In this document: one piece after another, positions 1 to 64,000 of the stretch
How the letters are laid out: each line of letters begins with the position of its first letter
Numbering within the stretch: the stretch's first letter is position 1
Position numbers and translations under genes: made by a program
From: an uncultured delta proteobacterium
Lineage (GTDB): Bacteria; Desulfobacterota; Binatia; UBA9968
Length of the DNA: 64,000 nucleotides
Direction: 5' to 3'
Assembly: GCA_963745035.1 (NCBI GenBank)
Contig: CAVUVW010000012.1
Coordinates: 1-64,000, forward strand
The notes under the pieces: model-generated
The model's input: the letters and a program-made list of their open reading frames with translations, nothing else
Told to the model about the DNA's origin: nothing
Databases searched by the model: none

Positions 1-149
1 AAAAGCGTGTAGACAAACGGCGCGACGGCAGAGCCCGAAGTAAAGACGATCAGGCTTCCCAGCAATACTACACAGACGATAATCGGCAGGAGCCAGAATT
101 TTTTCCGCTCCCTCATGAACGACCAAAGCTCTAGTAGGAATTCACCCAT
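1..149 (-). CDS. DUF5989-family small membrane protein (runs off window edge)
   Basis: Manual translation from ATG at 149: MGEFLLELWSFMRERKKFWLLPIIVCVVLLGSLIVFTSGSAVAPFVYTL(F). The RKKFWLLP...APFxYTLF signature is typical of carbamoyltransferase/SxtJ neighbours. Confidence 0.85.
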   Translation of the reverse strand, partial: MGEFLLELWSFMRERKKFWLLPIIVCVVLLGSLIVFTSGSAVAPFVYTL

Positions 150-200
150 GAGGCACCTCGCTCAAAGATCAACAATATACCGATGATAAATCGACTTGCC

Positions 201-1694
201 TCAACCAGGAACCAACATACGTTTGATCGCCGTGCGCGCTTTCCGTTTTGTGGCGCCCACCCAACTGGCTGGCCCAATCAACCGTCGTATCCCAGGATAG
301 TCATTGTACGGCACGCTCATCAGCTCGGGCCACGTCGCAGAGATGATGTCACTGCCCAGAGCTTTGCCGCGCCGGTAGGAAGACGGCAGGTGAAGCATGG
401 TGTCGAAGATGTCGCGATGGCTGAAAGGAGTCAGGTTGACGGCGAACGGGGCGGCACCGTACAGGTGAGGCGCGGCCCAGCATCCCAGCCGGTGCTCGAG
501 ATATACGAAGTCGAGCAATGTCGAGAGCGGGAAATCCGGTAAGTCGCGAAGCCAGGCTCGAATAGCCTCCTGCAATCGATCCGATGCCGGTAGCTTCATC
601 CTATGAAGTAATTCCGCGGGAGACATTTTTTGCGTCTCGCTGTCCGTTGCCCTTGAGTAGAAAGCTCGTCCAACCTCTCCTGCGAAGCCGGTAAGCCAGG
701 CCCCGGACAGGTCTAAATGCTCGCGGCAAGCCGCGAAAAAATCCCGCGACTTACCCGCTCCGCCGGCAAACCCGATCCGATGCAGATATTGCAACTCGGT
801 GCCCGCCGGCAATTTCGCGGAGATGGGAATCAACGATTGATGTAGTCCAAAGCGCTTCGCGAGACGCTGAGATGCGTAAACGTCAACCCGGTCACTTCGC
901 TCTCTGCGCCAAGGACGATAATCAAAAGTGACATATTCAATCTTATCTCTCCAGGCTCTCGAGCAGGCAAGCAACATCCGCGAATCCTGTCCCGCGGTCA
1001 AGGGCATGTAGAGCCGATGCGTGTTTTCCAGAACGCTCAAGATGTGTCTTCGCAATACGCCGACTATTTTTTCAATGCAGTCGGGCAAATCTTTCTCGGA
1101 AATCTCCTTGAGCGTAGATTTGGGATAGTGACGAATAGCTCGCCAATTTACGAGATCAAGATAATGGTTCGGCAGGAGTCTGCTGATATCGGGGTCCAAC
1201 GTAGTCCCGGCCGGCCAATATTGATTGGGCTTATTGTCCGGGAACTCCCCTAAACGCGCTGACCAAAGAGGGTGATCGGGCTCGTCCAAGACAAGAACTG
1301 CAACGGTAGATCCGGCCATTTTCCTTTGTTCGGAAAAGACCGCGCTCAGAGTGCCCCCGGCGTCGAGGTAAAGACGTTTCAGATCCGCGGTCAAGATCAC
1401 AAAGGCATAGCGGCCGCCGAAGCTGTAAATAAACTTTTCCAGGCTTTCGGCAGCCTGTGCGCTCACAGGAAAGGAGAGTTGAACTGGCGTCTTGATCAGC
1501 CTCCCGGATTGATCGATGGCCCATCCCAACACATAACCAACTTCGTTTCCGTCTTTATCCAGGACGGTATTTACAGGTAGTGATGGATGAGCGCTAAGGT
1601 GGTAACCGCCGCAACAGTAACCGTCCCAGCCATCTTTGCGGGCGGATGCATCAGTTGACAGGATAAACTGATGATGGAAGGCAACATCGATCAT
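201..1694 (-). CDS. Asparagine-synthetase-like N-type ATP pyrophosphatase (no Ntn Cys)
   Basis: 497 aa ORF. PP-loop LTAGQDSR, LTGFAGEVGRAFY, DFVYLEHRLGCWA and TPFSHR motifs. Confidence 0.7.
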   Translation of the reverse strand: MIDVAFHHQFILSTDASARKDGWDGYCCGGYHLSAHPSLPVNTVLDKDGNEVGYVLGWAIDQSGRLIKTPVQLSFPVSAQAAESLEKFIYSFGGRYAFVILTADLKRLYLDAGGTLSAVFSEQRKMAGSTVAVLVLDEPDHPLWSARLGEFPDNKPNQYWPAGTTLDPDISRLLPNHYLDLVNWRAIRHYPKSTLKEISEKDLPDCIEKIVGVLRRHILSVLENTHRLYMPLTAGQDSRMLLACSRAWRDKIEYVTFDYRPWRRERSDRVDVYASQRLAKRFGLHQSLIPISAKLPAGTELQYLHRIGFAGGAGKSRDFFAACREHLDLSGAWLTGFAGEVGRAFYSRATDSETQKMSPAELLHRMKLPASDRLQEAIRAWLRDLPDFPLSTLLDFVYLEHRLGCWAAPHLYGAAPFAVNLTPFSHRDIFDTMLHLPSSYRRGKALGSDIISATWPELMSVPYNDYPGIRRLIGPASWVGATKRKARTAIKRMLVPG

Positions 1695-1810
1695 TGGAGT
1701 GCTCTATATCCGCGCTAAGCTGCGGATCGAAAGAAAGACGAGAAATCGGATAACTCGTTCGTAAATCGTGCTCTCAGTCGCTGCGCGCTTGTTCCGAGGT
1801 GATTCTTATT

Positions 1811-3385
1811 TCACCGTTCCGTTTTGACCCTCCTGCCAAGTAATCTTGCGTTTAGCTCTCGTGTATCCATTAATTCGTTACTGCGCTTATGATAGGCGCT
1901 GTAACGCTCTTTGGCTTTCTCAATCGCCCAAGGAAACGTGTGCCTAAAAAGGTTGAGGTTACGTTCCAGGTCCTCTAACCGGCGAGTCAACTGTTCGCCA
2001 CTCGACCGCAACGGCTTCGGTGCCATTCGGGCAGCTTTACGAACCACTCGCGACACAATCCTATACGGCCATTGGAACCGCTCCAGAAGCCGACATCCTG
2101 TGTATAATCGTTTTCCCTTCGAGTCCCGACGTAACCACGTGTAATATTCGTTGCAGGTTGCTGATGTCAGGCTATCGATGCGCGCGTCAAAAAGGACTGA
2201 CGCGGCGTTTTTCGAAACACCGAAGAGGTTTCCGGGGATCCCCGCCTCCTGCACAATCCGACGGGGAATCGGTTTGCTATAACCCGGAACGTCCCATGGC
2301 GCCATTTCGGGTGACTTGGTTATCCTATTGATCTCCGCGGCTTGCCGCGCTCCCATGTAGCCAATTGGAAAGTGAATAAACCCTGCCCACAAACGGTACT
2401 CGGTCAGGGATGTTCCCGACCGATCCTTACGAACAATTTCCGGGTCTACCGCGCCGGATTCCTTTTGCCACAGCGCACCTGCATAGTGGCCGGTTAAAAG
2501 AACGCACCCGAGGAGCTTATGCTCCGCGCCACCTAAATATACGTCCTCTCCTTTGGCATCGGCAGCGATAAAAGGTACCTCAGCCAGATGCCGCGACTGC
2601 CAAGCATCGCGCGATATCAGAGTCAGTTGTATACCAAACCGGTCGGCGATATGTCTTCCATCATCTGCCATTCCCTGCCGCGATTCTGTAAACGAAATCG
2701 CCTCGCGTAATCCATGCGATCGGGCCAACGCCGTAACGGCCGCCGAGTCATAGCCCGACGAGAGGTGCCAAGCAGCCGATAAGGATGCTCCCGGCCATTG
2801 GCCGAAACATTGGCGGTAACCCTACCAAGAGAGGTTGACAGAAAATCGCGATAGCTTGTGAATGTAGTGAAGTCGCGCGCCTTGTCTGGCTTTTTTACCT
2901 CAACTAACGCTGTGCCATCCCATTTCAGATTGTGGAAATACGTGAATTGAACCGAGCCGGCGGAAACATCCAGTCTGCGTTCATACTTACTGAGACCGTG
3001 AACGATCGACCCGAGATGTTCATAGTATCCGAGAGAGTGAGGATCGAGGGCAGTATTAGTTACTGCCAAGAGACATGCCAGGGAGTTTGAAATCCAAACC
3101 CCGCCGTCATGCGCCAGCGCTTGCAGACGATCCACCGTGGTCCCTGAGGAGACGAAAACAACGTGCCCGTCGCGCGCTCGCCCACCTGACCCAAATATGA
3201 GGTCTGTTAAGTCGAAGTCGCCCAGCTTCGTATTCGCCATCCCACACCGCCTCACAAAACCAGCTATCTCGAACTTCGACCCTGGCTCCGTGATAAACGG
3301 TGATTACGGGCTCAGATGCGATACAGTGGGCTAACCAGGCGAGCGGTGGCCACTCCGCAACCAGATGGTATTCAAAGCGCATCAT
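1811..3385 (-). CDS. N-type ATP pyrophosphatase/AsnB-like protein, frameshifted (3 ORF pieces); paralog of 16896-18498
   Basis: Pieces 3107-3385, 2623-3255 and 1811-2728 join to give PPLAWLA...EAVWDG...SSGYDSAAV...LLTGHYAG...RKDRSG..L.EYRL...KPIPRRI. Confidence 0.7.
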
Positions 3386-3452
3386 CCGTATCTCCCAGTT
3401 AATGAAAAAACCGTGTCCACAGCGACTCGACGTGTAAAGTTATCAGCCGCAC

Positions 3453-3848
3453 TTAATACTGTTTCGTTAGATGCGACGCTGGCCGCGGCGTACGGGTAAC
3501 ACGATAGCTGTCGAGGTCCGGTCTCAAACGCCGACCCATGGGATCTTTGCCCAACCACCGCCGGACTATGCCAGTCGGCGTCACGAGAACGTAGAAAATG
3601 AAACCCAGAATAATTCTCGTATTGATCCACCCCAGAACATGACCCAGCAACATCCAGCCTTTGTAAATCCACGTTAGGCTCCTGGGCAACACGGCAGCAG
3701 GTAGCAGAAGACATCCCGCCGCGCCCGCCGCCCACCAGCGTGGTTCGTCGCCGCGGATAATCAGCGGCCATAATGCGATCAACGCAAAGATGCCGCCCAC
3801 GGTAAAGCCGAAGGAACGCAGCTGCTGATTCGTCGTCTCCTCTTTCAT
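3453..3848 (-). CDS. SxtJ-family membrane protein
   Basis: LRSFGFTVGG...WM.LGHVLGWINTRIILG.IFY.LVTP.G...R..GKDPM signature. Directly downstream of the carbamoyltransferase. Confidence 0.85.
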   Translation of the reverse strand: MKEETTNQQLRSFGFTVGGIFALIALWPLIIRGDEPRWWAAGAAGCLLLPAAVLPRSLTWIYKGWMLLGHVLGWINTRIILGFIFYVLVTPTGIVRRWLGKDPMGRRLRPDLDSYRVTRTPRPASHLTKQY

Positions 3849-3890
3849 GGCTTTCCCTGAGTGGAATTTATCCGAGCGTCTCCCTCTCCC

Positions 3891-3951
3891 CCGTGTTCAT
3901 TCTACGTGCTCGTGTTCGTGCCCGTTCACGGTCACGGCTCCCGTACACGAC
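3891..3951. repeat. Hexamer-periodic (CGTGNT/NNCACG) imperfect inverted repeat, intergenic
   Basis: cgtgct-cgtgtt-cgtgcc followed by ttcacg-gtcacg...tacacg. Confidence 0.55.
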
Positions 3952-3963
3952 ACTGAGCTCGGG

Positions 3964-5814
3964 CTAGTCCAGCTCGAATTCCTTTTGCCAATCGCCGTCG
4001 CCTTCCAAAGGTTTCTGCTCCTCCTTGTAGAGAAGACAGTTTTCCAACACCAGGACATCGATGGCGGTGCGCATGAAGCAGCGATAGGCGTCTTCCGGCG
4101 AGCAAACGATGGGCTCGCTTCGAACGTTAAACGAAGTATTGACCAACAGCCCGCAGCCGGTCTTGGATTCGAAGGCTTTGAGTAACTTATAGTAGCGCGG
4201 ATTGGTGTCTTGGTGCACCGTCTGGATGCGCGCCGAGTAGTCCACGTGGGTAGCAGCCGGGATATCGGATTTGGGAACGTTCAGTAGATCGATGCCCCAG
4301 AGCGCCTGTTGCTCCTTGGTGGGAACGATGCGGCGCTTTTCCACCACCGGAGCCACCAGGAGCATATAGGGGCTGTCCGCATCCATCTCGAAGTAGTCGG
4401 CGACGCGTTCGCGGAGCACGGAGGGGGCGAAGGGACGGAACGATTCTCGGTATTTGATCTTGAGATTCATGACCGATTGCATCTTGGGACTGCGCGCGTC
4501 CCCGAGGATGCTCCGGGCGCCCAAAGCCCGCGGGCCGAACTCCATTCTGCCCTGGAACCAGCCGACGACCTTCTCTTCGGCCAGCTCTTGGGCCAGCCGG
4601 TCGAAAAGGATCTCGTCGGTCAGCTTTTCGTAGGGGGCTTGTTTTTGTCGCAGAAACTCTTCGATCTCTTCGTTGGTGTAGGAGGGACCTAAGTAACTTC
4701 CCTGCATGGTGTCTTTTGTTCTCTCGGCGATTCGCGGCTTGTCCTCAAGCCGGTGCCAGGCGGTAAGCGCGGCGCCCACGGCGCCTCCGGCATCGCCGGC
4801 CGAGGGCTGAATCCAGAGTTCCTTAAACGGCCCTTCACGCAGGATCCTTCCATTGGCCACACAATTTAAGGCCACGCCTCCGGCCAGGCAGAGATTCTCG
4901 GCGCCGGTCTCGCGGTGGAGGGTCCTCGCCAGGCGAAGCACGACCTCTTCGGTGACTTCCTGGATGGAGCGGGCAAGATCCATGTCGCGCTGGGTGAGCA
5001 ACGTCTCGGGCTTTCGCGGCGGGCCGCCGAACAGCTCGTCGAATTTACCGTTGGTCATGGTGAGCCCGGTGCAATAATTGAAATAGTCGATCTTGAGCCG
5101 AAAAGTGCCGTCGTCTTTTAAATCGATCAAATTATCGTAGATCGCTTTTACATAGACGGGCTTGCCGTACGGCGCGAGACCCATGACTTTGTATTCCCCG
5201 GAGTTGACTCGAAACCCCGTGTAGTAGGTAAAAGCCGAATAAAGCAGCCCCAGCGAGTGCGGGAAGTTGATTTCCCAGAGGGGCGTGAGAGCGTTGCCGT
5301 CGCCGAGCCAGGCCGAAGTGGTGGCCCATTCGCCGACCCCGTCCATGCAAAGTACCGCGGCGTTTTTAAACGGTGAAGGATAGAACGCCGAGGCGGCATG
5401 GGACTCGTGGTGCTCGCCGAATAGAATCGGCGGCAGGCCGTCCTTTTTTTTAACCCCGTCCGTGGAGATCAACTCGTTTTGCAAAACGCTCTTGAGCAGA
5501 AGCTTTTCTTTCATCCAGACCGGCATGGCGGCAAGAAAAGACTGGATGCCTTTGGGAGAAAAGGCAACGTAGGTTTCCAACAGCCGCTCGAATTTAATCA
5601 GCGGCTTGTCGTAGAAGATAAAATATTTGAGATCGGCCAGGGATATGCCGCCCTCGCTCAAGCAGTAGCGTACGGCGTTAGCCGGGAAGCGGGCGTCGAA
5701 CTTTTTCCGTGTGAAGCGCTCTTCTTGCGCGGCCGCGACAATTGCGCCGTCGCGCAGTAAGCAGGCGGCACTATCATGATAGAATGCCGAAACACCTAAA
5801 ATATAGGTTGGCAT
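3964..5814 (-). CDS. Carbamoyltransferase (NodU/CmcH/TobZ family)
   Basis: ILGVSAFYHDSAA, AAQEERFTRKK, HHESHAASAF, DGVGEW, GGVALNCVANG, GRMEFGPRALGARSIL, RESFRPFAP, NTSFNVRSEPIV. Confidence 0.95.
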   Translation of the reverse strand: MPTYILGVSAFYHDSAACLLRDGAIVAAAQEERFTRKKFDARFPANAVRYCLSEGGISLADLKYFIFYDKPLIKFERLLETYVAFSPKGIQSFLAAMPVWMKEKLLLKSVLQNELISTDGVKKKDGLPPILFGEHHESHAASAFYPSPFKNAAVLCMDGVGEWATTSAWLGDGNALTPLWEINFPHSLGLLYSAFTYYTGFRVNSGEYKVMGLAPYGKPVYVKAIYDNLIDLKDDGTFRLKIDYFNYCTGLTMTNGKFDELFGGPPRKPETLLTQRDMDLARSIQEVTEEVVLRLARTLHRETGAENLCLAGGVALNCVANGRILREGPFKELWIQPSAGDAGGAVGAALTAWHRLEDKPRIAERTKDTMQGSYLGPSYTNEEIEEFLRQKQAPYEKLTDEILFDRLAQELAEEKVVGWFQGRMEFGPRALGARSILGDARSPKMQSVMNLKIKYRESFRPFAPSVLRERVADYFEMDADSPYMLLVAPVVEKRRIVPTKEQQALWGIDLLNVPKSDIPAATHVDYSARIQTVHQDTNPRYYKLLKAFESKTGCGLLVNTSFNVRSEPIVCSPEDAYRCFMRTAIDVLVLENCLLYKEEQKPLEGDGDWQKEFELD

Positions 5815-5863
5815 GGATTCTTCTCCAAAACTAAAAGCAAAAACCTTATCAGTCGGCGAAGCC

Positions 5864-6616
5864 TTATCCTTTCCGGATCACACCCAGGTAGTGAGTACAA
5901 AGCGGTGAAAGCTTTCCCAGTAAATAACAAGCCAAGTGGGAATACGGCGCCAGCAAACGGGTCAACGGGGGGAGCAGCGTGATTCGCTCGAGCTCGATAC
6001 GGCATCCCGGAAACAACTGAGCTATCTCACGTCGTTTAACCCCGCGGACATCGCTGTTTCGCGGATTGTTCACGCGATAATCGTACCAAAGAATGAGACC
6101 CGTCCGCTTGACCACGCGCATCATCTCCCGTGCGATCTGTTGTCTTAACGATGAATCCAGGATTGAGGTAAAAACCGTCGATTGGAGGACCAGATCAAAA
6201 CTTTCATCGACAAATTCCAGTTTGGCTGCATTCCCGCGCTCGATTTTAATCTCCGGTGGACATAACTGCCGGCTCTCGACAACCCGATCCTCCAACAAGT
6301 CGATTCCCGCCACATTTTCGGGCCGCGCTCCCCATTTAATGAAGTCGCGAAGCCAGTGACCTTCACCGCAACCGATTTCGAGCAGCTTTTTCGATTTCAA
6401 GTCCTCATAGCCATGCTGCTGCAACAGCCCCAGGGTTCGCCTCTCCCGCTCCTGTATCATAAAAAGGTGGCCCGGATTGAAGCATGAATAGAGTCCGGAA
6501 TAGACGGCGGTGTCCTTTCGTTTTGAATAAACTTCCCGGATTCTGGCCTCTTCAGCGGCCGCCGCGTCCGGACTGTCGTAACCTGTGGAATGGTTTCTAC
6601 TCACGACCTTAACCAA
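5864..6616 (-). CDS. Class I SAM-dependent methyltransferase
   Basis: LLEIGCGEG motif I; FVDESFDLV. Confidence 0.85.
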   Translation of the reverse strand: MVKVVSRNHSTGYDSPDAAAAEEARIREVYSKRKDTAVYSGLYSCFNPGHLFMIQERERRTLGLLQQHGYEDLKSKKLLEIGCGEGHWLRDFIKWGARPENVAGIDLLEDRVVESRQLCPPEIKIERGNAAKLEFVDESFDLVLQSTVFTSILDSSLRQQIAREMMRVVKRTGLILWYDYRVNNPRNSDVRGVKRREIAQLFPGCRIELERITLLPPLTRLLAPYSHLACYLLGKLSPLCTHYLGVIRKG

Positions 6617-6681
6617 TTCGGCTCATTGTAACAGAACGCCTATAACACCACAAAAATGGATCAGCACTCATGCCTTGCAGA

Positions 6682-7842
6682 TCAGGATGCCTGGCGTGCC
6701 GACGCTTCAGGATCCAAAGCCGATGGTTTCGCGCCGTAAAATGCGCCGATCTGCTCGACGACGTAGCTTTGTTGCTCTTCCGTAAGCTCTGGGTAGATGG
6801 GGAGCGCCAAAGCATCCAGGGCAGCAGCTTCCGCGCGCGGAAAGTCCCCTTCTTTATACCCAAGGTATTCGAAACATTTTTGCAGGTGGAGCGGAATCGG
6901 ATAATAAATTTCGGTTTCAACGCCCTGCCGCCGCAAAAAAGCCTTTAACGCGTCCCGGTCCGGACAGCGAACGACAAATTGATTATAAATATGGCCCGGA
7001 GCGTCTTCCGGGAGCGTGATCTTTCCGAGCAGACCGCCTTGCGCAAACAGATTCCGATATCGCGCCGCATTGACCTTGCGCGCCTGAGTCCATAACGAAA
7101 GATATTTCAATTTGACTCGCAACACGGCCGCCTGGAGCGCGTCCAGCCGGAAGTTCCCCCCGATGACAGCATGGTGGTACTTGGGTTCTCCCCCATGAAC
7201 GCGCAGAATCGAAAGCTTCATGGCCATGTCTTTGTCATTCGTGACTACCATGCCGCCGTCGCCGAAAGCTCCGAGATTTTTGCTGGGAAAAAAAGAAAAG
7301 CATCCGGCGTGGCCGAAGGCTCCCGCCCGCGTCCCGCTCTCGTCATGAGCGCCGATCGCTTGCGCGGCGTCTTCGATGACCAGCAGATTTTTACTGCGGG
7401 CGATTTCCAAGAGACGCGGCATTTCCGCGCAGCGGCCAAATAGGTGCACCGGCAGAATCGCCTTGGTTCGCTCCGTGACTTTGGCCTCGATCTGCGCCGG
7501 GTCCAAATTGAAGCTGTTTTCCTGGATGTCGACGAAGACCGGTTTGGCGCCGAGCCTGGCGATAACGCCGGCCGTGGCAAAAAACGTGAAAGGGCTGGTG
7601 ATGACTTCGTCTCCCGGATCGATGCCGGCCGCCATCAATGCGATCAATAAGGCATCGGTTCCCGAAGATACTCCGACGGCATGGGCGACTCCGCAAAAGT
7701 CCGCAATCTCCTGTTCCAGGGCGCTGACTTCAGGCCCGAGGATGAATTTTTGTGAATCACAGACGCGATCGATGGCCTGCCGGGTTTCCCACCGAATCGG
7801 GGCGTACTGAGCTTGCAGGTCCAGAAGTGGCACTTTCATCAT
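6682..7842 (-). CDS. DegT/DnrJ/EryC1/StrS aminotransferase (WbpE/WlbC-like)
   Basis: [31 protein letters not shown] (PLP Lys), [12 protein letters not shown]. Confidence 0.92.
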
Positions 7843-9416
7843 GCTGCGCGAACCTCCTCGCCGACTTTACGGTATTGTTTTTGACAGGCCCGACAAACGA
7901 CTTGGCTTTGACTTCCATTGTGCTCGAGGCGATTGCCGCACGCGCACATCCATCCCGCGATCCGTGCCGGGTTACCCATAACGAGAGCGAAATCGGGAAC
8001 GTCTCGGGTGACGACGGCGCCGGCGCCGACAAAAGCATATCGGCCGATCGTCACGCCACATACGACGGTGCAATTGGCTCCCAAAGTCGCGCCGTGCCGG
8101 ACTAACGTAGGACGCAGCTCCTCCATCCGGCTTATCTCGCTTCGCGGATTGTAAACATTGGTAAACACCGCCGATGGGCCGCAGAATACGCCGTCCTCGA
8201 GCGTGACTCCTTCGTATACCGACACGTTATTTTGGATTTTCACTCCGTCGCCGACGGTGACATTCGGCCCGACCACGACGTTCTGACCGATCCGGCAGTC
8301 CCTTCCGATCCGGGAATTGCGCAAGATATGCGAGACATGCCAGATGGTCGTGCCTTCGCCAATCTCCACGTTCTCGTCGATGAACGCCGATTCATGCACG
8401 GAATAATTGGGACGCCGACCGACTTGCCCAGTCTTGGATCCCGGCATCTGAAGCGCGTCCTGACATTGCTGCAAGACCGTCAAGACTCGAAGACCCTCAT
8501 GGCCGTCGGTGCGCGGATTTTGGCGCGTTTGCATGCACTCTAGAAAATGCCCGCATTCAGCGCGCAGCGGCTCGCCAGAGTCGACCGGCACCGGGCGGGC
8601 TGTAGCCTTATTGGGAACAGGAATCGAGCCTTTCCACGAGATGACATGCGGATAAAGAGTCAATTTATTTTCCTGTTCCACGTCATCAAAGACCGCCATT
8701 TGACGCTCCCCGACTACAATGAGCTTTTGCTCTTTGTAGGGATGCAGCCAGGACACAAACACGTGCGCTTTGATGCCGCTGGGAAAGGACAGCAGGCTCA
8801 CCGTAACGTCGGCGATTTGATCATGAAGATAATTCCCGCCTTGTGCATCAACGCAAACCGGCATTTCTTCCACCAAGCCGAGAATGACGGAAATGTCGTG
8901 CGGAGCAAAAGACCAGAGGATATTCTCTTCCCTGCGGATTTTTCCCAAGTTCAGACGATTCGAATAAATGTAACGGATGCGGCCGAGTTCACCTGCTTCG
9001 ATGAGCTGTTTCAATTTCACAATCGCGGGGTGATACCAAAGCAGATGGCCAACCATCAGTATGCGTTTTTCTTCAGCCGCAAGCGCGATCAATTTCCTTC
9101 CTTCGGATACGGAAAGACAGAGCGGCTTTTCAACGAACACGTCCTTTCCGGCCAATAGCGCTTGACGCACCAAAGTCTCGTGCGTCTCGGCGGGCGTGGC
9201 AATCGCTACGCCCGTCACCTGCGTATCCCGCAATACCGCATCGACGCAGTCGCTAAACGCGACATCGGGATAGAGGGACCTGAACTTACTTATTCTGTCC
9301 GGATCCGAGTCACAGATCATGTGCAGGGCGCCCAGCTCGCTAAAGTTGCGAATAAGATTTTGGCCCCAATAACCGGCGCCGATGCACGCGATGCTTTTGC
9401 TGGTCGGACGATCCAT
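7839..9416 (-). CDS. Gfo/Idh/MocA dehydrogenase fused to hexapeptide N-acetyltransferase (WbpB-WbpD-like fusion)
   Basis: N-terminal GAGYWG and VFVEKP. C-terminal left-handed beta-helix with [36 protein letters not shown] and a terminal CxxC. Confidence 0.9.
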
Positions 9417-9439
9417 AAGCTACTTTCTTTCCGGCTCAA

Positions 9440-10502
9440 TCATCTCGTTGCGTTTTCGTAAGACTTCGCTGGCGAACGCGTCAAGCGCGTGAAATGAACC
9501 GACGGTTTCCGCCGAAGAACGATAAAATCGACAACGCCGCGGAGAAAGCCAAAGCCGTAGGCAAAATGGTAGCAGGCGAAAACAAGAGGAAGAATCGGCA
9601 ATAGCTTCCAACCGTGACGCGCCGCCGTCAGCAATGAAGCGCCAGCGTTGCAGATTGCATAGGTGCCCGTCAATAGTGTCCAGCCCCAAGCTGCGAGCCA
9701 CGACCATGGACTCGCTATCGCCAGGGCAAATAATGCAAGAACAAAAATACCTGGTGCCAGATGGCGCCACGAAGCCGGAATTTTGTGCTTCTGGATGACC
9801 CGGACTTTCCAGTAACCATACTGCATGTACTGCCGGCAGAGAGCATGCAGAGATGGGCGAGGTCGATACCAGCTCCGGATTCGCGGCGATTGCCAGATCT
9901 TTCCACCTGCTCGTGTCAGTCGGAGGTTAAATTCATCATCTTGGTTGCGCACAAGGTCTTCGTCGAAAAAACCGATACGGTCAAAAACTTCGCGCCGCCA
10001 GCAACCGTACGTCACGGTGTCTACGTAGCCTTCATATTCGACATCGTGGAATCGTGCTCCACCCACGGAAAAAGGAGAGTGATACGCGGCACAGATCGCC
10101 GCCTGCACGTAATTTGTTGCCTCCGTGCGTGCAGGACCACCCACGTTATCAGCGCCGGTCTGGTGCAGTACCGTCAAGCATGCGCAAATATAATCGCTCG
10201 CGTACTCAGTGTGCACATCCATGCGAAGGTACCACCTCGCCTCGCGCCGCGCGAATGGCTGCGTTTAAGCCAGTGGACACGATCCGGCCGGGATTATCGA
10301 TTACCCGCAACCGCCCATCCTCGCGCGCGAGCCGGGCAAGAATCTCCCGCGTGCCGTCGTCGGACATGCCGTCGGCGACGATGACTTCGAGCTTACCCGG
10401 CACGGCACGCTGCCCCAGCACGGAACGCACGCATGCCTCGATGTGGCCGCGCTCATTACGGCACGGAATCACCACGGATATGATCGGCAGGTCTTTTGAC
10501 AT
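9440..10502 (-). CDS. GT2 glycosyltransferase (ExoA-like), frameshifted near 10220
   Basis: SVVIPCRNE...DGMSDDGTR (10206-10514) plus MDVHTEY...RNQDDEFNLRL...QYMQYGYWK with C-terminal TM helices (9440-10222). Confidence 0.85.
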
Positions 10503-10547
10503 CCCGATAAACATTTATTGTGCGCGGAGACTGTCCAAAAAGCTGTT

Positions 10548-11378
10548 TCAGGGCTCAGCGTTAATCGTTGGCATTAGCTGTGTGACAAGGGTCACCAGGT
10601 GATCGAACAGCTCCTCGTCGCGGTGTTCATAGCGAAACGCCAGCTCGGTCAAAAAATAATACAGGTCCTGGTCCGAGCTGCGATGAAACCTGCTAAGCCG
10701 CGACCGGGCAAAGCCCCAAAAGCCACTCAGACCGTCGAGGCTGGACTTGCCTTTAGGCAGGCTTCTTGACGCTGCCGCCGGCAGTCGAACGCGCCACAGA
10801 AGGAGACCGTCATACTCGCCGTAAGAGCCGGTAAAAACAATCGGCCCCTGCTTGATGAATCTGGGCTGCTCACGCAGCACAGTCTCGACGCTCAGGCCCA
10901 CGACCGGAGAAACCTGAATCTTTCCTCCTCGTTCGACGAAACCGAACATGCGGCCCGCTTCGTCCGGCGAGCCTCCCTCAAGCGGCGGCGTGGTGCCCGC
11001 GCCGGTCGTCGCCGATCCCTGCTCGCCGCTCGCCTGCGCGATGGCGCGCCGGATCAAATAGATCGCCTTGAGCGCGGTCGGATAACTGATGCCGACTTCT
11101 TTAGCGAGCTGCGCCGGCGGAATTTCGAGCTCGAACAGCTTGACGATCCAGAGCCATTGCCGCGCCGTCAGATTTAACTCGCCGATCCAGCGCCGCGTGA
11201 AATCATGAAACGTGTAGCCACAGCGCGCGCAGCGATAACGTTTGTCCGCCAGGCGATAAATTTTCGAGCTTTCGCACCGCACGCAAAAGCGCCGATTCTG
11301 CCGCCAGGCTTCGTTGACCAGGTGGAGATGCGCGCGTCTCTCACTCCGGAATAAAGATTCCAGGGACTTTAGTGGCAT
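10548..11378 (-). CDS. IS1595/ISXO2-like transposase homolog with degenerate catalytic triad (putative domesticated DNA-binding protein)
   Basis: Zn ribbon CVRC-x14-CARC, HTH (LAKEVGISYPTALKA), FGFVERGGKI, FWGFARSRL.RFH and YLxExxFRY-like YFLTELAFRYEHRD. Acidic catalytic motifs are absent. RBS AGAGGA upstream. No terminal inverted repeats seen. Confidence 0.75.
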   Translation of the reverse strand: MPLKSLESLFRSERRAHLHLVNEAWRQNRRFCVRCESSKIYRLADKRYRCARCGYTFHDFTRRWIGELNLTARQWLWIVKLFELEIPPAQLAKEVGISYPTALKAIYLIRRAIAQASGEQGSATTGAGTTPPLEGGSPDEAGRMFGFVERGGKIQVSPVVGLSVETVLREQPRFIKQGPIVFTGSYGEYDGLLLWRVRLPAAASRSLPKGKSSLDGLSGFWGFARSRLSRFHRSSDQDLYYFLTELAFRYEHRDEELFDHLVTLVTQLMPTINAEP

Positions 11379-11630
11379 CGGTCCTCTTACTGCCAGGACC
11401 TTAATATCGTGCCTACCGTGTCGTAACTGGTCGGCCGCTCCGGCGCGTCATTGTGCACGCGCTACGCTTCGCCGACGGCAACCGACTGCGTTGGATTGCC
11501 GGTTCATCACCAAGTCCTCAAACGATGTCGCGTTAGAACATTGTCCAAGAGAATTGGCTTGTGTCCGTCTTTGTTCGGCAGCTTTGGGGAATCTACAAGA
11601 AAGCACGGAAAAAAAGAGAGAACCGCCCGC

Positions 11631-11646
11631 TGGCATTTGAATTGCT
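11631..11646 (+). promoter_or_regulatory. sigma54 -24/-12 promoter upstream of the riboswitch
   Basis: TGGCAT-TTGAA-TTGCT matches TGGCAY-N5-TTGCW. Confidence 0.8.
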
Positions 11647-11679
11647 CCCCCACGCACCGACATCGAAATAGAAATCGGG

Positions 11680-11775
11680 AGCCTGTTAAGGGCAAACCAT
11701 CCGAAAGGATGGGACGCAAAGCCACTGGCCTAAGTTCCGAGAAACGTCGGAATACGGCAGCAGGGTTGCCTGGCG
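11680..11775 (+). promoter_or_regulatory. c-di-GMP-I (GEMM-I) riboswitch
   Basis: AAGGGCAAA-CCATCC-GAAA-GGATGG-GACGCAAAGCCACTGG-CCTAAG-ttccga/tcggaa-TACGG-CAGCAGGGTTGCC. GNRA tetraloop, 11-nt-receptor-like CCTAAG/TACGG, and G20/A47/C92-equivalent residues as in the Vc2 aptamer. Confidence 0.93.
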
Positions 11776-11781
11776 AAATCA

Positions 11782-11836
11782 GTACCTTCTTGGTTCTGGA
11801 ATCGCGCCTTCCAGATCCCACTAACCAAAGAGGTAC
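11782..11836 (+). promoter_or_regulatory. Putative expression platform: RBS-sequestering stem
   Basis: GTACCT-TC-TTGGTT (11782-11795) pairs with AACCAA-AG-AGGTAC (11823-11836), burying AGAGG just before the ATG at 11839. Internal hairpin CTGGAA/TTCCAG. Confidence 0.7.
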
Positions 11837-11838
11837 AA

Positions 11839-13242
11839 ATGCATTTTTGTCGGTTTCCTTCTCGCGCGCTCATTCAGTCAGCCGTTTTCCTGGCGCTCCT
11901 TTTAGTTTTCATGCCGAATGCTTCGCATGCGGCATCTGCTTGTACGCACTACGCCTCTCCTACCGGCACCGGAAATGGCTCATCTGTGTCACAGCCTTTC
12001 AAGATTGCTAATTTCTGGCCTTTGGCCAAGCCGGGCGACACGCTCTGTCTATTGGACGGGCATATACCGGCTCGGTTCGATGATTACATCCGCCCGACGG
12101 GCTTAAGCGGCACCGCCTCGCGCCGATCACCATTGCGGCTATAAACGATGGCAAAGTTCGCATCAACGGTCGAGAGGCATACGCAAGCCGGTCGCTTCTT
12201 AGTAACAACGACTGGTGGATTCTCGAAGGTTTTAACGCGAGCGATTCAACATATTTCGGTCGTTAGTCATCGGCGGCGGTGCGGACAATAATATCATCCG
12301 GCGCGTCTGCGCATGGAACGCCGACCGACAACCAAAAATGAAAGGGTATTCGGAATAACCGGAAGTGGACCCACAACACCCTTGAAGACGTCGTGTGGCT
12401 TTGGTACGGGCAGAAAAATTTTCGCGATCTCTCAAGGTGGAAACTAACACTACCATCCGGCGCCCTGGGGCAATGTTCGAGAAAGACTACTAAGCCTAAC
12501 CGGCCTGAAGATGCCTATACAGTTTGCCTATAACAGCGACTGGCCAACATGCTCGAAAACGTCATTGGCACCTGGAAGCAGACCAGCCGAGACAATCTTA
12601 ACGTCCGGTTCAGGCAATCCGTGGATCGGCAAATGAAGGCACCAACACAAAGTTTCGGGTTCGATAGCGTATATCTGCGGATGCCGGCGACTATCGTACG
12701 CGCTTCCCGGTTGATTGGCACAGAATGGTCGCACGTACCTCACGGTACTAATCGCGATCTACAAGATGTCGTTTCTTACAGCGAAGCAGCTCGACCACAA
12801 CACTGGTCTCTTGCAACGCGGCAGCCGTGCACAAATTGCTACCTCACCAACAACACGCAGATCGGCGGTACGCTCATCCAGTATCGGTCAGCTCTGGACA
12901 ATACCTGAATCGCATAGATATTACGCCAGTTCCGCATCTGCGGCCATAATACAGCTGGAACGGAAGTCAGTAACTCGAAGGCACGGCGCACGCATGTGCT
13001 TAAACGCTATGAAAACGGCGTGCTCACAATCAACCAGCTGTGGCCCTGGCCGATGGACCAACGTATCCGCGCGGCTCTTGATCTCGCGGGCAAAAACCCC
13101 GATGCGATCTTCGGCGGCGCGGGCAAGACCCTAACCAGATCTGATGGAAAGTATCTTTGGTACGATTCCGAGTAGCTGCAAAACCTCCACCTCTGTCGTC
13201 AACGTGCCAAGCATCCCGACTGCCGCCTCGAACTTGGAGTGA
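11839..13242 (+). CDS. Secreted right-handed beta-helix-like protein 1 (multiple frameshifts)
   Basis: Signal peptide, then ACTHYASPTGTGNGSSVSQPFKIANFWPLAKPGDTLCLLDG. Fragments NNIIRRVCAWNA, QGGN, ENVIGTW, QLWPWPMDQRIRAA, IPSSCKTS...PTAASNLE. Confidence 0.65.
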
Positions 13243-13543
13243 GCTACTGACGAGAAGCGAATCTTGATCAGGCGAACCGCAGCGCTGTACGGCGCTGCGG
13301 TTCGCGTTATCATTCGATCCCGTTTCAGAACATTCGCTAGGCAGCATTCTATCTTTGATGCCCGAATGGGTTTCGACGACCTGCCCAGATCAAGCAAAAT
13401 TCCGCGAAACCTCCTGTGCAACAGAACTGCGTAACCCATGAATATCGTCTTCCTCTTAGCAGAACTATCTGTGCAATCGAATAACGATCGAATTGCGTCA
13501 CGCGGGTAGCAACAAATGCGGTTGTGATGTAATTAGTAAAAGC

Positions 13544-14918
13544 ATGAGAGCACAACTCCTTTCCGCGTTCTCTTTTGTGATTTTAGGCTTGGCTTGGACT
13601 TTCGCGAATCCAAGCTCCTCAGGCGCCGACTCGACCTGCACTCATTATGCTTCTCCTGCAGGCACGGGCAGCGGCGTCTCCGCTTCGCAACCTTTCAAAA
13701 TCGCCGATTTCTGGCCGCGCGCCAAACCCGGCTACACGCTCTGTCTTTTGGACGGAAAATACACGGGCTCGGATTCCATGATCAATCCGCCTCAGAATCT
13801 CAGCGGCGCGGCCAGCATGCCCATAACAGTCAGAGCATTGAACGATGGTAAGGCTTCGATTGATGGAAGGTCTGTTAACGAACCGGTCCGTCTCCGGCAC
13901 AACGATTATTTCGTACTTGAAGGTTTCAACGCACATCATAGTAAAAGTACCGTTATCCAGCTAGAGCCGCTCTAACCATAACATTATAAGAAGAGTCGCC
14001 GCTTGGGACGCCGCCGATAACAACACCCACATCTTTGGTATTCACGGGGGAACTCACAATCTTCTTGAAGACGTGGCCGGATGGGGAGTTGGCGCGGAAA
14101 ATATTTTCCGCCTCTCAAGGTGGAAACTACACCACCATCCGCCGCGCCTGGGGCCGATGGGAAGGCTCTCACGTCGTCGGTCCAAAGATGACTTACACGC
14201 TTGCCTATAACAATTACAACATGACATGCGAAAACTGCATCGGTACCTGGAGTGGCGAACGGATGAAACAAACTTATGTCCTTCTTGATTACTATGGGAA
14301 ACCATGGACCGGCAGAGGAGCTGGGACCTACACCGACTACGCCGTAGATCAACCTTACGGCATCTTCGGCATAGATGCCTTAACAGGCGATAAAAATGCT
14401 CGTACTAAACTTTTGGGCAGCATCGCCTATGTGCGCGGCGGTGATCGCTTTGCTCCCTCACAAGCTATCTTTGTGACGAAAGTCGATTCCGTCGAGGTGG
14501 CAGATACAGTTGTCTATCATTGAACCCGGCACAAACCCCACTACACAACGATTTTCCCTCAATAACCTGGCAAGCGGCACAGGAATTAACCTGATTGCTA
14601 GAAAACTCACCGGCATTGGAGGTGCCAATTCTCAGTACGGCTCTAATTGGAAAAAGAATTCTGTTTCCGAAGGCCCTACTCCGGATTCGGTCGACAACGT
14701 ATTTACTTCTTCGCACGGGGCGACTCTCTGTCATCGCTACATAGATGGAGCTTGACCGACACTCCCCTTTGGCCGTGGCCCATGAATCAGAGAATCAAGG
14801 ATGCCATGATCGAATCGGGCCGCAGCGCCGTGGACGTTACCGCTACGGTCGAAGAGATGTTGGACCCATACCCGGCTCGTGTAAAACGTCCGGTGGCAAT
14901 GCAGCTAAGTCCCGGTGA
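13544..14918 (+). CDS. Secreted right-handed beta-helix-like protein 2 (frameshifted), paralog of protein 1
   Basis: Signal peptide, then TCTHYASPAGTGSGVSASQPFKIADFWPRAKPGYTLCLLDGKY...NIIRRVAAWDA...RKIFSASQGGNYTTIRR...ENCIGTW...LWPWPMNQRIKDAM...IPGSCKTS. Confidence 0.7.
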
Positions 14919-15029
14919 TTCGTATGAAATCACTCGATTCGCTCTGCTCCCGTGCGAGAGAATTTTGGGCTTGATCTTCAATCAACGACTGGCTCGCTTC
15001 CTGAACGCGCCGGTTGGACACTCGTCCTA

Positions 15030-16719
15030 TTATTTTGATGCCTCGACATATGTCTCAAAAAACTTTGCCAGTGTGTGCATTTTGAAAACGGATTTGCGGG
15101 CAAGTCTGTTTTCTGAAAGCGCTTTCCGAAAATGCTTTACATCGAAAATCGGACAGTTGCTAATCCTATTAACGTACTCTTTTACCCTTTCATTTCCGCT
15201 ATTAAATTGGTTTTGTTTGACGCGCGATCTTAAGCCTTGGATGCAATCTCGAAATCCACGCGCCGTGCGCAACACAATGGGCAATCGCGCTTCCCATTTC
15301 AGCGGAATAGGAAAACCACTCGCCGGGTACTCACCAAATTCCTTGAAGCGGTAATAACCTGCGTAACAGTGCGCTCTTTGGCTCGTCAGATGCTCAATGG
15401 GTGCGCGGAAATAGGCGTCCAGTACTGCATTATCCAAATAAGGCAAGATTAGCTGAGTATACTGCAAAGCGGGAACCATAGCGTTACGGATCCTCTTCCG
15501 GTTTCTATTAGCTGTTCTCTGCCAAATTACCGTGTCTGAAAAAGTTGAGCATGCCTTCTCGGAATCGAAACTAGCATTCCACTCAGCCTTCGCTCTTTCC
15601 GTGCGGTCATAGGATGCGTCGATCAGCAAAGTCTGAGCCTCTTCAAAGCTCAATTGCTCCATTTGACCTTTCAACTCATAGCTTGCCAGAGCTACAATAT
15701 CGTCGAACTGCTCAGGTTCCGGAATTGTCAACCCTCCACTAATCGGTCCTCCCGCGAAACCCAATAATAGATACTCGATTTCGTGCTCGGCACATGTCTT
15801 TGCGAGTACAGCAAAACCCCAATCATCCATTGAATGGCCATCCGAGTAGACAAAGACGTTCTCTTTAATCTCCTGCATGTCCGTGGCTGGAAAAGATTTC
15901 TCCAATAATGAAACGTCCGTCAGTAAACACAAACGTTGCACCACATGATCATTGAAGTTATTTTCACGCCATCGAAATGCCTGAAAAGAAAGCTGCTGCG
16001 ACGCCAACGCTGATAGAATCAGCCTCGAGTCGTGACCGCCCGTCAATCCAAGAGCCAGGGTTTTTCCACGAGTTCTCTTCTGAATACGACTGGCGAACTC
16101 CTCCATGGAAGTGACAATCGATGTCACTGTCTCTTTCAACTCCAATCCCGTCGCCCGCGCCGGCACTTTCCAGTAGCGCGCCGATGTGTTTGCACCAGCC
16201 TTATATGTATTAATCAGTGCACGGCAGTTGTATACTGACGTTCCGCAGCAGCGTTCGCTCTCCAATCGGAAACCCAATTGTCAAAAATTGAAATGCCGCG
16301 TCATCATCGAGCTTCAGCACCTTCAGCCGTTTGAACGCAGATAGGTTTGACGAGACAACGAGATCCTGATCACAGGACCAATACAAAGCCCGAACACCCA
16401 ATCGATCCACGAACGTCGCCAATGTTGACGATTGCCGGTGGAAAAGAAATCCCGAGAAACATCCATTGAGCGCGGCAATGGCGAGCTCTTTTTCACTCTT
16501 ATAATTTTGGACCAATAAGTCCGCCAGCTTAGGATCATCACCGTGTAACGGCTCATGGCCGCAATAATCTTCGTAGAACACTCCCTCAACGAAGCACAGA
16601 TAATCGTCGCCCTCATGAAAGGACCATGAAGTTAGCGGCAAAGGAGCTTCAGGTTTCCACACCCCAAAAGCAATCCCATCGCTGGCCCATATCATCTTGT
16701 TTGTTGCCAAAATCGCCAC
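15030..16719 (-). CDS. Asparagine-synthetase-like protein lacking N-terminal Cys (frameshifted near 16240)
   Basis: Degenerate Ntn domain (ALNGCFSG...DRLGVRALYW...GERTLLRNV) plus ATPase domain LGLTGGHDSRLIL, LLGFAGG, LPYLDN. Confidence 0.7.
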
Positions 16720-16895
16720 TGAATCCGTCCAACCCGTTGTTAAGTACTCGCCGCTGCTCCTGCATAGGACTGTTGCCCGTGACTAGCATCCATCCCAGCA
16801 AGTGATTTCGCCTCATCATGATTAGCTCTGGCTTTGGCCGGCTACTCTGGAAGTGCGTGATCGTCTTCGCAAACTGCCGCCGCAACATCAATCAA

Positions 16896-18498
16896 CTAGC
16901 TGCTAATTCTTTGCCCGCCACATTGCTGCCTGGCATTCCGAATAGCCATGTTCTTTTCGAGACACTCGGCTGTCTTTCTGCGGAGGAGATCCACCGACCA
17001 GAAAAATAGCATGCGGGAAACATCAACGCTTTTACCCAAGCGATAGCTTTTCGTCTTTAAATCAGTGGAGCTCGTTGGCGAAACCGACAAAGTCTTGAAT
17101 CGGAGAAAATATTGGGCGTACGAAAACACCCGACAGACGAGATAAATTGTTTTGTTGAGAAGCCTGTGCGCATTGATCACACCAAGAGGCATATGAGCAT
17201 GTTGCCGCACAAAATCCCGAAACTCCTTTCGGAGAACAGCGTTGCTCGGGTAAGGTGGAGATTGAGTCACCATTTTCTTACGCATCCCAAACAGCTCACG
17301 AGGGATGCCGGCGGACTCCGCTATGCGACGGGGAATGGGCCGATCATACGAAGTATTTAATCTCCACGGCGCCATTTCACTAGAACGAGAAATTCTATGA
17401 ATGCTTTCAACGCTTCTCGCATGGATAAATGGAACGGGAAGATTGATGAAACCGCTCTTTAAGCGCACTTCCGTAAGCCTTAGGCCGGAGACGTCACCGC
17501 GTATGATTTCATCGTTTATGTACTTCGAAGGCAAATTGAGATCCCAGACTTTGTCACCATGGTAGCCCGTAAACACCACCGCCGCAGAGCAATTTCGTTC
17601 GATGTGCGACGCCATCATATGAAAAACAGTCTCGGCGTGCGTCGGATCTACGGCATAGAAGTACGGTTCAGTCTCCGCGCTGCGCTATCGCGCGATGATG
17701 AAGATCGATTGCTTCTAATTTCAATGTCTGAGCAATAGGACGTCCATCATCGAGCGCAAACGACTCGCTGACCCAACTCGGAACAGGTGAACTCGATCTC
17801 GGGCTGACGAAGGATTTTTGTACGCCGATATCCTTGACTAAAGTCGACACGGCGGTGGAGTCATATCCCGAAGACAAAGTCGTAAAAGCCTCCAATCCAA
17901 TCCTTCGGGCGGGGCTTTCGCAATTCGCTCTGATCCGTTTAAGAGTTTCGCGAAGGAGGCCGTAGTACTCGGTGAAAGAACCGATGCTGTGGGCCTTGGT
18001 TCGGGCCTCAAAAAGGATGTTGCCGTTTTTTACAACAATATTTTCGTGAAAGACCTGAAAGAATTCTCGTATTGTTGGGTGTACGACTGGGTAGCCTTTA
18101 TGATAGCGCCGTATGCCCTTCAGAATGCTATTGGCCTCTGTCGAATAGTTATGCGTATTGTCCAATGTCGCACCGGTAAACGCCAATAAAAGGATCAAGC
18201 TGTTGGACACCAACATTCGGCCATCGTCGATGCAGTAAAGCAGTCGATCCACCAATGCTGAAGAAGGAACGAAATAGACGCTGCCGCTTTCAACTCGCAA
18301 ACCGCTGCCGAAAAAGTTTTCACTCCGATGAAAATCGCCACAACCAAAGTCGCCGTCCCATACACCCTCAACGATCCAATTGTCCCGGTATTCAACTGCA
18401 GTGCCGTGAAAGACCGTCAACTTATGGGCAGCGAAGTCCAAGAGCGCTAACCAAGCAAGCTTGGGCAAATCAGATATGGGTTGGCGGTTTATCTGCAT
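16896..18498 (-). CDS. N-type ATP pyrophosphatase/AsnB-like protein (frameshifted near 17660); paralog of 1811-3385
   Basis: LPKLAWLA...VEGVWDG...FFGSG...TLSSGYDSTAV...FTGYHGDKVW...RGDVSG..L.EVRL...DRPIPRRIAE. Confidence 0.7.
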
Positions 18499-18636
18499 GC
18501 ATTAAACTCTGCAAATAGCTGTGCTTTATTGGCAGCGAACGGTTTTCATTGGTGATGAGTGACAACTCTGTGCTTTTCGATTGGTTAACGTCACCGGCGA
18601 AAGTCCGAGTCAATTGTTGTGGATCTTACCGACCAG

Positions 18637-19587
18637 TCACTCGACTCGGTGGGAGGCGCGCGAAAACAGTCTCAACCCGATCCGGGACACGGGTTTAACC
18701 GCGCGTGCCGGATGTGTTGCAATATCGCGGTACCCCATGAGCTTAACATCGCCACTAGCAAGTCCCTGTCGGAATCGAGGGTCAAGTAGAACCTGGAGCT
18801 CCCGAGTTCTCGGTTCGATATAGCTCGACCAGCGCTTCAAATCACCGTCTATGTATCCCGGGTGGGCGACGAATTCATTGATGCCCCGCGGCAGATGTTT
18901 CAGCATTGCTAAATAATTTTCAACGCTAATGCGATCGGGGCGGCTAGTCATGTGAGTAATCTCCACGCGCCGATCGGGCATAGTGAGTCGACGGTGCAGA
19001 GCTTTCGCTCGCAATAGATAATTCCAAGCGAACTTCGGGAGCCGGCTGGGCTTTCCGATAAGATGCATCAGATGCCGGAATCTTGGAATGCGGCTTTCCA
19101 TTCCGACTTCATAGACGTGGGTCCGAATTCTGCCGGCGCCGAGCTTTTCGGCGATTTGCAAAAATAACCCGTAGAGCCGCGGCAACCGATGGTAACCCAT
19201 GTGAAAATCCACGTGAGAAAAAGTTGGTCCCGCTAGATCGCGCGCCTTTTCTACCTGCGCGGTCATTTCGGCGCCAAGCTCGTCGAGCCGAATACGCTTT
19301 GCCATGAACTGGCGGATAAAATCCTCATAAAGAAACTCGCCGCTGTCATTCAGCAAAGTAGCGACTTTATGCGCGGGCAATACCGGCTTGCCGACCACCG
19401 GGTTGATGTGACAGCCGACGGACAGCTCAGGATGCTTCTTCACAAGCTCTGCAAGCTTATCGGCGTGCTGAAAATTGACGTTGGCTGACAGGCTGCGCAC
19501 GGTGCCAAATTCTATACACTCTTCTATGGCGCGGGTAATTCCGGCGGTGAACCCGTAGCCGTCGGCATTGATGATCAAGCAACGCAT
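18637..19587 (-). CDS. ChbG/HpnK/YdjC-family deacetylase-like protein (atypical NADG motif)
   Basis: LIINADGYG, VGCHIN, SHVDFHMGYH, EFVAHPGY, RTRELQVL. Confidence 0.8.
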   Translation of the reverse strand: MRCLIINADGYGFTAGITRAIEECIEFGTVRSLSANVNFQHADKLAELVKKHPELSVGCHINPVVGKPVLPAHKVATLLNDSGEFLYEDFIRQFMAKRIRLDELGAEMTAQVEKARDLAGPTFSHVDFHMGYHRLPRLYGLFLQIAEKLGAGRIRTHVYEVGMESRIPRFRHLMHLIGKPSRLPKFAWNYLLRAKALHRRLTMPDRRVEITHMTSRPDRISVENYLAMLKHLPRGINEFVAHPGYIDGDLKRWSSYIEPRTRELQVLLDPRFRQGLASGDVKLMGYRDIATHPARAVKPVSRIGLRLFSRASHRVE

Positions 19588-20814
19588 GGTTTCCCCAAGA
19601 GCCGGCGGTAAAGCTCTGCGATTTTTACCGCTTCTTTTTCCCACACCAAGTGTCCGAGTGCAGCCTTCCGAAGCCTGGCTCCCGGATCCGCGCCTTTCTC
19701 AATCATCTCGAGCATCCGAACAACGGCTTGCGCATAATCGCTCGGATTTCCTCCATCGATGACGCGGAGGTCATTCGAACCGACACCGGCCTCTTCCAAA
19801 ACTTTCTTTAGAACCGGCATATAAGAGGTAACTACAGCGCATCCGGCCGCCATGTATTCACAGACCTTGACCGGCACTGCTACCTCCAGATGAGGCCCGA
19901 GCCACGGATGCACGTCCAATCCGATCTTCGCATTGCCTAATATTTGTGGAATTTGCCCGTGGGGAACTTTCCCAATCAATGTGCAGCCGTTCGGGAGCCG
20001 CTGGCGCATGGCTTCTTGAATCTCCGGGGAGACCCCGATGACCAAGCTCCGCGCTGCGGGATGAATACGATGGACCTCCTCAATAACCTCGATCAGGAAA
20101 CCAGCGCGGCGCAGATTCAGGGTGCCTAAATGAACCAGATCAAATTCGCGCTTGTTCGGCTGGATAGTGAGTTTTGCCGCTGCGTCAAAAAATTTCCGCG
20201 AGATGTAATTGTACGCGACGATTTTCTCCTTGTTTGTAAATTTATCGGCAAGTGGCGGAGTGACTCCGACAATTGCATCTGCGAGCAAGGCAAGCCCTTT
20301 TTCCACCGTATCGGTCAGTTTTTTGACCAGCGGTTTGATCCATCCCGGAAGCCAATCCCGAATCAGCATGAGATTCGCAAAATCCTCGTGCACGTCGTAA
20401 ACGAATTTGGCTCGTCGCCACCACAGCTTGGCTACGGGAAGCGTAACAAGCATCTCGGGATCATGAAAATGAACGATGTCGGCGCGAAGATTGCGCGCCG
20501 CCCATAGACAACGCCAGGGCTGGCAAAGAAAGCGCGCGAGCCGGGAAGCCGACTTCGACACTGCTATGATCGGAACGTTTCCGGGCACGCCATGCTCCAG
20601 AGCACCGACAACAGTGACGTTGGCGCCCGAATCTCTTGAGACTCAATGCGTGCTTGCCATAGACCCTGTGATCTGTTGCTTCATGGCCCGAAGTGATCAC
20701 CAGCACTTCGACGCCTAGAAGAGCGGGCTCGACGGAACACTGCGCCTCCAGATGCTTATCTGCGAATTCTGCCGGAGTAGGAAGAGACGCTTCAGCGCTG
20801 AAGGATGTTGTCAT
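19575..20814 (-). CDS. GT4 glycosyltransferase (frameshifted near 20625)
   Basis: ITSGHEATDHRVY, DIVHFHDPE, YDVHEDF, PVKVCEYMAAG. Confidence 0.82.
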
Positions 20815-22219
20815 ATGCAGACCGCATTTGGGAACGCTCGGTAAGACGCACGACCAGAGCCGTCTTGCCCGTGGGCGTCTTTGGGATTTCGGATACTTCT
20901 ACGACCTGCAAGTCCAGGTCGCCGATCCGCTCGATAATATCGTCGTGAACCGCGGCCGCGTCTTTCGGCCGGTATCCATTTCCGGGACGCACCAGGAGAT
21001 AGGCATGGCCCGGCCGGTCTTGAACGATTTGCGCCGAGTGAATCGTCGGGCTCCGCTTTATGGCTGTAGACAGCCGGCCGATTCTCCGCTGGTCCCCGGT
21101 AACAAGGTAGTCGTCGACTCTGCCCTCTATGTTCGCAAGAATGGCTTGAGGGTTGCCGCACTCGCACGTCTGTTCCTCGGCATAGGCACCATAGTCTCCG
21201 AGCCGGTATCGAATGAGAGGCATGACATCGTTGAGAAGTCCCGTAGCCACGAGTTCTCCGATTTCACCCGGCTCGCAAGCCGATCCGTCCGAACGCAAGA
21301 TTTCAACGATGCCGACTGTCGGCAAAACATGCATGCGTCCGTTCGGACATTCCATCGCCATCGCCACCCCTTCCGCTTGGCCATAGTGATCGAAGCATTT
21401 GCATTGAAAAAATTCCTCGATCACGGCGCGCATCTGGGGAAGCAGCGTGTCACCACTGACAATGGCAGCTCGCAAAGGGACGGGCGCAAGCCCTGCTTCC
21501 AAGGCGCTCGTTGCCAGCGCGGCGATTGCGGACCCATAACCGGTTATCCATTTCGATCCATACTCACGGAGCGCTGTGACATACGCCGGAGCGCTGTCCG
21601 GCGGGATACGTGGTAACTCGAAAGATATAACTGCTTCCATCGTCGATTGTAGCGCCAGTAGGGTGGTTGTTTGGCACTGCCTCTGATGATCGGCCGACCG
21701 CCCATCATCGCTCGTGGCATATGCTGCGCGAGACCGGCGACGTTCCTGACCATCGTCTCGGTCACAGCCCACCACTTTGACACCATCGCTTTCGGCCAAT
21801 AGATGGTCAGTGAGGTTCCGGTCGTACCGCTGGTTTTTTCCACCCAAAGCGATTTGGGACAGACTCCTTCGACAAGAAACTGTAACTCGTTTTGACGAAT
21901 GGATTGCTTATCTAAAGTCGGCAACAGGTTGAGTTGGGCTGCCGAGCGGACCGAATGCCAGTTCCAGACCGTGCCAGCGACTTCGATAATATGGAACGCG
22001 AGTCGCCGCCAGCTCAATCAGCAAGCGGAGTTGCTCGTTCTGCCAAGCCTGAGCTTCATCTCGAGACCAACTTCGACAGCGCTGATACCAGCGCCGCCAC
22101 TCCTCATAGCCGTCTCCGTAGTAGATCTTATCGAGGTGACCAGCATAGAAGGTGAGGGCCGCTTCCTGAACAAACACCGGCAGCCGCCAGTAGACCTCCA
22201 TCTTCCAATCGTGGATCAC
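20792..22219 (-). CDS. Phenylacetate-CoA-ligase/CapK-like adenylate-forming enzyme (frameshifted)
   Basis: RVPYYR, LPTLDK, KTSGTTG, DHYGQAE, MPLIRYRLGD and IEGRVDD across three ORF pieces. Confidence 0.82.
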
Positions 22220-22228
22220 CGCCGCTTC

Positions 22229-23102
22229 TCAGATCGCGTCAAAGCTGACAATTTGCACGCCTGCAGCGAGCGCCGCATTCCGAAGTTCCTTGTTGCGGAG
22301 AATAGCCAGTTCTTCCGCGCGCTCATTACGGTAGTATGACCAATGACGAAGCGTCTCGTCCGGATAGGCGGGATGGCAGTAAATCTCATAGGTGCCGCTG
22401 GGCAAATTCTTCAAGACATTTGCCCAGCTATCAAACTTTGACTTGTTGCCAACTCCAGCATAACCGACGGTCACTAATTTGTCCGCCATGCGCATGCCTG
22501 CGCGCGCGCGCTCGAGACATCTGATACTTTCGGTACGAATGCGCAAGCCACACATGGGGTTGCCGTAAGTATATTTGGAGCCGCGCATGACGAGGTCGGC
22601 GGGATTCTAGACAAATTAACGATGCATTGTTGCGCATCCGGTGAATGCCCCACTTGCGCGCAACTTTCAAAAAAAGATCAAAATAGTCCAGGTGCCGATT
22701 CCCTTGAGAGTCGAGATGCGTGAGCCGAGTCCCTGCCAATTCTTTCACCCTGCCGATTTGAGCATCGAATTCAGCTTCCAATTCAGTTAAGGAAACATTC
22801 CCGTTTCGCAAAAGCTTCGGGAATTTTTCATTTTGCAGGTATCCGTCGCGTCCGACTAGAGAAGGAACTTGGTGAGCCGGCAGACAGGGCTTGCCCGCCA
22901 TCGGGTTGAGATGAACGCCTATGCTTATGTGAGGGAACTCCGATACGAGATCGCGAATCCGTTCGACGTCAGGAAAATTGGCGTTGACGCTCACACTGGA
23001 GATAAAATATCCTTCCCTGATCGCATCTATGATTCCCTGAGTAGCGCCTGGCCCAAAACCAAATCCATCGGCGTTGACAATCAATTTCCTCGAGATATCC
23101 AT
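22229..23102 (-). CDS. Second ChbG/YdjC-like deacetylase (frameshifted near 22500; atypical motifs)
   Basis: LIVNADGFG, IGVHLN, THLDSQGNRH, EIYCHPAY, RAEELAIL. Confidence 0.78.
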
Positions 23103-23161
23103 GCGGTAAGCGATGCACGATACCCTTAGCGGCGCACCAATGGCACGACGCCCTAAACCTA

Positions 23162-23893
23162 TTACCCATTCGTCGACGTAGAGTTTCGGCGAAAAACCTG
23201 TGCTGCTCTGGCTCGTATCCGCGCGCGTCCTTCACTGGTCCAGATGAATTTCAAAAAGGTTTGGCCAAGCTTTACATAGAAAAGCGTCCCAAGATATCGC
23301 AAGCGCAGGCGATCGGTCGTTTAAGAGGCTTCAGAATCGTTTCCAAGCCCGGGCATACCTTGAGATCAACGACCAGATGGATTCGATCGTGGTCACCGTT
23401 ATTCTCAACCCGGTGCCGAGCCGTAGCATCGAAATACCATGCGGTGCCGACAGGAAAATGATACGGCTGGCCGCCGACATACATTATGACCTTGTCGTTG
23501 GTTACGACTGGGATGTGAATCCGAACTAAACCCGCTGTGCTACGGTTTTCGCCCAGATCTCGATGTTCGCCTATTTTCGTTCCTGCTTTGAGCCGATAGT
23601 ACACCACACGGAACCATGGCGCACGGAACTGGGGCAAAAGCTCATTGCAAATGTATGGGGCAGCGCTCTCCTGCAGGCGTTTTATAAACCGGTAGGCGAT
23701 CGGCGCAACGGAGATCGCGCATATCGCCTCCTACTGAATAGAGCGAGATGCCATCCCAATGTTCTATGTCGGGCTGATAGCGGTTTTGGTGAGTCCAAAT
23801 CTGATCTTCCATACTGCTGAGATCCGCTAGCAGACGTGCTGGATCGATTTTGATAGTCGGGACAGGATACACTAGAGCACTGTTAGAATTCAT
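23162..23893 (-). CDS. Aspartyl/asparaginyl beta-hydroxylase-domain 2OG-Fe(II) dioxygenase (frameshifted)
   Basis: WDGISLYS...CP...RLKAGTKIGEHRD, RIHIPVVTN, WYFDATARHRVENNGDHDRIHLVVD. Confidence 0.78.
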
Positions 23894-23926
23894 GAGCGCA
23901 CTACCTTTGCGTAGCTCTTCGAAAAT

Positions 23927-25189
23927 TCATACCGCCCATCGGTTGCCCGAATTCACTTTGCGACTTTCAAGTAGCCCGCGGAAAAGCCGCACAACTTCGG
24001 CCATGCTCTTCCGTGCTGTAAAATGATCGGTGACTCTTTGTCTTCCTCTCTTTCCTATCTGAACACGGCTATTTAGCGACCCGGCAAGCTTCACCAAGGC
24101 TTCTGCAAACAATGTTGAATTCATCGCCGGGACTACGACGCATGCGCCTGTACCGCCGTCGATTTCCAACACCGGAGGGATTGCAAAGGCAATAGAGGGC
24201 ACTCCCATGGCCATTGCCTCTAGCAAGCTGTTCGGCATGCCTTCATGGCGGCTTGTAAATGCAAAAATATCGGCGCTGGAAAGATATTCCCACACTTGGT
24301 CCTCACTGCAAGCCGGCAGCAGCCTGATCCGGTGCTTTATGTCGGGAAATTGATCTAAATACTGCTGCACCTTGCGCGTCTCATCAAAGGCGGGATTCGA
24401 ACCGACCACGACACAAACAATCGCCGGCTCTCGTGCGGCGGCAAGAAGACCGCATCGATCAACTCAAAGATTCCCTTTTCCCGAGAAATTCTTCCCACGC
24501 TCACAACCAGCACCTGCTCTTCGCTGATGCCCAAGTCTGTTCTGATCTTGCTCGCGTTTGCTTTGGAAGCCGCGGAGGCGAACCATCCCTCGGGGTAAGA
24601 TTATATGCCGATCGCGAGGCATCCGATTGGCGTCCATACCCAAAACGTCGGCGGCTCTCGTCAAAAGTTCACCGCTTTGGTAAAAGACAATGTCCAGGTT
24701 TTGCAGCGTGCGACGCAACGCTCTACCGTAGGAAGAGTCCGGCGGAAACCGGACATCGCCTCCGGTAGCCCAGCCACTTGCCGGAACCCCCAGTTCGCGT
24801 CCGATTCTCCAAGCAAGCCCTCCCGCTGCTATCAGATCAAACGAGAGGATCGCATCGAATGGTCTACGCTCATAGATTTGTTTTGCCACCGCCCGAGAAA
24901 AACGGAATGCAACCGCGTCTACCCAGAGAGCCCCCCCAATGCGTGGGATTTGCGGATAGGCGGGTCGATGTATAGCAATCCCTTTTCTTACTTCAAAGGC
25001 GGGTGTCGAAGCATATATCTTCCAGCGCGGGACCAAAGACGAGAGCAATGGAAGCGCATAAGGACGAGGAACTAAAACTTCCACGTGCTCGCCAATCTCC
25101 TTCAAAGCAGCGACACTTCTTTGATTAAAGACACCTCCAATCGGCGAACCTGGTTTAGGAAAGTCGGGAGCCAAGAAAAGAATGTTCAT
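23927..25189 (-). CDS. GT4 glycosyltransferase (TuaC-like, frameshifted)
   Basis: ILFLAPDFP..GVF N-terminus; ADIFAFTSRHEGMPNSLLEAMAMG. Confidence 0.85.
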
Positions 25190-25352
25190 GAATGGTTTGA
25201 AAAGATAACTTTAAGGAAGACTCGTAAAACCCGCCGGGACTAGGCTTCGATGGTATCGCGCGCGTACCGCCGGTCGGTGTTAGGACGCGCTATACTCTCG
25301 AAGGAGGATAAAGGAGTTTAACGTTTAAAAAGATTTGGAAGCCGGAATTCTA

Positions 25353-26705
25353 TCACGAGCGGCGGGAGGGGCGTGCAAATCTGACGACCCTCGGTCTATT
25401 CCGAATCGCGACATAGCTTGGAACTGGAGGCGCTGGGTTTCGGGACAGAGGAACCGGATTCCATGTTTTACGCAGCCCAGCGTACGCGGCGCCGGCGGCT
25501 AATGCATGGGATAAGATTACCCAGTAGTATTTACGATTATGGTTCGTTCCGCTCATGCCGGCAGTCAAGATAAAAAGCACCATCATGACCGGGAAAATTC
25601 CTTGAACACCATTACGCGCGCTCCATGCGGACCGCCAACACAGCCAGAGTGCGATAAAAAACGGGATAGCTCCTACCAGCCCTACCTCTGCAAGGATCCA
25701 GAGATAAACGTTGTGCTCGTCCCTGAACGGGTGCCCGACACGAGGTCCTAGCTCCCAAAAATGATTAATTGGACCCCACCCGATTAGCGGACTTTCCAGA
25801 ATCATGCCGATAGCCGCGGGATAGATCTTGTCGCGACCAGCCAAGTTTTCGTCATAAAACGTTTTTTCCCAACGAACGCGCACGGCTTCATTGTGATAAG
25901 AGAGCATGGCTAAGAACAAGACTCCCGCCAAGGCGATTACCCCAAACTTGAGCTTCGTCGCTAAATTCTTCCCCTTTAGAAAAAAGACCGCCAAGCTTAC
26001 CAAAACCGCCACAAGCGGTCCCCGAGACCCGGTTTGTACGATCGCTACAGCAAGGATTCCGGCGCCAAACCAGAAAATCAAGCGCGCTTTCCAGTCATTC
26101 TTTGTGCGGCCATACGCAAGCCCGAAGAGGGCGAGTAGCCCGAGTGATAAGACTGCGGCAAGACTGTTTGGATTACCCTCAAAAGCAGTCACGCGCCCCG
26201 CGCCTTTTGCCACCGCGCTTGCGGCACCTGTCACCTCGCTCGTGACACCCAGAAGCTGAAGCACCGCCAGAAGAATGGCAGCCGCAGACAGAGCCCAGAA
26301 TGCTCCGTTGACGATTCGCTCTTGCTTCAGCAAATTGTAAGAAATCCAGAAAAGGCCGAGAAATTGAACGAATCTGAATACTGACGAGACGACCGCGCTC
26401 GAAAAGTCCGGTACGTTTGGTGGAAACAAGATCAGGTATAAAGCCCAAAGCCCATGAATAAACAGGTAGATGACAAGCCACCAAAATGCTTTCGGTGGAA
26501 ATTCATAGCACACGCGCGGCTGAAACAACGCGAATGCCGCCAAGGCAATGCCAAGTAACTTCGGTAACGACGTTGTTCCTCCGGCTATATAGGCCTCCTC
26601 GAACGGCAGTGAAAAGATGAATGCATAGAACGTGTAGCGGATTACCCAACTGGCCGCAGGCGCCTGAACGGGGTCTACGCCTATTAGCGGACGACTGTTT
26701 CGCAA
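25353..26705 (-). CDS. Wzy_C/O-antigen ligase-family polymerase
   Basis: Multi-TM protein with NPNSLA, TGSRG, GR..IY, PLIGWG, HNVYL.ILAEVGLVG. Confidence 0.85.
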   Translation of the reverse strand: MRNSRPLIGVDPVQAPAASWVIRYTFYAFIFSLPFEEAYIAGGTTSLPKLLGIALAAFALFQPRVCYEFPPKAFWWLVIYLFIHGLWALYLILFPPNVPDFSSAVVSSVFRFVQFLGLFWISYNLLKQERIVNGAFWALSAAAILLAVLQLLGVTSEVTGAASAVAKGAGRVTAFEGNPNSLAAVLSLGLLALFGLAYGRTKNDWKARLIFWFGAGILAVAIVQTGSRGPLVAVLVSLAVFFLKGKNLATKLKFGVIALAGVLFLAMLSYHNEAVRVRWEKTFYDENLAGRDKIYPAAIGMILESPLIGWGPINHFWELGPRVGHPFRDEHNVYLWILAEVGLVGAIPFFIALWLCWRSAWSARNGVQGIFPVMMVLFILTAGMSGTNHNRKYYWVILSHALAAGAAYAGLRKTWNPVPLSRNPAPPVPSYVAIRNRPRVVRFARPSRRS

Positions 26706-26763
26706 TGCTGCCGTCCCCCGACCTGCGGACGTGAGAGAATCAGATAGGCCATTGTTTTACCGA

Positions 26764-27677
26764 TTAGCGAGTTGCGCTAGAAAGGGAATCTCTCAATTTT
26801 TTGATTCTCCGAAAGTTACCGACGCCAAGAAAGGACAAACACAAGTTGTAGTAGTGTCTGATCTCGAAGGGATACAGACTTATCGCGCGCAACAGTGCAC
26901 CGCGCCCTTTTCTCGTATTACCGCTGAAACAATAAATTACCCCTAAATTGGAATAGCGGCTGCTGTAGCTCTTGGCGTCCGCGACAAAGTGCGCCGCATG
27001 TTTCATTAGCAACTCTTCAAGACCTCGGACCTTCGATTGGTGATTCGTCGAGATCCTATTCTCGTGAAGGCTGTAGAATACCAAAGGCTCGGTAATATAC
27101 TCCACTTCGAATTCTTTTGAGATCCGCAGCCACATATCATAGTCGGCCGAAGCGGCGAGCCTTTCATCGAACAATCCGATCTTCTCCAGACAAGCCCTTC
27201 GTATAAGTACGGTGGAGCACGTCCCAATCCAATTTTGTTGACACATGGCGGCGAAGGCGTACCCGCGTTTTTCAGGAATGAATCGGTTGACAACCCGCGT
27301 CGTCGACACATCGCTCTGTAGAACCCGGTGTAAACCAAGCCAACTTTGGCGGGACTGCTATCGAGCAAGGAGACTTGCTTTTCCAGCTTCTGCGGTAGCC
27401 ATTCATCATCGTCGTCAAGAAGTGCGATCAATTCCCCCGAGACTCGGTTGATTCCGTTATTTCTCGTCACACCTTGACCCTTATTGGTCTCGTGGCGTAC
27501 GTACTGGATCCGCGGGTCGGTAAAACTTCGGATGACCTCGGGCGTTTCATCTTCGGAAGCGTCATCCACCACAATGATTTCAAAGTCCTGGAATGTTTGA
27601 TTCAGAACGCTCTGAATCGCCGACCGAAGAAAAGACGCCCTATTATGAGTGGGAATGACGACGCTGACTTTAGGCAT
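26764..27677 (-). CDS. GT2 glycosyltransferase (frameshifted near 27310)
   Basis: MPKVSVVIPTHNR, LLDDDDEWLPQKL, GLFDERL...DYDMWLRI. Confidence 0.87.
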
Positions 27678-27687
27678 TGATAAGATC

Positions 27688-28617
27688 TCATCGTCCGAGA
27701 CCGGACGCGCCGAGGTACGCAAAATATTTGGTTTTGTTTTCTCTGGCCATCGCGAAAACTCTCCGGCCGCACAGCGTAAGAATCAAATACAGATACGGCT
27801 GAATTCGGTAAGGATACAACCCGATGGACTTCAAGAGCCACCGTCTCGCCCTTCGCGTTTGGCCCGCTTTGCAAAAGCGCACTCCGAACTCGAAAGAGCG
27901 GCTGCTGCATTGCTTCCGGAAAGCCGGAAACGAGCCATATTTCCCAAGCATGATCTCCAATCCTCGAGTCAGGGCTTCCAGGTTGGTCCACACCTTTTCG
28001 GCGTGGACGAAATAATTGAGCAGCGGTTCTTGTACGTAATCAAAATGAAACTCTCGAGATATTCGTATCCATAAATCTCGATCCTGAAAACTAGGCAAAG
28101 TCTCATCGAACAAACCCACCTTGTCCAGACAAGATCTCCTGAGCAGCATTGAAGAAGTTCCGCCGATAGGATTGCTCTCCAGAAGCTGATCGCGAAGATT
28201 GCCTCGATGGCTCGGAGTCATTCGACCACATATTCTTTCGCTGTCTCGATCCACCACGAGGTAGCCCGTGTAAATGGCGGCAACTTCGGGTTGGGCTCGG
28301 AGCATGAGATCCATTTGACGAGCCAGCTTCTCCGGATACCATTCATCATCGTCGTCCAAAAAAGCGATGTACTCACCGCAGGAATTGCGAATCCCGGTAT
28401 TGCGTGCGGCCGCTCCCCCTCGACGGCTGTCATGCCGGATCAAGCGGACTCTTTCGTCTTTGAAGGCGTTGACGATCTCAATCACGCAGTCGTCGGACGC
28501 ATCGTCCACGACCACAAGCTCAAGATCGCGAAACGTCTGGCCAAGAACGCTGCGAATGGCAACCGGCAGCAGTGTTGGCCGATTGCAGGTCGGAATGATC
28601 ACGCTGACTTGGGGCAT
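27688..28617 (-). CDS. GT2 glycosyltransferase
   Basis: VSVIIPTCNR, VVDDAS, FLDDDDEWYPEKL, QDRDLWIR. Confidence 0.9.
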   Translation of the reverse strand: MPQVSVIIPTCNRPTLLPVAIRSVLGQTFRDLELVVVDDASDDCVIEIVNAFKDERVRLIRHDSRRGGAAARNTGIRNSCGEYIAFLDDDDEWYPEKLARQMDLMLRAQPEVAAIYTGYLVVDRDSERICGRMTPSHRGNLRDQLLESNPIGGTSSMLLRRSCLDKVGLFDETLPSFQDRDLWIRISREFHFDYVQEPLLNYFVHAEKVWTNLEALTRGLEIMLGKYGSFPAFRKQCSSRSFEFGVRFCKAGQTRRARRWLLKSIGLYPYRIQPYLYLILTLCGRRVFAMARENKTKYFAYLGASGLGR

Positions 28618-28665
28618 GGCAATTTTCGTATCTGCTCGGACCAGCGACCTACAACCGTCTCGCTC

Positions 28666-29841
28666 TCATGCGCTCTGAATGGCCGAAACTTGCGCTGGTC
28701 GAGGCGCGAGTTCCCTACCCGCGCATTTGTCGATAATCGCTCGCAAGTTACTTATGCTATCCTCCATATTGAAGTTTCGGCTAATATGTTCTCGGGCACT
28801 TTTTCCCATATCCAGCGCCAGCTCAGGATTTATTAACAGTTGAGACATGTATTCGGCCATCGCGTCGATATCGCCTTCTTTTACCAAAAAGCCGGTTCGG
28901 CCATGTACCACAGTGTCCACAATGCCTGCGTGCATAGTGCTTACGACCGGCAGACCGGCGGCGCCCGCCTCGAGAATTCCCACCGGCGTCCCTTCCGAGT
29001 CTCCCGATTGCGGCACCAATGAATGCTGAACAAAAATACGCGAGTCTTGCATCAACTGCGCTACCTGCTCATGATCGACGGCGCCTTTAAGAGCAACCGC
29101 ATGTTCGATATGTAACGCCCTGACGAGTTGCCGACAAACATCTTGCAACGGTCCGTCTCCCACCATGATGAGCTTGGCGTCGGGTAAGCGCTCCAGTACT
29201 TTCTGGAACGCGAGAATCGTCAGATAGGGGGCCTTTTTTTCCACGAAGCGGCCCACCGCGAGAGCTTGTGGCCGGGACGTGAGAGAAGCTGGTTTGAACT
29301 TGGCAATGTCCACCCCATAAGGGTTGTAGAAGACCTTCTGTCTCGGCGCGCCTAATTGAACGAGCTGATCGATCATTTGCATCGACACGGCGATTATGCC
29401 GTGAGCATAGGCAAACAGTTTCCTGTACGCCGCGCCGTATCGGTCGAGCACCTGACGTATGTATGCATCGTAGCCGTGAAAATGCACGACCAGAGGAAGA
29501 TTCAGCTCCCGGCATGTTTGCAACACTCCGACTCCCGTTACACCGAATTCCGCCAGAACTACATCTACGTTATGCATTCTGAAAAATTTGCGTAGGGAAG
29601 TCTTCTTTGCGGGATTCAAGAGATAGCGATGCACCGACATCTTTACAGTATGTTTGAGCTTCATTGCGGTGTCGTCACATGCTTCACGCGGCGCTTCACC
29701 AGCCACGTCGACTGGGAAGCGCTCCAAATAGGTTACGATCGGCGATAGTCTCTCAATATGAGCCCGTACGAACGTTTGCGAATATGGGCTCGCGTATGCG
29801 CGAGGTAGAACTATACAAATATTACTTTTTAGTTCGGTCAT
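28666..29841 (-). CDS. GT4 glycosyltransferase (WcaL-like)
   Basis: HFHGYD, VGRFVEKK, GDSEGTPVGILEAGAAGLPVVST. Confidence 0.9.
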   Translation of the reverse strand: MTELKSNICIVLPRAYASPYSQTFVRAHIERLSPIVTYLERFPVDVAGEAPREACDDTAMKLKHTVKMSVHRYLLNPAKKTSLRKFFRMHNVDVVLAEFGVTGVGVLQTCRELNLPLVVHFHGYDAYIRQVLDRYGAAYRKLFAYAHGIIAVSMQMIDQLVQLGAPRQKVFYNPYGVDIAKFKPASLTSRPQALAVGRFVEKKAPYLTILAFQKVLERLPDAKLIMVGDGPLQDVCRQLVRALHIEHAVALKGAVDHEQVAQLMQDSRIFVQHSLVPQSGDSEGTPVGILEAGAAGLPVVSTMHAGIVDTVVHGRTGFLVKEGDIDAMAEYMSQLLINPELALDMGKSAREHISRNFNMEDSISNLRAIIDKCAGRELAPRPAQVSAIQSA

Positions 29842-29887
29842 GACGGCGACTTAGGCGCGCTGTTTCGTCAATGAGAGACCAATGACG

Positions 29888-30631
29888 TCAAGCGGGGCGC
29901 GTGCCTGATTTTTCAGCTACTACACAATAAAAAAGCGGGAATTTTTGTGCTGTCGCTCTAGAGATTTTCTGTCCGATGCTGGATCGTATAAAAACGTCGC
30001 ACAGAAAGAAATGACAGGCCGAAAGAATCCTGGAAAAAGTAATATTCTTGGCGATGACGTCGCCGATGACTTCGGGGGCCCCGCCATAAGGCTCCAACGA
30101 TACTACCGTTAGGCCATTTTGCTCACAAAACATTTGTAGCCTGTATTTTGTGAATCGATAGTAATCGTGCGGTTCCTCGTGAATCCAGTAAAGAAACGGC
30201 ACCCCGAGGATAATTTTCCCACGCGGCTTTAGTACCCTGGCCATCTCGCGCCACAGTAAGTCTGGATTCGACACATGCTCCAAAACATCCGTAGCTAAAA
30301 TCGTGTCAAACGTTTCGCTCGGCAGCGAAATTCCGTGATTTAGGTCGAACGAATGATCCAGAAAAGGACTCTTGTGGCTGGTGCTTTCCCAGTCAACACA
30401 GATGTTATCGGAAACGTAATCCCTGTAAATTTGATATAGAGGCACCTTGCCGCAGCCCAGATCCAGTAGCACGCCGGATGCGTGACGTTTAATAGCGCCT
30501 TCGTATACCCGAGCTAGTATGTCGGCGGTAAAACGGGTCCCACGATTCAGCTCTTTTGTGTTTCTAGTAGCTTTCCAGCCGCTCGGCGTCAGCACGAATT
30601 TGGAAGGTTTCCACAAGTGCTTGTTTTGCAT
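29888..30631 (-). CDS. Class I SAM-dependent methyltransferase
   Basis: LLDLGCGKVP, FDTILATDVLEH, HEEPHDYYRFT. Confidence 0.87.
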   Translation of the reverse strand: MQNKHLWKPSKFVLTPSGWKATRNTKELNRGTRFTADILARVYEGAIKRHASGVLLDLGCGKVPLYQIYRDYVSDNICVDWESTSHKSPFLDHSFDLNHGISLPSETFDTILATDVLEHVSNPDLLWREMARVLKPRGKIILGVPFLYWIHEEPHDYYRFTKYRLQMFCEQNGLTVVSLEPYGGAPEVIGDVIAKNITFSRILSACHFFLCDVFIRSSIGQKISRATAQKFPLFYCVVAEKSGTRPA

Positions 30632-30754
30632 TGGAGCTGGTCGATTTCGAGCGATGTCCTTTGCAACCTGCTAGCGACGGCAAACATGATAATGCCCGAT
30701 CTGAGAGATTTTGAGCAGGCTGCGAATCGCGGCTTTTTCAACAATCAGTGCGGA

Positions 30755-31711
30755 TTAAGAAGACGCGAGCGTGAGCTTTCTCTTCAAGAAGCGTAGCGCC
30801 ACGTAGGGGCGCGTTCCGTAAAAAATACTTAGGAAACGACCAAGCGAAGGGAAATATCCAAAATAACGGAACACCTTTGCGTAGGCGGCAATGCGTTTAA
30901 GCGGCGACTTCATCGCACTGGCCCTACGATAGTTTGCCGCGGCGAAAAATCGCAACCCCTCGCGTCGCAGTTGAGCTTGGCTGTCCGGAACCAATTCGCA
31001 CATGAGGTCGAGCAGGGCGACGGAGTCCTCGCACCACTCGTCAATGCTTCTGCCAAAAGCTTGTTGGCCTTCATGATACCGGACGCTCGCCTTCACCTCC
31101 GGTACATCGACTCTCCCGTATGTAGCGATAAGCCGGAACTCGGCCATGCCATCCTCGTAGCAGTTGTGTTTGGATCTAAAGCCGCCGATCTCTCTTAATC
31201 TCTTCGTGTTAAATAGCGTGCTGCAAAGATAAAGTGCGGTCTTACCGGACAACCAAGCTCGAAAGAAGGCATCCGTCGGCAGTCCAGCCGCTCGATTGGG
31301 TATTTCGCTCACCACTTTGCCTTGGGAGTTGATCAGTCGCGTCCCGGTGCGAATGATACCCGCCTCGGTGAGCCCCTTAGCGGCATCAATGCAGGAAGCG
31401 ACAAAATCGGGATCGATCATGTCATCATCGTGAAGTAATAATACATAGCTTCCTTTTGCCTGCTCGAAGCAAAAATTGAAGTTGTTGTTAGCCCCGATGT
31501 TGCGCTCGTGTCTAAAGTACCTCAGGCGCGAATCGCCGATGCTGGTCACAAGAGCTTTCGTGCCGTCCGTCGAACAATTATCGGATACGATGATCTCCAG
31601 GTTTGCATAGGTTTGATTCAAGGCGCATTGCAGCGCTTGCGGCAAATAGAAATCCGCCCGGTTATAGGTCGGAATCGCAATCGTAACTAAGGGTAACAAG
31701 GGTTGCACCAT
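30755..31711 (-). CDS. GT2 glycosyltransferase
   Basis: VTIAIPTYNRA, SDNCSTDGT, LLHDDD. Confidence 0.9.
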   Translation of the reverse strand: MVQPLLPLVTIAIPTYNRADFYLPQALQCALNQTYANLEIIVSDNCSTDGTKALVTSIGDSRLRYFRHERNIGANNNFNFCFEQAKGSYVLLLHDDDMIDPDFVASCIDAAKGLTEAGIIRTGTRLINSQGKVVSEIPNRAAGLPTDAFFRAWLSGKTALYLCSTLFNTKRLREIGGFRSKHNCYEDGMAEFRLIATYGRVDVPEVKASVRYHEGQQAFGRSIDEWCEDSVALLDLMCELVPDSQAQLRREGLRFFAAANYRRASAMKSPLKRIAAYAKVFRYFGYFPSLGRFLSIFYGTRPYVALRFLKRKLTLASS

Positions 31712-31844
31712 CGGACGTGCCGATCAAATGGCACGATGGACAAACGGCAGGACTCTTAGCTTATACTGAAATTGACGAAATCTGCGTTTAGCTCGTCAGT
31801 CATCGGGCCTGTCATCGAATTACGAATGCGCGAGCACGCTGACC

Positions 31845-32796
31845 TTACGCGTTTTCAGCGATGCCCATGCCGAATTCAGTCCGTTGCCCGCGCGCCAGAC
31901 GCAGGCGCGCCTGCACCCGGCGCGCCCGGCGAAAATTCTCGCCGCCTAGCAGCGCCAGAGCCAAATACCCGTACGATTGCATCGCCAGCGGATTGAGCCG
32001 TGCCGCCCGCATCAGAGCCCTGCACCCGGCGTTGAAGCGGTTGGCTTCGCAGTGCTGCACGCCGAGGGCGAGATAGTAGGTGCCGCATTTCTTCCGGAAG
32101 GCTGCCGCATAACCGTATTTTCTTAGCATCAGCTCCAGGCCCAGGGTCAAAGCTTCGGCGTTGGTCCAAACCTTATCGCCATGAACGAAATACTTGAGCA
32201 ACGGTTGGCGGACACATTCGAAGCGGTACTTCCGCGCCGCCCGCAACCACAAATCGTAGTCCTCAAAACTCGGCAACCGTTCATCGAAAAAACCGATCTC
32301 ATCGAAGCAGGAACGCCGCAACAGCATACAAGAGGTGCTGCCGACGCAGTTGCCGGCCAGAAGCGCGGGGTAGATGTCGCCGCGCTCGGTGGGCACGATC
32401 TGGCCGCGGATCTGACCGTCATCCCGGTTCACGATGTAATATCCGGTATAGATTCCACCAACTTGCGCAGGACTGACAAGCATGGCGTCCATCTGGCGAG
32501 CAAGTTTCTCCGGATACCACTCGTCGTCGTCGTCGAGAAAAGCGATGTATTCACCGCTCGACTGCAGAATCCCGGTATTGCGCGCCGCGGCTGCGCCGCG
32601 ACGGCCATTGTGTCTGAGATAACGGACCTCCGCGCGGCCAAAGCTTTTGACGACTGCCGCCGCATCATCGCTGCCGCAGTCGTCGACCACGAGGATCTCC
32701 AGATCCTTGAAGCTCTGAGCCAAAACGCTTTTCACGCGCTCCGGCGAGGAATCCCGGTCGATTGTAAGTTGGGATGATGACGCTTACCTGTGCCAT
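31845..32796 (-). CDS. GT2 glycosyltransferase (frameshift near 32750); close paralog of 27688-28617
   Basis: MAQVSVIIPTYNR from ATG 32796, joined to ORF 31845-32735 with FLDDDDEWYPEKLARQMD. Confidence 0.87.
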
Positions 32797-32896
32797 GCTT
32801 TGTGCAACTCCGCGCTATGCCGCCCGCAGATCCAAATCACTATTGACCAGCCGATCGTTCAGCTCGTCGATCATAAGCGTTGCGCCACACTTCATC

Positions 32897-35697
32897 CTAG
32901 TGCGAAGACAAGGCGCGAATTTCCTGCGACATCCTGCGGAGAAATCTCACCCTGTGCTCGCGTTCGACGATTTCGTGACTGACGAGCTGGGTCAACTCCC
33001 AGATCCGCGCCATCGGAAAAGTCTCCATGGATTCACCGAGCGCCACCACTCGGTCGTTTACTATCCCAGATGATTTGGGACCGAGCGGGTCGCTCAGCTC
33101 GGCGGCCATCCGATCCAAAAATGGGCGTGGCACGACGCCGCTCGGCGCGCCCGCGCCATTGCCCCGGCGGGACGATGGCGCGCTTCCTTCCTCACGGTGT
33201 TGCTTAAATCCCAGGTCTCCCATCAAGTGATCGAGATCATCGACCTTGCCGATGACCTCGTCGTCTTTCGCCCCGCTGAACGCCCAGCTATCTTCGCCGT
33301 GGTGTCGATTCCGATTCCCATTCTCCTGCAGCTCTTCCTGCATGGAGGCATAGTAAGTCGGATAGTACGACCGGTAGTCGACGTAGTCGGGATTGCGAAT
33401 ATCCACACCGTTCAGCACCACGCCCAATAGCGTCGCGTTGATACTGTCGAGCCGCTCCACCGCCTGGCGCGCCGCCTGGGCCGTGGTTTTCTGGCCGTGA
33501 AAAACCATGAGTACGCCATCGCAGAACGCCGAGACGACGGCGGCATCGCTCACCGCGATCGCCGGCGGTGAATCGATCAACACGAAATCGAAAGAGTTGC
33601 GCAGGTCGTTCAGTACCTCCTGCATTTTGCGGGACATCAAGAGATCCGCCGGGTTAGGCGGCAATACGCCGCGCGGCAGCAGGTAGAAATTTTTTATCGA
33701 GGTCTCTTTCATGGCGCTGCGCAGCGCGGTTTGGCCGGCGAGGACGTTGGCGAGACCGCTCTGGTTCGGCATATTGACCAACTTATGGCACCGCCCCTTG
33801 CGCAGGTCGGCATCGACGACCACCACGCTTTGACCGCTTTGGGCCAACGCGGCGCCGAGATTGACCGTCGTCACGGTTTTGCCTTCCCCAGCGGAAGGAC
33901 TCGTGAGCAAGATCACTTTGGGCGGATGCTCGGCCTTGGATAGCATCAGCGCCGTACGAATGGTCCGATACGATTCCGCGGTGAGCGAGAGCTGATCGCG
34001 CGCCATCACCAGCTCCTTCGGCATGTTATCGCTCGAACCGGCGGAAGATTCCAAATATTTGGGGACCGGGCGCTGCAGCCGGTCCGGACCGGTACTTTCC
34101 CGGCAGCGATTTCAGATGGGGCACGACACCGAGAGTCGTGAGCGATACGGCGGCCCAAACGTTTTGTGGCGTATTGACCGTGGAATCCATGTATTCCAGG
34201 AAAAAACCCACCGCCAGGGCCAAGATAAACCCGAGGATCGCCGACAGCGCCATGTTGCGCGTCCAATTGGGCGATGACGGCAGCGGTCGGCAGCTCGGCC
34301 CGCTGCATGATTTGCATATTCGAAGCCGCGAGATCATTGGCGACATTGGTCTCATGCAGGCGCTTCAGGACGTTTTCATACAGGCCGCGGTTGACCACGA
34401 CCTCTTCGTTGAGCACGGCGTAATCGACCCCCACCTCCTTGAGGCTGAGCGCGGTGGACTGCTGGCTCTTGGCTTCTTTTTCGAGCGACTCTTCGCGCGC
34501 CCGCGCCGCCGCATAGGACGATTCGATGCCGCGCACGATATTGCTAATTTCGGCGCGCAGGCCCCGGCGCGCTTCGATGATCTGCTGGTTGATTTCCTGG
34601 ACGCGCGGATGCTCGGCGGTGAAAATGCTGAGTAGCCGGCCCTTATCCGTCTCCAGGGTGGCGAGATTGCCTTTGATCTGCTGGATCAGCGGATTGCTCA
34701 ACACCTGGCTGAGATAGTCGGTGTCTTTGCTGCGCGTCATCTGGTAGAGCGACTCGGCTTCGATGCGGTCGGATCTGGCTTTGGTGAGCACCCGATTGAG
34801 CTCCACCAGCCGCTCGACGGCGATGTTTTCCCCTTTGTCGAACGACACGACGCCGTGCTGCTGGCGAAATGCGTTGAGCTTTTGCTCCGCCGTCTGGACT
34901 TTTTCCCGCAGCTCGGCAAGTCTGGCGCTCAGAAAGTCTTTGGCTTCCTTGGTGAGACTGAACCGATTTTCCAAAATCATCTGGATAAAAGCGGCGGCAT
35001 GGCCGTTGGCCAGATCCTGCGACAGCTTGGCGTCGGGGGTGGAGAAACTTACTTCCACCAGGCGGGTGTTGCGCACCGGCTCGACCTTCAAAAAGCGCGA
35101 ATAACGGCCCACCCAGCCCGGGCTGACTCCAAGCTCGTAGGTCGGGGCGCGCCGAGTCGGTGGCGTTTTGGTCTCGCCGCTCAGCCAGTCGAAGCCGCTC
35201 TGGATATAATTGAGGCCGGCGCCGATCAGATTGGACACCGACTTGAGCAGACTCGGACCATCCGCCTTGCCGGTGAACGCCGGGTTGTCCTCCAGCTTCA
35301 AGTCCCTGATCACGCGCGCGCGCAACGGCTCGCTTTTGAGCAAAGCGAATTGCGTCTGATAGTAATCGTACGGCCCGATGTTGTACTGCCCGGGCATTCC
35401 TTGGGCTACGCCGGGAACCCCGGTGACGCTGGGATTTTGCGGCTCGATCTGCAAGGTCGAGCGCGCCGTATAGAGCGTCGGCGATGCAAGTGTAATGATT
35501 GCGCCGATGATCATCACATCGATAAAAACCGCCGCCATCGGCCGGATGCGCTTGAGCAGGATCTTCCAGTAGTGGCGTAGGTGGGTTTGTTCCCCTTGAT
35601 CGGAGTAGTAATAAACCACCTCATCCGCCGGCGGCGCCGATCGGGTCGTTCCCCTTCCCGCCAGGGCATCTGAGTATTGTCGCGTGAGTTCGTTCAT
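32897..35697 (-). CDS. wzc: Wzc-like polysaccharide co-polymerase/BY tyrosine kinase (frameshifts near 34260 and 34050) with C-terminal extension
   Basis: Periplasmic coiled-coil domain (EHPRV, YENVLKRL), AESYRTIRT, Walker A SPSAGEGKT, DADLRK, DSPP, Tyr cluster DYVDYRSYYPTYY. Confidence 0.88.
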
Positions 35698-35722
35698 GGA
35701 TCTACCTTACAGCCAGCGTTCA

Positions 35723-36760
35723 TTATCTAAACGATGTAACCGAACCTCCCGAGATGATCGTGCCGACGAAACGCCTGACGAAATATTTAAACCCGCTCAT
35801 CGGCACCAGAAGGACGTCGTCGGGCATCACTTGAGGATCTTTTGCCTTCCCCGCCAAGACAGCATCGAGATCTACCGAAATCGTATTGATTTGGCCGCCG
35901 GCCGCACGCCGGTTGATGGTGACCGCCGAGTAATCCGCCAGGTCCATGATGGCCCCGCCGGCGGTGGCAAGTGCTTGGCTCAACGTGTAGTTGCGCCCAA
36001 GCGGGTACGACCCCGGCTTGCCCACCGCGCCGTCGACGAAAAACATGCCGGACTGAGGCACATTCACCACATCGCCCGCCTGCACCACCATGTTGACCGC
36101 CTGGGTATTGTCCGCGATCACACCGGTGTTGTTGGCGAGCATCATGAGATCGACGATCAAAGTTTGCCGCTCGCCTTTTTCATCCTGGCGATACACATGG
36201 ACTTGATTGCCGGCGCGCTCGGTTACCCCGCCGGCGAGCGCCAGCATATCGATCACCGTCTTGGGGCCGCTCAGCTCGAATACGCCAGGCTTTTGCACCG
36301 CGCCCATGACGGAAGCCCGCTGGCGGTACTCCGTCACCATCACGCCGACCTGGGGGTTGCGGATGTATTTGGTGTAGCGCTTGCTCAGCTCTTCCTGAAC
36401 TTGCGCGATGGTTTTCCCTTTGACATTGACTTCACCGACCAGAGGCACGACGACGACGCCTTCGTGACTTACCCGAAGCATAACCATGCGGGGAGTTGCG
36501 CGGGCCTCCTGCTCGGGAATGTTATAGATGGTCACCTGGATCAGATCCTCGGGACCGATGCGATAATCCATCGTCGAATTGCTGGATTGCGCGGCCGACA
36601 GCGCTAACGCCTTGTTGATTTCGTTCGCAGCGGAAGTGGAATCGCCTGGCCCCGGCGGAGTGCCGGCCGGCGGCGGTTGTTGGCCGACCCCGCCGCATCC
36701 CAGTGCCAATGCGATCATCACAGCGCACAGTGCCGCAATTTCTTTTTTCTGGATTCTCAT
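35723..36760 (-). CDS. wza: Wza-like polysaccharide export lipoprotein (Poly_export + SLBB)
   Basis: Lipobox LALGC, DYRIGPEDLI, PLVGEV, GAVQKPG, LALAGG SLBB repeats. Confidence 0.88.
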   Translation of the reverse strand: MRIQKKEIAALCAVMIALALGCGGVGQQPPPAGTPPGPGDSTSAANEINKALALSAAQSSNSTMDYRIGPEDLIQVTIYNIPEQEARATPRMVMLRVSHEGVVVVPLVGEVNVKGKTIAQVQEELSKRYTKYIRNPQVGVMVTEYRQRASVMGAVQKPGVFELSGPKTVIDMLALAGGVTERAGNQVHVYRQDEKGERQTLIVDLMMLANNTGVIADNTQAVNMVVQAGDVVNVPQSGMFFVDGAVGKPGSYPLGRNYTLSQALATAGGAIMDLADYSAVTINRRAAGGQINTISVDLDAVLAGKAKDPQVMPDDVLLVPMSGFKYFVRRFVGTIISGGSVTSFR

Positions 36761-36879
36761 AACTGCTCCACGAGCCAAGCTATGCCGAAGACATAGCTCC
36801 GCCCATCGGGTACTTTCCCTATCCAACCAAACCGAAAGCATTGAGCCACGCGACGACCAGCTCGCGGGAAAAATCACTT

Positions 36880-37410
36880 CTACGCCGCTGGCGCGGCCAT
36901 CGCTGGCGCTATGGCAACCGACTGATTGCGGATAAACTCAACGTTGAGCTTGACGCTGATCTGTCGGCTTAAAAGTTTTAACAAAACCCGCACCCGCCCG
37001 TTTGCATTGGGCGGGTTCTCGATAATCCCTATAAAACCATTGAACGGACCACCGCTGATTTCCACCTGCTGTCCAGTACTTAAGCGTGATTGGGCGCGGA
37101 TGATTCCCGCCGCGTCCGCGCGCTCTCTGAGGAAGCTCACGACACTCTCATCAACGGGGATCGGCGTGTCGCTGCAACTGACAATTCTTTTAACTCCAGG
37201 CGACCACGTCACGTAATGAGCTTCAGAAGAAAGATCCAACCGCACAAACAAATAATTCGGAAACAATGGTGCGATAGCGCGCTTTGCCGCACTCCGTCCG
37301 GGAAGCTGAAGACGAGGAAAAAAACATTCTATTCCCTTCAAGCCCAAGTGCAATTGCACTTGCTCCTCTTTGCGCGACTTACTGTAAATTACGTACCACT
37401 CGCGATGCAT
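36880..37410 (-). CDS. NusG paralog (RfaH/UpxY-type antiterminator)
   Basis: WYVIYSKSRKE, PLFPNYLFVR, PGVKRIV, KOW motif GQQVEISGGPFNGFIG. First gene of the EPS operon. Confidence 0.9.
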   Translation of the reverse strand: MHREWYVIYSKSRKEEQVQLHLGLKGIECFFPRLQLPGRSAAKRAIAPLFPNYLFVRLDLSSEAHYVTWSPGVKRIVSCSDTPIPVDESVVSFLRERADAAGIIRAQSRLSTGQQVEISGGPFNGFIGIIENPPNANGRVRVLLKLLSRQISVKLNVEFIRNQSVAIAPAMAAPAA

Positions 37411-37438
37411 ACTCAGGCCTTTAAGCACTGTACATAAC

Positions 37439-37453
37439 GCAAGCAAGGTGCCA
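37439..37453 (-). promoter_or_regulatory. sigma54 promoter of the EPS operon
   Basis: Minus strand TGGCAC-CTTGC-TTGC, about 30 nt upstream of the ATG at 37410. Confidence 0.8.
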
Positions 37454-38003
37454 CGGTCCGATTAAAAAAGTTTGTCACTAAACTGCGAGTTAATAACAAC
37501 GCAACGCAATGATGTCAGCGAAGCTTGAGCGAGTGCTCGAAAGTGCTTGGCAGTGAGTCGGCCACAACTGGCCTATTTACTCTGAATCGCAGGGGAAAGT
37601 AGAAGAGCATTCAAGCCGCTCCGCAACCGACTTTCTTTCGGCCACATCTGGCGGATTCGTCAGAGTTGGCTCATGCGCTTGGAAAAATACTTTAAACCTT
37701 AACAAAAAGTTTTTGCTGGCGCTCTCTCACCCGGCGGACGAGGCCTGTTTTTTCTTCGTATAATGTTGAAACACAAGAAAATGTCGGGAGAACGCCTACG
37801 AAAAAATCAGACACTCGACTGATATCCCGGCGGAGTTCTGAGGGAATTTTCCAGCAGCTTCAACCGCGACAGCACGAGTGAAGAATTTTTCTATTTGCGC
37901 GCTGTCTCACTTTCGCGACAAAAATATTTATTTAGTCGCTTAATTGAGACGGTATCGGGATCGGCAACGACACGATTGCGCTGACTTCGGTGAAAATCAT
38001 GAA

Positions 38004-38019
38004 CGGTATTGATTTTGCT
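38004..38019 (+). promoter_or_regulatory. sigma54 promoter candidate
   Basis: CGGTAT-TGATT-TTGCT. A TGTC-N10-GACA palindrome at 37903-37920 is a possible enhancer. Confidence 0.6.
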
Positions 38020-38157
38020 CACTCTTTTAGCACCGTTCATAAATTCTCCAGTCGGGCTTTAGTGTTTAGACTCCGTGCGACTCCGTCTCGCAGCGAAAGT
38101 AATGTAATAGGTTTATTTTAATTTCGGTACGGGTAATAAAATAAAACAGAGGAGACC

Positions 38158-38418
38158 ATGCAGGTGAATGTGCTAACCCGGTTGGAAAATCGACGAGACA
38201 ACGTCCTGAGAACGCTCGAACACATTCGCGCGCAGCAGCTTGAGGTCGATGCCAATACCGAATGGAAAGACCTTTGCGCTCAACGGCGGCGCAGCGAGCT
38301 GCTCGCGGAATTGTTCGGCTGGTACAACGGCAAACTCGAGCGCATCGACCATGCGCTCGGGCGAATCACTTCGGAGCGGACGGCAAGAACGGGGCAGCGC
38401 GCGCGCCCATCCGCTTGA
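38158..38418 (+). CDS. Small coiled-coil protein, DksA/TraR N-terminal-like without Zn finger
   Basis: RBS GAGGAG. KLERIDHALGRI resembles the LxxIxxALxRI motif that precedes the DksA Zn finger. Confidence 0.55.
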   Translation: MQVNVLTRLENRRDNVLRTLEHIRAQQLEVDANTEWKDLCAQRRRSELLAELFGWYNGKLERIDHALGRITSERTARTGQRARPSA

Positions 38419-38569
38419 AAAGGAATGGTCCCGCACGCGGCGCTGAGCTAAACCGAAGCGCTTTCTTCTTCGGCGATTACGATCGTGTGGCAGGAGCCGA
38501 GCCGTTTACAGGGAACGGTTCCGCGCCGCGATCCATGGGATTCGCGCGCTACTATATTCCTCTATTTGT

Positions 38570-38797
38570 TTACTCCTCGATCGCCGCTTTTATGAAATAG
38601 AAGCTCGTCGTATTTACAACGGTCTCTTTCTCTTCTTTCTTAATTTTCACAAGCGGTCCCGAGGCTCCGATGACGGTGCCCCGATGGATTGTCTCACTGC
38701 CGCCGTCCGGATAGCCGATCACAACGGTGACCGTCTGTCCCATCGATAGTAGCGCGCCGGTGTCGCCGCCGGCCCCATTCTTCTTTCTAGTCGCCAT
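38570..38797 (-). CDS. Hypothetical small beta-rich protein
   Basis: 75 aa ORF with RBS GAAGGAG. Confidence 0.6.
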   Translation of the reverse strand: MATRKKNGAGGDTGALLSMGQTVTVVIGYPDGGSETIHRGTVIGASGPLVKIKKEEKETVVNTTSFYFIKAAIEE

Positions 38798-38996
38798 GGT
38801 TGCTCCTTCAGAATTCGAAGATTCCCTTCGCGGCGCGCATCCGCCGATCTCATTCCTTTCGATACACTGGGAAGGGATTACAGGAACTTGTGCCGGAAAT
38901 GATACCGCCTCTTCGATTGCAATTTTTGAAATGGTATCGATGCAATCCTCGCGCCTGCTGCCGCGAAAAAGCGCGGGCCGACGTGCAGGCGCTTCG

Positions 38997-39011
38997 TGGC
39001 ATAACGGTTGC
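38997..39011 (+). promoter_or_regulatory. sigma54 promoter candidate (CBS gene)
   Basis: TGGCAT-AACGG-TTGC. Confidence 0.72.
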
Positions 39012-39114
39012 GTTTAACGGTCAACATATCCCGCACCGCGCTCGCGCCTTAGAAATTTGTTTAGCAACTAACGAGCGCTATTTATCTTCTTTTATTTTTA
39101 TAAGGAGCCCAAGT

Positions 39115-39546
39115 ATGGAATTGAGAGAGGTCATGACCCGCGACGTCGAAGTCGTCGCCAGCGACGCGCCGCTCAGGGACGCAGCTTCAAAAATGAAACA
39201 GCTGGACATCGGCATGATTCCGGTTTGCGACGGCGACCGCCTGCGCGGCATGCTGAGCGATCGCGACATCACGGTGCGCGCGACCGCCGAGGGGAAAGAT
39301 CCGACCAAGACCAAAGTCTCGGAGATCATGTCCACGGAAATCGTCTATTGTCTGGAAGATCAAGAGGTCGAAGAAGCGGTGAGCTTGATGGAAGCGCGAC
39401 AGATTCGCCGTCTGCCGGTATTGAATCAGGACAAGCGCCTCGTGGGTATCGTGAGCCTCGGGGACATTGCAGTCCACGTCGGCGACCGCGAGCTCGCGGG
39501 CGAAACGCTTCAGGAAATTTCCACGCCGTCCGAGCCCAAGCGCTGA
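39115..39546 (+). CDS. Stand-alone CBS-pair protein
   Basis: EVMTRDV, IGMIPV, GMLSDRDI, QIRRLPV, LVGIVSLGDI. RBS TAAGGAG. Confidence 0.92.
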   Translation: MELREVMTRDVEVVASDAPLRDAASKMKQLDIGMIPVCDGDRLRGMLSDRDITVRATAEGKDPTKTKVSEIMSTEIVYCLEDQEVEEAVSLMEARQIRRLPVLNQDKRLVGIVSLGDIAVHVGDRELAGETLQEISTPSEPKR

Positions 39547-39745
39547 CTGGCGTGGGGTGCACCGCGATTCGCGTGGGCGCGAGCGCACTAGGTCGCCCTT
39601 CACTCTCCGCGTAACCATAGAAAAATCAGTTTAGAATCGTCTGGGCCGAGCACGTCGCCAAACCAACTATGGACCGTCTGATCATCCTCCGCCGGCCAAA
39701 CGCAAGGACGGGAATCGTCGTTGGCGGCGATCGCCGGGGAGTTCC

Positions 39746-41032
39746 ATGAAGAATCGATCTCGATCGATACTTGCGCGCCTCGCAGGGCCCGCGCTCTTCG
39801 GAGGCGCGGCCGCGGCTACTGCCGTGCTGGTCGCGCGCGCCAGACGGCGCATCGATTTCGCTGGCAAGATTGTGGTGATTTCCGGCGCGTCGCGCGGTTT
39901 GGGCCTGGAGCTGGCGCGCGCCTTCGGCGCGGAGGGCGCAAACCTCGTCCTGCTGGCGCGTGACGAGCGCAACCTGGCGCAATCGGCGGACGAGCTACGC
40001 CGGCGCGGCGTCCGCGTGACCACGGTCGTCTGCGACGTTAGCGAGCACCGCCAAGTGCGCGATGCCGTGGCCTCGATCATCGCCGACGCTGGCCGGATCG
40101 ACGTGCTGGTCAACAACGCCGGGACAATCCAAGTTGGACCGGTCGAGAACATGGGTGTTGACGATTATGAAAGCGCCCTCCGCGTTCATTTCTGGGGTCC
40201 GCTCTATCTGATGCGCGAAATCACGCCGCATATGAAAGCTCGCGGCCAGGGCCGGATCGTCAACATTGCCTCCATCGGCGGCAAGGTCGCGGTGCCGCAT
40301 CTGCTGCCCTACGCGGCGAGCAAGTTCGCCTTAGTCGGCCTTTCCGAAGGCATGCGCGCGGAGCTGCTGAAAGACGGTATTTACGTCACCACGGTGTGTC
40401 CGGGACTGATGCGCACCGGCTCTCATTTTAACGCTTACTTCAAAGGGCAGCATAAAAAGGAATATGCACTATTCGCCATCGCCAACGCTTCGCCGCTGCT
40501 TTCCACCGCCGCCGACGCGGCGGCGCGGCGCATCATCGAAGCCTGCCGCTACGGCCGGGCCGAGATCGTGATCACTCCCCAGGCCCGCCTGCTGAGCTTG
40601 GCGAACGGCTTGTTCCCGAACCTCATGGCTGAAACTCTGGCGCTGGTCAATCAAGCGTTGCCCAAAACCCGCGGCCCGTCCGGCGACACGCTGCGGCGCG
40701 GCATGGAAAGCCGTTCACCGATTGCCCATTCCGCGCTCACCCGTCTGGCGGACCGCGCCGCTGAACGCAACAATGAGCTTGCTCCGGCGGACGGAAACGC
40801 AGTCGAGAACGACAACCGCCGATCGACCGAGGAGGCCGCGCCCTCGGGGACGCTGTGCGCATGCACCCATCCGACGCATTTTCTTGGGCGATGCCGCACC
40901 GAAGTTTCGCGGCCGGAGCACATTTGCGCGCGCCTGCATGGAGAATCATTTTCACCGGAGCGACGATCCGGCGATCTGAACCGCGAGCGTGAGCACGCTT
41001 TTGATGCAAACAAGTCGCAGCGCAAAGGCTAA
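39746..41032 (+). CDS. SDR oxidoreductase with Cys/His-rich tail (true stop may be 40979)
   Basis: SGASRGLG, VNNAG, YAASK catalytic motif. Confidence 0.9.
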   Translation: MKNRSRSILARLAGPALFGGAAAATAVLVARARRRIDFAGKIVVISGASRGLGLELARAFGAEGANLVLLARDERNLAQSADELRRRGVRVTTVVCDVSEHRQVRDAVASIIADAGRIDVLVNNAGTIQVGPVENMGVDDYESALRVHFWGPLYLMREITPHMKARGQGRIVNIASIGGKVAVPHLLPYAASKFALVGLSEGMRAELLKDGIYVTTVCPGLMRTGSHFNAYFKGQHKKEYALFAIANASPLLSTAADAAARRIIEACRYGRAEIVITPQARLLSLANGLFPNLMAETLALVNQALPKTRGPSGDTLRRGMESRSPIAHSALTRLADRAAERNNELAPADGNAVENDNRRSTEEAAPSGTLCACTHPTHFLGRCRTEVSRPEHICARLHGESFSPERRSGDLNREREHAFDANKSQRKG

Positions 41033-41069
41033 CGAAGCCAGCATTGTATCAAGTGAAAGGGGAAAGAGT

Positions 41070-41501
41070 ATGAACGCGTTGGAGCTATTGAAGCAAGATC
41101 ATCAGCGCATCTCGGATCTGTTCGCCGACGCCAGAACCTACACCGACATGAGACGCCTTTTCGACAGCATCAAAAGCGAGCTCGAGACCCACGCCCATAT
41201 GGAAGAGTCGATCTTCTATCCGGAGTATCAGCGGCAGGAGATCTTGAAAGATCTTGTGGAGGACGCCAAGACTCAGCATGGCTTGATCAAAGAATTGCTA
41301 CGCGATCTGGAAAGCCAGGATGGGCCCGAATTCGAGAATACCTTTCAGACCCTGATGGCCGAGGTTCAACTGCATTTCACAGCGGAGGAGAACGAGATTT
41401 TCCCTCACGTGCGGAGCTTGGTCGACGGCCCCGATTTGGGCGAGCTCGGTGAAGAACTGGAAACCGATAAGCTCGAATATCAACTGGTGCACGGGTCCTG
41501 A
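41070..41501 (+). CDS. Hemerythrin/HHE cation-binding protein
   Basis: LLKQDH, HAHMEESIFYP, QH, HFTAEENEIFP. Confidence 0.88.
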   Translation: MNALELLKQDHQRISDLFADARTYTDMRRLFDSIKSELETHAHMEESIFYPEYQRQEILKDLVEDAKTQHGLIKELLRDLESQDGPEFENTFQTLMAEVQLHFTAEENEIFPHVRSLVDGPDLGELGEELETDKLEYQLVHGS

Positions 41502-41530
41502 CCATTCGGCATTAGCAGGCGCGCGAGAAC

Positions 41531-41598
41531 CGTGATCGTGTTCGTGAAAACGTGACCGAGGAAACCGCACGAGCACGAACACGCTACACGAACACGAA
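41531..41598. repeat. Hexamer-periodic inverted repeat (CGTGNN...CACGAN)
   Basis: cgtgat-cgtgtt-cgtgaa...cacgag-cacgaa-cacgct-acacgaa-cacgaa. Confidence 0.6.
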
Positions 41599-41620
41599 TT
41601 CGGAGCGAGGCGATCGAGCG

Positions 41621-41656
41621 CAACGAGCAGGTGGGCCTTTTTCAACAGCCTGTTAG
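41621..41656. repeat. MITE/REP-like end (GGGCCTTTTTCAACAGCCTGTTAG)
   Basis: Resembles the TTTTTCA(A/G)CA(A/G)CCTG terminal motif; related to the element end at 43881-43895. Confidence 0.45.
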
Positions 41657-41665
41657 AGGTGATCC

Positions 41666-42169
41666 ATGGCGAAACCGAAGAGAGACTCAAAACCGCAGCG
41701 GCAAAAAAAACACCCGGAAAATCGCCGGGAGCAAGGGCTTCGTTCCGCCGCAGATATAAAGGAGCTCACCGAGCGCCTCGCTGACTTTAGCGCCGACGAA
41801 TTGGCCCAAATCCCCATCATCGCCGTCGACCAGCGGCTGCGCCAGGGCGCTGTCTATCTCGACCTGCGCGACCCCGCGGCCGAGCCGATTACGGCAACCG
41901 GCGACATGACGGCGACCAAAGATAATCTTTACGCCGCAAAAGCGGAGATGCCGCGCGAATATTGGAATCGCCTGGTCGACGCGCGCCGCGCTTCGAGCCA
42001 ATCCGGGCAAGAAACCGACGGTGAGATTTCTGACGAGACCGTCGATCAAACACTGGAAGACTCATTTCCGACAAGCGATCCTCCCGCCTGGACCACCGGC
42101 CGCGAGCGGCCAGATCCGGACGCGCCGCAAGCGCCGCGCGAAAAGAGAGCGGCGCCAAGGAAAAAATAG
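41666..42169 (+). CDS. Hypothetical protein with SFPxSDPPAWT motif
   Basis: LRQGAVYLDL...YWNRL plus VDQTLEDSFPTSDPPAWT. Confidence 0.7.
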   Translation: MAKPKRDSKPQRQKKHPENRREQGLRSAADIKELTERLADFSADELAQIPIIAVDQRLRQGAVYLDLRDPAAEPITATGDMTATKDNLYAAKAEMPREYWNRLVDARRASSQSGQETDGEISDETVDQTLEDSFPTSDPPAWTTGRERPDPDAPQAPREKRAAPRKK

Positions 42170-42200
42170 CGAGCAACTCGCCGCCCGCCTTGCCGACGTT

Positions 42201-43619
42201 TCACGCCATTTCTCGCAACGCCTTGCGCGCGGCGAAGTAGCCACACATGCCGTGCACGCCGCCGCCCGGCGGCGTCGCCGCCGAGCACAGGTAAAGTCCC
42301 GGCGCCGGAGTCGCATACAGACGGCGGGTCGGGCGAAAAAACAATTGTCCGAGGAGCGGCGCGCCGCCGTTGATATCGCCGCCCACGAGATTGGCGTTGC
42401 GCCGCTCCAGCTCGGCTGGCGGAGAAACGGCGCGGGCGAGAATCGTATCGCGAAACCCGGGAGCAAAGCGGTCGATTTGGCTTTCGATGCGCTCCGTCAT
42501 ATCGAACCTCGAGCCGTTCGGCACATGGCAGTAGGCCCACAGCGTGTGCTTTCCCGCCGGCGCCCGCGATGCGTCGAACAGCGACGGCTGGACCAGTAAT
42601 ACGAACGGTTTATCGGAATGAAAACCGCGCCATGCCAAGCGCTCCGAGCGGGCGATCTCGTCGAGACTTCCCCCCAGATGCACAGTGGCGGCGCGTCGGC
42701 ACTCGCCCGCGCGCCACGGAACGGGGCCGGATAGCGCCCAATCGAGCTTAAAGGCGCCCATGCCGTAGCGATACTTCTTGAGCATGTCGCGGAAGCGCGA
42801 TGGTAATTGCGCGCGGGCGATTTTTAGTAGCTGGCGCGGCGTCACGTCGCAGAGGATGACCCGCGCGCGCGGCAGCTCGGCGAGCGCGCGCACCGGATGA
42901 TGGAGAAAGACCTCGCCGCCCAGAGAGCGAAAATAGGAAGCGAGCGCATCGGCGAGTTTTTGCGCCCCGCCCCGCGCGATCGGCCAACCGAGCGCATGCG
43001 CGGTGGCGCCGAGAACCAGGCCGAACGCGGCCGACGCCCACTCCTCCAGCGGCAGCATCGAGTGCGCCGCCAGACCGGCAAAAAGACATTGTGCCCGAGG
43101 GTTCCCGAAACGCTGTTCGGCGAAGCGCCGTGCCGGCTGGAGCGCCGACCATCCGAAGCGCGCCAGCGCCAGCGGATCTTTCGGCCAGTGCGGCGGCCCC
43201 AGCAGTGTTTCCGAGAGGCTGTCCCATTGCGCCACGAGTGCTCCGAAGAGCGCGCGATAGCGCGCCCCGTCCATGCCCAGGCTCGAAGCGGTCGTCTCTA
43301 CCGAGCGTTCTACCAGCAGCGCCGAGCCGTCGTCGAACGGATGAGCCAGAGCTGCCGGCGGCTCGATCCATTCCAAGCCATGCCGCGCCAGCGGCAACGA
43401 GCGGAAAAAAGGCGAGCCGATGGCAAGCGGATAGACCGCGGAACAAAGGTCGTGCACAAACCCGGGCAGCGTGATTTCCGCCGAGCGTGCGCCGCCGCCG
43501 ATGGTTTCGTTGGCTTCGAAAAGAGCGACCGACTTTCCCGCTTGCGCCATGACGATCGCGGCGGCAAGCCCGTTGGGTCCCGCGCCGACAACCACGGCAT
43601 CGTATTCCCGATTCAACAC
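42201..43619 (-). CDS. Phytoene-dehydrogenase-like FAD oxidoreductase (COG1233 type)
   Basis: VVGAGPNGL, GGGARS, HDLCSAV, TPPGGGVHGMCG. Confidence 0.88.
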   Translation of the reverse strand: MLNREYDAVVVGAGPNGLAAAIVMAQAGKSVALFEANETIGGGARSAEITLPGFVHDLCSAVYPLAIGSPFFRSLPLARHGLEWIEPPAALAHPFDDGSALLVERSVETTASSLGMDGARYRALFGALVAQWDSLSETLLGPPHWPKDPLALARFGWSALQPARRFAEQRFGNPRAQCLFAGLAAHSMLPLEEWASAAFGLVLGATAHALGWPIARGGAQKLADALASYFRSLGGEVFLHHPVRALAELPRARVILCDVTPRQLLKIARAQLPSRFRDMLKKYRYGMGAFKLDWALSGPVPWRAGECRRAATVHLGGSLDEIARSERLAWRGFHSDKPFVLLVQPSLFDASRAPAGKHTLWAYCHVPNGSRFDMTERIESQIDRFAPGFRDTILARAVSPPAELERRNANLVGGDINGGAPLLGQLFFRPTRRLYATPAPGLYLCSAATPPGGGVHGMCGYFAARKALREMA

Positions 43620-43652
43620 TCCACACCGGCAAACAACTCTTCCACGGCTAGC

Positions 43653-43667
43653 GCAACAGTTATACCA
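43653..43667 (-). promoter_or_regulatory. sigma54 promoter candidate
   Basis: Minus strand TGGTAT-AACTG-TTGC, about 35 nt upstream of the CDS. Confidence 0.7.
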
Positions 43668-43671
43668 CTAC

Positions 43672-43895
43672 CAGGTTGCTAGACAGAGCTCTTCGACCAC
43701 CTCTGATACCCGCTGCTTGGAGTTCTCCGTTCCTCGGCCCAAACCCTCGTCTGCTTATGGCGAGCTACGTCGAACCGTTCGAAACATTAAGATGTCTCTC
43801 CGCAAGCAGGCTCGAATGAGATCCGCAGTGATTCAAGTTCTATTTCGCTCCTTCCTAAGCTTTATCGAGCGTGCCGAGAATTTTTCAGCAACCTG
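43672..43895. mobile_element. Degenerate MITE-like element
   Basis: 9-bp terminal inverted repeats CAGGTTGCT/AGCAACCTG enclosing decayed REP-like TCGA motifs. No convincing protein-coding gene. Confidence 0.45.
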
Positions 43896-44111
43896 CTGGA
43901 AATGTCATGCTCCGGCCATTCGGTGCGGAAAGTTACGGCGAGCCAACGTGTCAGCGCTTTGCCTCTCGCCGTCTGCCAACTGTACGGAATCATCCTTCGC
44001 ATTCACTCGATCGTGCTGCCGCGTGAAGGCGAAACCATGTGCTTTTATCCAGCGCCGCCCCTGGCACATTCTTTGGTAGATCTTCAGAGCAAGTAGAAGG
44101 AGGCTGCGATC

Positions 44112-44783
44112 ATGAAGTTGGCAAATCGAGCTTTTTCGTGGGCGCTGGCGATCAGTACGCTGACGCTCGCCGCGTGTGCTCCCATGGATCAGGTGGTGCG
44201 GCCTACGCTGGACCAAGTTCGTTCCGGCAACGCGCGCGGGCAGGCAGTCGAAGACACGCGGCTGCTCCAGGGAGAAATTGCTGGAGAGATCGATCGCATC
44301 GATCGCGGCCGGCGCGAAATCCATGTCGTCGCCGACGACCGCCGTCCTCAGATCCTCGCCTATGAAATCAATCGAACCCGCGTGGTTTACCATGGCTGGG
44401 ACTATTCGGTGGATAATCTCGAGGCCGGCGATCGCATCGCCTTCCGCGCCGCGCCGCGAGACCACGCCTACGTCGAAACCATCCGGGTCCTCGAACCGGT
44501 GCAAGCGCGCTCAGGACCTTCCCTCGCGCGCTCGAGTTCCCCTCGTTCCCGACCCGACGTTGTCGAAGGAATCGTGGAGCGAGTGGATCACGGTCTCGGC
44601 ACTTTCGAAATCATGCCGCGGGGCGGCAGAATGGTAACCGTCTCGGTGCCGTACAATGCCCGGCCGGCGGATGTCGATAGCTTTCGCGGCTTGCGCCGCG
44701 GCGATCAGGTGCGCGTCGAGGGCGAGTTCGTCAATCCGGACAACTTGCAGCTCCTGTCTTTTATCTCGCCGCGCAATCGCTAG
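44112..44783 (+). CDS. Lipoprotein with two OB-fold-like repeats
   Basis: Lipobox LAAC. Repeated G-I-xx-D...L-x-x-GD-x-(I/V) units. Upstream TGGCAC-ATTCT-TTGG at 44062-44076. Confidence 0.7.
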   Translation: MKLANRAFSWALAISTLTLAACAPMDQVVRPTLDQVRSGNARGQAVEDTRLLQGEIAGEIDRIDRGRREIHVVADDRRPQILAYEINRTRVVYHGWDYSVDNLEAGDRIAFRAAPRDHAYVETIRVLEPVQARSGPSLARSSSPRSRPDVVEGIVERVDHGLGTFEIMPRGGRMVTVSVPYNARPADVDSFRGLRRGDQVRVEGEFVNPDNLQLLSFISPRNR

Positions 44784-45004
44784 GCGCGGCGAGATAAGCG
44801 GCTACTCCCCGCGCACAATGAAACCGGAATCCAGGCGACGGGAATTTCGCTTCGCTATCCACGAGAAACATTAACCCCTAGCCGTCAAAGCGGCGGAATA
44901 ATTTTCATTGCAGCGGAACTTGCGCGGAGTGCCGAGCTATGTGCCGTGAGTGATCAGGCTTTCGGTGCTTCGCGGTATCTGCAGTAAGAGAGTGAAGATA
45001 CCCC

Positions 45005-46141
45005 ATGAAACAGACGAGCCTGGTTGTAGCGCTCGCAGTCTTTTCTCTGCTCGGGTGCGACGTCAAGGAAACGCCCAAGGAATCTTCGCCTCCGCCGCCC
45101 GCGCCCGCAAAAACGGCGGACCGAGACGGGCGCTCGCCGGCGGTGGCTTCCTATGCCGATGCGGTGGAGCGCGTCGGCGCCGGCGTGGTCACCATTCGCG
45201 CCGCGCGGCGCACCCGCGCGCCGCGCCAGCACCCGTTTTTCAACAATCCGGCGTTGCGCGATTTTTTCGGCGGCGCGCAATCGCGCGGGCCGTCGGTGCA
45301 GATGGGCTTGGGTTCCGGCGTGGTCGTAAAAACCGACGGTACGATCCTCACCAACCATCACGTGGTCGACGGCGCGGAAGCGATCAAAGTCGAGCTTCAA
45401 AACAATCGCGCCTACGACGCCAAGGTGATCGGCTCGGATCCGCCGAGCGACCTCGCGGTGCTGAAAATCGACGCCAAGGAATTATCGGCTCTGAATCTCG
45501 CCGATTCCGACCGGGTGCGAGTCGGCGACGTCGTCCTCGCGATCGGCAATCCGCTCGGCATCGGCCAAACTGTCACGGCCGGCATCATCAGCGCTAAAGG
45601 CCGATCGACCGGCCTCAGCGACGGCAGCTTCGAAGATTTTTTGCAGACTGACGCACCCATCAACCAGGGCAATTCGGGCGGCGCGCTGGTCAACACCGAA
45701 GGCGAGCTGGTGGGCATCAATTCACAAATCCTCTCCACCTCCGGCGGCAGCATCGGCATCGGCTTTGCCGTGCCCTCGAATATGGCGCGCACAGTCTTGG
45801 ACCAACTGATCGCGACCGGCAAGGTGCGCCGCGGCCAGTTGGGAGTAGCGATTCAGCCCGTGACGCCGGAGCAGGCGGCCGACTTGGGTCTCAAAGAACC
45901 CAAGGGCGTAGTCATTGCTTCGCTGGCGCCGCAAGGCCCGGCGGCGCGCGCCGGTCTGCGCCCGGGCGACGTGATCGTCGGATTTCAAGGAGAAGCGGTG
46001 ACCGATGGCAACACGTTGCGCAATCGCATTGCGAGCACGCCGCCGGGCACGGCGGTAAAACTCACAATCCTGCGCGACCGCCAGGAGCGGCAGATCGACG
46101 TCACCTTGGGTGAATACGAGCCTCAGAAGCGCGCCGGTTAG
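45005..46141 (+). CDS. HtrA/DegQ serine protease lipoprotein, single PDZ
   Basis: GLGSG, ILTNHHV, SDLAV, QTDAPINQGNSGG, one PDZ domain, lipobox LLGC. Confidence 0.93.
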   Translation: MKQTSLVVALAVFSLLGCDVKETPKESSPPPPAPAKTADRDGRSPAVASYADAVERVGAGVVTIRAARRTRAPRQHPFFNNPALRDFFGGAQSRGPSVQMGLGSGVVVKTDGTILTNHHVVDGAEAIKVELQNNRAYDAKVIGSDPPSDLAVLKIDAKELSALNLADSDRVRVGDVVLAIGNPLGIGQTVTAGIISAKGRSTGLSDGSFEDFLQTDAPINQGNSGGALVNTEGELVGINSQILSTSGGSIGIGFAVPSNMARTVLDQLIATGKVRRGQLGVAIQPVTPEQAADLGLKEPKGVVIASLAPQGPAARAGLRPGDVIVGFQGEAVTDGNTLRNRIASTPPGTAVKLTILRDRQERQIDVTLGEYEPQKRAG

Positions 46142-46206
46142 TGCGCAGTCGTAGAAGCGACGAGGGATGTCAAAACCATCCAGAGAAGAGACTTAACCCG
46201 CAGCGC

Positions 46207-46923
46207 TTAAAGATACTTGCGCCCTTCCACTGGGTCGGGAACGATCAAGCCCATCTTCTGAATCAGTGGATCCACTTCTTTCTTGAACTCCCAGCGCGCT
46301 TGCGTGTTGCTGCGCCGTTTAAGGCCCCAGTGAACGTAGCGGTTGGAGCGCTCGGAATCGGATCGACCGAACATGTCCAGCGCCTGAATGTACCAAAAGT
46401 CGACGCTCCGCTGGATGCGCTCGCGCTGCTCGTCGCCTTGGTCAGCCCACTCGGCGGTTTGATTGGTGCCGAAACCGATGTGCGCCATTTCCTCTTTGAG
46501 GATCTCCGGCAGCACTCGTTGGAGCGGCAAATAGCTGCAATCAAGAAACTCCTCGAGTTGGAAGCGCCCAACCCGGTCGATCAAAAAGCCGAACACGGCG
46601 AAATCCTCCCATGTCTCGATCACTCCCCGGAAAGCTTCGAGATAGCGTTTCTGATTCGGAATACTCAGCAAGAACGAAGTATCGACTCCGAGATCTCCGG
46701 CAATGCGGGCAAATTTTCTATAGTGGTCCATTTCTTCCGCCGCCGTGCGCGCCACCACGAGCTGGTTCACTTTGCCCGGAGCGCCGGGCAGCATATCTTT
46801 CACGTAGAGATGTGGGCCGCCAATTTCGCAATCCGCTTGAATGGTGAGAACGCGGCCCAAGAGATCGCGGTATTCAGCGGGCAACTTCGCTAAATCCTTG
46901 TGCTCGACTTTGTCTTCAAACAT
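46207..46923 (-). CDS. PaaA/PaaC-like ferritin-fold di-iron protein (orphan)
   Basis: QADCE, EEMDH, DRVG, EEMAHIGFG, ALDMFG, WGLKRRSN. Confidence 0.8.
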   Translation of the reverse strand: MFEDKVEHKDLAKLPAEYRDLLGRVLTIQADCEIGGPHLYVKDMLPGAPGKVNQLVVARTAAEEMDHYRKFARIAGDLGVDTSFLLSIPNQKRYLEAFRGVIETWEDFAVFGFLIDRVGRFQLEEFLDCSYLPLQRVLPEILKEEMAHIGFGTNQTAEWADQGDEQRERIQRSVDFWYIQALDMFGRSDSERSNRYVHWGLKRRSNTQARWEFKKEVDPLIQKMGLIVPDPVEGRKYL

Positions 46924-47025
46924 GTTTGTTTTCTCCTTCAGAGAGATATTGCACGGCGGGGTGCAACCGCTTGTGCAAGCGGCTGGGTGACCGATTCGAA
47001 GTGCCTGCTACTAGTATTTGTGACA

Positions 47026-47040
47026 GCAAGCGCCGGGCCA
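47026..47040 (-). promoter_or_regulatory. sigma54 promoter candidate
   Basis: Minus strand TGGCCC-GGCGC-TTGC. Confidence 0.45.
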
Positions 47041-47219
47041 TGCCAACGCGGTCACGTCAAGCGTGATCTCGCGAAGCGATCAACTGTCACGCTCGCGCGA
47101 CAGTAGCCGTCGAACAGTGCTGGATCTGCGACACCTTGCGAATTGGATCTGCCATGACTGGCGCCGCTTAGCGTGTTGATGAATTACTTCCGGGCCGCTG
47201 GCAAAAGCTGTCGCTCTGC

Positions 47220-47234
47220 TGGCACATGCTTTGC
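47220..47234 (+). promoter_or_regulatory. sigma54 promoter candidate
   Basis: TGGCAC-ATGCT-TTGC. Confidence 0.72.
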
Positions 47235-47356
47235 GGATATCATGATTGTTCCCAGCACCTATTGCGGCATGATGGCATATTTTATTTAATGCCCGGCGTG
47301 CGAACGTAGCGGGCTTTAATTTCAGTACTAAATCACAGACATTGAAGGAGGAATAT

Positions 47357-47647
47357 ATGGCGAAACGGAAGAGATTTACGCTGGAATTCAAGCGCGAAGC
47401 GGTGCGGACGATGGCAAGCTCCGACAAGTCGCCGGCCGATATCGCTCGGCAATTGGGTATTCATCGAAACCAGCTTTATAAATGGAAGGAGCAATTCGGG
47501 AACGGCGCAAGCCAAGTCGGCGGAGCCAAAGGACGCAACGGCACCGACGAGATCTCACGGCTGCGGCGTGAACTCGAGCTGGTCAAGGAGGAGCGCGATG
47601 TTTTGAAAAAGGCGATGGTATATTTTGCCCGGGAAGTTCACTCCTAA
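47357..47647 (+). CDS. Solo IS3-family OrfA (HTH + leucine zipper), no OrfB
   Basis: RKRFTLEFKREAV...IARQLGI...LYKWK...EISRLRRELELVKEERDVLKKAMVYFA. RBS GAAGGAGG. Confidence 0.85.
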   Translation: MAKRKRFTLEFKREAVRTMASSDKSPADIARQLGIHRNQLYKWKEQFGNGASQVGGAKGRNGTDEISRLRRELELVKEERDVLKKAMVYFAREVHS

Positions 47648-47674
47648 ATTGCACTGGTGACACGCGGAGAAGTC

Positions 47675-48091
47675 ATGCGCCGAAGCCAATCTTGGCTGCT
47701 CGTCGCGCTGGTGGCGCTGACGGTTCCGATCAGCGCCACCGCGGCTCGAGCGCAAACGGTTTTGGATTCAGCGGAAGCCGCCAGGACCGTAGCCATCGAG
47801 AGCTTGCATGCCACCTCTTCCGCTGTGAGCGGCGTGGTGGCCAATCGCTCGCCGCACATCGTCCGTGACGTCGAGATCCTCGTGCAGTATCACTGGCTCT
47901 GGGAGAACGAATTCAAGCCGGGGCAAGACTCGCCGGGCCAAATAGCGCTCGTGCGCATACCAGACGAGCTCAAGCCGGGCCAGTCGGCTCGGTTTCATCA
48001 TACGCTCACGCCGGCCACCCGCCGCGAAGACGGGCGATTCGTACCCGAGGTGACGGTCGCCGCCTTCACGGTGGTGGTTCCGGCGCGATAG
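47675..48091 (+). CDS. Secreted hypothetical protein (Ig-like beta-sandwich candidate)
   Basis: Signal peptide (ARA-Q), VSGVVANRS...VRDVEILV...LKPGQSARF. Confidence 0.65.
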   Translation: MRRSQSWLLVALVALTVPISATAARAQTVLDSAEAARTVAIESLHATSSAVSGVVANRSPHIVRDVEILVQYHWLWENEFKPGQDSPGQIALVRIPDELKPGQSARFHHTLTPATRREDGRFVPEVTVAAFTVVVPAR

Positions 48092-48105
48092 AGCGTATTT
48101 GCCGC

Positions 48106-48726
48106 TTACGCAACCGCGCGTACCGCGGCGGCGGTACTGAGCCGGCGTTGCACCGCGTCCCAATCGATGTTGGCGAAAAACGCTTCGATGTATTTCCCCC
48201 GCTCGGCCGGTTTATAGTCGAGCAAGAACGCGTGCTCCCACACGTCCATCACCAGGATGGGCTTGAAACCCGACGGCACGCCGTCCTGGTGCAGCGCGAT
48301 CCAGTGATTGGAGAGCTGCTCGGTCACCGGGTCCTGATAGAGAATCGCCCAGCCGACGCCGCGCATTTCACCGACGGCGGAAAACGCTTTCTGCCAGTTC
48401 TCGAAGCTCTCGAAACATTTCTCGATGACGCGCTTGAGATCCCGCGACGGGCTGCCGTTTCCCTTCGGCGCCAGGTTCTCGAAGTAGTATTCGTGCAGCA
48501 CCATGCCGCCAAACTCGAAGCCCAAGCGCCGGGTGAGCTCGGCATACGCCGGATCTTGCCCCGACGGCTGCTTTTTGTGGGTGATCGCCCCGATTTGCTC
48601 CAACAGTAAGTTGACGTTCTTGACATAGCCTTCGTAGAGGCCGAAGTGCATTTTTAACGTCTCATCAGAAATGCCTTTCAAGCCACTGAGGTTAAATTTT
48701 TTGGCTTTATAGCTCCCTTGCGCCAT
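48106..48726 (-). CDS. Fe/Mn superoxide dismutase
   Basis: MHFGLYEGYV, LHEYYF, GVGWA, DVWEHAF metal ligands. Confidence 0.9.
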   Translation of the reverse strand: MAQGSYKAKKFNLSGLKGISDETLKMHFGLYEGYVKNVNLLLEQIGAITHKKQPSGQDPAYAELTRRLGFEFGGMVLHEYYFENLAPKGNGSPSRDLKRVIEKCFESFENWQKAFSAVGEMRGVGWAILYQDPVTEQLSNHWIALHQDGVPSGFKPILVMDVWEHAFLLDYKPAERGKYIEAFFANIDWDAVQRRLSTAAAVRAVA

Positions 48727-48764
48727 TGTGAGTCTCCCTTCGTTTTTTGCTAAGCCAATACTGT

Positions 48765-48779
48765 GCAATCTCAATACCA
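48765..48779 (-). promoter_or_regulatory. sigma54 promoter candidate (SOD)
   Basis: Minus strand TGGTAT-TGAGA-TTGC(A). Confidence 0.72.
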
Positions 48780-48888
48780 GGCAGGTACGCCTAGAATTTG
48801 GCGCGCCGAAATCATGCCATTGGTAGAGGACAGATTAGAACAGATTAGAACTGTCTCCCGCTTGCGTTCGGAGTCGTCTTAAAGCTCC

Positions 48889-48903
48889 TGGCACATCGGT
48901 TGC
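48889..48903 (+). promoter_or_regulatory. sigma54 promoter candidate (PsiE-like gene)
   Basis: TGGCAC-ATCGG-TTGC. Confidence 0.75.
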
Positions 48904-48962
48904 GTTTCACTTCTGCGCGTTGCGCGGTTAGCGGCTCCATCGCTCCGCCCCGGAGAAAGGCC

Positions 48963-49445
48963 ATCGCTTCCAAAGTCTCACTGCGTGACTGGCTGTCCAC
49001 GTTTTTCGATCTCGTCGAAGACGTTATCTATGTCGGCCTCGGCTTCCTGCTCGCCGCCGTCGCCGTGGCGCTCCTCGTCGCGGAGTTCGCGTTCTTCGCT
49101 CAGTATCTCTTTGGCGGAGTTCTCTCCGAAAACATCGTGATGTTGCTCGACCGGATCCTGCTGATTATTATTTTCGCGGAGGTTCTCTACACGGTCCAGG
49201 TTTCATTCCGCCAGCGCATCTTGCAACCCGGCCCATTCCTGGTGGTGAGCTTGATCGCGGTCACACGGCGCATTCTGGTGCTCACCGCCGAGCTGCCGAA
49301 GATGGTCAAGGAGAGCGGACAGTTATTCTACAATGCCATGATCGAGCTCGGACTGCTGACGATTCTGATCCTGGTTCTGGTCATCTCGCTTTACTATTTG
49401 CGGCCGGGCGATCCCAACTCCGCCGCGGAAGTGAAGAAGAATTAA
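48963..49445 (+). CDS. PsiE-family membrane protein (start uncertain)
   Basis: LLDRILLIIIFAEVLYTV, PFLVVSLIAVTRRILV. Confidence 0.8.
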   Translation: MASKVSLRDWLSTFFDLVEDVIYVGLGFLLAAVAVALLVAEFAFFAQYLFGGVLSENIVMLLDRILLIIIFAEVLYTVQVSFRQRILQPGPFLVVSLIAVTRRILVLTAELPKMVKESGQLFYNAMIELGLLTILILVLVISLYYLRPGDPNSAAEVKKN

Positions 49446-49580
49446 TCGCTGGCTCCTGCCCAACACGCTCTCGACCTCCGGTCGCACATACTCGCGAAAA
49501 GCGAGAACAAACCTGGTCCGCGGGGAATGACAAATCAGCGCAAGCGCACGGTACGAAAACCTTCGCGCGCTTTGGGGACG

Positions 49581-49754
49581 TCAGTGCTTCAAAATCACGT
49601 ACAAGGCATGCACGATGCCGGGGACATAACCGAGCAGCGTGAGAACGATATTCAACCAGAAATGACCGGTCAGGCCGACTTCGAGGAAAGTGCCGACAGG
49701 AGGCAAGAGAACGGCGAAAATGATTTTGATCGGATCAGTGGCGGTGACGGCCAT
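49581..49754 (-). CDS. YqaE/Pmp3 family membrane protein
   Basis: IIFAVLLPPVG...FWLNIVLTLLGYVPGIVHALYV. Confidence 0.92.
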   Translation of the reverse strand: MAVTATDPIKIIFAVLLPPVGTFLEVGLTGHFWLNIVLTLLGYVPGIVHALYVILKH

Positions 49755-49831
49755 ACTCCAACTCTCCGCGACGATCGGCAGCCCTGAGGCTGCCGTCATC
49801 GCAGCCATTTTTCTTTTTACTGAAAGTCCGT

Positions 49832-49870
49832 GACGTGGTGAGCAGCGACAGGATCGCCGCTCACCACGTC
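49832..49870. terminator. Strong intergenic hairpin (terminator or mRNA stabiliser)
   Basis: GACGTGGTGAGCAGCGA-CAGGA-TCGCCGCTCACCACGTC. No clear U-tract. Confidence 0.5.
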
Positions 49871-49886
49871 GGTGCGGTCGGCTGCG

Positions 49887-50357
49887 CTAAAGCAGCGTGT
49901 TCCAAGCTAACAAACCCAGGCCGGTAAGTTCCACGAGCACGCCCATCGGACTGGTGGCAAACTTCCAAGCCAGGATCAGCGGCATGGACTTTTTGATCGC
50001 TTCGAAGGGAATCAGCTTTTCCATGCCCCAGCGCGCGATCAAGAAGCGCTCTTGGCCGAGCACGCCGACGGCGATCGGGTCTTTTTCAATCTGGTTCTTG
50101 CGCCAGATCTCGACCTTGTCGAAATGCCTGGTGGCCTTCTGCACTTCGACCGCCACCTGGAGCGGTATGCCTTCATCCAACGATGTCGCGCTGAGCTTGG
50201 ATGCGGCGATTTTATCCAAGTTATGCGAGCGGACCGGGAGAAATGTGGTCCAGACGCGCCAGTCTTCAGCGGAGATGCGCGGATACGGGACCGGCGTGGC
50301 TTCGCCTCCCGCCATGATCGATTCGGCGTTCTCACGGCGATAATTCTCTACGAACAT
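49887..50357 (-). CDS. Hypothetical protein with C-terminal membrane anchor
   Basis: 156 aa ORF, RBS AAGGAGG, DPIAVG...FLIARWG motif. Confidence 0.7.
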   Translation of the reverse strand: MFVENYRRENAESIMAGGEATPVPYPRISAEDWRVWTTFLPVRSHNLDKIAASKLSATSLDEGIPLQVAVEVQKATRHFDKVEIWRKNQIEKDPIAVGVLGQERFLIARWGMEKLIPFEAIKKSMPLILAWKFATSPMGVLVELTGLGLLAWNTLL

Positions 50358-50463
50358 AGTTGGTCCTCCTTTTTCGTATTTTCAAACCAGTGGAACTGAA
50401 GCTCCTTGCGTTGTTCTCGAACAGCGCTTCTCTTGGCCCGACACTACGCGCCGCCGTCGCGGG

Positions 50464-51006
50464 CTACTTCTTCGAGCCCTCCACCGCCGCGCACGCGATG
50501 CGATCTCCGGAATCGCCCGCCGGATCGCTCCTGTAGTCGTCGGCTCCTTGGTGAATCACGAGCGCAAAGCCGTCGGCGTCGATGAGGCTCGTCTTGCCGC
50601 CCGACAGACTCAGTTGAGGGATCACCATCTCGACGGTCAATGGGCTGTTTTCCGGCACGTGAATATTCGGCAGATCGCCCACGTGGGCGCCCTGCTTGTC
50701 GAGAAAGCCGTGCTTTTTCTTCGTGGGGTTCCAGTGCGCGCCGGCGGATTTGAAAGGCGGCGCGCATTCGCCGACCTCGTGGATGTGAAAGGCGTGAGCG
50801 CCGGCCGCGATCTTTGCCGGGTGGCGCTGAAGCTGAAGACGAATCAACACGCCGCTCGAGCTTTCGGTTACGGTCGCTTCACCGATCTCTTGGCCGTCGC
50901 TGTTGATTATTTTTGTTTTCTTGCCGCCGAACTCTGCCGCAAAGTTTGCATCCGGCGTGGCTGCGAGCGCCCAGACTGCCATCATCGCCATGATGAAACC
51001 GCGCAT
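50464..51006 (-). CDS. sodC: Cu/Zn superoxide dismutase (periplasmic)
   Basis: Signal peptide, HAFHIH, SAGAHWNP, HG, HVGDLPN, VIHQGADD, GDSGDRIAC. Confidence 0.92.
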   Translation of the reverse strand: MRGFIMAMMAVWALAATPDANFAAEFGGKKTKIINSDGQEIGEATVTESSSGVLIRLQLQRHPAKIAAGAHAFHIHEVGECAPPFKSAGAHWNPTKKKHGFLDKQGAHVGDLPNIHVPENSPLTVEMVIPQLSLSGGKTSLIDADGFALVIHQGADDYRSDPAGDSGDRIACAAVEGSKK

Positions 51007-51051
51007 GCAGCACTCTCCGTCGTTCTGGCCTCAGATCACTGCAATTAAGTC

Positions 51052-51066
51052 GCAACTTACATGCCC
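51052..51066 (-). promoter_or_regulatory. sigma54 promoter candidate (sodC)
   Basis: Minus strand GGGCAT-GTAAG-TTGC. Confidence 0.65.
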
Positions 51067-51379
51067 GATTGGCTGCCTGGGTCGAACGGCGCAGCCGCTG
51101 TTTCTGTGCCAGACGCGCAACAAGCATCCCGCCTACAATCTCACTTGTGGGATGCGCTAATCCGCTGTCTGCTTGCGCGCAAAGGACGTCTTCTGGCGCG
51201 GATAAACGCGAGCCTGCAGCCAGGCGCGCGTTTATTGACCCCCGTGGATTATTGACTACGCAAGCGACTCGCATGCCTCGAACGCACGCCCCCGTTGCCG
51301 CTGGCTCGCAACTTGCTCACTTACACGCCTGAGCTTTGCGCGCATCATTATGTTTTTTCATCACTTTTGGCTGCTTTCC

Positions 51380-51408
51380 TTGACAACTCCTAGTTCGATT
51401 CCTAACTT
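51380..51408 (+). promoter_or_regulatory. sigma70-type promoter candidate for hsp20-lon
   Basis: TTGACA-17nt-TAACTT. A sigma54-like TGGCTC-GCAAC-TTGCT also lies at 51302-51317. Confidence 0.5.
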
Positions 51409-51449
51409 CTAAGAGTGCCAAATTCTATTTTGACGAATTGAGGACCTCC

Positions 51450-51881
51450 ATGTCATCCCAAGATTGGGAGCTGTTAGCTTGGCAGCGTGCCAACGCGCTC
51501 CTCCGCCAGGCTGAGCGATTTCAGCGGAATTTCATCCAGATCGCCGTCAACTCGCAATATCGCGCTTCGCACGGCCGAAGCTCGTCTTGGGAGCCGCCCG
51601 TAAATATCGTTGAAACCGAGGACGTCCTTTGGGTCATCGTCGCCGTGCCGGGGGTGGAGGCGAACGGCATCGAGGTTCGGGTTCATGAAAATCATCTGGC
51701 GGTCTCGGGAGATCGGCCGCTGCCGCCATGCTGCGCGGACGGCGAGCTGAAAGTCTGGGAGATTCCGCTCGGGCGCTTCGAACGGGTGGTCGGACCTTTT
51801 GCGACCGGATATTCCCTGACGCTTGAAAAAACCACCCTTCAGAACGGTCTACTGATCATCGAGCTGAGAAAAAAACTATGA
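51450..51881 (+). CDS. Hsp20/alpha-crystallin small heat-shock protein
   Basis: WEPPVNIVET, VPGV, L.VSGDR, EIPLGRFER, NGLLIIELRK. Confidence 0.88.
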   Translation: MSSQDWELLAWQRANALLRQAERFQRNFIQIAVNSQYRASHGRSSSWEPPVNIVETEDVLWVIVAVPGVEANGIEVRVHENHLAVSGDRPLPPCCADGELKVWEIPLGRFERVVGPFATGYSLTLEKTTLQNGLLIIELRKKL

Positions 51882-54298
51882 CAGCCCAAGAACAAAAAAA
51901 CGAACAAGAGACGACCAAGCCCACTCGCCGCATCAATGTTCCCGCTGGAGCGCTGTTGATCCTGCCGCTGCGCCAGGCGGTGCTGTTTCCGTCAACGGTG
52001 ATGCCGCTGGTCGTCGGCCGCCCGACGAGCCTGCAAATCATCGAGGAGGCCGTGCGCCGGCAAATTCAGGTGGGCTTTATCGCCCAGCGCGATCCGGCTG
52101 CTGAGCAGCCCCAGCCGGCACAGCTCTATTCGGTCGGCACCGCCGCCGACGTGCTGCGCATATACAATCTGCCCGACGGCCAGCGCCAGATCATCGTCCA
52201 GGGCCGGCAGCGCTTCGAGATCGCGGAATTTATCGAGACCGATCCGTATTTGGTCGCCCGGGTCACCATGGTCGCGGAGAACGCGCCGCGCTCCGAGGAG
52301 TTTCAGGCACGCATTCTCAACTTGCGCCAGGAAGCGGGCCGGGCGCTGACTCTTCTCCCCGAGCCGATGATGGAGCTCAAGACCGCCATCGAGCGCATCG
52401 ATAATCCGCTCGCGCTGATCGACATCATCGCCAGCACTATGGATTTGAGCCTCGAAGAGAAGCAGGAATTGCTCGAGACGTTCGATCCCGAGCAGCGCTC
52501 GCAGAAAGTCTCCGAAAGGCTCGCGCGCCAAATTTCGCTGCTCGAGCTCAGCAAAAAGATCGGCGAAGAGACCAAGGGCTCCCTCGACAAAGCGCAGCGC
52601 CAGTATTTCCTGCGCGAGCAGTTGAAGGCGATCCAGAAAGAGCTCGGCGAGGACGGCGGCGAGAACGCCGAAGTTGAGGAGCTGCGCAAGAAAATCCAGG
52701 ACGCCAAAATGCCGGCGCAGGTGGAGACCGAAGTCTTGCGCGAGCTCAGCCGCTTCGAGCGCATGCCCGAGATGGCGGCGGAGCGCTCGATGATCCGCAC
52801 CTATCTCGACTGGATGGCGGAGCTGCCCTGGAGCGTCAGCAGCGAGGAGCAGATCGATCTGCCGCGGGCGCGCGAGATCCTCGATGCCGATCACTACGAT
52901 CTGGAAAAAATCAAAAAGCGCATCGTCGAGTTCCTTGCCGTGCGCAAGCTCAATCCGCAGGGCAAGAGTCCGATCCTGTGCTTCGTCGGCCCTCCGGGCG
53001 TGGGCAAGACCTCGCTCGGCCAGAGCATCGCGCGCGCCATGAACCGCAAGTTTGTCCGCCAAAGTCTCGGCGGCGTGCACGACGAGGCCGACATCCGCGG
53101 TCACCGGCGCACTTACATCGGCTCTCTGCCGGGAAACATCATCCAGGGAATTCGCAAGGCGGGCGCCAACAATCCGGTGTTCATGCTCGACGAGATCGAC
53201 AAGCTCGGCGCAAGCTTTCACGGCGACCCGTCGGCGGCGCTGCTCGAAGTCCTGGATCCGGCGCAGAACACGTCGTTTCAAGACCATTATCTCGGCGTCG
53301 ATTTTGATCTGAGCAAAGTGATGTTCATCGCCACCGCCAACGTGCTCGACACCATCCCCGGGCCGCTGCGCGACCGCATGGAGATTTTGCAGCTCTCCGG
53401 CTACATCGAGGAGGATAAGCTGGCGATCGCGACCAATTATTTGGTTCCCCGGCAGGTCGCCGAGAATGGATTGAAGGAAGAGCAGATTTCCTTCGAGCCC
53501 GAGGCGATTCGCGAGATCATCCGGGGCTATACCCGCGAGGCCGGGGTGCGCCAACTCGAACGCGAGATCGGCTCGGTATGCCGCGGCGTTGCCACCCGGG
53601 TAGCCGAAGGGCACGGCGAAAAAGTCGTCGTTCGGAAAGACGCGGTGCGCGACTATCTCGGACCGGCCAAGTTTTTCAATGAAGTGGCGCTGCGCACGAG
53701 CTTGCCCGGCGTGGCCACCGGACTGGCATGGACGCCGGTGGGCGGCGACATTCTATTCATCGAAGCGACCAAGATGGACGGCGAGGGAAGGCTCCAGCTC
53801 ACCGGCCAATTGGGCGAGGTCATGAAAGAAAGCGCGCAGGCGGCGCACAGCCTGGTGAAAGCGCGCGCCGCTTCGCTCGGCATCGCCGCCAACCTGCTGC
53901 GCAAGCAGGATATTCACGTGCATATTCCCGCAGGAGCGATTCCCAAGGACGGGCCGAGCGCCGGGGTTACCTTGTTCACCGCGCTGGTATCGCTGCTACT
54001 CGGCGAGCGCGTGCGCAACGACGTTGCCATGACCGGGGAGATCAGTCTCCGCGGTCTGGTGCTGCCGGTCGGCGGCATCAAGGAAAAAGTGCTGGCGGCC
54101 AAGCGCGCCGGCATCACCACCGTGCTGCTGCCGGCGCTCAATCAGCGCGACCTGGAAGATATTCCCCCGTCAGCCACCGACGGCATTCGCTTCGAGTTTC
54201 TCAACACCGTCGATGAGGCACTGGAGCACGCCCTCGAGCGCCAGGCGCCCGCGCGCCATCGCGACGACAGGACGGAAATCCAACCGAGCGCGAGCTGA
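51878..54298 (+). CDS. lon: Lon protease (endopeptidase La)
   Basis: LON N domain, [33 protein letters not shown] catalytic Ser, GGIKEK. ATGA overlap with hsp20. Confidence 0.97.
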
Positions 54299-54334
54299 AT
54301 GCCGCCGCTCTCTCTCACACCACAGATCAACCTC

Positions 54335-54364
54335 GTAGGGGGCGGGTTTGAAACCCGCCCCTAC
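54335..54364. repeat. GTAG-type REP palindrome between convergent genes
   Basis: GTAGGGGGCGGGTTT-G-AAACCCGCCCCTAC. Confidence 0.75.
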
Positions 54365-54412
54365 TCTTCGTAGCTCCGTTAATTCACCGCGCGCGAAAAT
54401 GTCGGAAGCAGC

Positions 54413-54745
54413 CTACCAGCGCCGGCGCTCGTTGCGCCAGTTGCCGTCGCGCCGGTCGGCGGCACCGCGATGATCGACTTCGAGGGGCGGCCGGCGCTCT
54501 TGCGGACGCGCTTCGTTTACCGTCAGGCTGCGCCCGTCCAACTGGCTGCCGTTCAGCGCCTGAATGGCTGCTTGTGCCTCGCTGCTGGAGCTCATCTCGA
54601 CAAAGCCGAAGCCCTTGGAACGGCCGGTGAGCCTGTCGGTGATGATTCTCGCCGACGCCACCGTGCCGTACTGCGAGAAGATTTCCTCCAATTTGGCGTC
54701 GGTGGTCGCGTAGGGCAAGCTGCCGACGTAAACTCGATTCGTCAT
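54413..54745 (-). CDS. RRM (RNP-1) RNA-binding protein
   Basis: VYVGSLPY (RNP2), SKGFGFVEM (RNP1), TVNEARP. Confidence 0.93.
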   Translation of the reverse strand: MTNRVYVGSLPYATTDAKLEEIFSQYGTVASARIITDRLTGRSKGFGFVEMSSSSEAQAAIQALNGSQLDGRSLTVNEARPQERRPPLEVDHRGAADRRDGNWRNERRRW

Positions 54746-55371
54746 GTTCTTCCTCCTCCACGTGAGAATAAATTTTCCCTGCTGTTTCTTAGGAATCCGA
54801 GAAATTTTTCGGTTGTTGCGGCGTTTCTCCCGCCGTCGCCGGGCCGCAGGTGAAGGCCGAGAAACACGCGCAGGAATAGACGGGTGTGCGCGCGCATAGG
54901 TCGAGCCGGAGCCGCGTCAGAGATCATCTTGCTTGAAAATAAACTTGCGCGCGGCGCGCCGGACCATTCACGGCACCGCAATGCGCCAGCGCGGGCGGCC
55001 TGCTGTAGGACGGGAACTGCACGAGCATCTCTCGGCGGCTCGTTCTCTTCTCGCTTGCCGCTCCAGGATAAAGATGAGGAGCATAGCGCGTGATCGTCTG
55101 GGTGGGATACATCGGGTGCTGAGGTTTAGAATCGGAGAGCAAACCCAGCAAGGAGCAGGCCAAACTCTGTTCGGTAGCCCCGAGCGCGGACGCTTGGATC
55201 AACGCGATGGCGAGCGCGCCCAACCCAGTCCTGGCGCTCTCATAAGCAGCGGGCGCGTGCTCGTCGGCCGGCCCGCGCGTGGTCGATCAACGCTCGGCCC
55301 ATTTGTCCCAACTCTGCAACAGCAGACCTTCGCCCTGTGACACGGACAAGACAATATACCGCGCCCTTTGG

Positions 55372-57168
55372 TTAGCTATGACGTCGATCGCTCGCCGGCC
55401 CGCGGACGGCGGAAAGATTGAAAGCGGTATTGACTAGAGCGATATGGCTAAACGCCTGCGGAAAGTTTCCGAGCAGCCGTTTGGCCGCAGGGTCGTACTC
55501 TTCGGCAAGCAGACCGACATCGTTGCGCAGGCTAAGCAAGCGCTCGAACAGCGCGACAGCGTCTTGGCGGCGGCCCAAGAGCGCGAAGTTGTCGGCGAGC
55601 CAAAAAGTGCAAGCGAGAAAGGCGGCCTCGCCGGGCGGCAAGCCGTCGGTTTCCGGTTTGGTGCGATAGCGCAGCACGAAGCAGTCGGCCAGCAGATCGC
55701 GCTCCACGGCGGCCACCGTGCCTTGAACGCGCGGATCGTCTGGCGGTAAAAAGCCGACCAGGGGAATCATCAGCAGGCTGGCATCGAGCTCCTTGCCGCC
55801 GTAGTACTGCACAAAGCTCTGGCGATCGCGATCGAAACCCGCGCTGCAAACCTCCTGATGAATCGCTTCGCGCAGCTTGCGCCAGCGTTCGACCGGACCC
55901 TGCAAACCAAACTGCTCCACCGCCTTGACCATGCGATCCAGCGCTACCCAAGCCATGATTTTCGAGTGAGTAAAGTGGCGCTTGGGTCCGCGCATTTCCC
56001 AGATGCCGTTGTCCGGTTCGTGCCAAACCGACTCGAGGTACTCGGTGAGCGCCCGCTCGACCCGCCAGGCGTTGTCGTCCGGCGCCAATCCGCTGCGCCG
56101 CGCCAGATGCATCGCGTCCATCAGCTCGCCGTACACGTCGAGCTGGAACTGCTCGCTGGCGGCGTTGCCGATGCGCACGGGCGCGGAATTCTCGTAACCC
56201 GGCAGCCAGCCGAGCACGAGCTCCGTGAGCCTGCGCTCGCCGGACAAGCCATACATGAGGTTGAGCTGCGACGGTTTGCCGGCCACCGCGCGCAGCAGCC
56301 ACTCGCGCCAGGCGCACGCCTCGTCCAAGTAGCCGCCGAGCAGCAAAGCGTAAAGCGTGAAAGTCGCGTCGCGCACCCAACAGTAGCGGTAGTCCCAATT
56401 TCTCACCCCGCCCACCCACTCGGGCAGCGAGGTCGTCGGCGCAGCGACGATGCCGCCGGTCGGAGCGTAAGTGAGCGCTTTGAGCACGATCAGCGACTGC
56501 ACGACCGCTTCGCGCCAAGGTCCCTCGTAGGTGCAGCGATCGGACCACTTGCGCCACCACTGCTCGGTTTGCGCCACGGTTTTCTCGGCGTCGACGAACT
56601 GAGGCGCCGGCTCGTGAGAGCGATGCCACATCAGCACAAAGGGCATGGTCTCGCCCGCGCATACCGTAAATTCCGCCGAGGTGACAAAGTTTTCGTTGCG
56701 CAGCTCCACGCCGCTTTGCAGCATCAGCGTGTCCGGGCCCGCGACGGCGCGGATGCCGTAGCTGGCGCGGCGCACCCAGGGAATGATCGAGCCGTAGTCA
56801 AAGCGGACGATCAGCTCCATGCGCATCCGCACCCGGCCGCGGACGCCGACGACGAGACGCACCAGATCCGGCTCTCCGCTGCGCGGCGGCATGCAATCGA
56901 TCAGCTTGACCGCGCCCTCCGCGGTCGTGAACTCCGTTTCCAGCACCAAGGTGCCGTCGCGATAGCGGCGCCGAGCTTGCCGGATCTCGCCCGCCGGCGC
57001 GATGAGCCAGCGCCCGTGCTCCTCGTTGCCCAAAAGCGCCGCGAAGCAGGCAGGGGAGTCGAAACGCGGGAAGCACAACCAATCGATGGAGCCGCCGCGG
57101 GAGACCAGCGCCGCCGTATGGCAGTCGCCGATGATGGCATAGTCTTCGATGCGCGCCGGCGTGTACAT
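55372..57168 (-). CDS. Glycoside hydrolase family 15 (trehalase/glucoamylase-like)
   Basis: IEDYAIIGD, AAPTTSLPE, RNWDYRYCWVRDA, QLDVYGE, GIWEMRG, GLLAEE, GNFPQAFSH. Confidence 0.93.
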   Translation of the reverse strand: MYTPARIEDYAIIGDCHTAALVSRGGSIDWLCFPRFDSPACFAALLGNEEHGRWLIAPAGEIRQARRRYRDGTLVLETEFTTAEGAVKLIDCMPPRSGEPDLVRLVVGVRGRVRMRMELIVRFDYGSIIPWVRRASYGIRAVAGPDTLMLQSGVELRNENFVTSAEFTVCAGETMPFVLMWHRSHEPAPQFVDAEKTVAQTEQWWRKWSDRCTYEGPWREAVVQSLIVLKALTYAPTGGIVAAPTTSLPEWVGGVRNWDYRYCWVRDATFTLYALLLGGYLDEACAWREWLLRAVAGKPSQLNLMYGLSGERRLTELVLGWLPGYENSAPVRIGNAASEQFQLDVYGELMDAMHLARRSGLAPDDNAWRVERALTEYLESVWHEPDNGIWEMRGPKRHFTHSKIMAWVALDRMVKAVEQFGLQGPVERWRKLREAIHQEVCSAGFDRDRQSFVQYYGGKELDASLLMIPLVGFLPPDDPRVQGTVAAVERDLLADCFVLRYRTKPETDGLPPGEAAFLACTFWLADNFALLGRRQDAVALFERLLSLRNDVGLLAEEYDPAAKRLLGNFPQAFSHIALVNTAFNLSAVRGPASDRRHS

Positions 57169-57311
57169 GACCCTCTCGAGAAAATCGGACTCCTACCTCG
57201 GTCTGGACCGCAGCGTTCCCCGAGAACCATCGGGAGACGGTCCACCATTCAGCCGTGAAAACGTTTTCACACTGGAAATTCAAGGAAGACTAAAACGTCG
57301 TTCGACCATGC

Positions 57312-57692
57312 TCACGGTTTTTCCGCGGTAAGAATGAACTTGTCGATGATCTCTTTCATCGCGCTGAAATGAATCGGTTTTTGCAGATATTCCACCATGC
57401 CCGCCCGGAGCGCCTCGTCCCTCCACTCCCGGCCGCTCGAAGCGCTGCAGGCAACGATCGGGATGTGCGCGATCGCTTTTGTGGCCTTCATTTTTTTCGC
57501 CACATCGAGGCCTCTGATGTCGGGTAGATCGAGGTCCAGCAGAATAAGACTCGGCTTTGCGCCGAGCGCCTGGCGGATCGCCTCGCCACCGGTCCCCGCT
57601 TCGACGGTTTCATAGCCGGAAAAACGCAAGATCGAGGCAAGAATGTCCCGTAGGTGATCGTTGTCGTCGACGATGAGAACCGTCTTTGCCAT
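57312..57692 (-). CDS. Single-domain response regulator receiver
   Basis: VLIVDD, ILLDLDLP, ACSA, LQKP. Confidence 0.9.
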   Translation of the reverse strand: MAKTVLIVDDNDHLRDILASILRFSGYETVEAGTGGEAIRQALGAKPSLILLDLDLPDIRGLDVAKKMKATKAIAHIPIVACSASSGREWRDEALRAGMVEYLQKPIHFSAMKEIIDKFILTAEKP

Positions 57693-57941
57693 CGAATCAG
57701 AACTCCGCGCCGCGAAATTATTGAAACATGCGCGCGAGCCAAAAGAAACGGGTCCACACAAAAACCGCTAGGCGCGAGCAAAACTCCGCGATCGATGATT
57801 AAAAATGATTGCCCGCCGCGCGGCGCAATCCCTGCGGCGGGCGAAAATGGACTGCACGGCACAATTGATTTGCGCGGCTGAGACGCAGATCGTGAAAGTG
57901 CCGGCTTTTCCCGCGAGGTTTGCCGTCTATCTGCCGATGCC

Positions 57942-60473
57942 TCATCTCTCGCGCGCCACGTCACGCGCGTTTTTGTCGTCTCGCAGCGTCAAAAAACTCA
58001 CTTGGCGCAGGTGACCGTCCGGCGTCCACTCGGTAAACTCGCATTGCACTACTTTCTCGGGCCGTAGCCAGACGCAATTTTTCATCCCTTCTTTGGTCAG
58101 CGCCCACGGCGTGCGTTTTTTTTCCGGCAAATTGACGAACGGGCAAGCGTCGGTCTCCAACGGCTTCAATTGTTTCATGACTTCACGGCGCAGATTGGAA
58201 ACGAAGCCGTTCCTGACCTTGCCGACGTAGCGCAAATCACTTCCGTCATAATAGCCGACGACCAGCGCATCGAAGGGATTGCCGACGGTGTAGCCGCCGA
58301 TCACGAATTCCTGGCTTTTGTTGATCTTGTATTTGAGCCAGGCGCCGCTGCGCTTTCCCGGCTCATAGAGCGACTCTTTGCGCTTGGCGACGATGCCTTC
58401 GAGTCCGAACTCGCGGATGACGCGGGTCAACTCGGCCGGCGGCGCATCGAGGCTTTCCGACGCCGCAAGCGCAGAAGAATTTTTTTCTTCGGCGGCCAGC
58501 GCGTCCATCAACGCGGCGCGCCTCTGCTCGAGCGGCAGAGTGAGCAAACTCCGGCCGGCGACGATCAACGCGTCGAACGCATAAAAGCGCAGCGCCGACG
58601 CCTTGGCGCGATGATGCTGCAGCAGATTGAACGATATCCGGCCGCTTTCGTCGAGCGCGACGATTTCGCCGTCGAGCAAGGTGTCGGCGGGAAGCCGCTC
58701 GCACGCCGCGGCGATCCCGCGAAACTGCCTCGTGATGAGATGTCCGCGGCGCGACCAGAGCTTTACATCCGACCCTTGTTTTCCGGCGAGACAGCGATAG
58801 CCGTCGAGCTTGACCTCGTAAATCCATTCATCGCGGCTTTCAGGCAATGCTGCCGCGGCGCGCGCAAGCATCGGTTCGATAAACTTTACCTTGGCCTCAG
58901 GCAGCGAAGCCGAATGCAGTTGATCGGCGGCGTCCCGATTGCTGTGCCACACCGCATCGCGGGCGGCGGCGATCTCCGCCATAGCTCGGCCGGTGAGCGC
59001 GGAGGAGTCGTCGGTTTGCTGGCTCACCCGCGCCATCGACTCGCCGCCCTTGATCATGAACCAGGTATTGTCCTTGTCTTTGCCGCCGCGATCGTGGCCT
59101 TTTACCAGAATCCACTCGCCTTTCAGTTTTTTTCCATTCAAGTGGAAGTGGAGCTTGCCTTTCGGATAATCACCGTCCATCAGCTCATAGGTTCCGATGT
59201 CCCACACCATGACCGTGCCGCCGCCGTATTCGCCCTTGGGAATCACGCCTTCGAAATCCGCGTAGGCCATCGGGTGATCTTCGGTCGCCATTGCGAGGCG
59301 CCGTTCGCTGCGTTCGTAAGGCGGCCCCTTCGGCACCGCCCAGGACTTGAGCGTGCCTGCCATTTCCAGGCGAAAATCGTAATGTAGGCGAGTGGCCGCG
59401 TGCTTTTGGACGACAAAAAGATTGCCGCCTCCTGCGCGGCTCGATCGGGGCGCCGTCGGCGCCGGTTCCGGCGTTTTCGTGAAATCGCGCTTTTGTCGAT
59501 AGAGATCGAGCCCCTTGGATGGGCTCGGCGCCTTCATCAGCTTCAGGAACGGCTCCGGCAGTTTTTGTTTGAGTTTCAGCAGCGGAGCGAACACATCGCC
59601 GATCTTGCTGATTCTTTTGAGCGCGTCGCCGGGCGTGTAGAGAAGCGCGCCGGCGTCCCCTTTCTGCATCGCTGCGCGCAGCTCCTCCCACGTGATCGGC
59701 ATGGCGACGAACGGCCCGTCTTCTCTCGCCCGCAAGGAATAGACCGCCACGGTCGATTTGTGCTCCGAGTTCTGGCTCCAGTCGACGAAGACTTTCCCTC
59801 TGCGCTTCGCCTTGGCCATTTCGGAAACCACCAGCTCGGGATGCTCGCTCGCCAGCAGCTGCGCGACGCTGTTCGCAAACGGCTGGGTGGCCTCGTAGGT
59901 CACGGCGGTATTCAGTGGCACGTGCAGGTGGATGCCCTTGGAGCCGGAGACTTTGACGAAGCACTTGAGGCCCAGTCGGTCGAGCACGTCTTTCAGAATG
60001 AAAGCGACCTCGCCCGATCGCAAAATATCCGCGCCGTCTCCCGGATCGAGATCAAACACGATCATAGTGGGCCGCTCGATGTGCGGCACTCTCGCGAGAA
60101 ACGGATGCAGTTCGAGGTTCGCCAGGTTGGCCGACCAGATGAGACTCGGCAGGTCGTTGATTATAGTGTAATTTACGACGGCGCTGACGCTGGTGCGCGC
60201 GATCGCGAATGTCTTCATCCACTTCGGCGTGAACGACGGCGCGGCCTTTTCGTAGAAATGCTCGCCGGCGACTCCGTCCGGGAATCGTTTCATGGTAATC
60301 GGCCGATCTGTGAGATGAGGCAGGATGGTGCGCGCGATCGCGCTGTAGTAGTCGATGACCTGGCCTTTGGTAAAGCCGGTCTTCGGATACAAGATCTTGT
60401 CCAGGTTGGAAAGTGAGAGCTGCCGTCCGCCGATCGTTACCGGCGCCGCCACCCTAGTTTGCCGCGCCGTCAT
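57942..60473 (-). CDS. ligD: NHEJ DNA ligase D (POL-PE-LIG)
   Basis: LSNLDK, RFPDG, DLDPG and SGSKGIH (polymerase); VVQKHAATRLHYDFRLE (phosphoesterase); EVKLDGYR, EGIVAK and WLKYK (ligase). Confidence 0.95.
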   Translation of the reverse strand: MTARQTRVAAPVTIGGRQLSLSNLDKILYPKTGFTKGQVIDYYSAIARTILPHLTDRPITMKRFPDGVAGEHFYEKAAPSFTPKWMKTFAIARTSVSAVVNYTIINDLPSLIWSANLANLELHPFLARVPHIERPTMIVFDLDPGDGADILRSGEVAFILKDVLDRLGLKCFVKVSGSKGIHLHVPLNTAVTYEATQPFANSVAQLLASEHPELVVSEMAKAKRRGKVFVDWSQNSEHKSTVAVYSLRAREDGPFVAMPITWEELRAAMQKGDAGALLYTPGDALKRISKIGDVFAPLLKLKQKLPEPFLKLMKAPSPSKGLDLYRQKRDFTKTPEPAPTAPRSSRAGGGNLFVVQKHAATRLHYDFRLEMAGTLKSWAVPKGPPYERSERRLAMATEDHPMAYADFEGVIPKGEYGGGTVMVWDIGTYELMDGDYPKGKLHFHLNGKKLKGEWILVKGHDRGGKDKDNTWFMIKGGESMARVSQQTDDSSALTGRAMAEIAAARDAVWHSNRDAADQLHSASLPEAKVKFIEPMLARAAAALPESRDEWIYEVKLDGYRCLAGKQGSDVKLWSRRGHLITRQFRGIAAACERLPADTLLDGEIVALDESGRISFNLLQHHRAKASALRFYAFDALIVAGRSLLTLPLEQRRAALMDALAAEEKNSSALAASESLDAPPAELTRVIREFGLEGIVAKRKESLYEPGKRSGAWLKYKINKSQEFVIGGYTVGNPFDALVVGYYDGSDLRYVGKVRNGFVSNLRREVMKQLKPLETDACPFVNLPEKKRTPWALTKEGMKNCVWLRPEKVVQCEFTEWTPDGHLRQVSFLTLRDDKNARDVARER

Positions 60474-60651
60474 CTTGCGCATACGGAGGGTAACGCCACT
60501 GAAACGTAGCGCAGCACTGTGGCCGCCAAGCTGGTTTGTGTCAAAGCCTTGCACAGCGAAAATCTCGATCGAGCTCCTCGTTGATCCCCCGAGCCTCTCA
60601 CTTCAAGATAATCGGTGCGCCAGCGGAAAGCCACCGCCTGTGGAAGCCTAA

Positions 60652-60996
60652 TTATTTCACAATCTTTAGCCGCATTACTTGAAGCGCGGCCCGAGCTCTT
60701 AGCTCGGGCGTCGCCCAGTCTGGCGGGAGGTTCTTGGTCTTGGCGATTCTCGTGAGCTCCTTGGCATACTGCGTTGCTCTGCTCAACTGCTTCATTCTTT
60801 GATCGATCGCATAACCTTGCCCGGCGTCGCGCGCATAGTCTGGTACCTTCGCTGAACGCCAGCGCCCCAACTTGTCTTGCTTCTTGCCGACGAGCCCGCC
60901 CGCCACTTTGCGCACGTCTTTCCAACCGAAGACTTTCTCTGCGACCGCGGCGCTCAGATCGAAATCGCGTAGTCGTTTGTCAGCGGCCTTAGCCAT
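60652..60996 (-). CDS. Hypothetical protein, phage ABA-sandwich-like
   Basis: AAVAEKVFGWK...VPDYARD...A pattern. Confidence 0.55.
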   Translation of the reverse strand: MAKAADKRLRDFDLSAAVAEKVFGWKDVRKVAGGLVGKKQDKLGRWRSAKVPDYARDAGQGYAIDQRMKQLSRATQYAKELTRIAKTKNLPPDWATPELRARAALQVMRLKIVK

Positions 60997-61197
60997 CTTT
61001 CGGTAATGCAGCTTTCACAATTACAGTTTAATGAGCTTCGCCGACGCGTGCTTTCTTCGTAGATGCTCACGGAAAATTCCTCCTCCGGCAGAGGGAAAAT
61101 TCATCCGCCGCGAGGTTTGTACGTCGAGAACCCCGACCTCAGATTGATAACTCTCGCAAAATAGTAAAGTTTTTTCCAGCCAAATTCTCCTCGCTGC

Positions 61198-61212
61198 TGG
61201 CATTGGTCTTGC
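61198..61212 (+). promoter_or_regulatory. sigma54 promoter candidate
   Basis: TGGCAT-TGGTC-TTGC, about 33 nt before the ATG at 61246. Confidence 0.68.
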
Positions 61213-61245
61213 CGACTTGTTAGTCGAGCGGCGTGCAGGTGGAAA

Positions 61246-61530
61246 ATGAAACTTCGTCAATATGTCCGCAGATTTCTTCGCGAGTGGCCTCCCGTATGGA
61301 CGGGCATGGGACGCGACAGGAAGCTTCTCAGGGGTGAAGTCGGTGTGCTCACGGACGCTTATTCTAACAATCAAGCGGAAAGCGCGATTTTTGTCGTGAT
61401 TCGGTTTCGCGCTGAAAAATTCATCGGCGCGCTCTTATTCACGGACTGCTCCTGTCGCACACGCATCCTGTCCTTGCTTCAAGCGAATGCCGGACGCTCA
61501 ATTCGAGAGATCGGCGACCTGGAGGTCTGA
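61246..61530 (+). CDS. Hypothetical protein (WPPVW...GEVGVL motif)
   Basis: 94 aa ORF with an upstream promoter candidate. Confidence 0.6.
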   Translation: MKLRQYVRRFLREWPPVWTGMGRDRKLLRGEVGVLTDAYSNNQAESAIFVVIRFRAEKFIGALLFTDCSCRTRILSLLQANAGRSIREIGDLEV

Positions 61531-61610
61531 GCCTGGACGTAGATATGATTTTCACCGACAGTGACGCCAGCTTACATCGAAAATACTCAACGAAAATAGT
61601 CGATTGGGAC

Positions 61611-61626
61611 GGGCATAGGGCTTGCT
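61611..61626 (+). promoter_or_regulatory. sigma54 promoter candidate (SRPBCC gene)
   Basis: GGGCAT-AGGGC-TTGCT. Confidence 0.65.
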
Positions 61627-61669
61627 CATTCTTATAGTAGTAGATACAAACGAAACCATAGGAGGGTCT

Positions 61670-62134
61670 ATGGAACGAATTCACAAATCGATTGAAGTAG
61701 ATTGCCCCCTCAGCCATGTCTACAATCAATGGACGCAGTTTGAAGAATTTCCCAGATTCATGGAAGGGGTCAAGGAAGTCCGCCAGTTAGACGATCAGCG
61801 GCTTCATTGGCGGGCCAGCATCGGCGGCAAAGAAAAAGAATGGACCGCCAAGATCATCGAGCAAGTCCCCGATCATCGCATCGCATGGAAATCCGAGTCT
61901 GGCGAGTACACGTCAGGGCAGGTAGATTTCGCGAGACTGGGAACTGACCGGACCAAGGTCGCGTTAGAAATTTCCTACGATCCTAAAGGATTTGTTGAAA
62001 ATACCGGCGATGCACTCGGCCTGGTCTCCAGACGCGTCGAAAATGATCTGGAGCACTTCAAAGAATTCATCGAGCACCGCGGTCAGGAAACTGGGGCGTG
62101 GCGCGGCACGATCAGGGAAGGGTCCACTTCTTAG
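61670..62134 (+). CDS. SRPBCC/polyketide cyclase family protein
   Basis: YNQWTQFEEFPRFMEGV...IAWKS...ETGAWRGTI. RBS AGGAGG. Confidence 0.9.
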   Translation: MERIHKSIEVDCPLSHVYNQWTQFEEFPRFMEGVKEVRQLDDQRLHWRASIGGKEKEWTAKIIEQVPDHRIAWKSESGEYTSGQVDFARLGTDRTKVALEISYDPKGFVENTGDALGLVSRRVENDLEHFKEFIEHRGQETGAWRGTIREGSTS

Positions 62135-62150
62135 AACAATTCGAGACGGA

Positions 62151-62175
62151 GGCGGAGGCGCTTTGCGCCTCCGCC
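62151..62175 (+). terminator. Hairpin after SRPBCC gene
   Basis: GGCGGAGGCGC-TTT-GCGCCTCCGCC. No U-tract. Confidence 0.45.
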
Positions 62176-62217
62176 ATCTAAACACACAATGATATTTTTT
62201 GCGTGAAGGAGTTATTT

Positions 62218-62649
62218 ATGGCGAGATATCAAAACATTGCCTGGACCGGATTACTGGCGGGCGCTCTGTTGATGCTGCCGCACGTCGGCGCGGCCGACGA
62301 TCGCCGACCCAACCGTCGAGCTCTCAAAAACGAGATCCAGCAGGAGCGACGGGAGCTTCGTGAGAGCCAGCGGGAGCTGGAACAAAATCGCGACGAGTTG
62401 AGGGATGACCGGCGGGAGTATCAACGGGATCGCCGGGCAAAAGCCAGCAAAGAGGAGCTCGCCCGGGATAAAGCGGAAATCCGCGAGTCCCGCGAAAACT
62501 TACGGAACAGCCGTCGTGAGGTGGAGGAGAATCAACGCGACCTTAACCAGGATCTCAACAGATACGAGCGGCGCTACGGCGATCGGGATCGCTATAATCG
62601 AGATCGTTACAGTTGGCGGGAATACGATCGAGGACCCAGCTGGTGGTAA
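62218..62649 (+). CDS. Secreted R/E/D-rich coiled-coil protein
   Basis: Signal peptide, then heptad-like ERRELRESQRELEQ repeats. RBS GAAGGAG. Confidence 0.7.
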   Translation: MARYQNIAWTGLLAGALLMLPHVGAADDRRPNRRALKNEIQQERRELRESQRELEQNRDELRDDRREYQRDRRAKASKEELARDKAEIRESRENLRNSRREVEENQRDLNQDLNRYERRYGDRDRYNRDRYSWREYDRGPSWW

Positions 62650-62935
62650 GTTCCTACCCGGGCCCTCTGAGACTTACGCCGAAGAATCGCCCGGAGCTTC
62701 TCGCATTTGGATAATACTAGGCGACGTTTCATCAGCTCGTCGTCAGTCGGCGAGCTGATGCATTGTAGGGGTTCGGTAAAACCGATGTTTCAAGGTTTGA
62801 AGTTGATACACTTACATCCTTGGTCGACCTGGTCCCCGCCCCCGCCTGCAGCGTTGGAACGCGGACTCCCCAAATGTGACGCATATCTAGACTAGTTTTC
62901 CTACATCCCTGCATCCCAGACACAGTTTCCCTTCC

Positions 62936-63575
62936 CTAAACCCGATAAATCGTGGTTAAGCCGGAGTGTTTTTGTCTGAGCCAAAAGCCCGCCGGCATAG
63001 AGATCCTCAACTGAAGGCTTACTTTAAAATTTAGCTCAACAGCGCGGCTTGAGAAGTCGCTGAACTTCTGAGGTTTTCCAGTTCGGCCAAACATTGCTGG
63101 TACAAAGGCTCCGACCTTTGCCGGAAAATCTACATCCTGTTGCAAAAGAGCATCGGCAAACCGATAGGTGAGATAGGACAACTTGAGTTGCCGTACGACC
63201 CTAGCGAGACTGTAACGTCTTAAGAAATCTTTTGCGTTTGGCTTTCCGAGCGGCACATGCTAAATAATCAGGATTTTCCAACTCGGAGGCCACGTGAATC
63301 GGACGGAAATCGAATCTCGCATTTGGGGGAAGACTATTGCGTCTGCCCGGACGCATGGGCTTATTTCGGAGCAGGAAGCGCAATTTTTGGTAGAGCAGTA
63401 CCTTCAGGAGTTTAGGGAGAAGAACGGCTGGGACGGGAAAGCTTATATTCAGCCGAGGATTTTTTGATCGTTGTGTGTTTCGGCGTGTGATATGGCACCT
63501 GCATTCAAGCGTGCTCTTCTTATTTTCTTCTTCGGTGACCTTCTCTTCAGCTTGTTTATTTTTATCTTCATTCAT
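62936..63575 (-). CDS. Hypothetical protein, possibly frameshifted or degraded
   Basis: Two overlapping minus-strand ORFs in lower-GC sequence. No recognisable motif. Confidence 0.3.
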
Positions 63576-63691
63576 TGGTTAAAATTCGAAATCATGCTTT
63601 TCCACAAAAATATTTATTCTTCTGGCTATAATATGCTCCTTGTACTAAGGAATTTCCTCCAGGGTTTCGAAAATGTACTCCCGGCATTTTT

Positions 63692-63985
63692 CTAGCGCTC
63701 TTCATCTAACGTGCGCAGACCCACCGGCAGATTACCCTCCTTCTGGAGCTGCGTTAGCTCCGCCTTAGCTCTTTCCCAGTATTCAGCGTCCCGCCCTTCA
63801 GGCTGTCCGTCATTTTTCCAGATGTAATAAGCCGCGATGGAAATCCACTCGTCGGGAAAACTCTGCTCTCCTTGAGAGCTGGAACCCATCGGTTGGTCTC
63901 CCGTAAAATCCACCATTGTATTATCCTCCTTCGCGCGCACTTTTTGTGGCCTTCGCTTTTTTTGACTTTTCTCGTTTTGTTCCAC
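63692..63985 (-). CDS. DUF2934-domain protein
   Basis: ISIAAYYIWKNDGQPEGRDAEYWERAKAEL. Confidence 0.82.
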   Translation of the reverse strand: MEQNEKSQKKRRPQKVRAKEDNTMVDFTGDQPMGSSSQGEQSFPDEWISIAAYYIWKNDGQPEGRDAEYWERAKAELTQLQKEGNLPVGLRTLDEER

Positions 63986-64000
63986 TGCAGAAATCTCCTT

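Follow-up and report, generated by a model that had tools for sequence, protein, structure and literature searches.

What does a transposase-like gene that has lost its catalytic residues do at a polysaccharide locus, and why has it been kept? In the window, which is the whole 64,000-nucleotide stretch of DNA that was analysed, such a gene, here called deadTnp (10548-11378, minus strand), lies directly upstream of a GT2 glycosyltransferase gene. A reading made from the sequence alone had proposed that the gene had kept its DNA-binding modules, had given up catalysis and had been exapted as a transcription factor for EPS genes. Our comparisons bear this out in part: they strongly support loss of the catalytic residues with retention of the putative DNA-binding, N-terminal modules, and lend good support to the view that deadTnp is a domesticated transposase, because it is single-copy, belongs to one monophyletic syntenic clade, shows stepwise loss of the catalytic triad and is under strong purifying selection. 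From the same material we infer a role as a regulator, probably acting at its own relic ends and at the flanking promoters.

The ORF of deadTnp starts with ATG, is intact and encodes 276 amino acids; the ORF itself, the Pfam and NCBIfam searches and an alignment of 73 homologues were used to define its parts, and the Zn-ribbon and the IS1595 C-terminal scaffold that had been recognised by the sequence-only reading are both present. The gene also has the ribosome-binding site of its own that had been noted, a Shine-Dalgarno sequence, AAGAGGA (11382-11388, minus strand, read from the sequence), located 4 nt before the ATG, of which GAGGA is kept in most orthologues of the clade of 60-75% identity. 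Short contigs from four RNA libraries (three studies) map to deadTnp, three of them with 0 differences; these contigs cover parts of the gene, carry no strand or level and could reflect DNA carry-over, and are a weak hint of expression. At most 0.32 of the words were present in the DNA runs compared with the window.

The Zn-ribbon (residues 12-56; 11211-11345, minus strand) is matched by Zn_ribbon_IS1595 (PF12760) with 30.5 bits against a cut-off of 25.4, and its four cysteines, C32, C35, C50 and C53, are invariant in the 73 homologues. It is followed by a helical region (residues 60-116; 11031-11201, minus strand), in which the AF2 model places helices at 60-67, 72-83, 88-95 and 99-116 (pLDDT 87-98), and which includes the invariant columns S98-Y99-P100-T101 of the homologue alignment. 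The Zn-ribbon of the sequence-only reading thus stands, while its HTH is a putative one, composed of helices 88-95 and 99-116 of the model together with a weak DUF2089-HTH match (E 0.085). Residues 117-142 (10953-11030, minus strand) form a low-complexity linker, variable in the alignments and with a high dN/dS, of which residues 125-137 have a pLDDT below 50 and are disordered. The remainder is a degenerate RNase-H-like core (residues 143-270; 10569-10952, minus strand), defined by the motifs, dN/dS, pLDDT and a partial match to DDE_Tnp_IS1595 (PF12762; 27.1 bits against a cut-off of 27). This match covers only profile positions 40-152 of 153, and therefore the stretch bearing the first Asp is absent from the window protein, which also scores below the cut-off of the NCBIfam IS1595 profile (NF033547, 38.1 bits against 75). 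F220-W221 and E245..F248-R249-Y250 of the C-terminal scaffold are invariant or nearly so in the 73 homologues. The AF2 model has an overall pLDDT of 85.2 and a pTM of 0.84, with mostly 86-97 in the core, a confidence that may not mirror a stable fold, because the strand that once carried the first Asp is missing. With the model as query, Foldseek returned 0 PDB matches at E <= 0.001 for the whole protein; the alignments obtained were with Zn-ribbon ribosomal proteins only, over about 48 residues, and were uninformative for the core. The homodimer prediction (two copies, alignment A2) scored 0.41, against a mark of 0.42.

IS1595 elements are described in ISfinder by a 'DDEK' signature, with DDEK-type subgroups. 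We assigned the triad positions by alignment to multi-copy relatives, which read ELDESYF / VYTDKF / NG(L/V)EGFW where the window protein reads a non-alignable linker / VFTGSY / DGLSGFW. The linker occupies the site of the first catalytic motif, ELDESYFGG..RGRGA, FTG replaces YTD and DGLS replaces NGLE, with the FW and ExxFRY scaffold kept, so that the replacements proposed earlier (ExDE by a linker, YTD by FTG, NGIE by DGLS) hold on alignment to relatives with intact motifs. The triad positions of the window protein are P/G/S, and the R at +7 is the sole retained part of the D, D, E(N/H) + K/R(+7) signature.

The loss can be followed along the family. D-D-E is found in 100 of the 136 loci of at most 40% identity; above 40%, it occurs in only two of 23 (L009 and L147). 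In the tree, the 21 syntenic sequences, all with an intact ORF, group together as a single clade (support 0.869), whose sister is L147 (support 0.975), an element in which the triad is intact and the left repeat complete. Multi-copy elements of about 0.9 kb, whose repeats measure about 25 bp, surround this whole group in the tree, and deadTnp descends from a mobile element of this kind. Within the clade the triad reads DDE in L009, ADE in L146, NDH in L010, FDD in the L011 group, xG(D/E) in the clade of 60-75% identity and PGS in the window, a series that, on these alignments, describes a stepwise loss. The shared loss predicted for the homologues is thus found in 19 of the 21 members, but L009 keeps D-D-E; the other exception is L148, whose aligned acidic residues are perhaps not homologous to the triad.

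The position of the gene is as constant as its sequence family. The 7.43-Mb window genome (G000) contains a single full copy and, besides it, a fragment of 36 residues, and a full-length match is present in only 6 of the 123 genomes of the order (G000 included), with one copy each; near-identical copies with terminal inverted repeats are absent from G000. The conserved synteny at EPS genes that had been anticipated is also found: GT2 is immediately downstream in 18/18 relatives that share at least 41% identity and whose available sequence extends far enough past the gene, and in 0/136 relatives of at most 40% identity. deadTnp and GT2 co-diverge (Mantel r 0.58, reached by 2 of 2000 permutations), and in close pairs the two diverge equally (e.g. 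0.90 vs 0.89). Empty sites exist as well: L132 and L134 have the orthologous GT2 right next to the riboswitch and sigma54 region, at about 200 nt, without deadTnp, and L128, L130 and L131 have a more distant GT2 and no deadTnp-type gene. Since clusters with an orthologous or related GT2 operon exist without it, deadTnp is not needed for the operon as such. In a blastn comparison of filled with empty sites, the genes aligned, and the intergenic DNA was too diverged to place the insertion point or a target duplication.

These data bear on whether deadTnp is still a mobile, site-specific IS, at least in its basal forms, or a decaying pseudogene in the window. The D-D-E of L009, the retention of most of the left repeat by L146 and the frameshifts in neighbouring genes of the window assembly would agree with one or the other. 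Against both stand the single copy per genome, the restriction of all syntenic copies to one clade and one site, the loss of the triad in 19 of 21 members, and a window ORF that is intact and whose N-terminal 113 residues are 96% identical to those of L007 at a dS of 0.86. We therefore regard either version as very improbable.

The sequence-only reading had seen no terminal inverted repeats, which is fair for the window taken alone; comparison with relatives corrects it. The repeat of active relatives, defined from multi-copy pairs, is roughly GGTGATT-N8-10-TTTGGCACCA. Its inner half persists as a left relic, ATATTAAGGTCCTGGCAGT (11389-11407, minus strand), 11 nt upstream of the ATG, which is a possible operator or promoter. 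The motif TTAAAAAnTTyGGCAC is found 16-21 nt from the ATG in 19/19 syntenic loci and also in the sister element L147; in the window, the left relic has a leave-one-out PWM score of 11.1, the second best in 5.8 kb. A weaker right relic, GTTAATCGTTGGCATTAG (10560-10577, plus strand, by-eye comparison), overlaps the last codons of deadTnp. The right-end relic is within the top four PWM hits in 17/19 loci, the window not being among them: compared by eye with the ...ATGCCAAACAATTAA of the orthologues, the window relic has one A missing, which makes the ORF longer by a few codons. In the syntenic loci the inner halves alone persist, and the GGTGATT outer tips of active elements are not conserved. 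The conservation of the left relic could be merely that of the deadTnp promoter and leader, and on the right the constraints on protein and DNA are inseparable, because the relic overlaps codons of the conserved C-terminal LMPN tail.

Two further candidate sites were rejected. The sequence TTTGGCAC in the left relic was considered by eye as a sigma54 -24 element for deadTnp itself, but GC is missing at the -12 spacing, and the ribosome-binding site follows within about 10 nt. A third PWM hit, GGTGGAAAnATCTGGCA, about 1.5 kb downstream, sits in the GT2 codons for the conserved GGKIW, i.e. reflects coding conservation.

Upstream, the region of deadTnp is shared in the window with the sigma54/riboswitch cassette, as had been described: a divergent sigma54-type promoter motif found by motif scan, TGGCATTTGAATTGC (TGGCAT-N5-TTGC; 11631-11645, plus strand), and a c-di-GMP-I riboswitch (11681-11773, plus strand; Rfam RF01051, 83.3 bits), which leads the divergent secreted-protein genes (11839-15354, plus strand). 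The latter were identified by tblastn as fragmented paralogues of the roughly 470-aa 'SecP' of orthologous loci, and their one family match is a weak one to Chondroitinase B (E 0.011, below cut-off). The window contains six sigma54-type motifs against 0.30 expected. Counted upstream from the ATG, such a motif is reached after 91-103 nt in 14 of the 18 orthologous loci with enough flank and after 267 nt in the window; L008 and L146 have none within 400 nt. Sigma54 activator genes are absent from the window contig (C12), and 28 are encoded elsewhere in the genome. We considered the riboswitch as a constant partner of deadTnp and rejected it, as among the loci scanned it adjoins the gene in the window, L008, L144 and L169 only; in L010 it is downstream, behind an inserted gene, and it was not detected at the gathering score in L007, L009, L011, L135-L138, L139, L140, L141, L143, L145, L146, L148 and L155, some of which have short flanks. 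A sigma70 promoter scan of 10300-11900 gave 0 sites, and one terminator-like site inside deadTnp is at chance level.

Downstream, the stop of deadTnp is followed by the GT2 start after 33 nt (ATG 10514) or 45 nt (ATG 10502), exactly the range given before. In most orthologous loci this spacer is about 130 nt and bears conserved GGGACA..GACAC motifs, and the 33-nt spacing of the window appears to be derived. GT2 probably keeps its own control region, because the same motifs also precede it in clusters where deadTnp is missing. In the window, GT2 (9440-10514, minus strand; Pfam) is split into two ORFs (10206-10514 and 9440-10222), which one extra base near 10206-10222, judged by eye and either real or a sequencing error, would explain. 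The orthologues are single ORFs of 352-391 aa, and the secreted-protein homologue of the window is likewise in several pieces, in line with the indel-rich window described before. The syntenic sugar-modification genes (3964-9416, minus strand; Pfam) comprise a GFO/IDH/MocA-hexapeptide fusion (7839-9416), a DegT aminotransferase (6682-7842), a methyltransferase (5864-6616) and a carbamoyltransferase (3964-5814), all on the minus strand, and their order is the same in L007, L010, L011, L135, L137, L138 and L141.

The constraint on the protein was assessed with our own Nei-Gojobori script, which gave a whole-gene dN/dS of 0.09-0.19 in 18 orthologue pairs, below 1 as foreseen; dS is saturated in the distant pairs, and the low values are also obtained in pairs with unsaturated dS (e.g. 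L137-L136 and L007-L137). The constraint is domain-specific. For residues 1-113, dN/dS is 0.00-0.06 in dead-clade pairs (dS 0.24-2) and 0.10-0.12 between the most basal members, whereas it is about 1 in the linker (range 0.27-1.8); the dead core gives 0.08-0.31. This difference, together with the ORF being intact in every syntenic sequence of the tree, argues against selection acting on the DNA, by which a stuck element would be kept for promoter or spacer functions of its ends, with the ORF as a passenger. The conserved relic ends with their spacing, and the insertion between two control regions, are what such an explanation would predict; given the protein constraint, we consider it most unlikely.

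Taken together, these results show that a single insertion brought an IS1595-family IS into the space between divergent genes of a polysaccharide locus, within one family of 'Candidatus Binatia'. The IS was about 0.9 kb long, had inverted repeats of about 25 bp and carried a DDE(K) signature, and it landed between the sigma54-type promoter of the secreted-protein genes and the control region of the GT2-led sugar-modification operon. The copy then turned immobile, as judged from its being single-copy and from its non-conserved outer repeat tips, and shed its three catalytic residues one after another. Purifying selection continued to act on the N-terminal module with its Zn-ribbon and helices, and apparently also on the fold of the core, now dead, and on the inner half of each repeat; deadTnp is accordingly a domesticated transposase. 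deadTnp would still bind the inner repeat, TTAAAAAnTTyGGCAC, which flanks its own gene. Many IS transposases repress themselves, and deadTnp may do so as well, because the deadTnp promoter and 5' leader coincide in part with the left site. The left site is also centred about 90 bp upstream of the expected sigma54 start point, from where the protein would probably modulate the divergent sigma54 promoter, because the spacing between site and promoter is conserved while the sequence between them is not. The GT2 operon could possibly be modulated through the right-end site. Across loci, the cis partners of deadTnp that vary least are its relic ends and the divergent sigma54-type promoter. The proposed role as a transcription factor for the EPS genes, still a putative one, needs changing in the light of this, of the control region that GT2 probably has for itself and of the close clusters that lack deadTnp. 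In the window itself, the relics are weaker than at any other locus, the distance to the sigma54 motif is 267 nt where about 100 nt is usual, and GT2 is in two pieces, so the local system may be decaying or the assembly may contain indel errors. The joint account of a single insertion, domestication, and a putative regulator at the relic ends and flanking promoters seems to us reasonably probable.

A more specific arrangement, a 'frozen transpososome' that serves as an enhancer bridge, is doubtful. According to it, the IS split the sigma54 promoter from its upstream control sequences, the GGGACA..GACAC motifs, and pairing of the ends loops out the 0.83-kb gene and restores the contact. These motifs are about 60-70 nt beyond the right end in filled sites and about 115 nt from the promoter in empty sites. 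If this were true, selection would keep end-binding, end-pairing and helical phasing and remove catalysis.

A different function, which we judge unlikely, is that of a transposition-immunity factor: the dead protein would bind the repeats of related incoming IS, or poison their transposase as a dominant-negative subunit, and so protect the genome, the GT2 site being simply where the founder got stuck. In agreement with this, the module that would recognise repeats is the most conserved part, and the core, which in DDE transposases mediates multimerisation, is also constrained. Environmental bacteria commonly carry active relatives whose repeats match, and truncated or inactive transposases inhibit transposition in other IS families (Tn5 Inh, IS1 InsA). 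However, there is no active close relative in the carrier genomes, the only other IS1595-type gene of the window genome being distant, and deadTnp co-diverges with the neighbouring GT2. An inhibitor acting in trans would, moreover, need neither relics in cis nor a constant sigma54 spacing. A putative local regulator remains our preferred reading.

Like the IS1595-family IS (PF12760 + PF12762), deadTnp has a Zn-ribbon, a helical region with a putative HTH and an RNase-H-like core with FW and ExxFRY, and its locus retains relics of both repeats. In contrast to them, it is without the three catalytic positions, the first motif being a disordered linker, and it is single-copy, fixed at one locus, below the NCBIfam cut-off and without conserved outer repeat tips. 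Triad-degenerate relatives also adjoin selenocysteine-type fdhAB in Desulfovibrionales, which suggests that bacteria have turned IS1595-type transposases into locus-specific DNA-binding proteins on more than one occasion.

The conversion of a DDE transposase into a DNA-binding host protein is a textbook theme in eukaryotes; in bacteria, to our knowledge, it is hardly documented, and our literature search found neither a bacterial case of IS1595 domestication nor a description of deadTnp. Transcription factors derived from domesticated DDE transposases in eukaryotes (POGZ- and PGBD-type) share with deadTnp a DNA-binding domain that was kept, catalytic residues that were lost or dispensable, and single-copy orthologues under purifying selection, but they belong to other superfamilies. 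IS transposases also exist in self-regulating or inhibitory forms, such as IS1 InsA and Tn5 Inh, which bind the repeats with their N-terminal DNA-binding part and repress the promoter of their element; these proteins belong to active elements, whereas the deadTnp element is immobile and inherited with the host locus. In bacteria, TldR proteins are nuclease-dead, TnpB-derived RNA-guided repressors (bioRxiv 10.1101/2023.11.30.569447). Like deadTnp, they are described as domesticated transposon proteins that lost catalysis, kept DNA targeting (putative in deadTnp) and have a conserved association with host genes. They differ in deriving from the RuvC-type TnpB of IS200/IS605 and in being RNA-guided, whereas deadTnp is DDE-derived and would recognise its own former ends, with no guide RNA implied. 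Genes of this kind also call for caution in annotation, as the label 'IS1595 family transposase' in these genomes is not a marker of a mobile element. Beside these systems, the locus offers an unusually complete series, with an active sister, a syntenic D-D-E member, intermediates that lost one or two residues, dead forms, empty sites and the former ends in cis, which makes it testable what selection keeps in a bacterial transposase once it is immobile, and whether an IS between divergent promoters can become a regulatory device.

The gene followed here, deadTnp (10548-11378, minus strand), is an intact ORF of 276 residues, in which Pfam recognises a Zn-ribbon of the IS1595 type (30.5 bits against a cut-off of 25.4). 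The ISXO2/IS1595 DDE domain is barely at threshold (Pfam, 27.1 bits against 27), and its match spans profile positions 40-152 of 153, so that the segment with the first catalytic Asp is unmatched; the NCBIfam IS1595 model, whose cut-off is 75 bits, scores the protein at 38.1. The AF2 model (pLDDT 85.2, pTM 0.84) is confident except in the linker (residues 125-137). Upstream, on the plus strand, lie a divergent sigma54-type motif (11631-11645) and a c-di-GMP-I riboswitch (11681-11773, 83.3 bits), and the next gene downstream encodes a GT2 glycosyltransferase, which starts 33-45 nt past the deadTnp stop and is followed in order by a GFO/IDH/MocA-hexapeptide fusion, a DegT aminotransferase, a methyltransferase and a carbamoyltransferase. 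The sequence-only reading had described the intact ORF with its Zn ribbon, the upstream region shared with the sigma54/riboswitch cassette and the same spacing to GT2, all of which the ORF reading, Pfam, the riboswitch match and the measured distance bear out.

The 7.43-Mb genome G000, to which the window belongs, holds one full copy of deadTnp, and a second, complete but distant gene of IS1595 type (107 bits) lies on a different contig; single copy number was among the points that the earlier reading had singled out. A large protein collection contains 359 homologues (E ≤ 0.001) whose identities fall off smoothly from 78% to 39%, most clusters being seen on one or two contigs, and scans of genomes and metagenomes gave 160 loci. 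Loci of ≤40% identity often occur in 2-3 copies per genome that are 98.8-99.9% identical over 893-939 bp (the identical stretch is longer in L012/L013), with terminal inverted repeats of roughly GGTGATT-N8-10-TTTGGCACCA, the right one overlapping the C-terminal codons. These multi-copy loci are active insertion sequences. Seven of the active elements (L024, L027, L031, L045, L046, L012 and L147) carry a short hairpin, GGCACCA...TGGTGCC, after the left repeat; it ends at the start codon, may serve to control translation of the transposase and is missing from the domesticated clade.

The active elements share the motifs (V/I)E(L/M/V)DE(S/A)YF, VYTDKF and NG(L/V)EGFW, with a K seven residues past the Glu, and D-D-E stands at the three aligned positions in 100 of 136 loci of ≤40% identity. 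The deadTnp protein has instead a non-alignable Gly/Ala/Thr/Pro-rich linker, VFTGSY and DGLSGFW, which confirms the triad loss read from the sequence. Its catalytic positions were assigned, not by experiment, but by alignment to the multi-copy relatives and from the 'DDEK' signature of ISfinder. Decay is stepwise within the syntenic clade, the triad reading D-D-E in L009, A-D-E in L146, N-D-H in L010, F-D-D in the L011 group, x-G-(D/E) in the clade of 60-75% identity and P-G-S in the window; the expected common loss holds for most of the clade and fails for L009. Checked for triad, complete repeats and mobility, deadTnp has none of the three: it is an IS1595-family derivative and no functional member of that family.

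An orthologous GT2 gene lies directly downstream in all 18 loci of ≥41% identity with sufficient downstream sequence (L007-L011, L135-L138, L140, L141, L143-L146, L148, L155, L160), with one secreted-protein gene intervening in L010, whereas neither GT2 nor another cluster gene adjoins in this arrangement in any of the 136 more distant loci; the anticipated conservation of EPS synteny is thereby upheld. Six further loci above 40% were not counted, since they have <300 nt of downstream flank (L139, L142, L165), end at a contig end (L147, L169) or are truncated (L175). The last, a metagenome contig of 1435 nt, keeps the conserved Zn-ribbon and helical module to about residue 117, followed by an unrelated tail and a stop, which points either to a naturally N-terminal-only variant or to a chimeric assembly. 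L010 (3465-10532) has three paralogous secreted-protein genes, of which the intervening one is equipped with a separate c-di-GMP-I riboswitch (77.1 bits).

A maximum-likelihood tree built from 145 non-identical sequences groups the 21 syntenic ones in a single clade (support 0.869), whose sister is L147 (support 0.975), an element in which the triad is canonical and the left repeat complete. deadTnp and the GT2 next to it have diverged in parallel (Mantel r 0.58, a value attained in 2 of 2000 permutations), and to an equal extent in close pairs (0.90 vs 0.89; 0.85 vs 0.82). L008 and L140, where GT2 is a more distant form, depart from this pattern. Full-length deadTnp occurs in 6 of 123 genomes of the order, G000 included, one copy each and all of one family; for the GFO-hexapeptide gene nearby, orthologues of ≥70% identity are present in 15 genomes, again counting G000. 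In L132 and L134, which have no deadTnp, a divergent region of ~200-350 nt adjoins the orthologous GT2 (63-65% identity) and contains both a c-di-GMP riboswitch and a sigma54 motif; deadTnp is also missing from L128, L130 and L131, whose GT2 is more distant. Most simply, an IS inserted once into the divergent intergenic region and was then inherited with the locus. The genomes of L007, L009 (treated as G074, G055) and L134 (G052) are flagged unpublished, and each claim is backed by other loci too. In L132 (5102-5180), L130 (8266-8354) and L169 (2544-2623) the riboswitch is assigned to RF03167, the c-di-GMP-I-GGC variant, and not to c-di-GMP-I, so related clusters may differ in the ligand that their leader recognises.

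The sequence-only reading saw no terminal inverted repeats, but comparison reveals their remnants. TTAAAAAnTTyGGCAC lies 16-21 nt from the start codon in all 19 syntenic loci examined (window, 11389-11407, minus strand), and in L147 the equivalent position is occupied by the inner half of the left repeat; the outer GGTGATT tips are not conserved in the syntenic loci. With a leave-one-out weight matrix built from these left sites and scanned over loci of up to 5.8 kb, an opposite-strand match at the deadTnp 3' end ranks within the top four in 17 of 19 loci, all but L140 and the window, where the right relic (10560-10577, plus strand) was found by eye, displaced by one missing base that also lengthens the ORF. 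Indel errors in this assembly are possible: GT2 is broken into two overlapping ORFs at 10206-10222 (one ORF of 352-391 aa in the orthologues) and homologues of the secreted protein SecP (11839-15354) are in at least four pieces (orthologues, single ORFs of ~470 aa), being either real pseudogenes or products of homopolymer indel errors.

The right relic overlaps codons of the conserved ...LMPN tail, so that DNA and protein constraint are inseparable there. Nei-Gojobori estimates (own script, 18 orthologue pairs) gave dN/dS of 0.00-0.06 for the N-terminal 113 residues in most pairs (0.10-0.12 among the most basal members), 0.08-0.31 for the dead core (residues 143-270) and 0.27-1.8 for the linker; the first two are in line with the proposed dN/dS<1. 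Many distant pairs are dS-saturated and carry lower weight; the unsaturated pairs agree (L137-L136: 0.016, 0.076 and 1.04; L007-L137: 0.000, 0.12 and 0.45, respectively). Beside these ratios it is very improbable that selection acts on the DNA only and leaves the ORF unselected. Residual mobility, or decay in the window as its broken neighbours might indicate, is equally hard to credit for an intact single-copy gene.

As for regulation, the reverse complement of TGGCAY-N5-TTGC occurs ahead of the ATG, at a distance of 91-103 nt, in 14 of the 18 loci whose flank is long enough, with spacings clustered at 100-103 (ten loci) and 91-92 (three) and L010 at 98. L135 has a one-mismatch motif at 101, the window motif is at 267, and none was found within 400 nt upstream of the ATG in L008 and L146. 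The sequence between motif and left relic is not conserved across the clade, and the kept spacing, which differs in steps of roughly one turn of the helix, hints at a phasing constraint between a left-relic binder and the sigma54 promoter. The polysaccharide region of the window seems rich in sigma54-type promoters (6 exact motifs vs 0.30 expected; the other five at 37439-37453, minus, and 38997-39011, 47220-47234, 48889-48903 and 61198-61212, plus), and the 28 sigma54-activator matches in G000 include none on contig C12, which carries the window. In most loci a ~130-nt spacer with GGGACA..GACAC motifs follows deadTnp, and motifs of this kind also lie ahead of GT2 at the empty sites, so GT2 probably retains its own control region; by this comparison the 33-nt spacer of the window is derived. 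Short contigs from four RNA libraries (three studies), three without differences, map to the gene and give a weak hint of expression. About 10 kb past the window end (C12, ~74.2-74.8 kb), L002 repeats the divergent control region, with a c-di-GMP-I riboswitch (59.2 bits), a sigma54-like region, the left relic and an RBS, and then only the first ~125 nt of deadTnp (a 36-residue fragment, 75% identity over residues 13-48, one TGA) before the sequence becomes unrelated; apparently the regulatory cassette has undergone a segmental duplication.

We propose that deadTnp would bind its own former IS ends, would repress its own gene at the left relic and could influence the divergent sigma54 promoter and possibly GT2. 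It might alternatively be an immunity factor against related IS, which such binding would also allow and of which active members exist; we regard this as unlikely.

Among relatives of ≤40% identity, 33 have a complete ORF without D-D-E, and 31 of these are Desulfovibrionales and Desulfobacterales loci. This group (L049-L085, 31-37% identity to deadTnp) is triad-degenerate, with for example VVYTAPYK, or x-D-K/Q replacing D-D-E. It falls outside the window clade, and 11 of 15 long loci examined adjoin a Tat-signal, selenocysteine-split molybdopterin formate dehydrogenase (fdhA) and a 4Fe-4S subunit. These loci may represent a second domestication, IS1595-type proteins possibly having been recruited more than once.

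The comparisons establish a single domestication event, immobility, triad loss and domain-specific purifying selection for the window clade. Domestication of an IS1595 transposase is well supported, and a regulatory role is plausible. In the literature searched, which covered sources outside subscription journals, we found no description of a domesticated bacterial IS1595 transposase. In concept deadTnp resembles the domesticated DDE transposases of eukaryotes and the bacterial TldR proteins, described as nuclease-dead TnpB-derived RNA-guided repressors (bioRxiv 10.1101/2023.11.30.569447).
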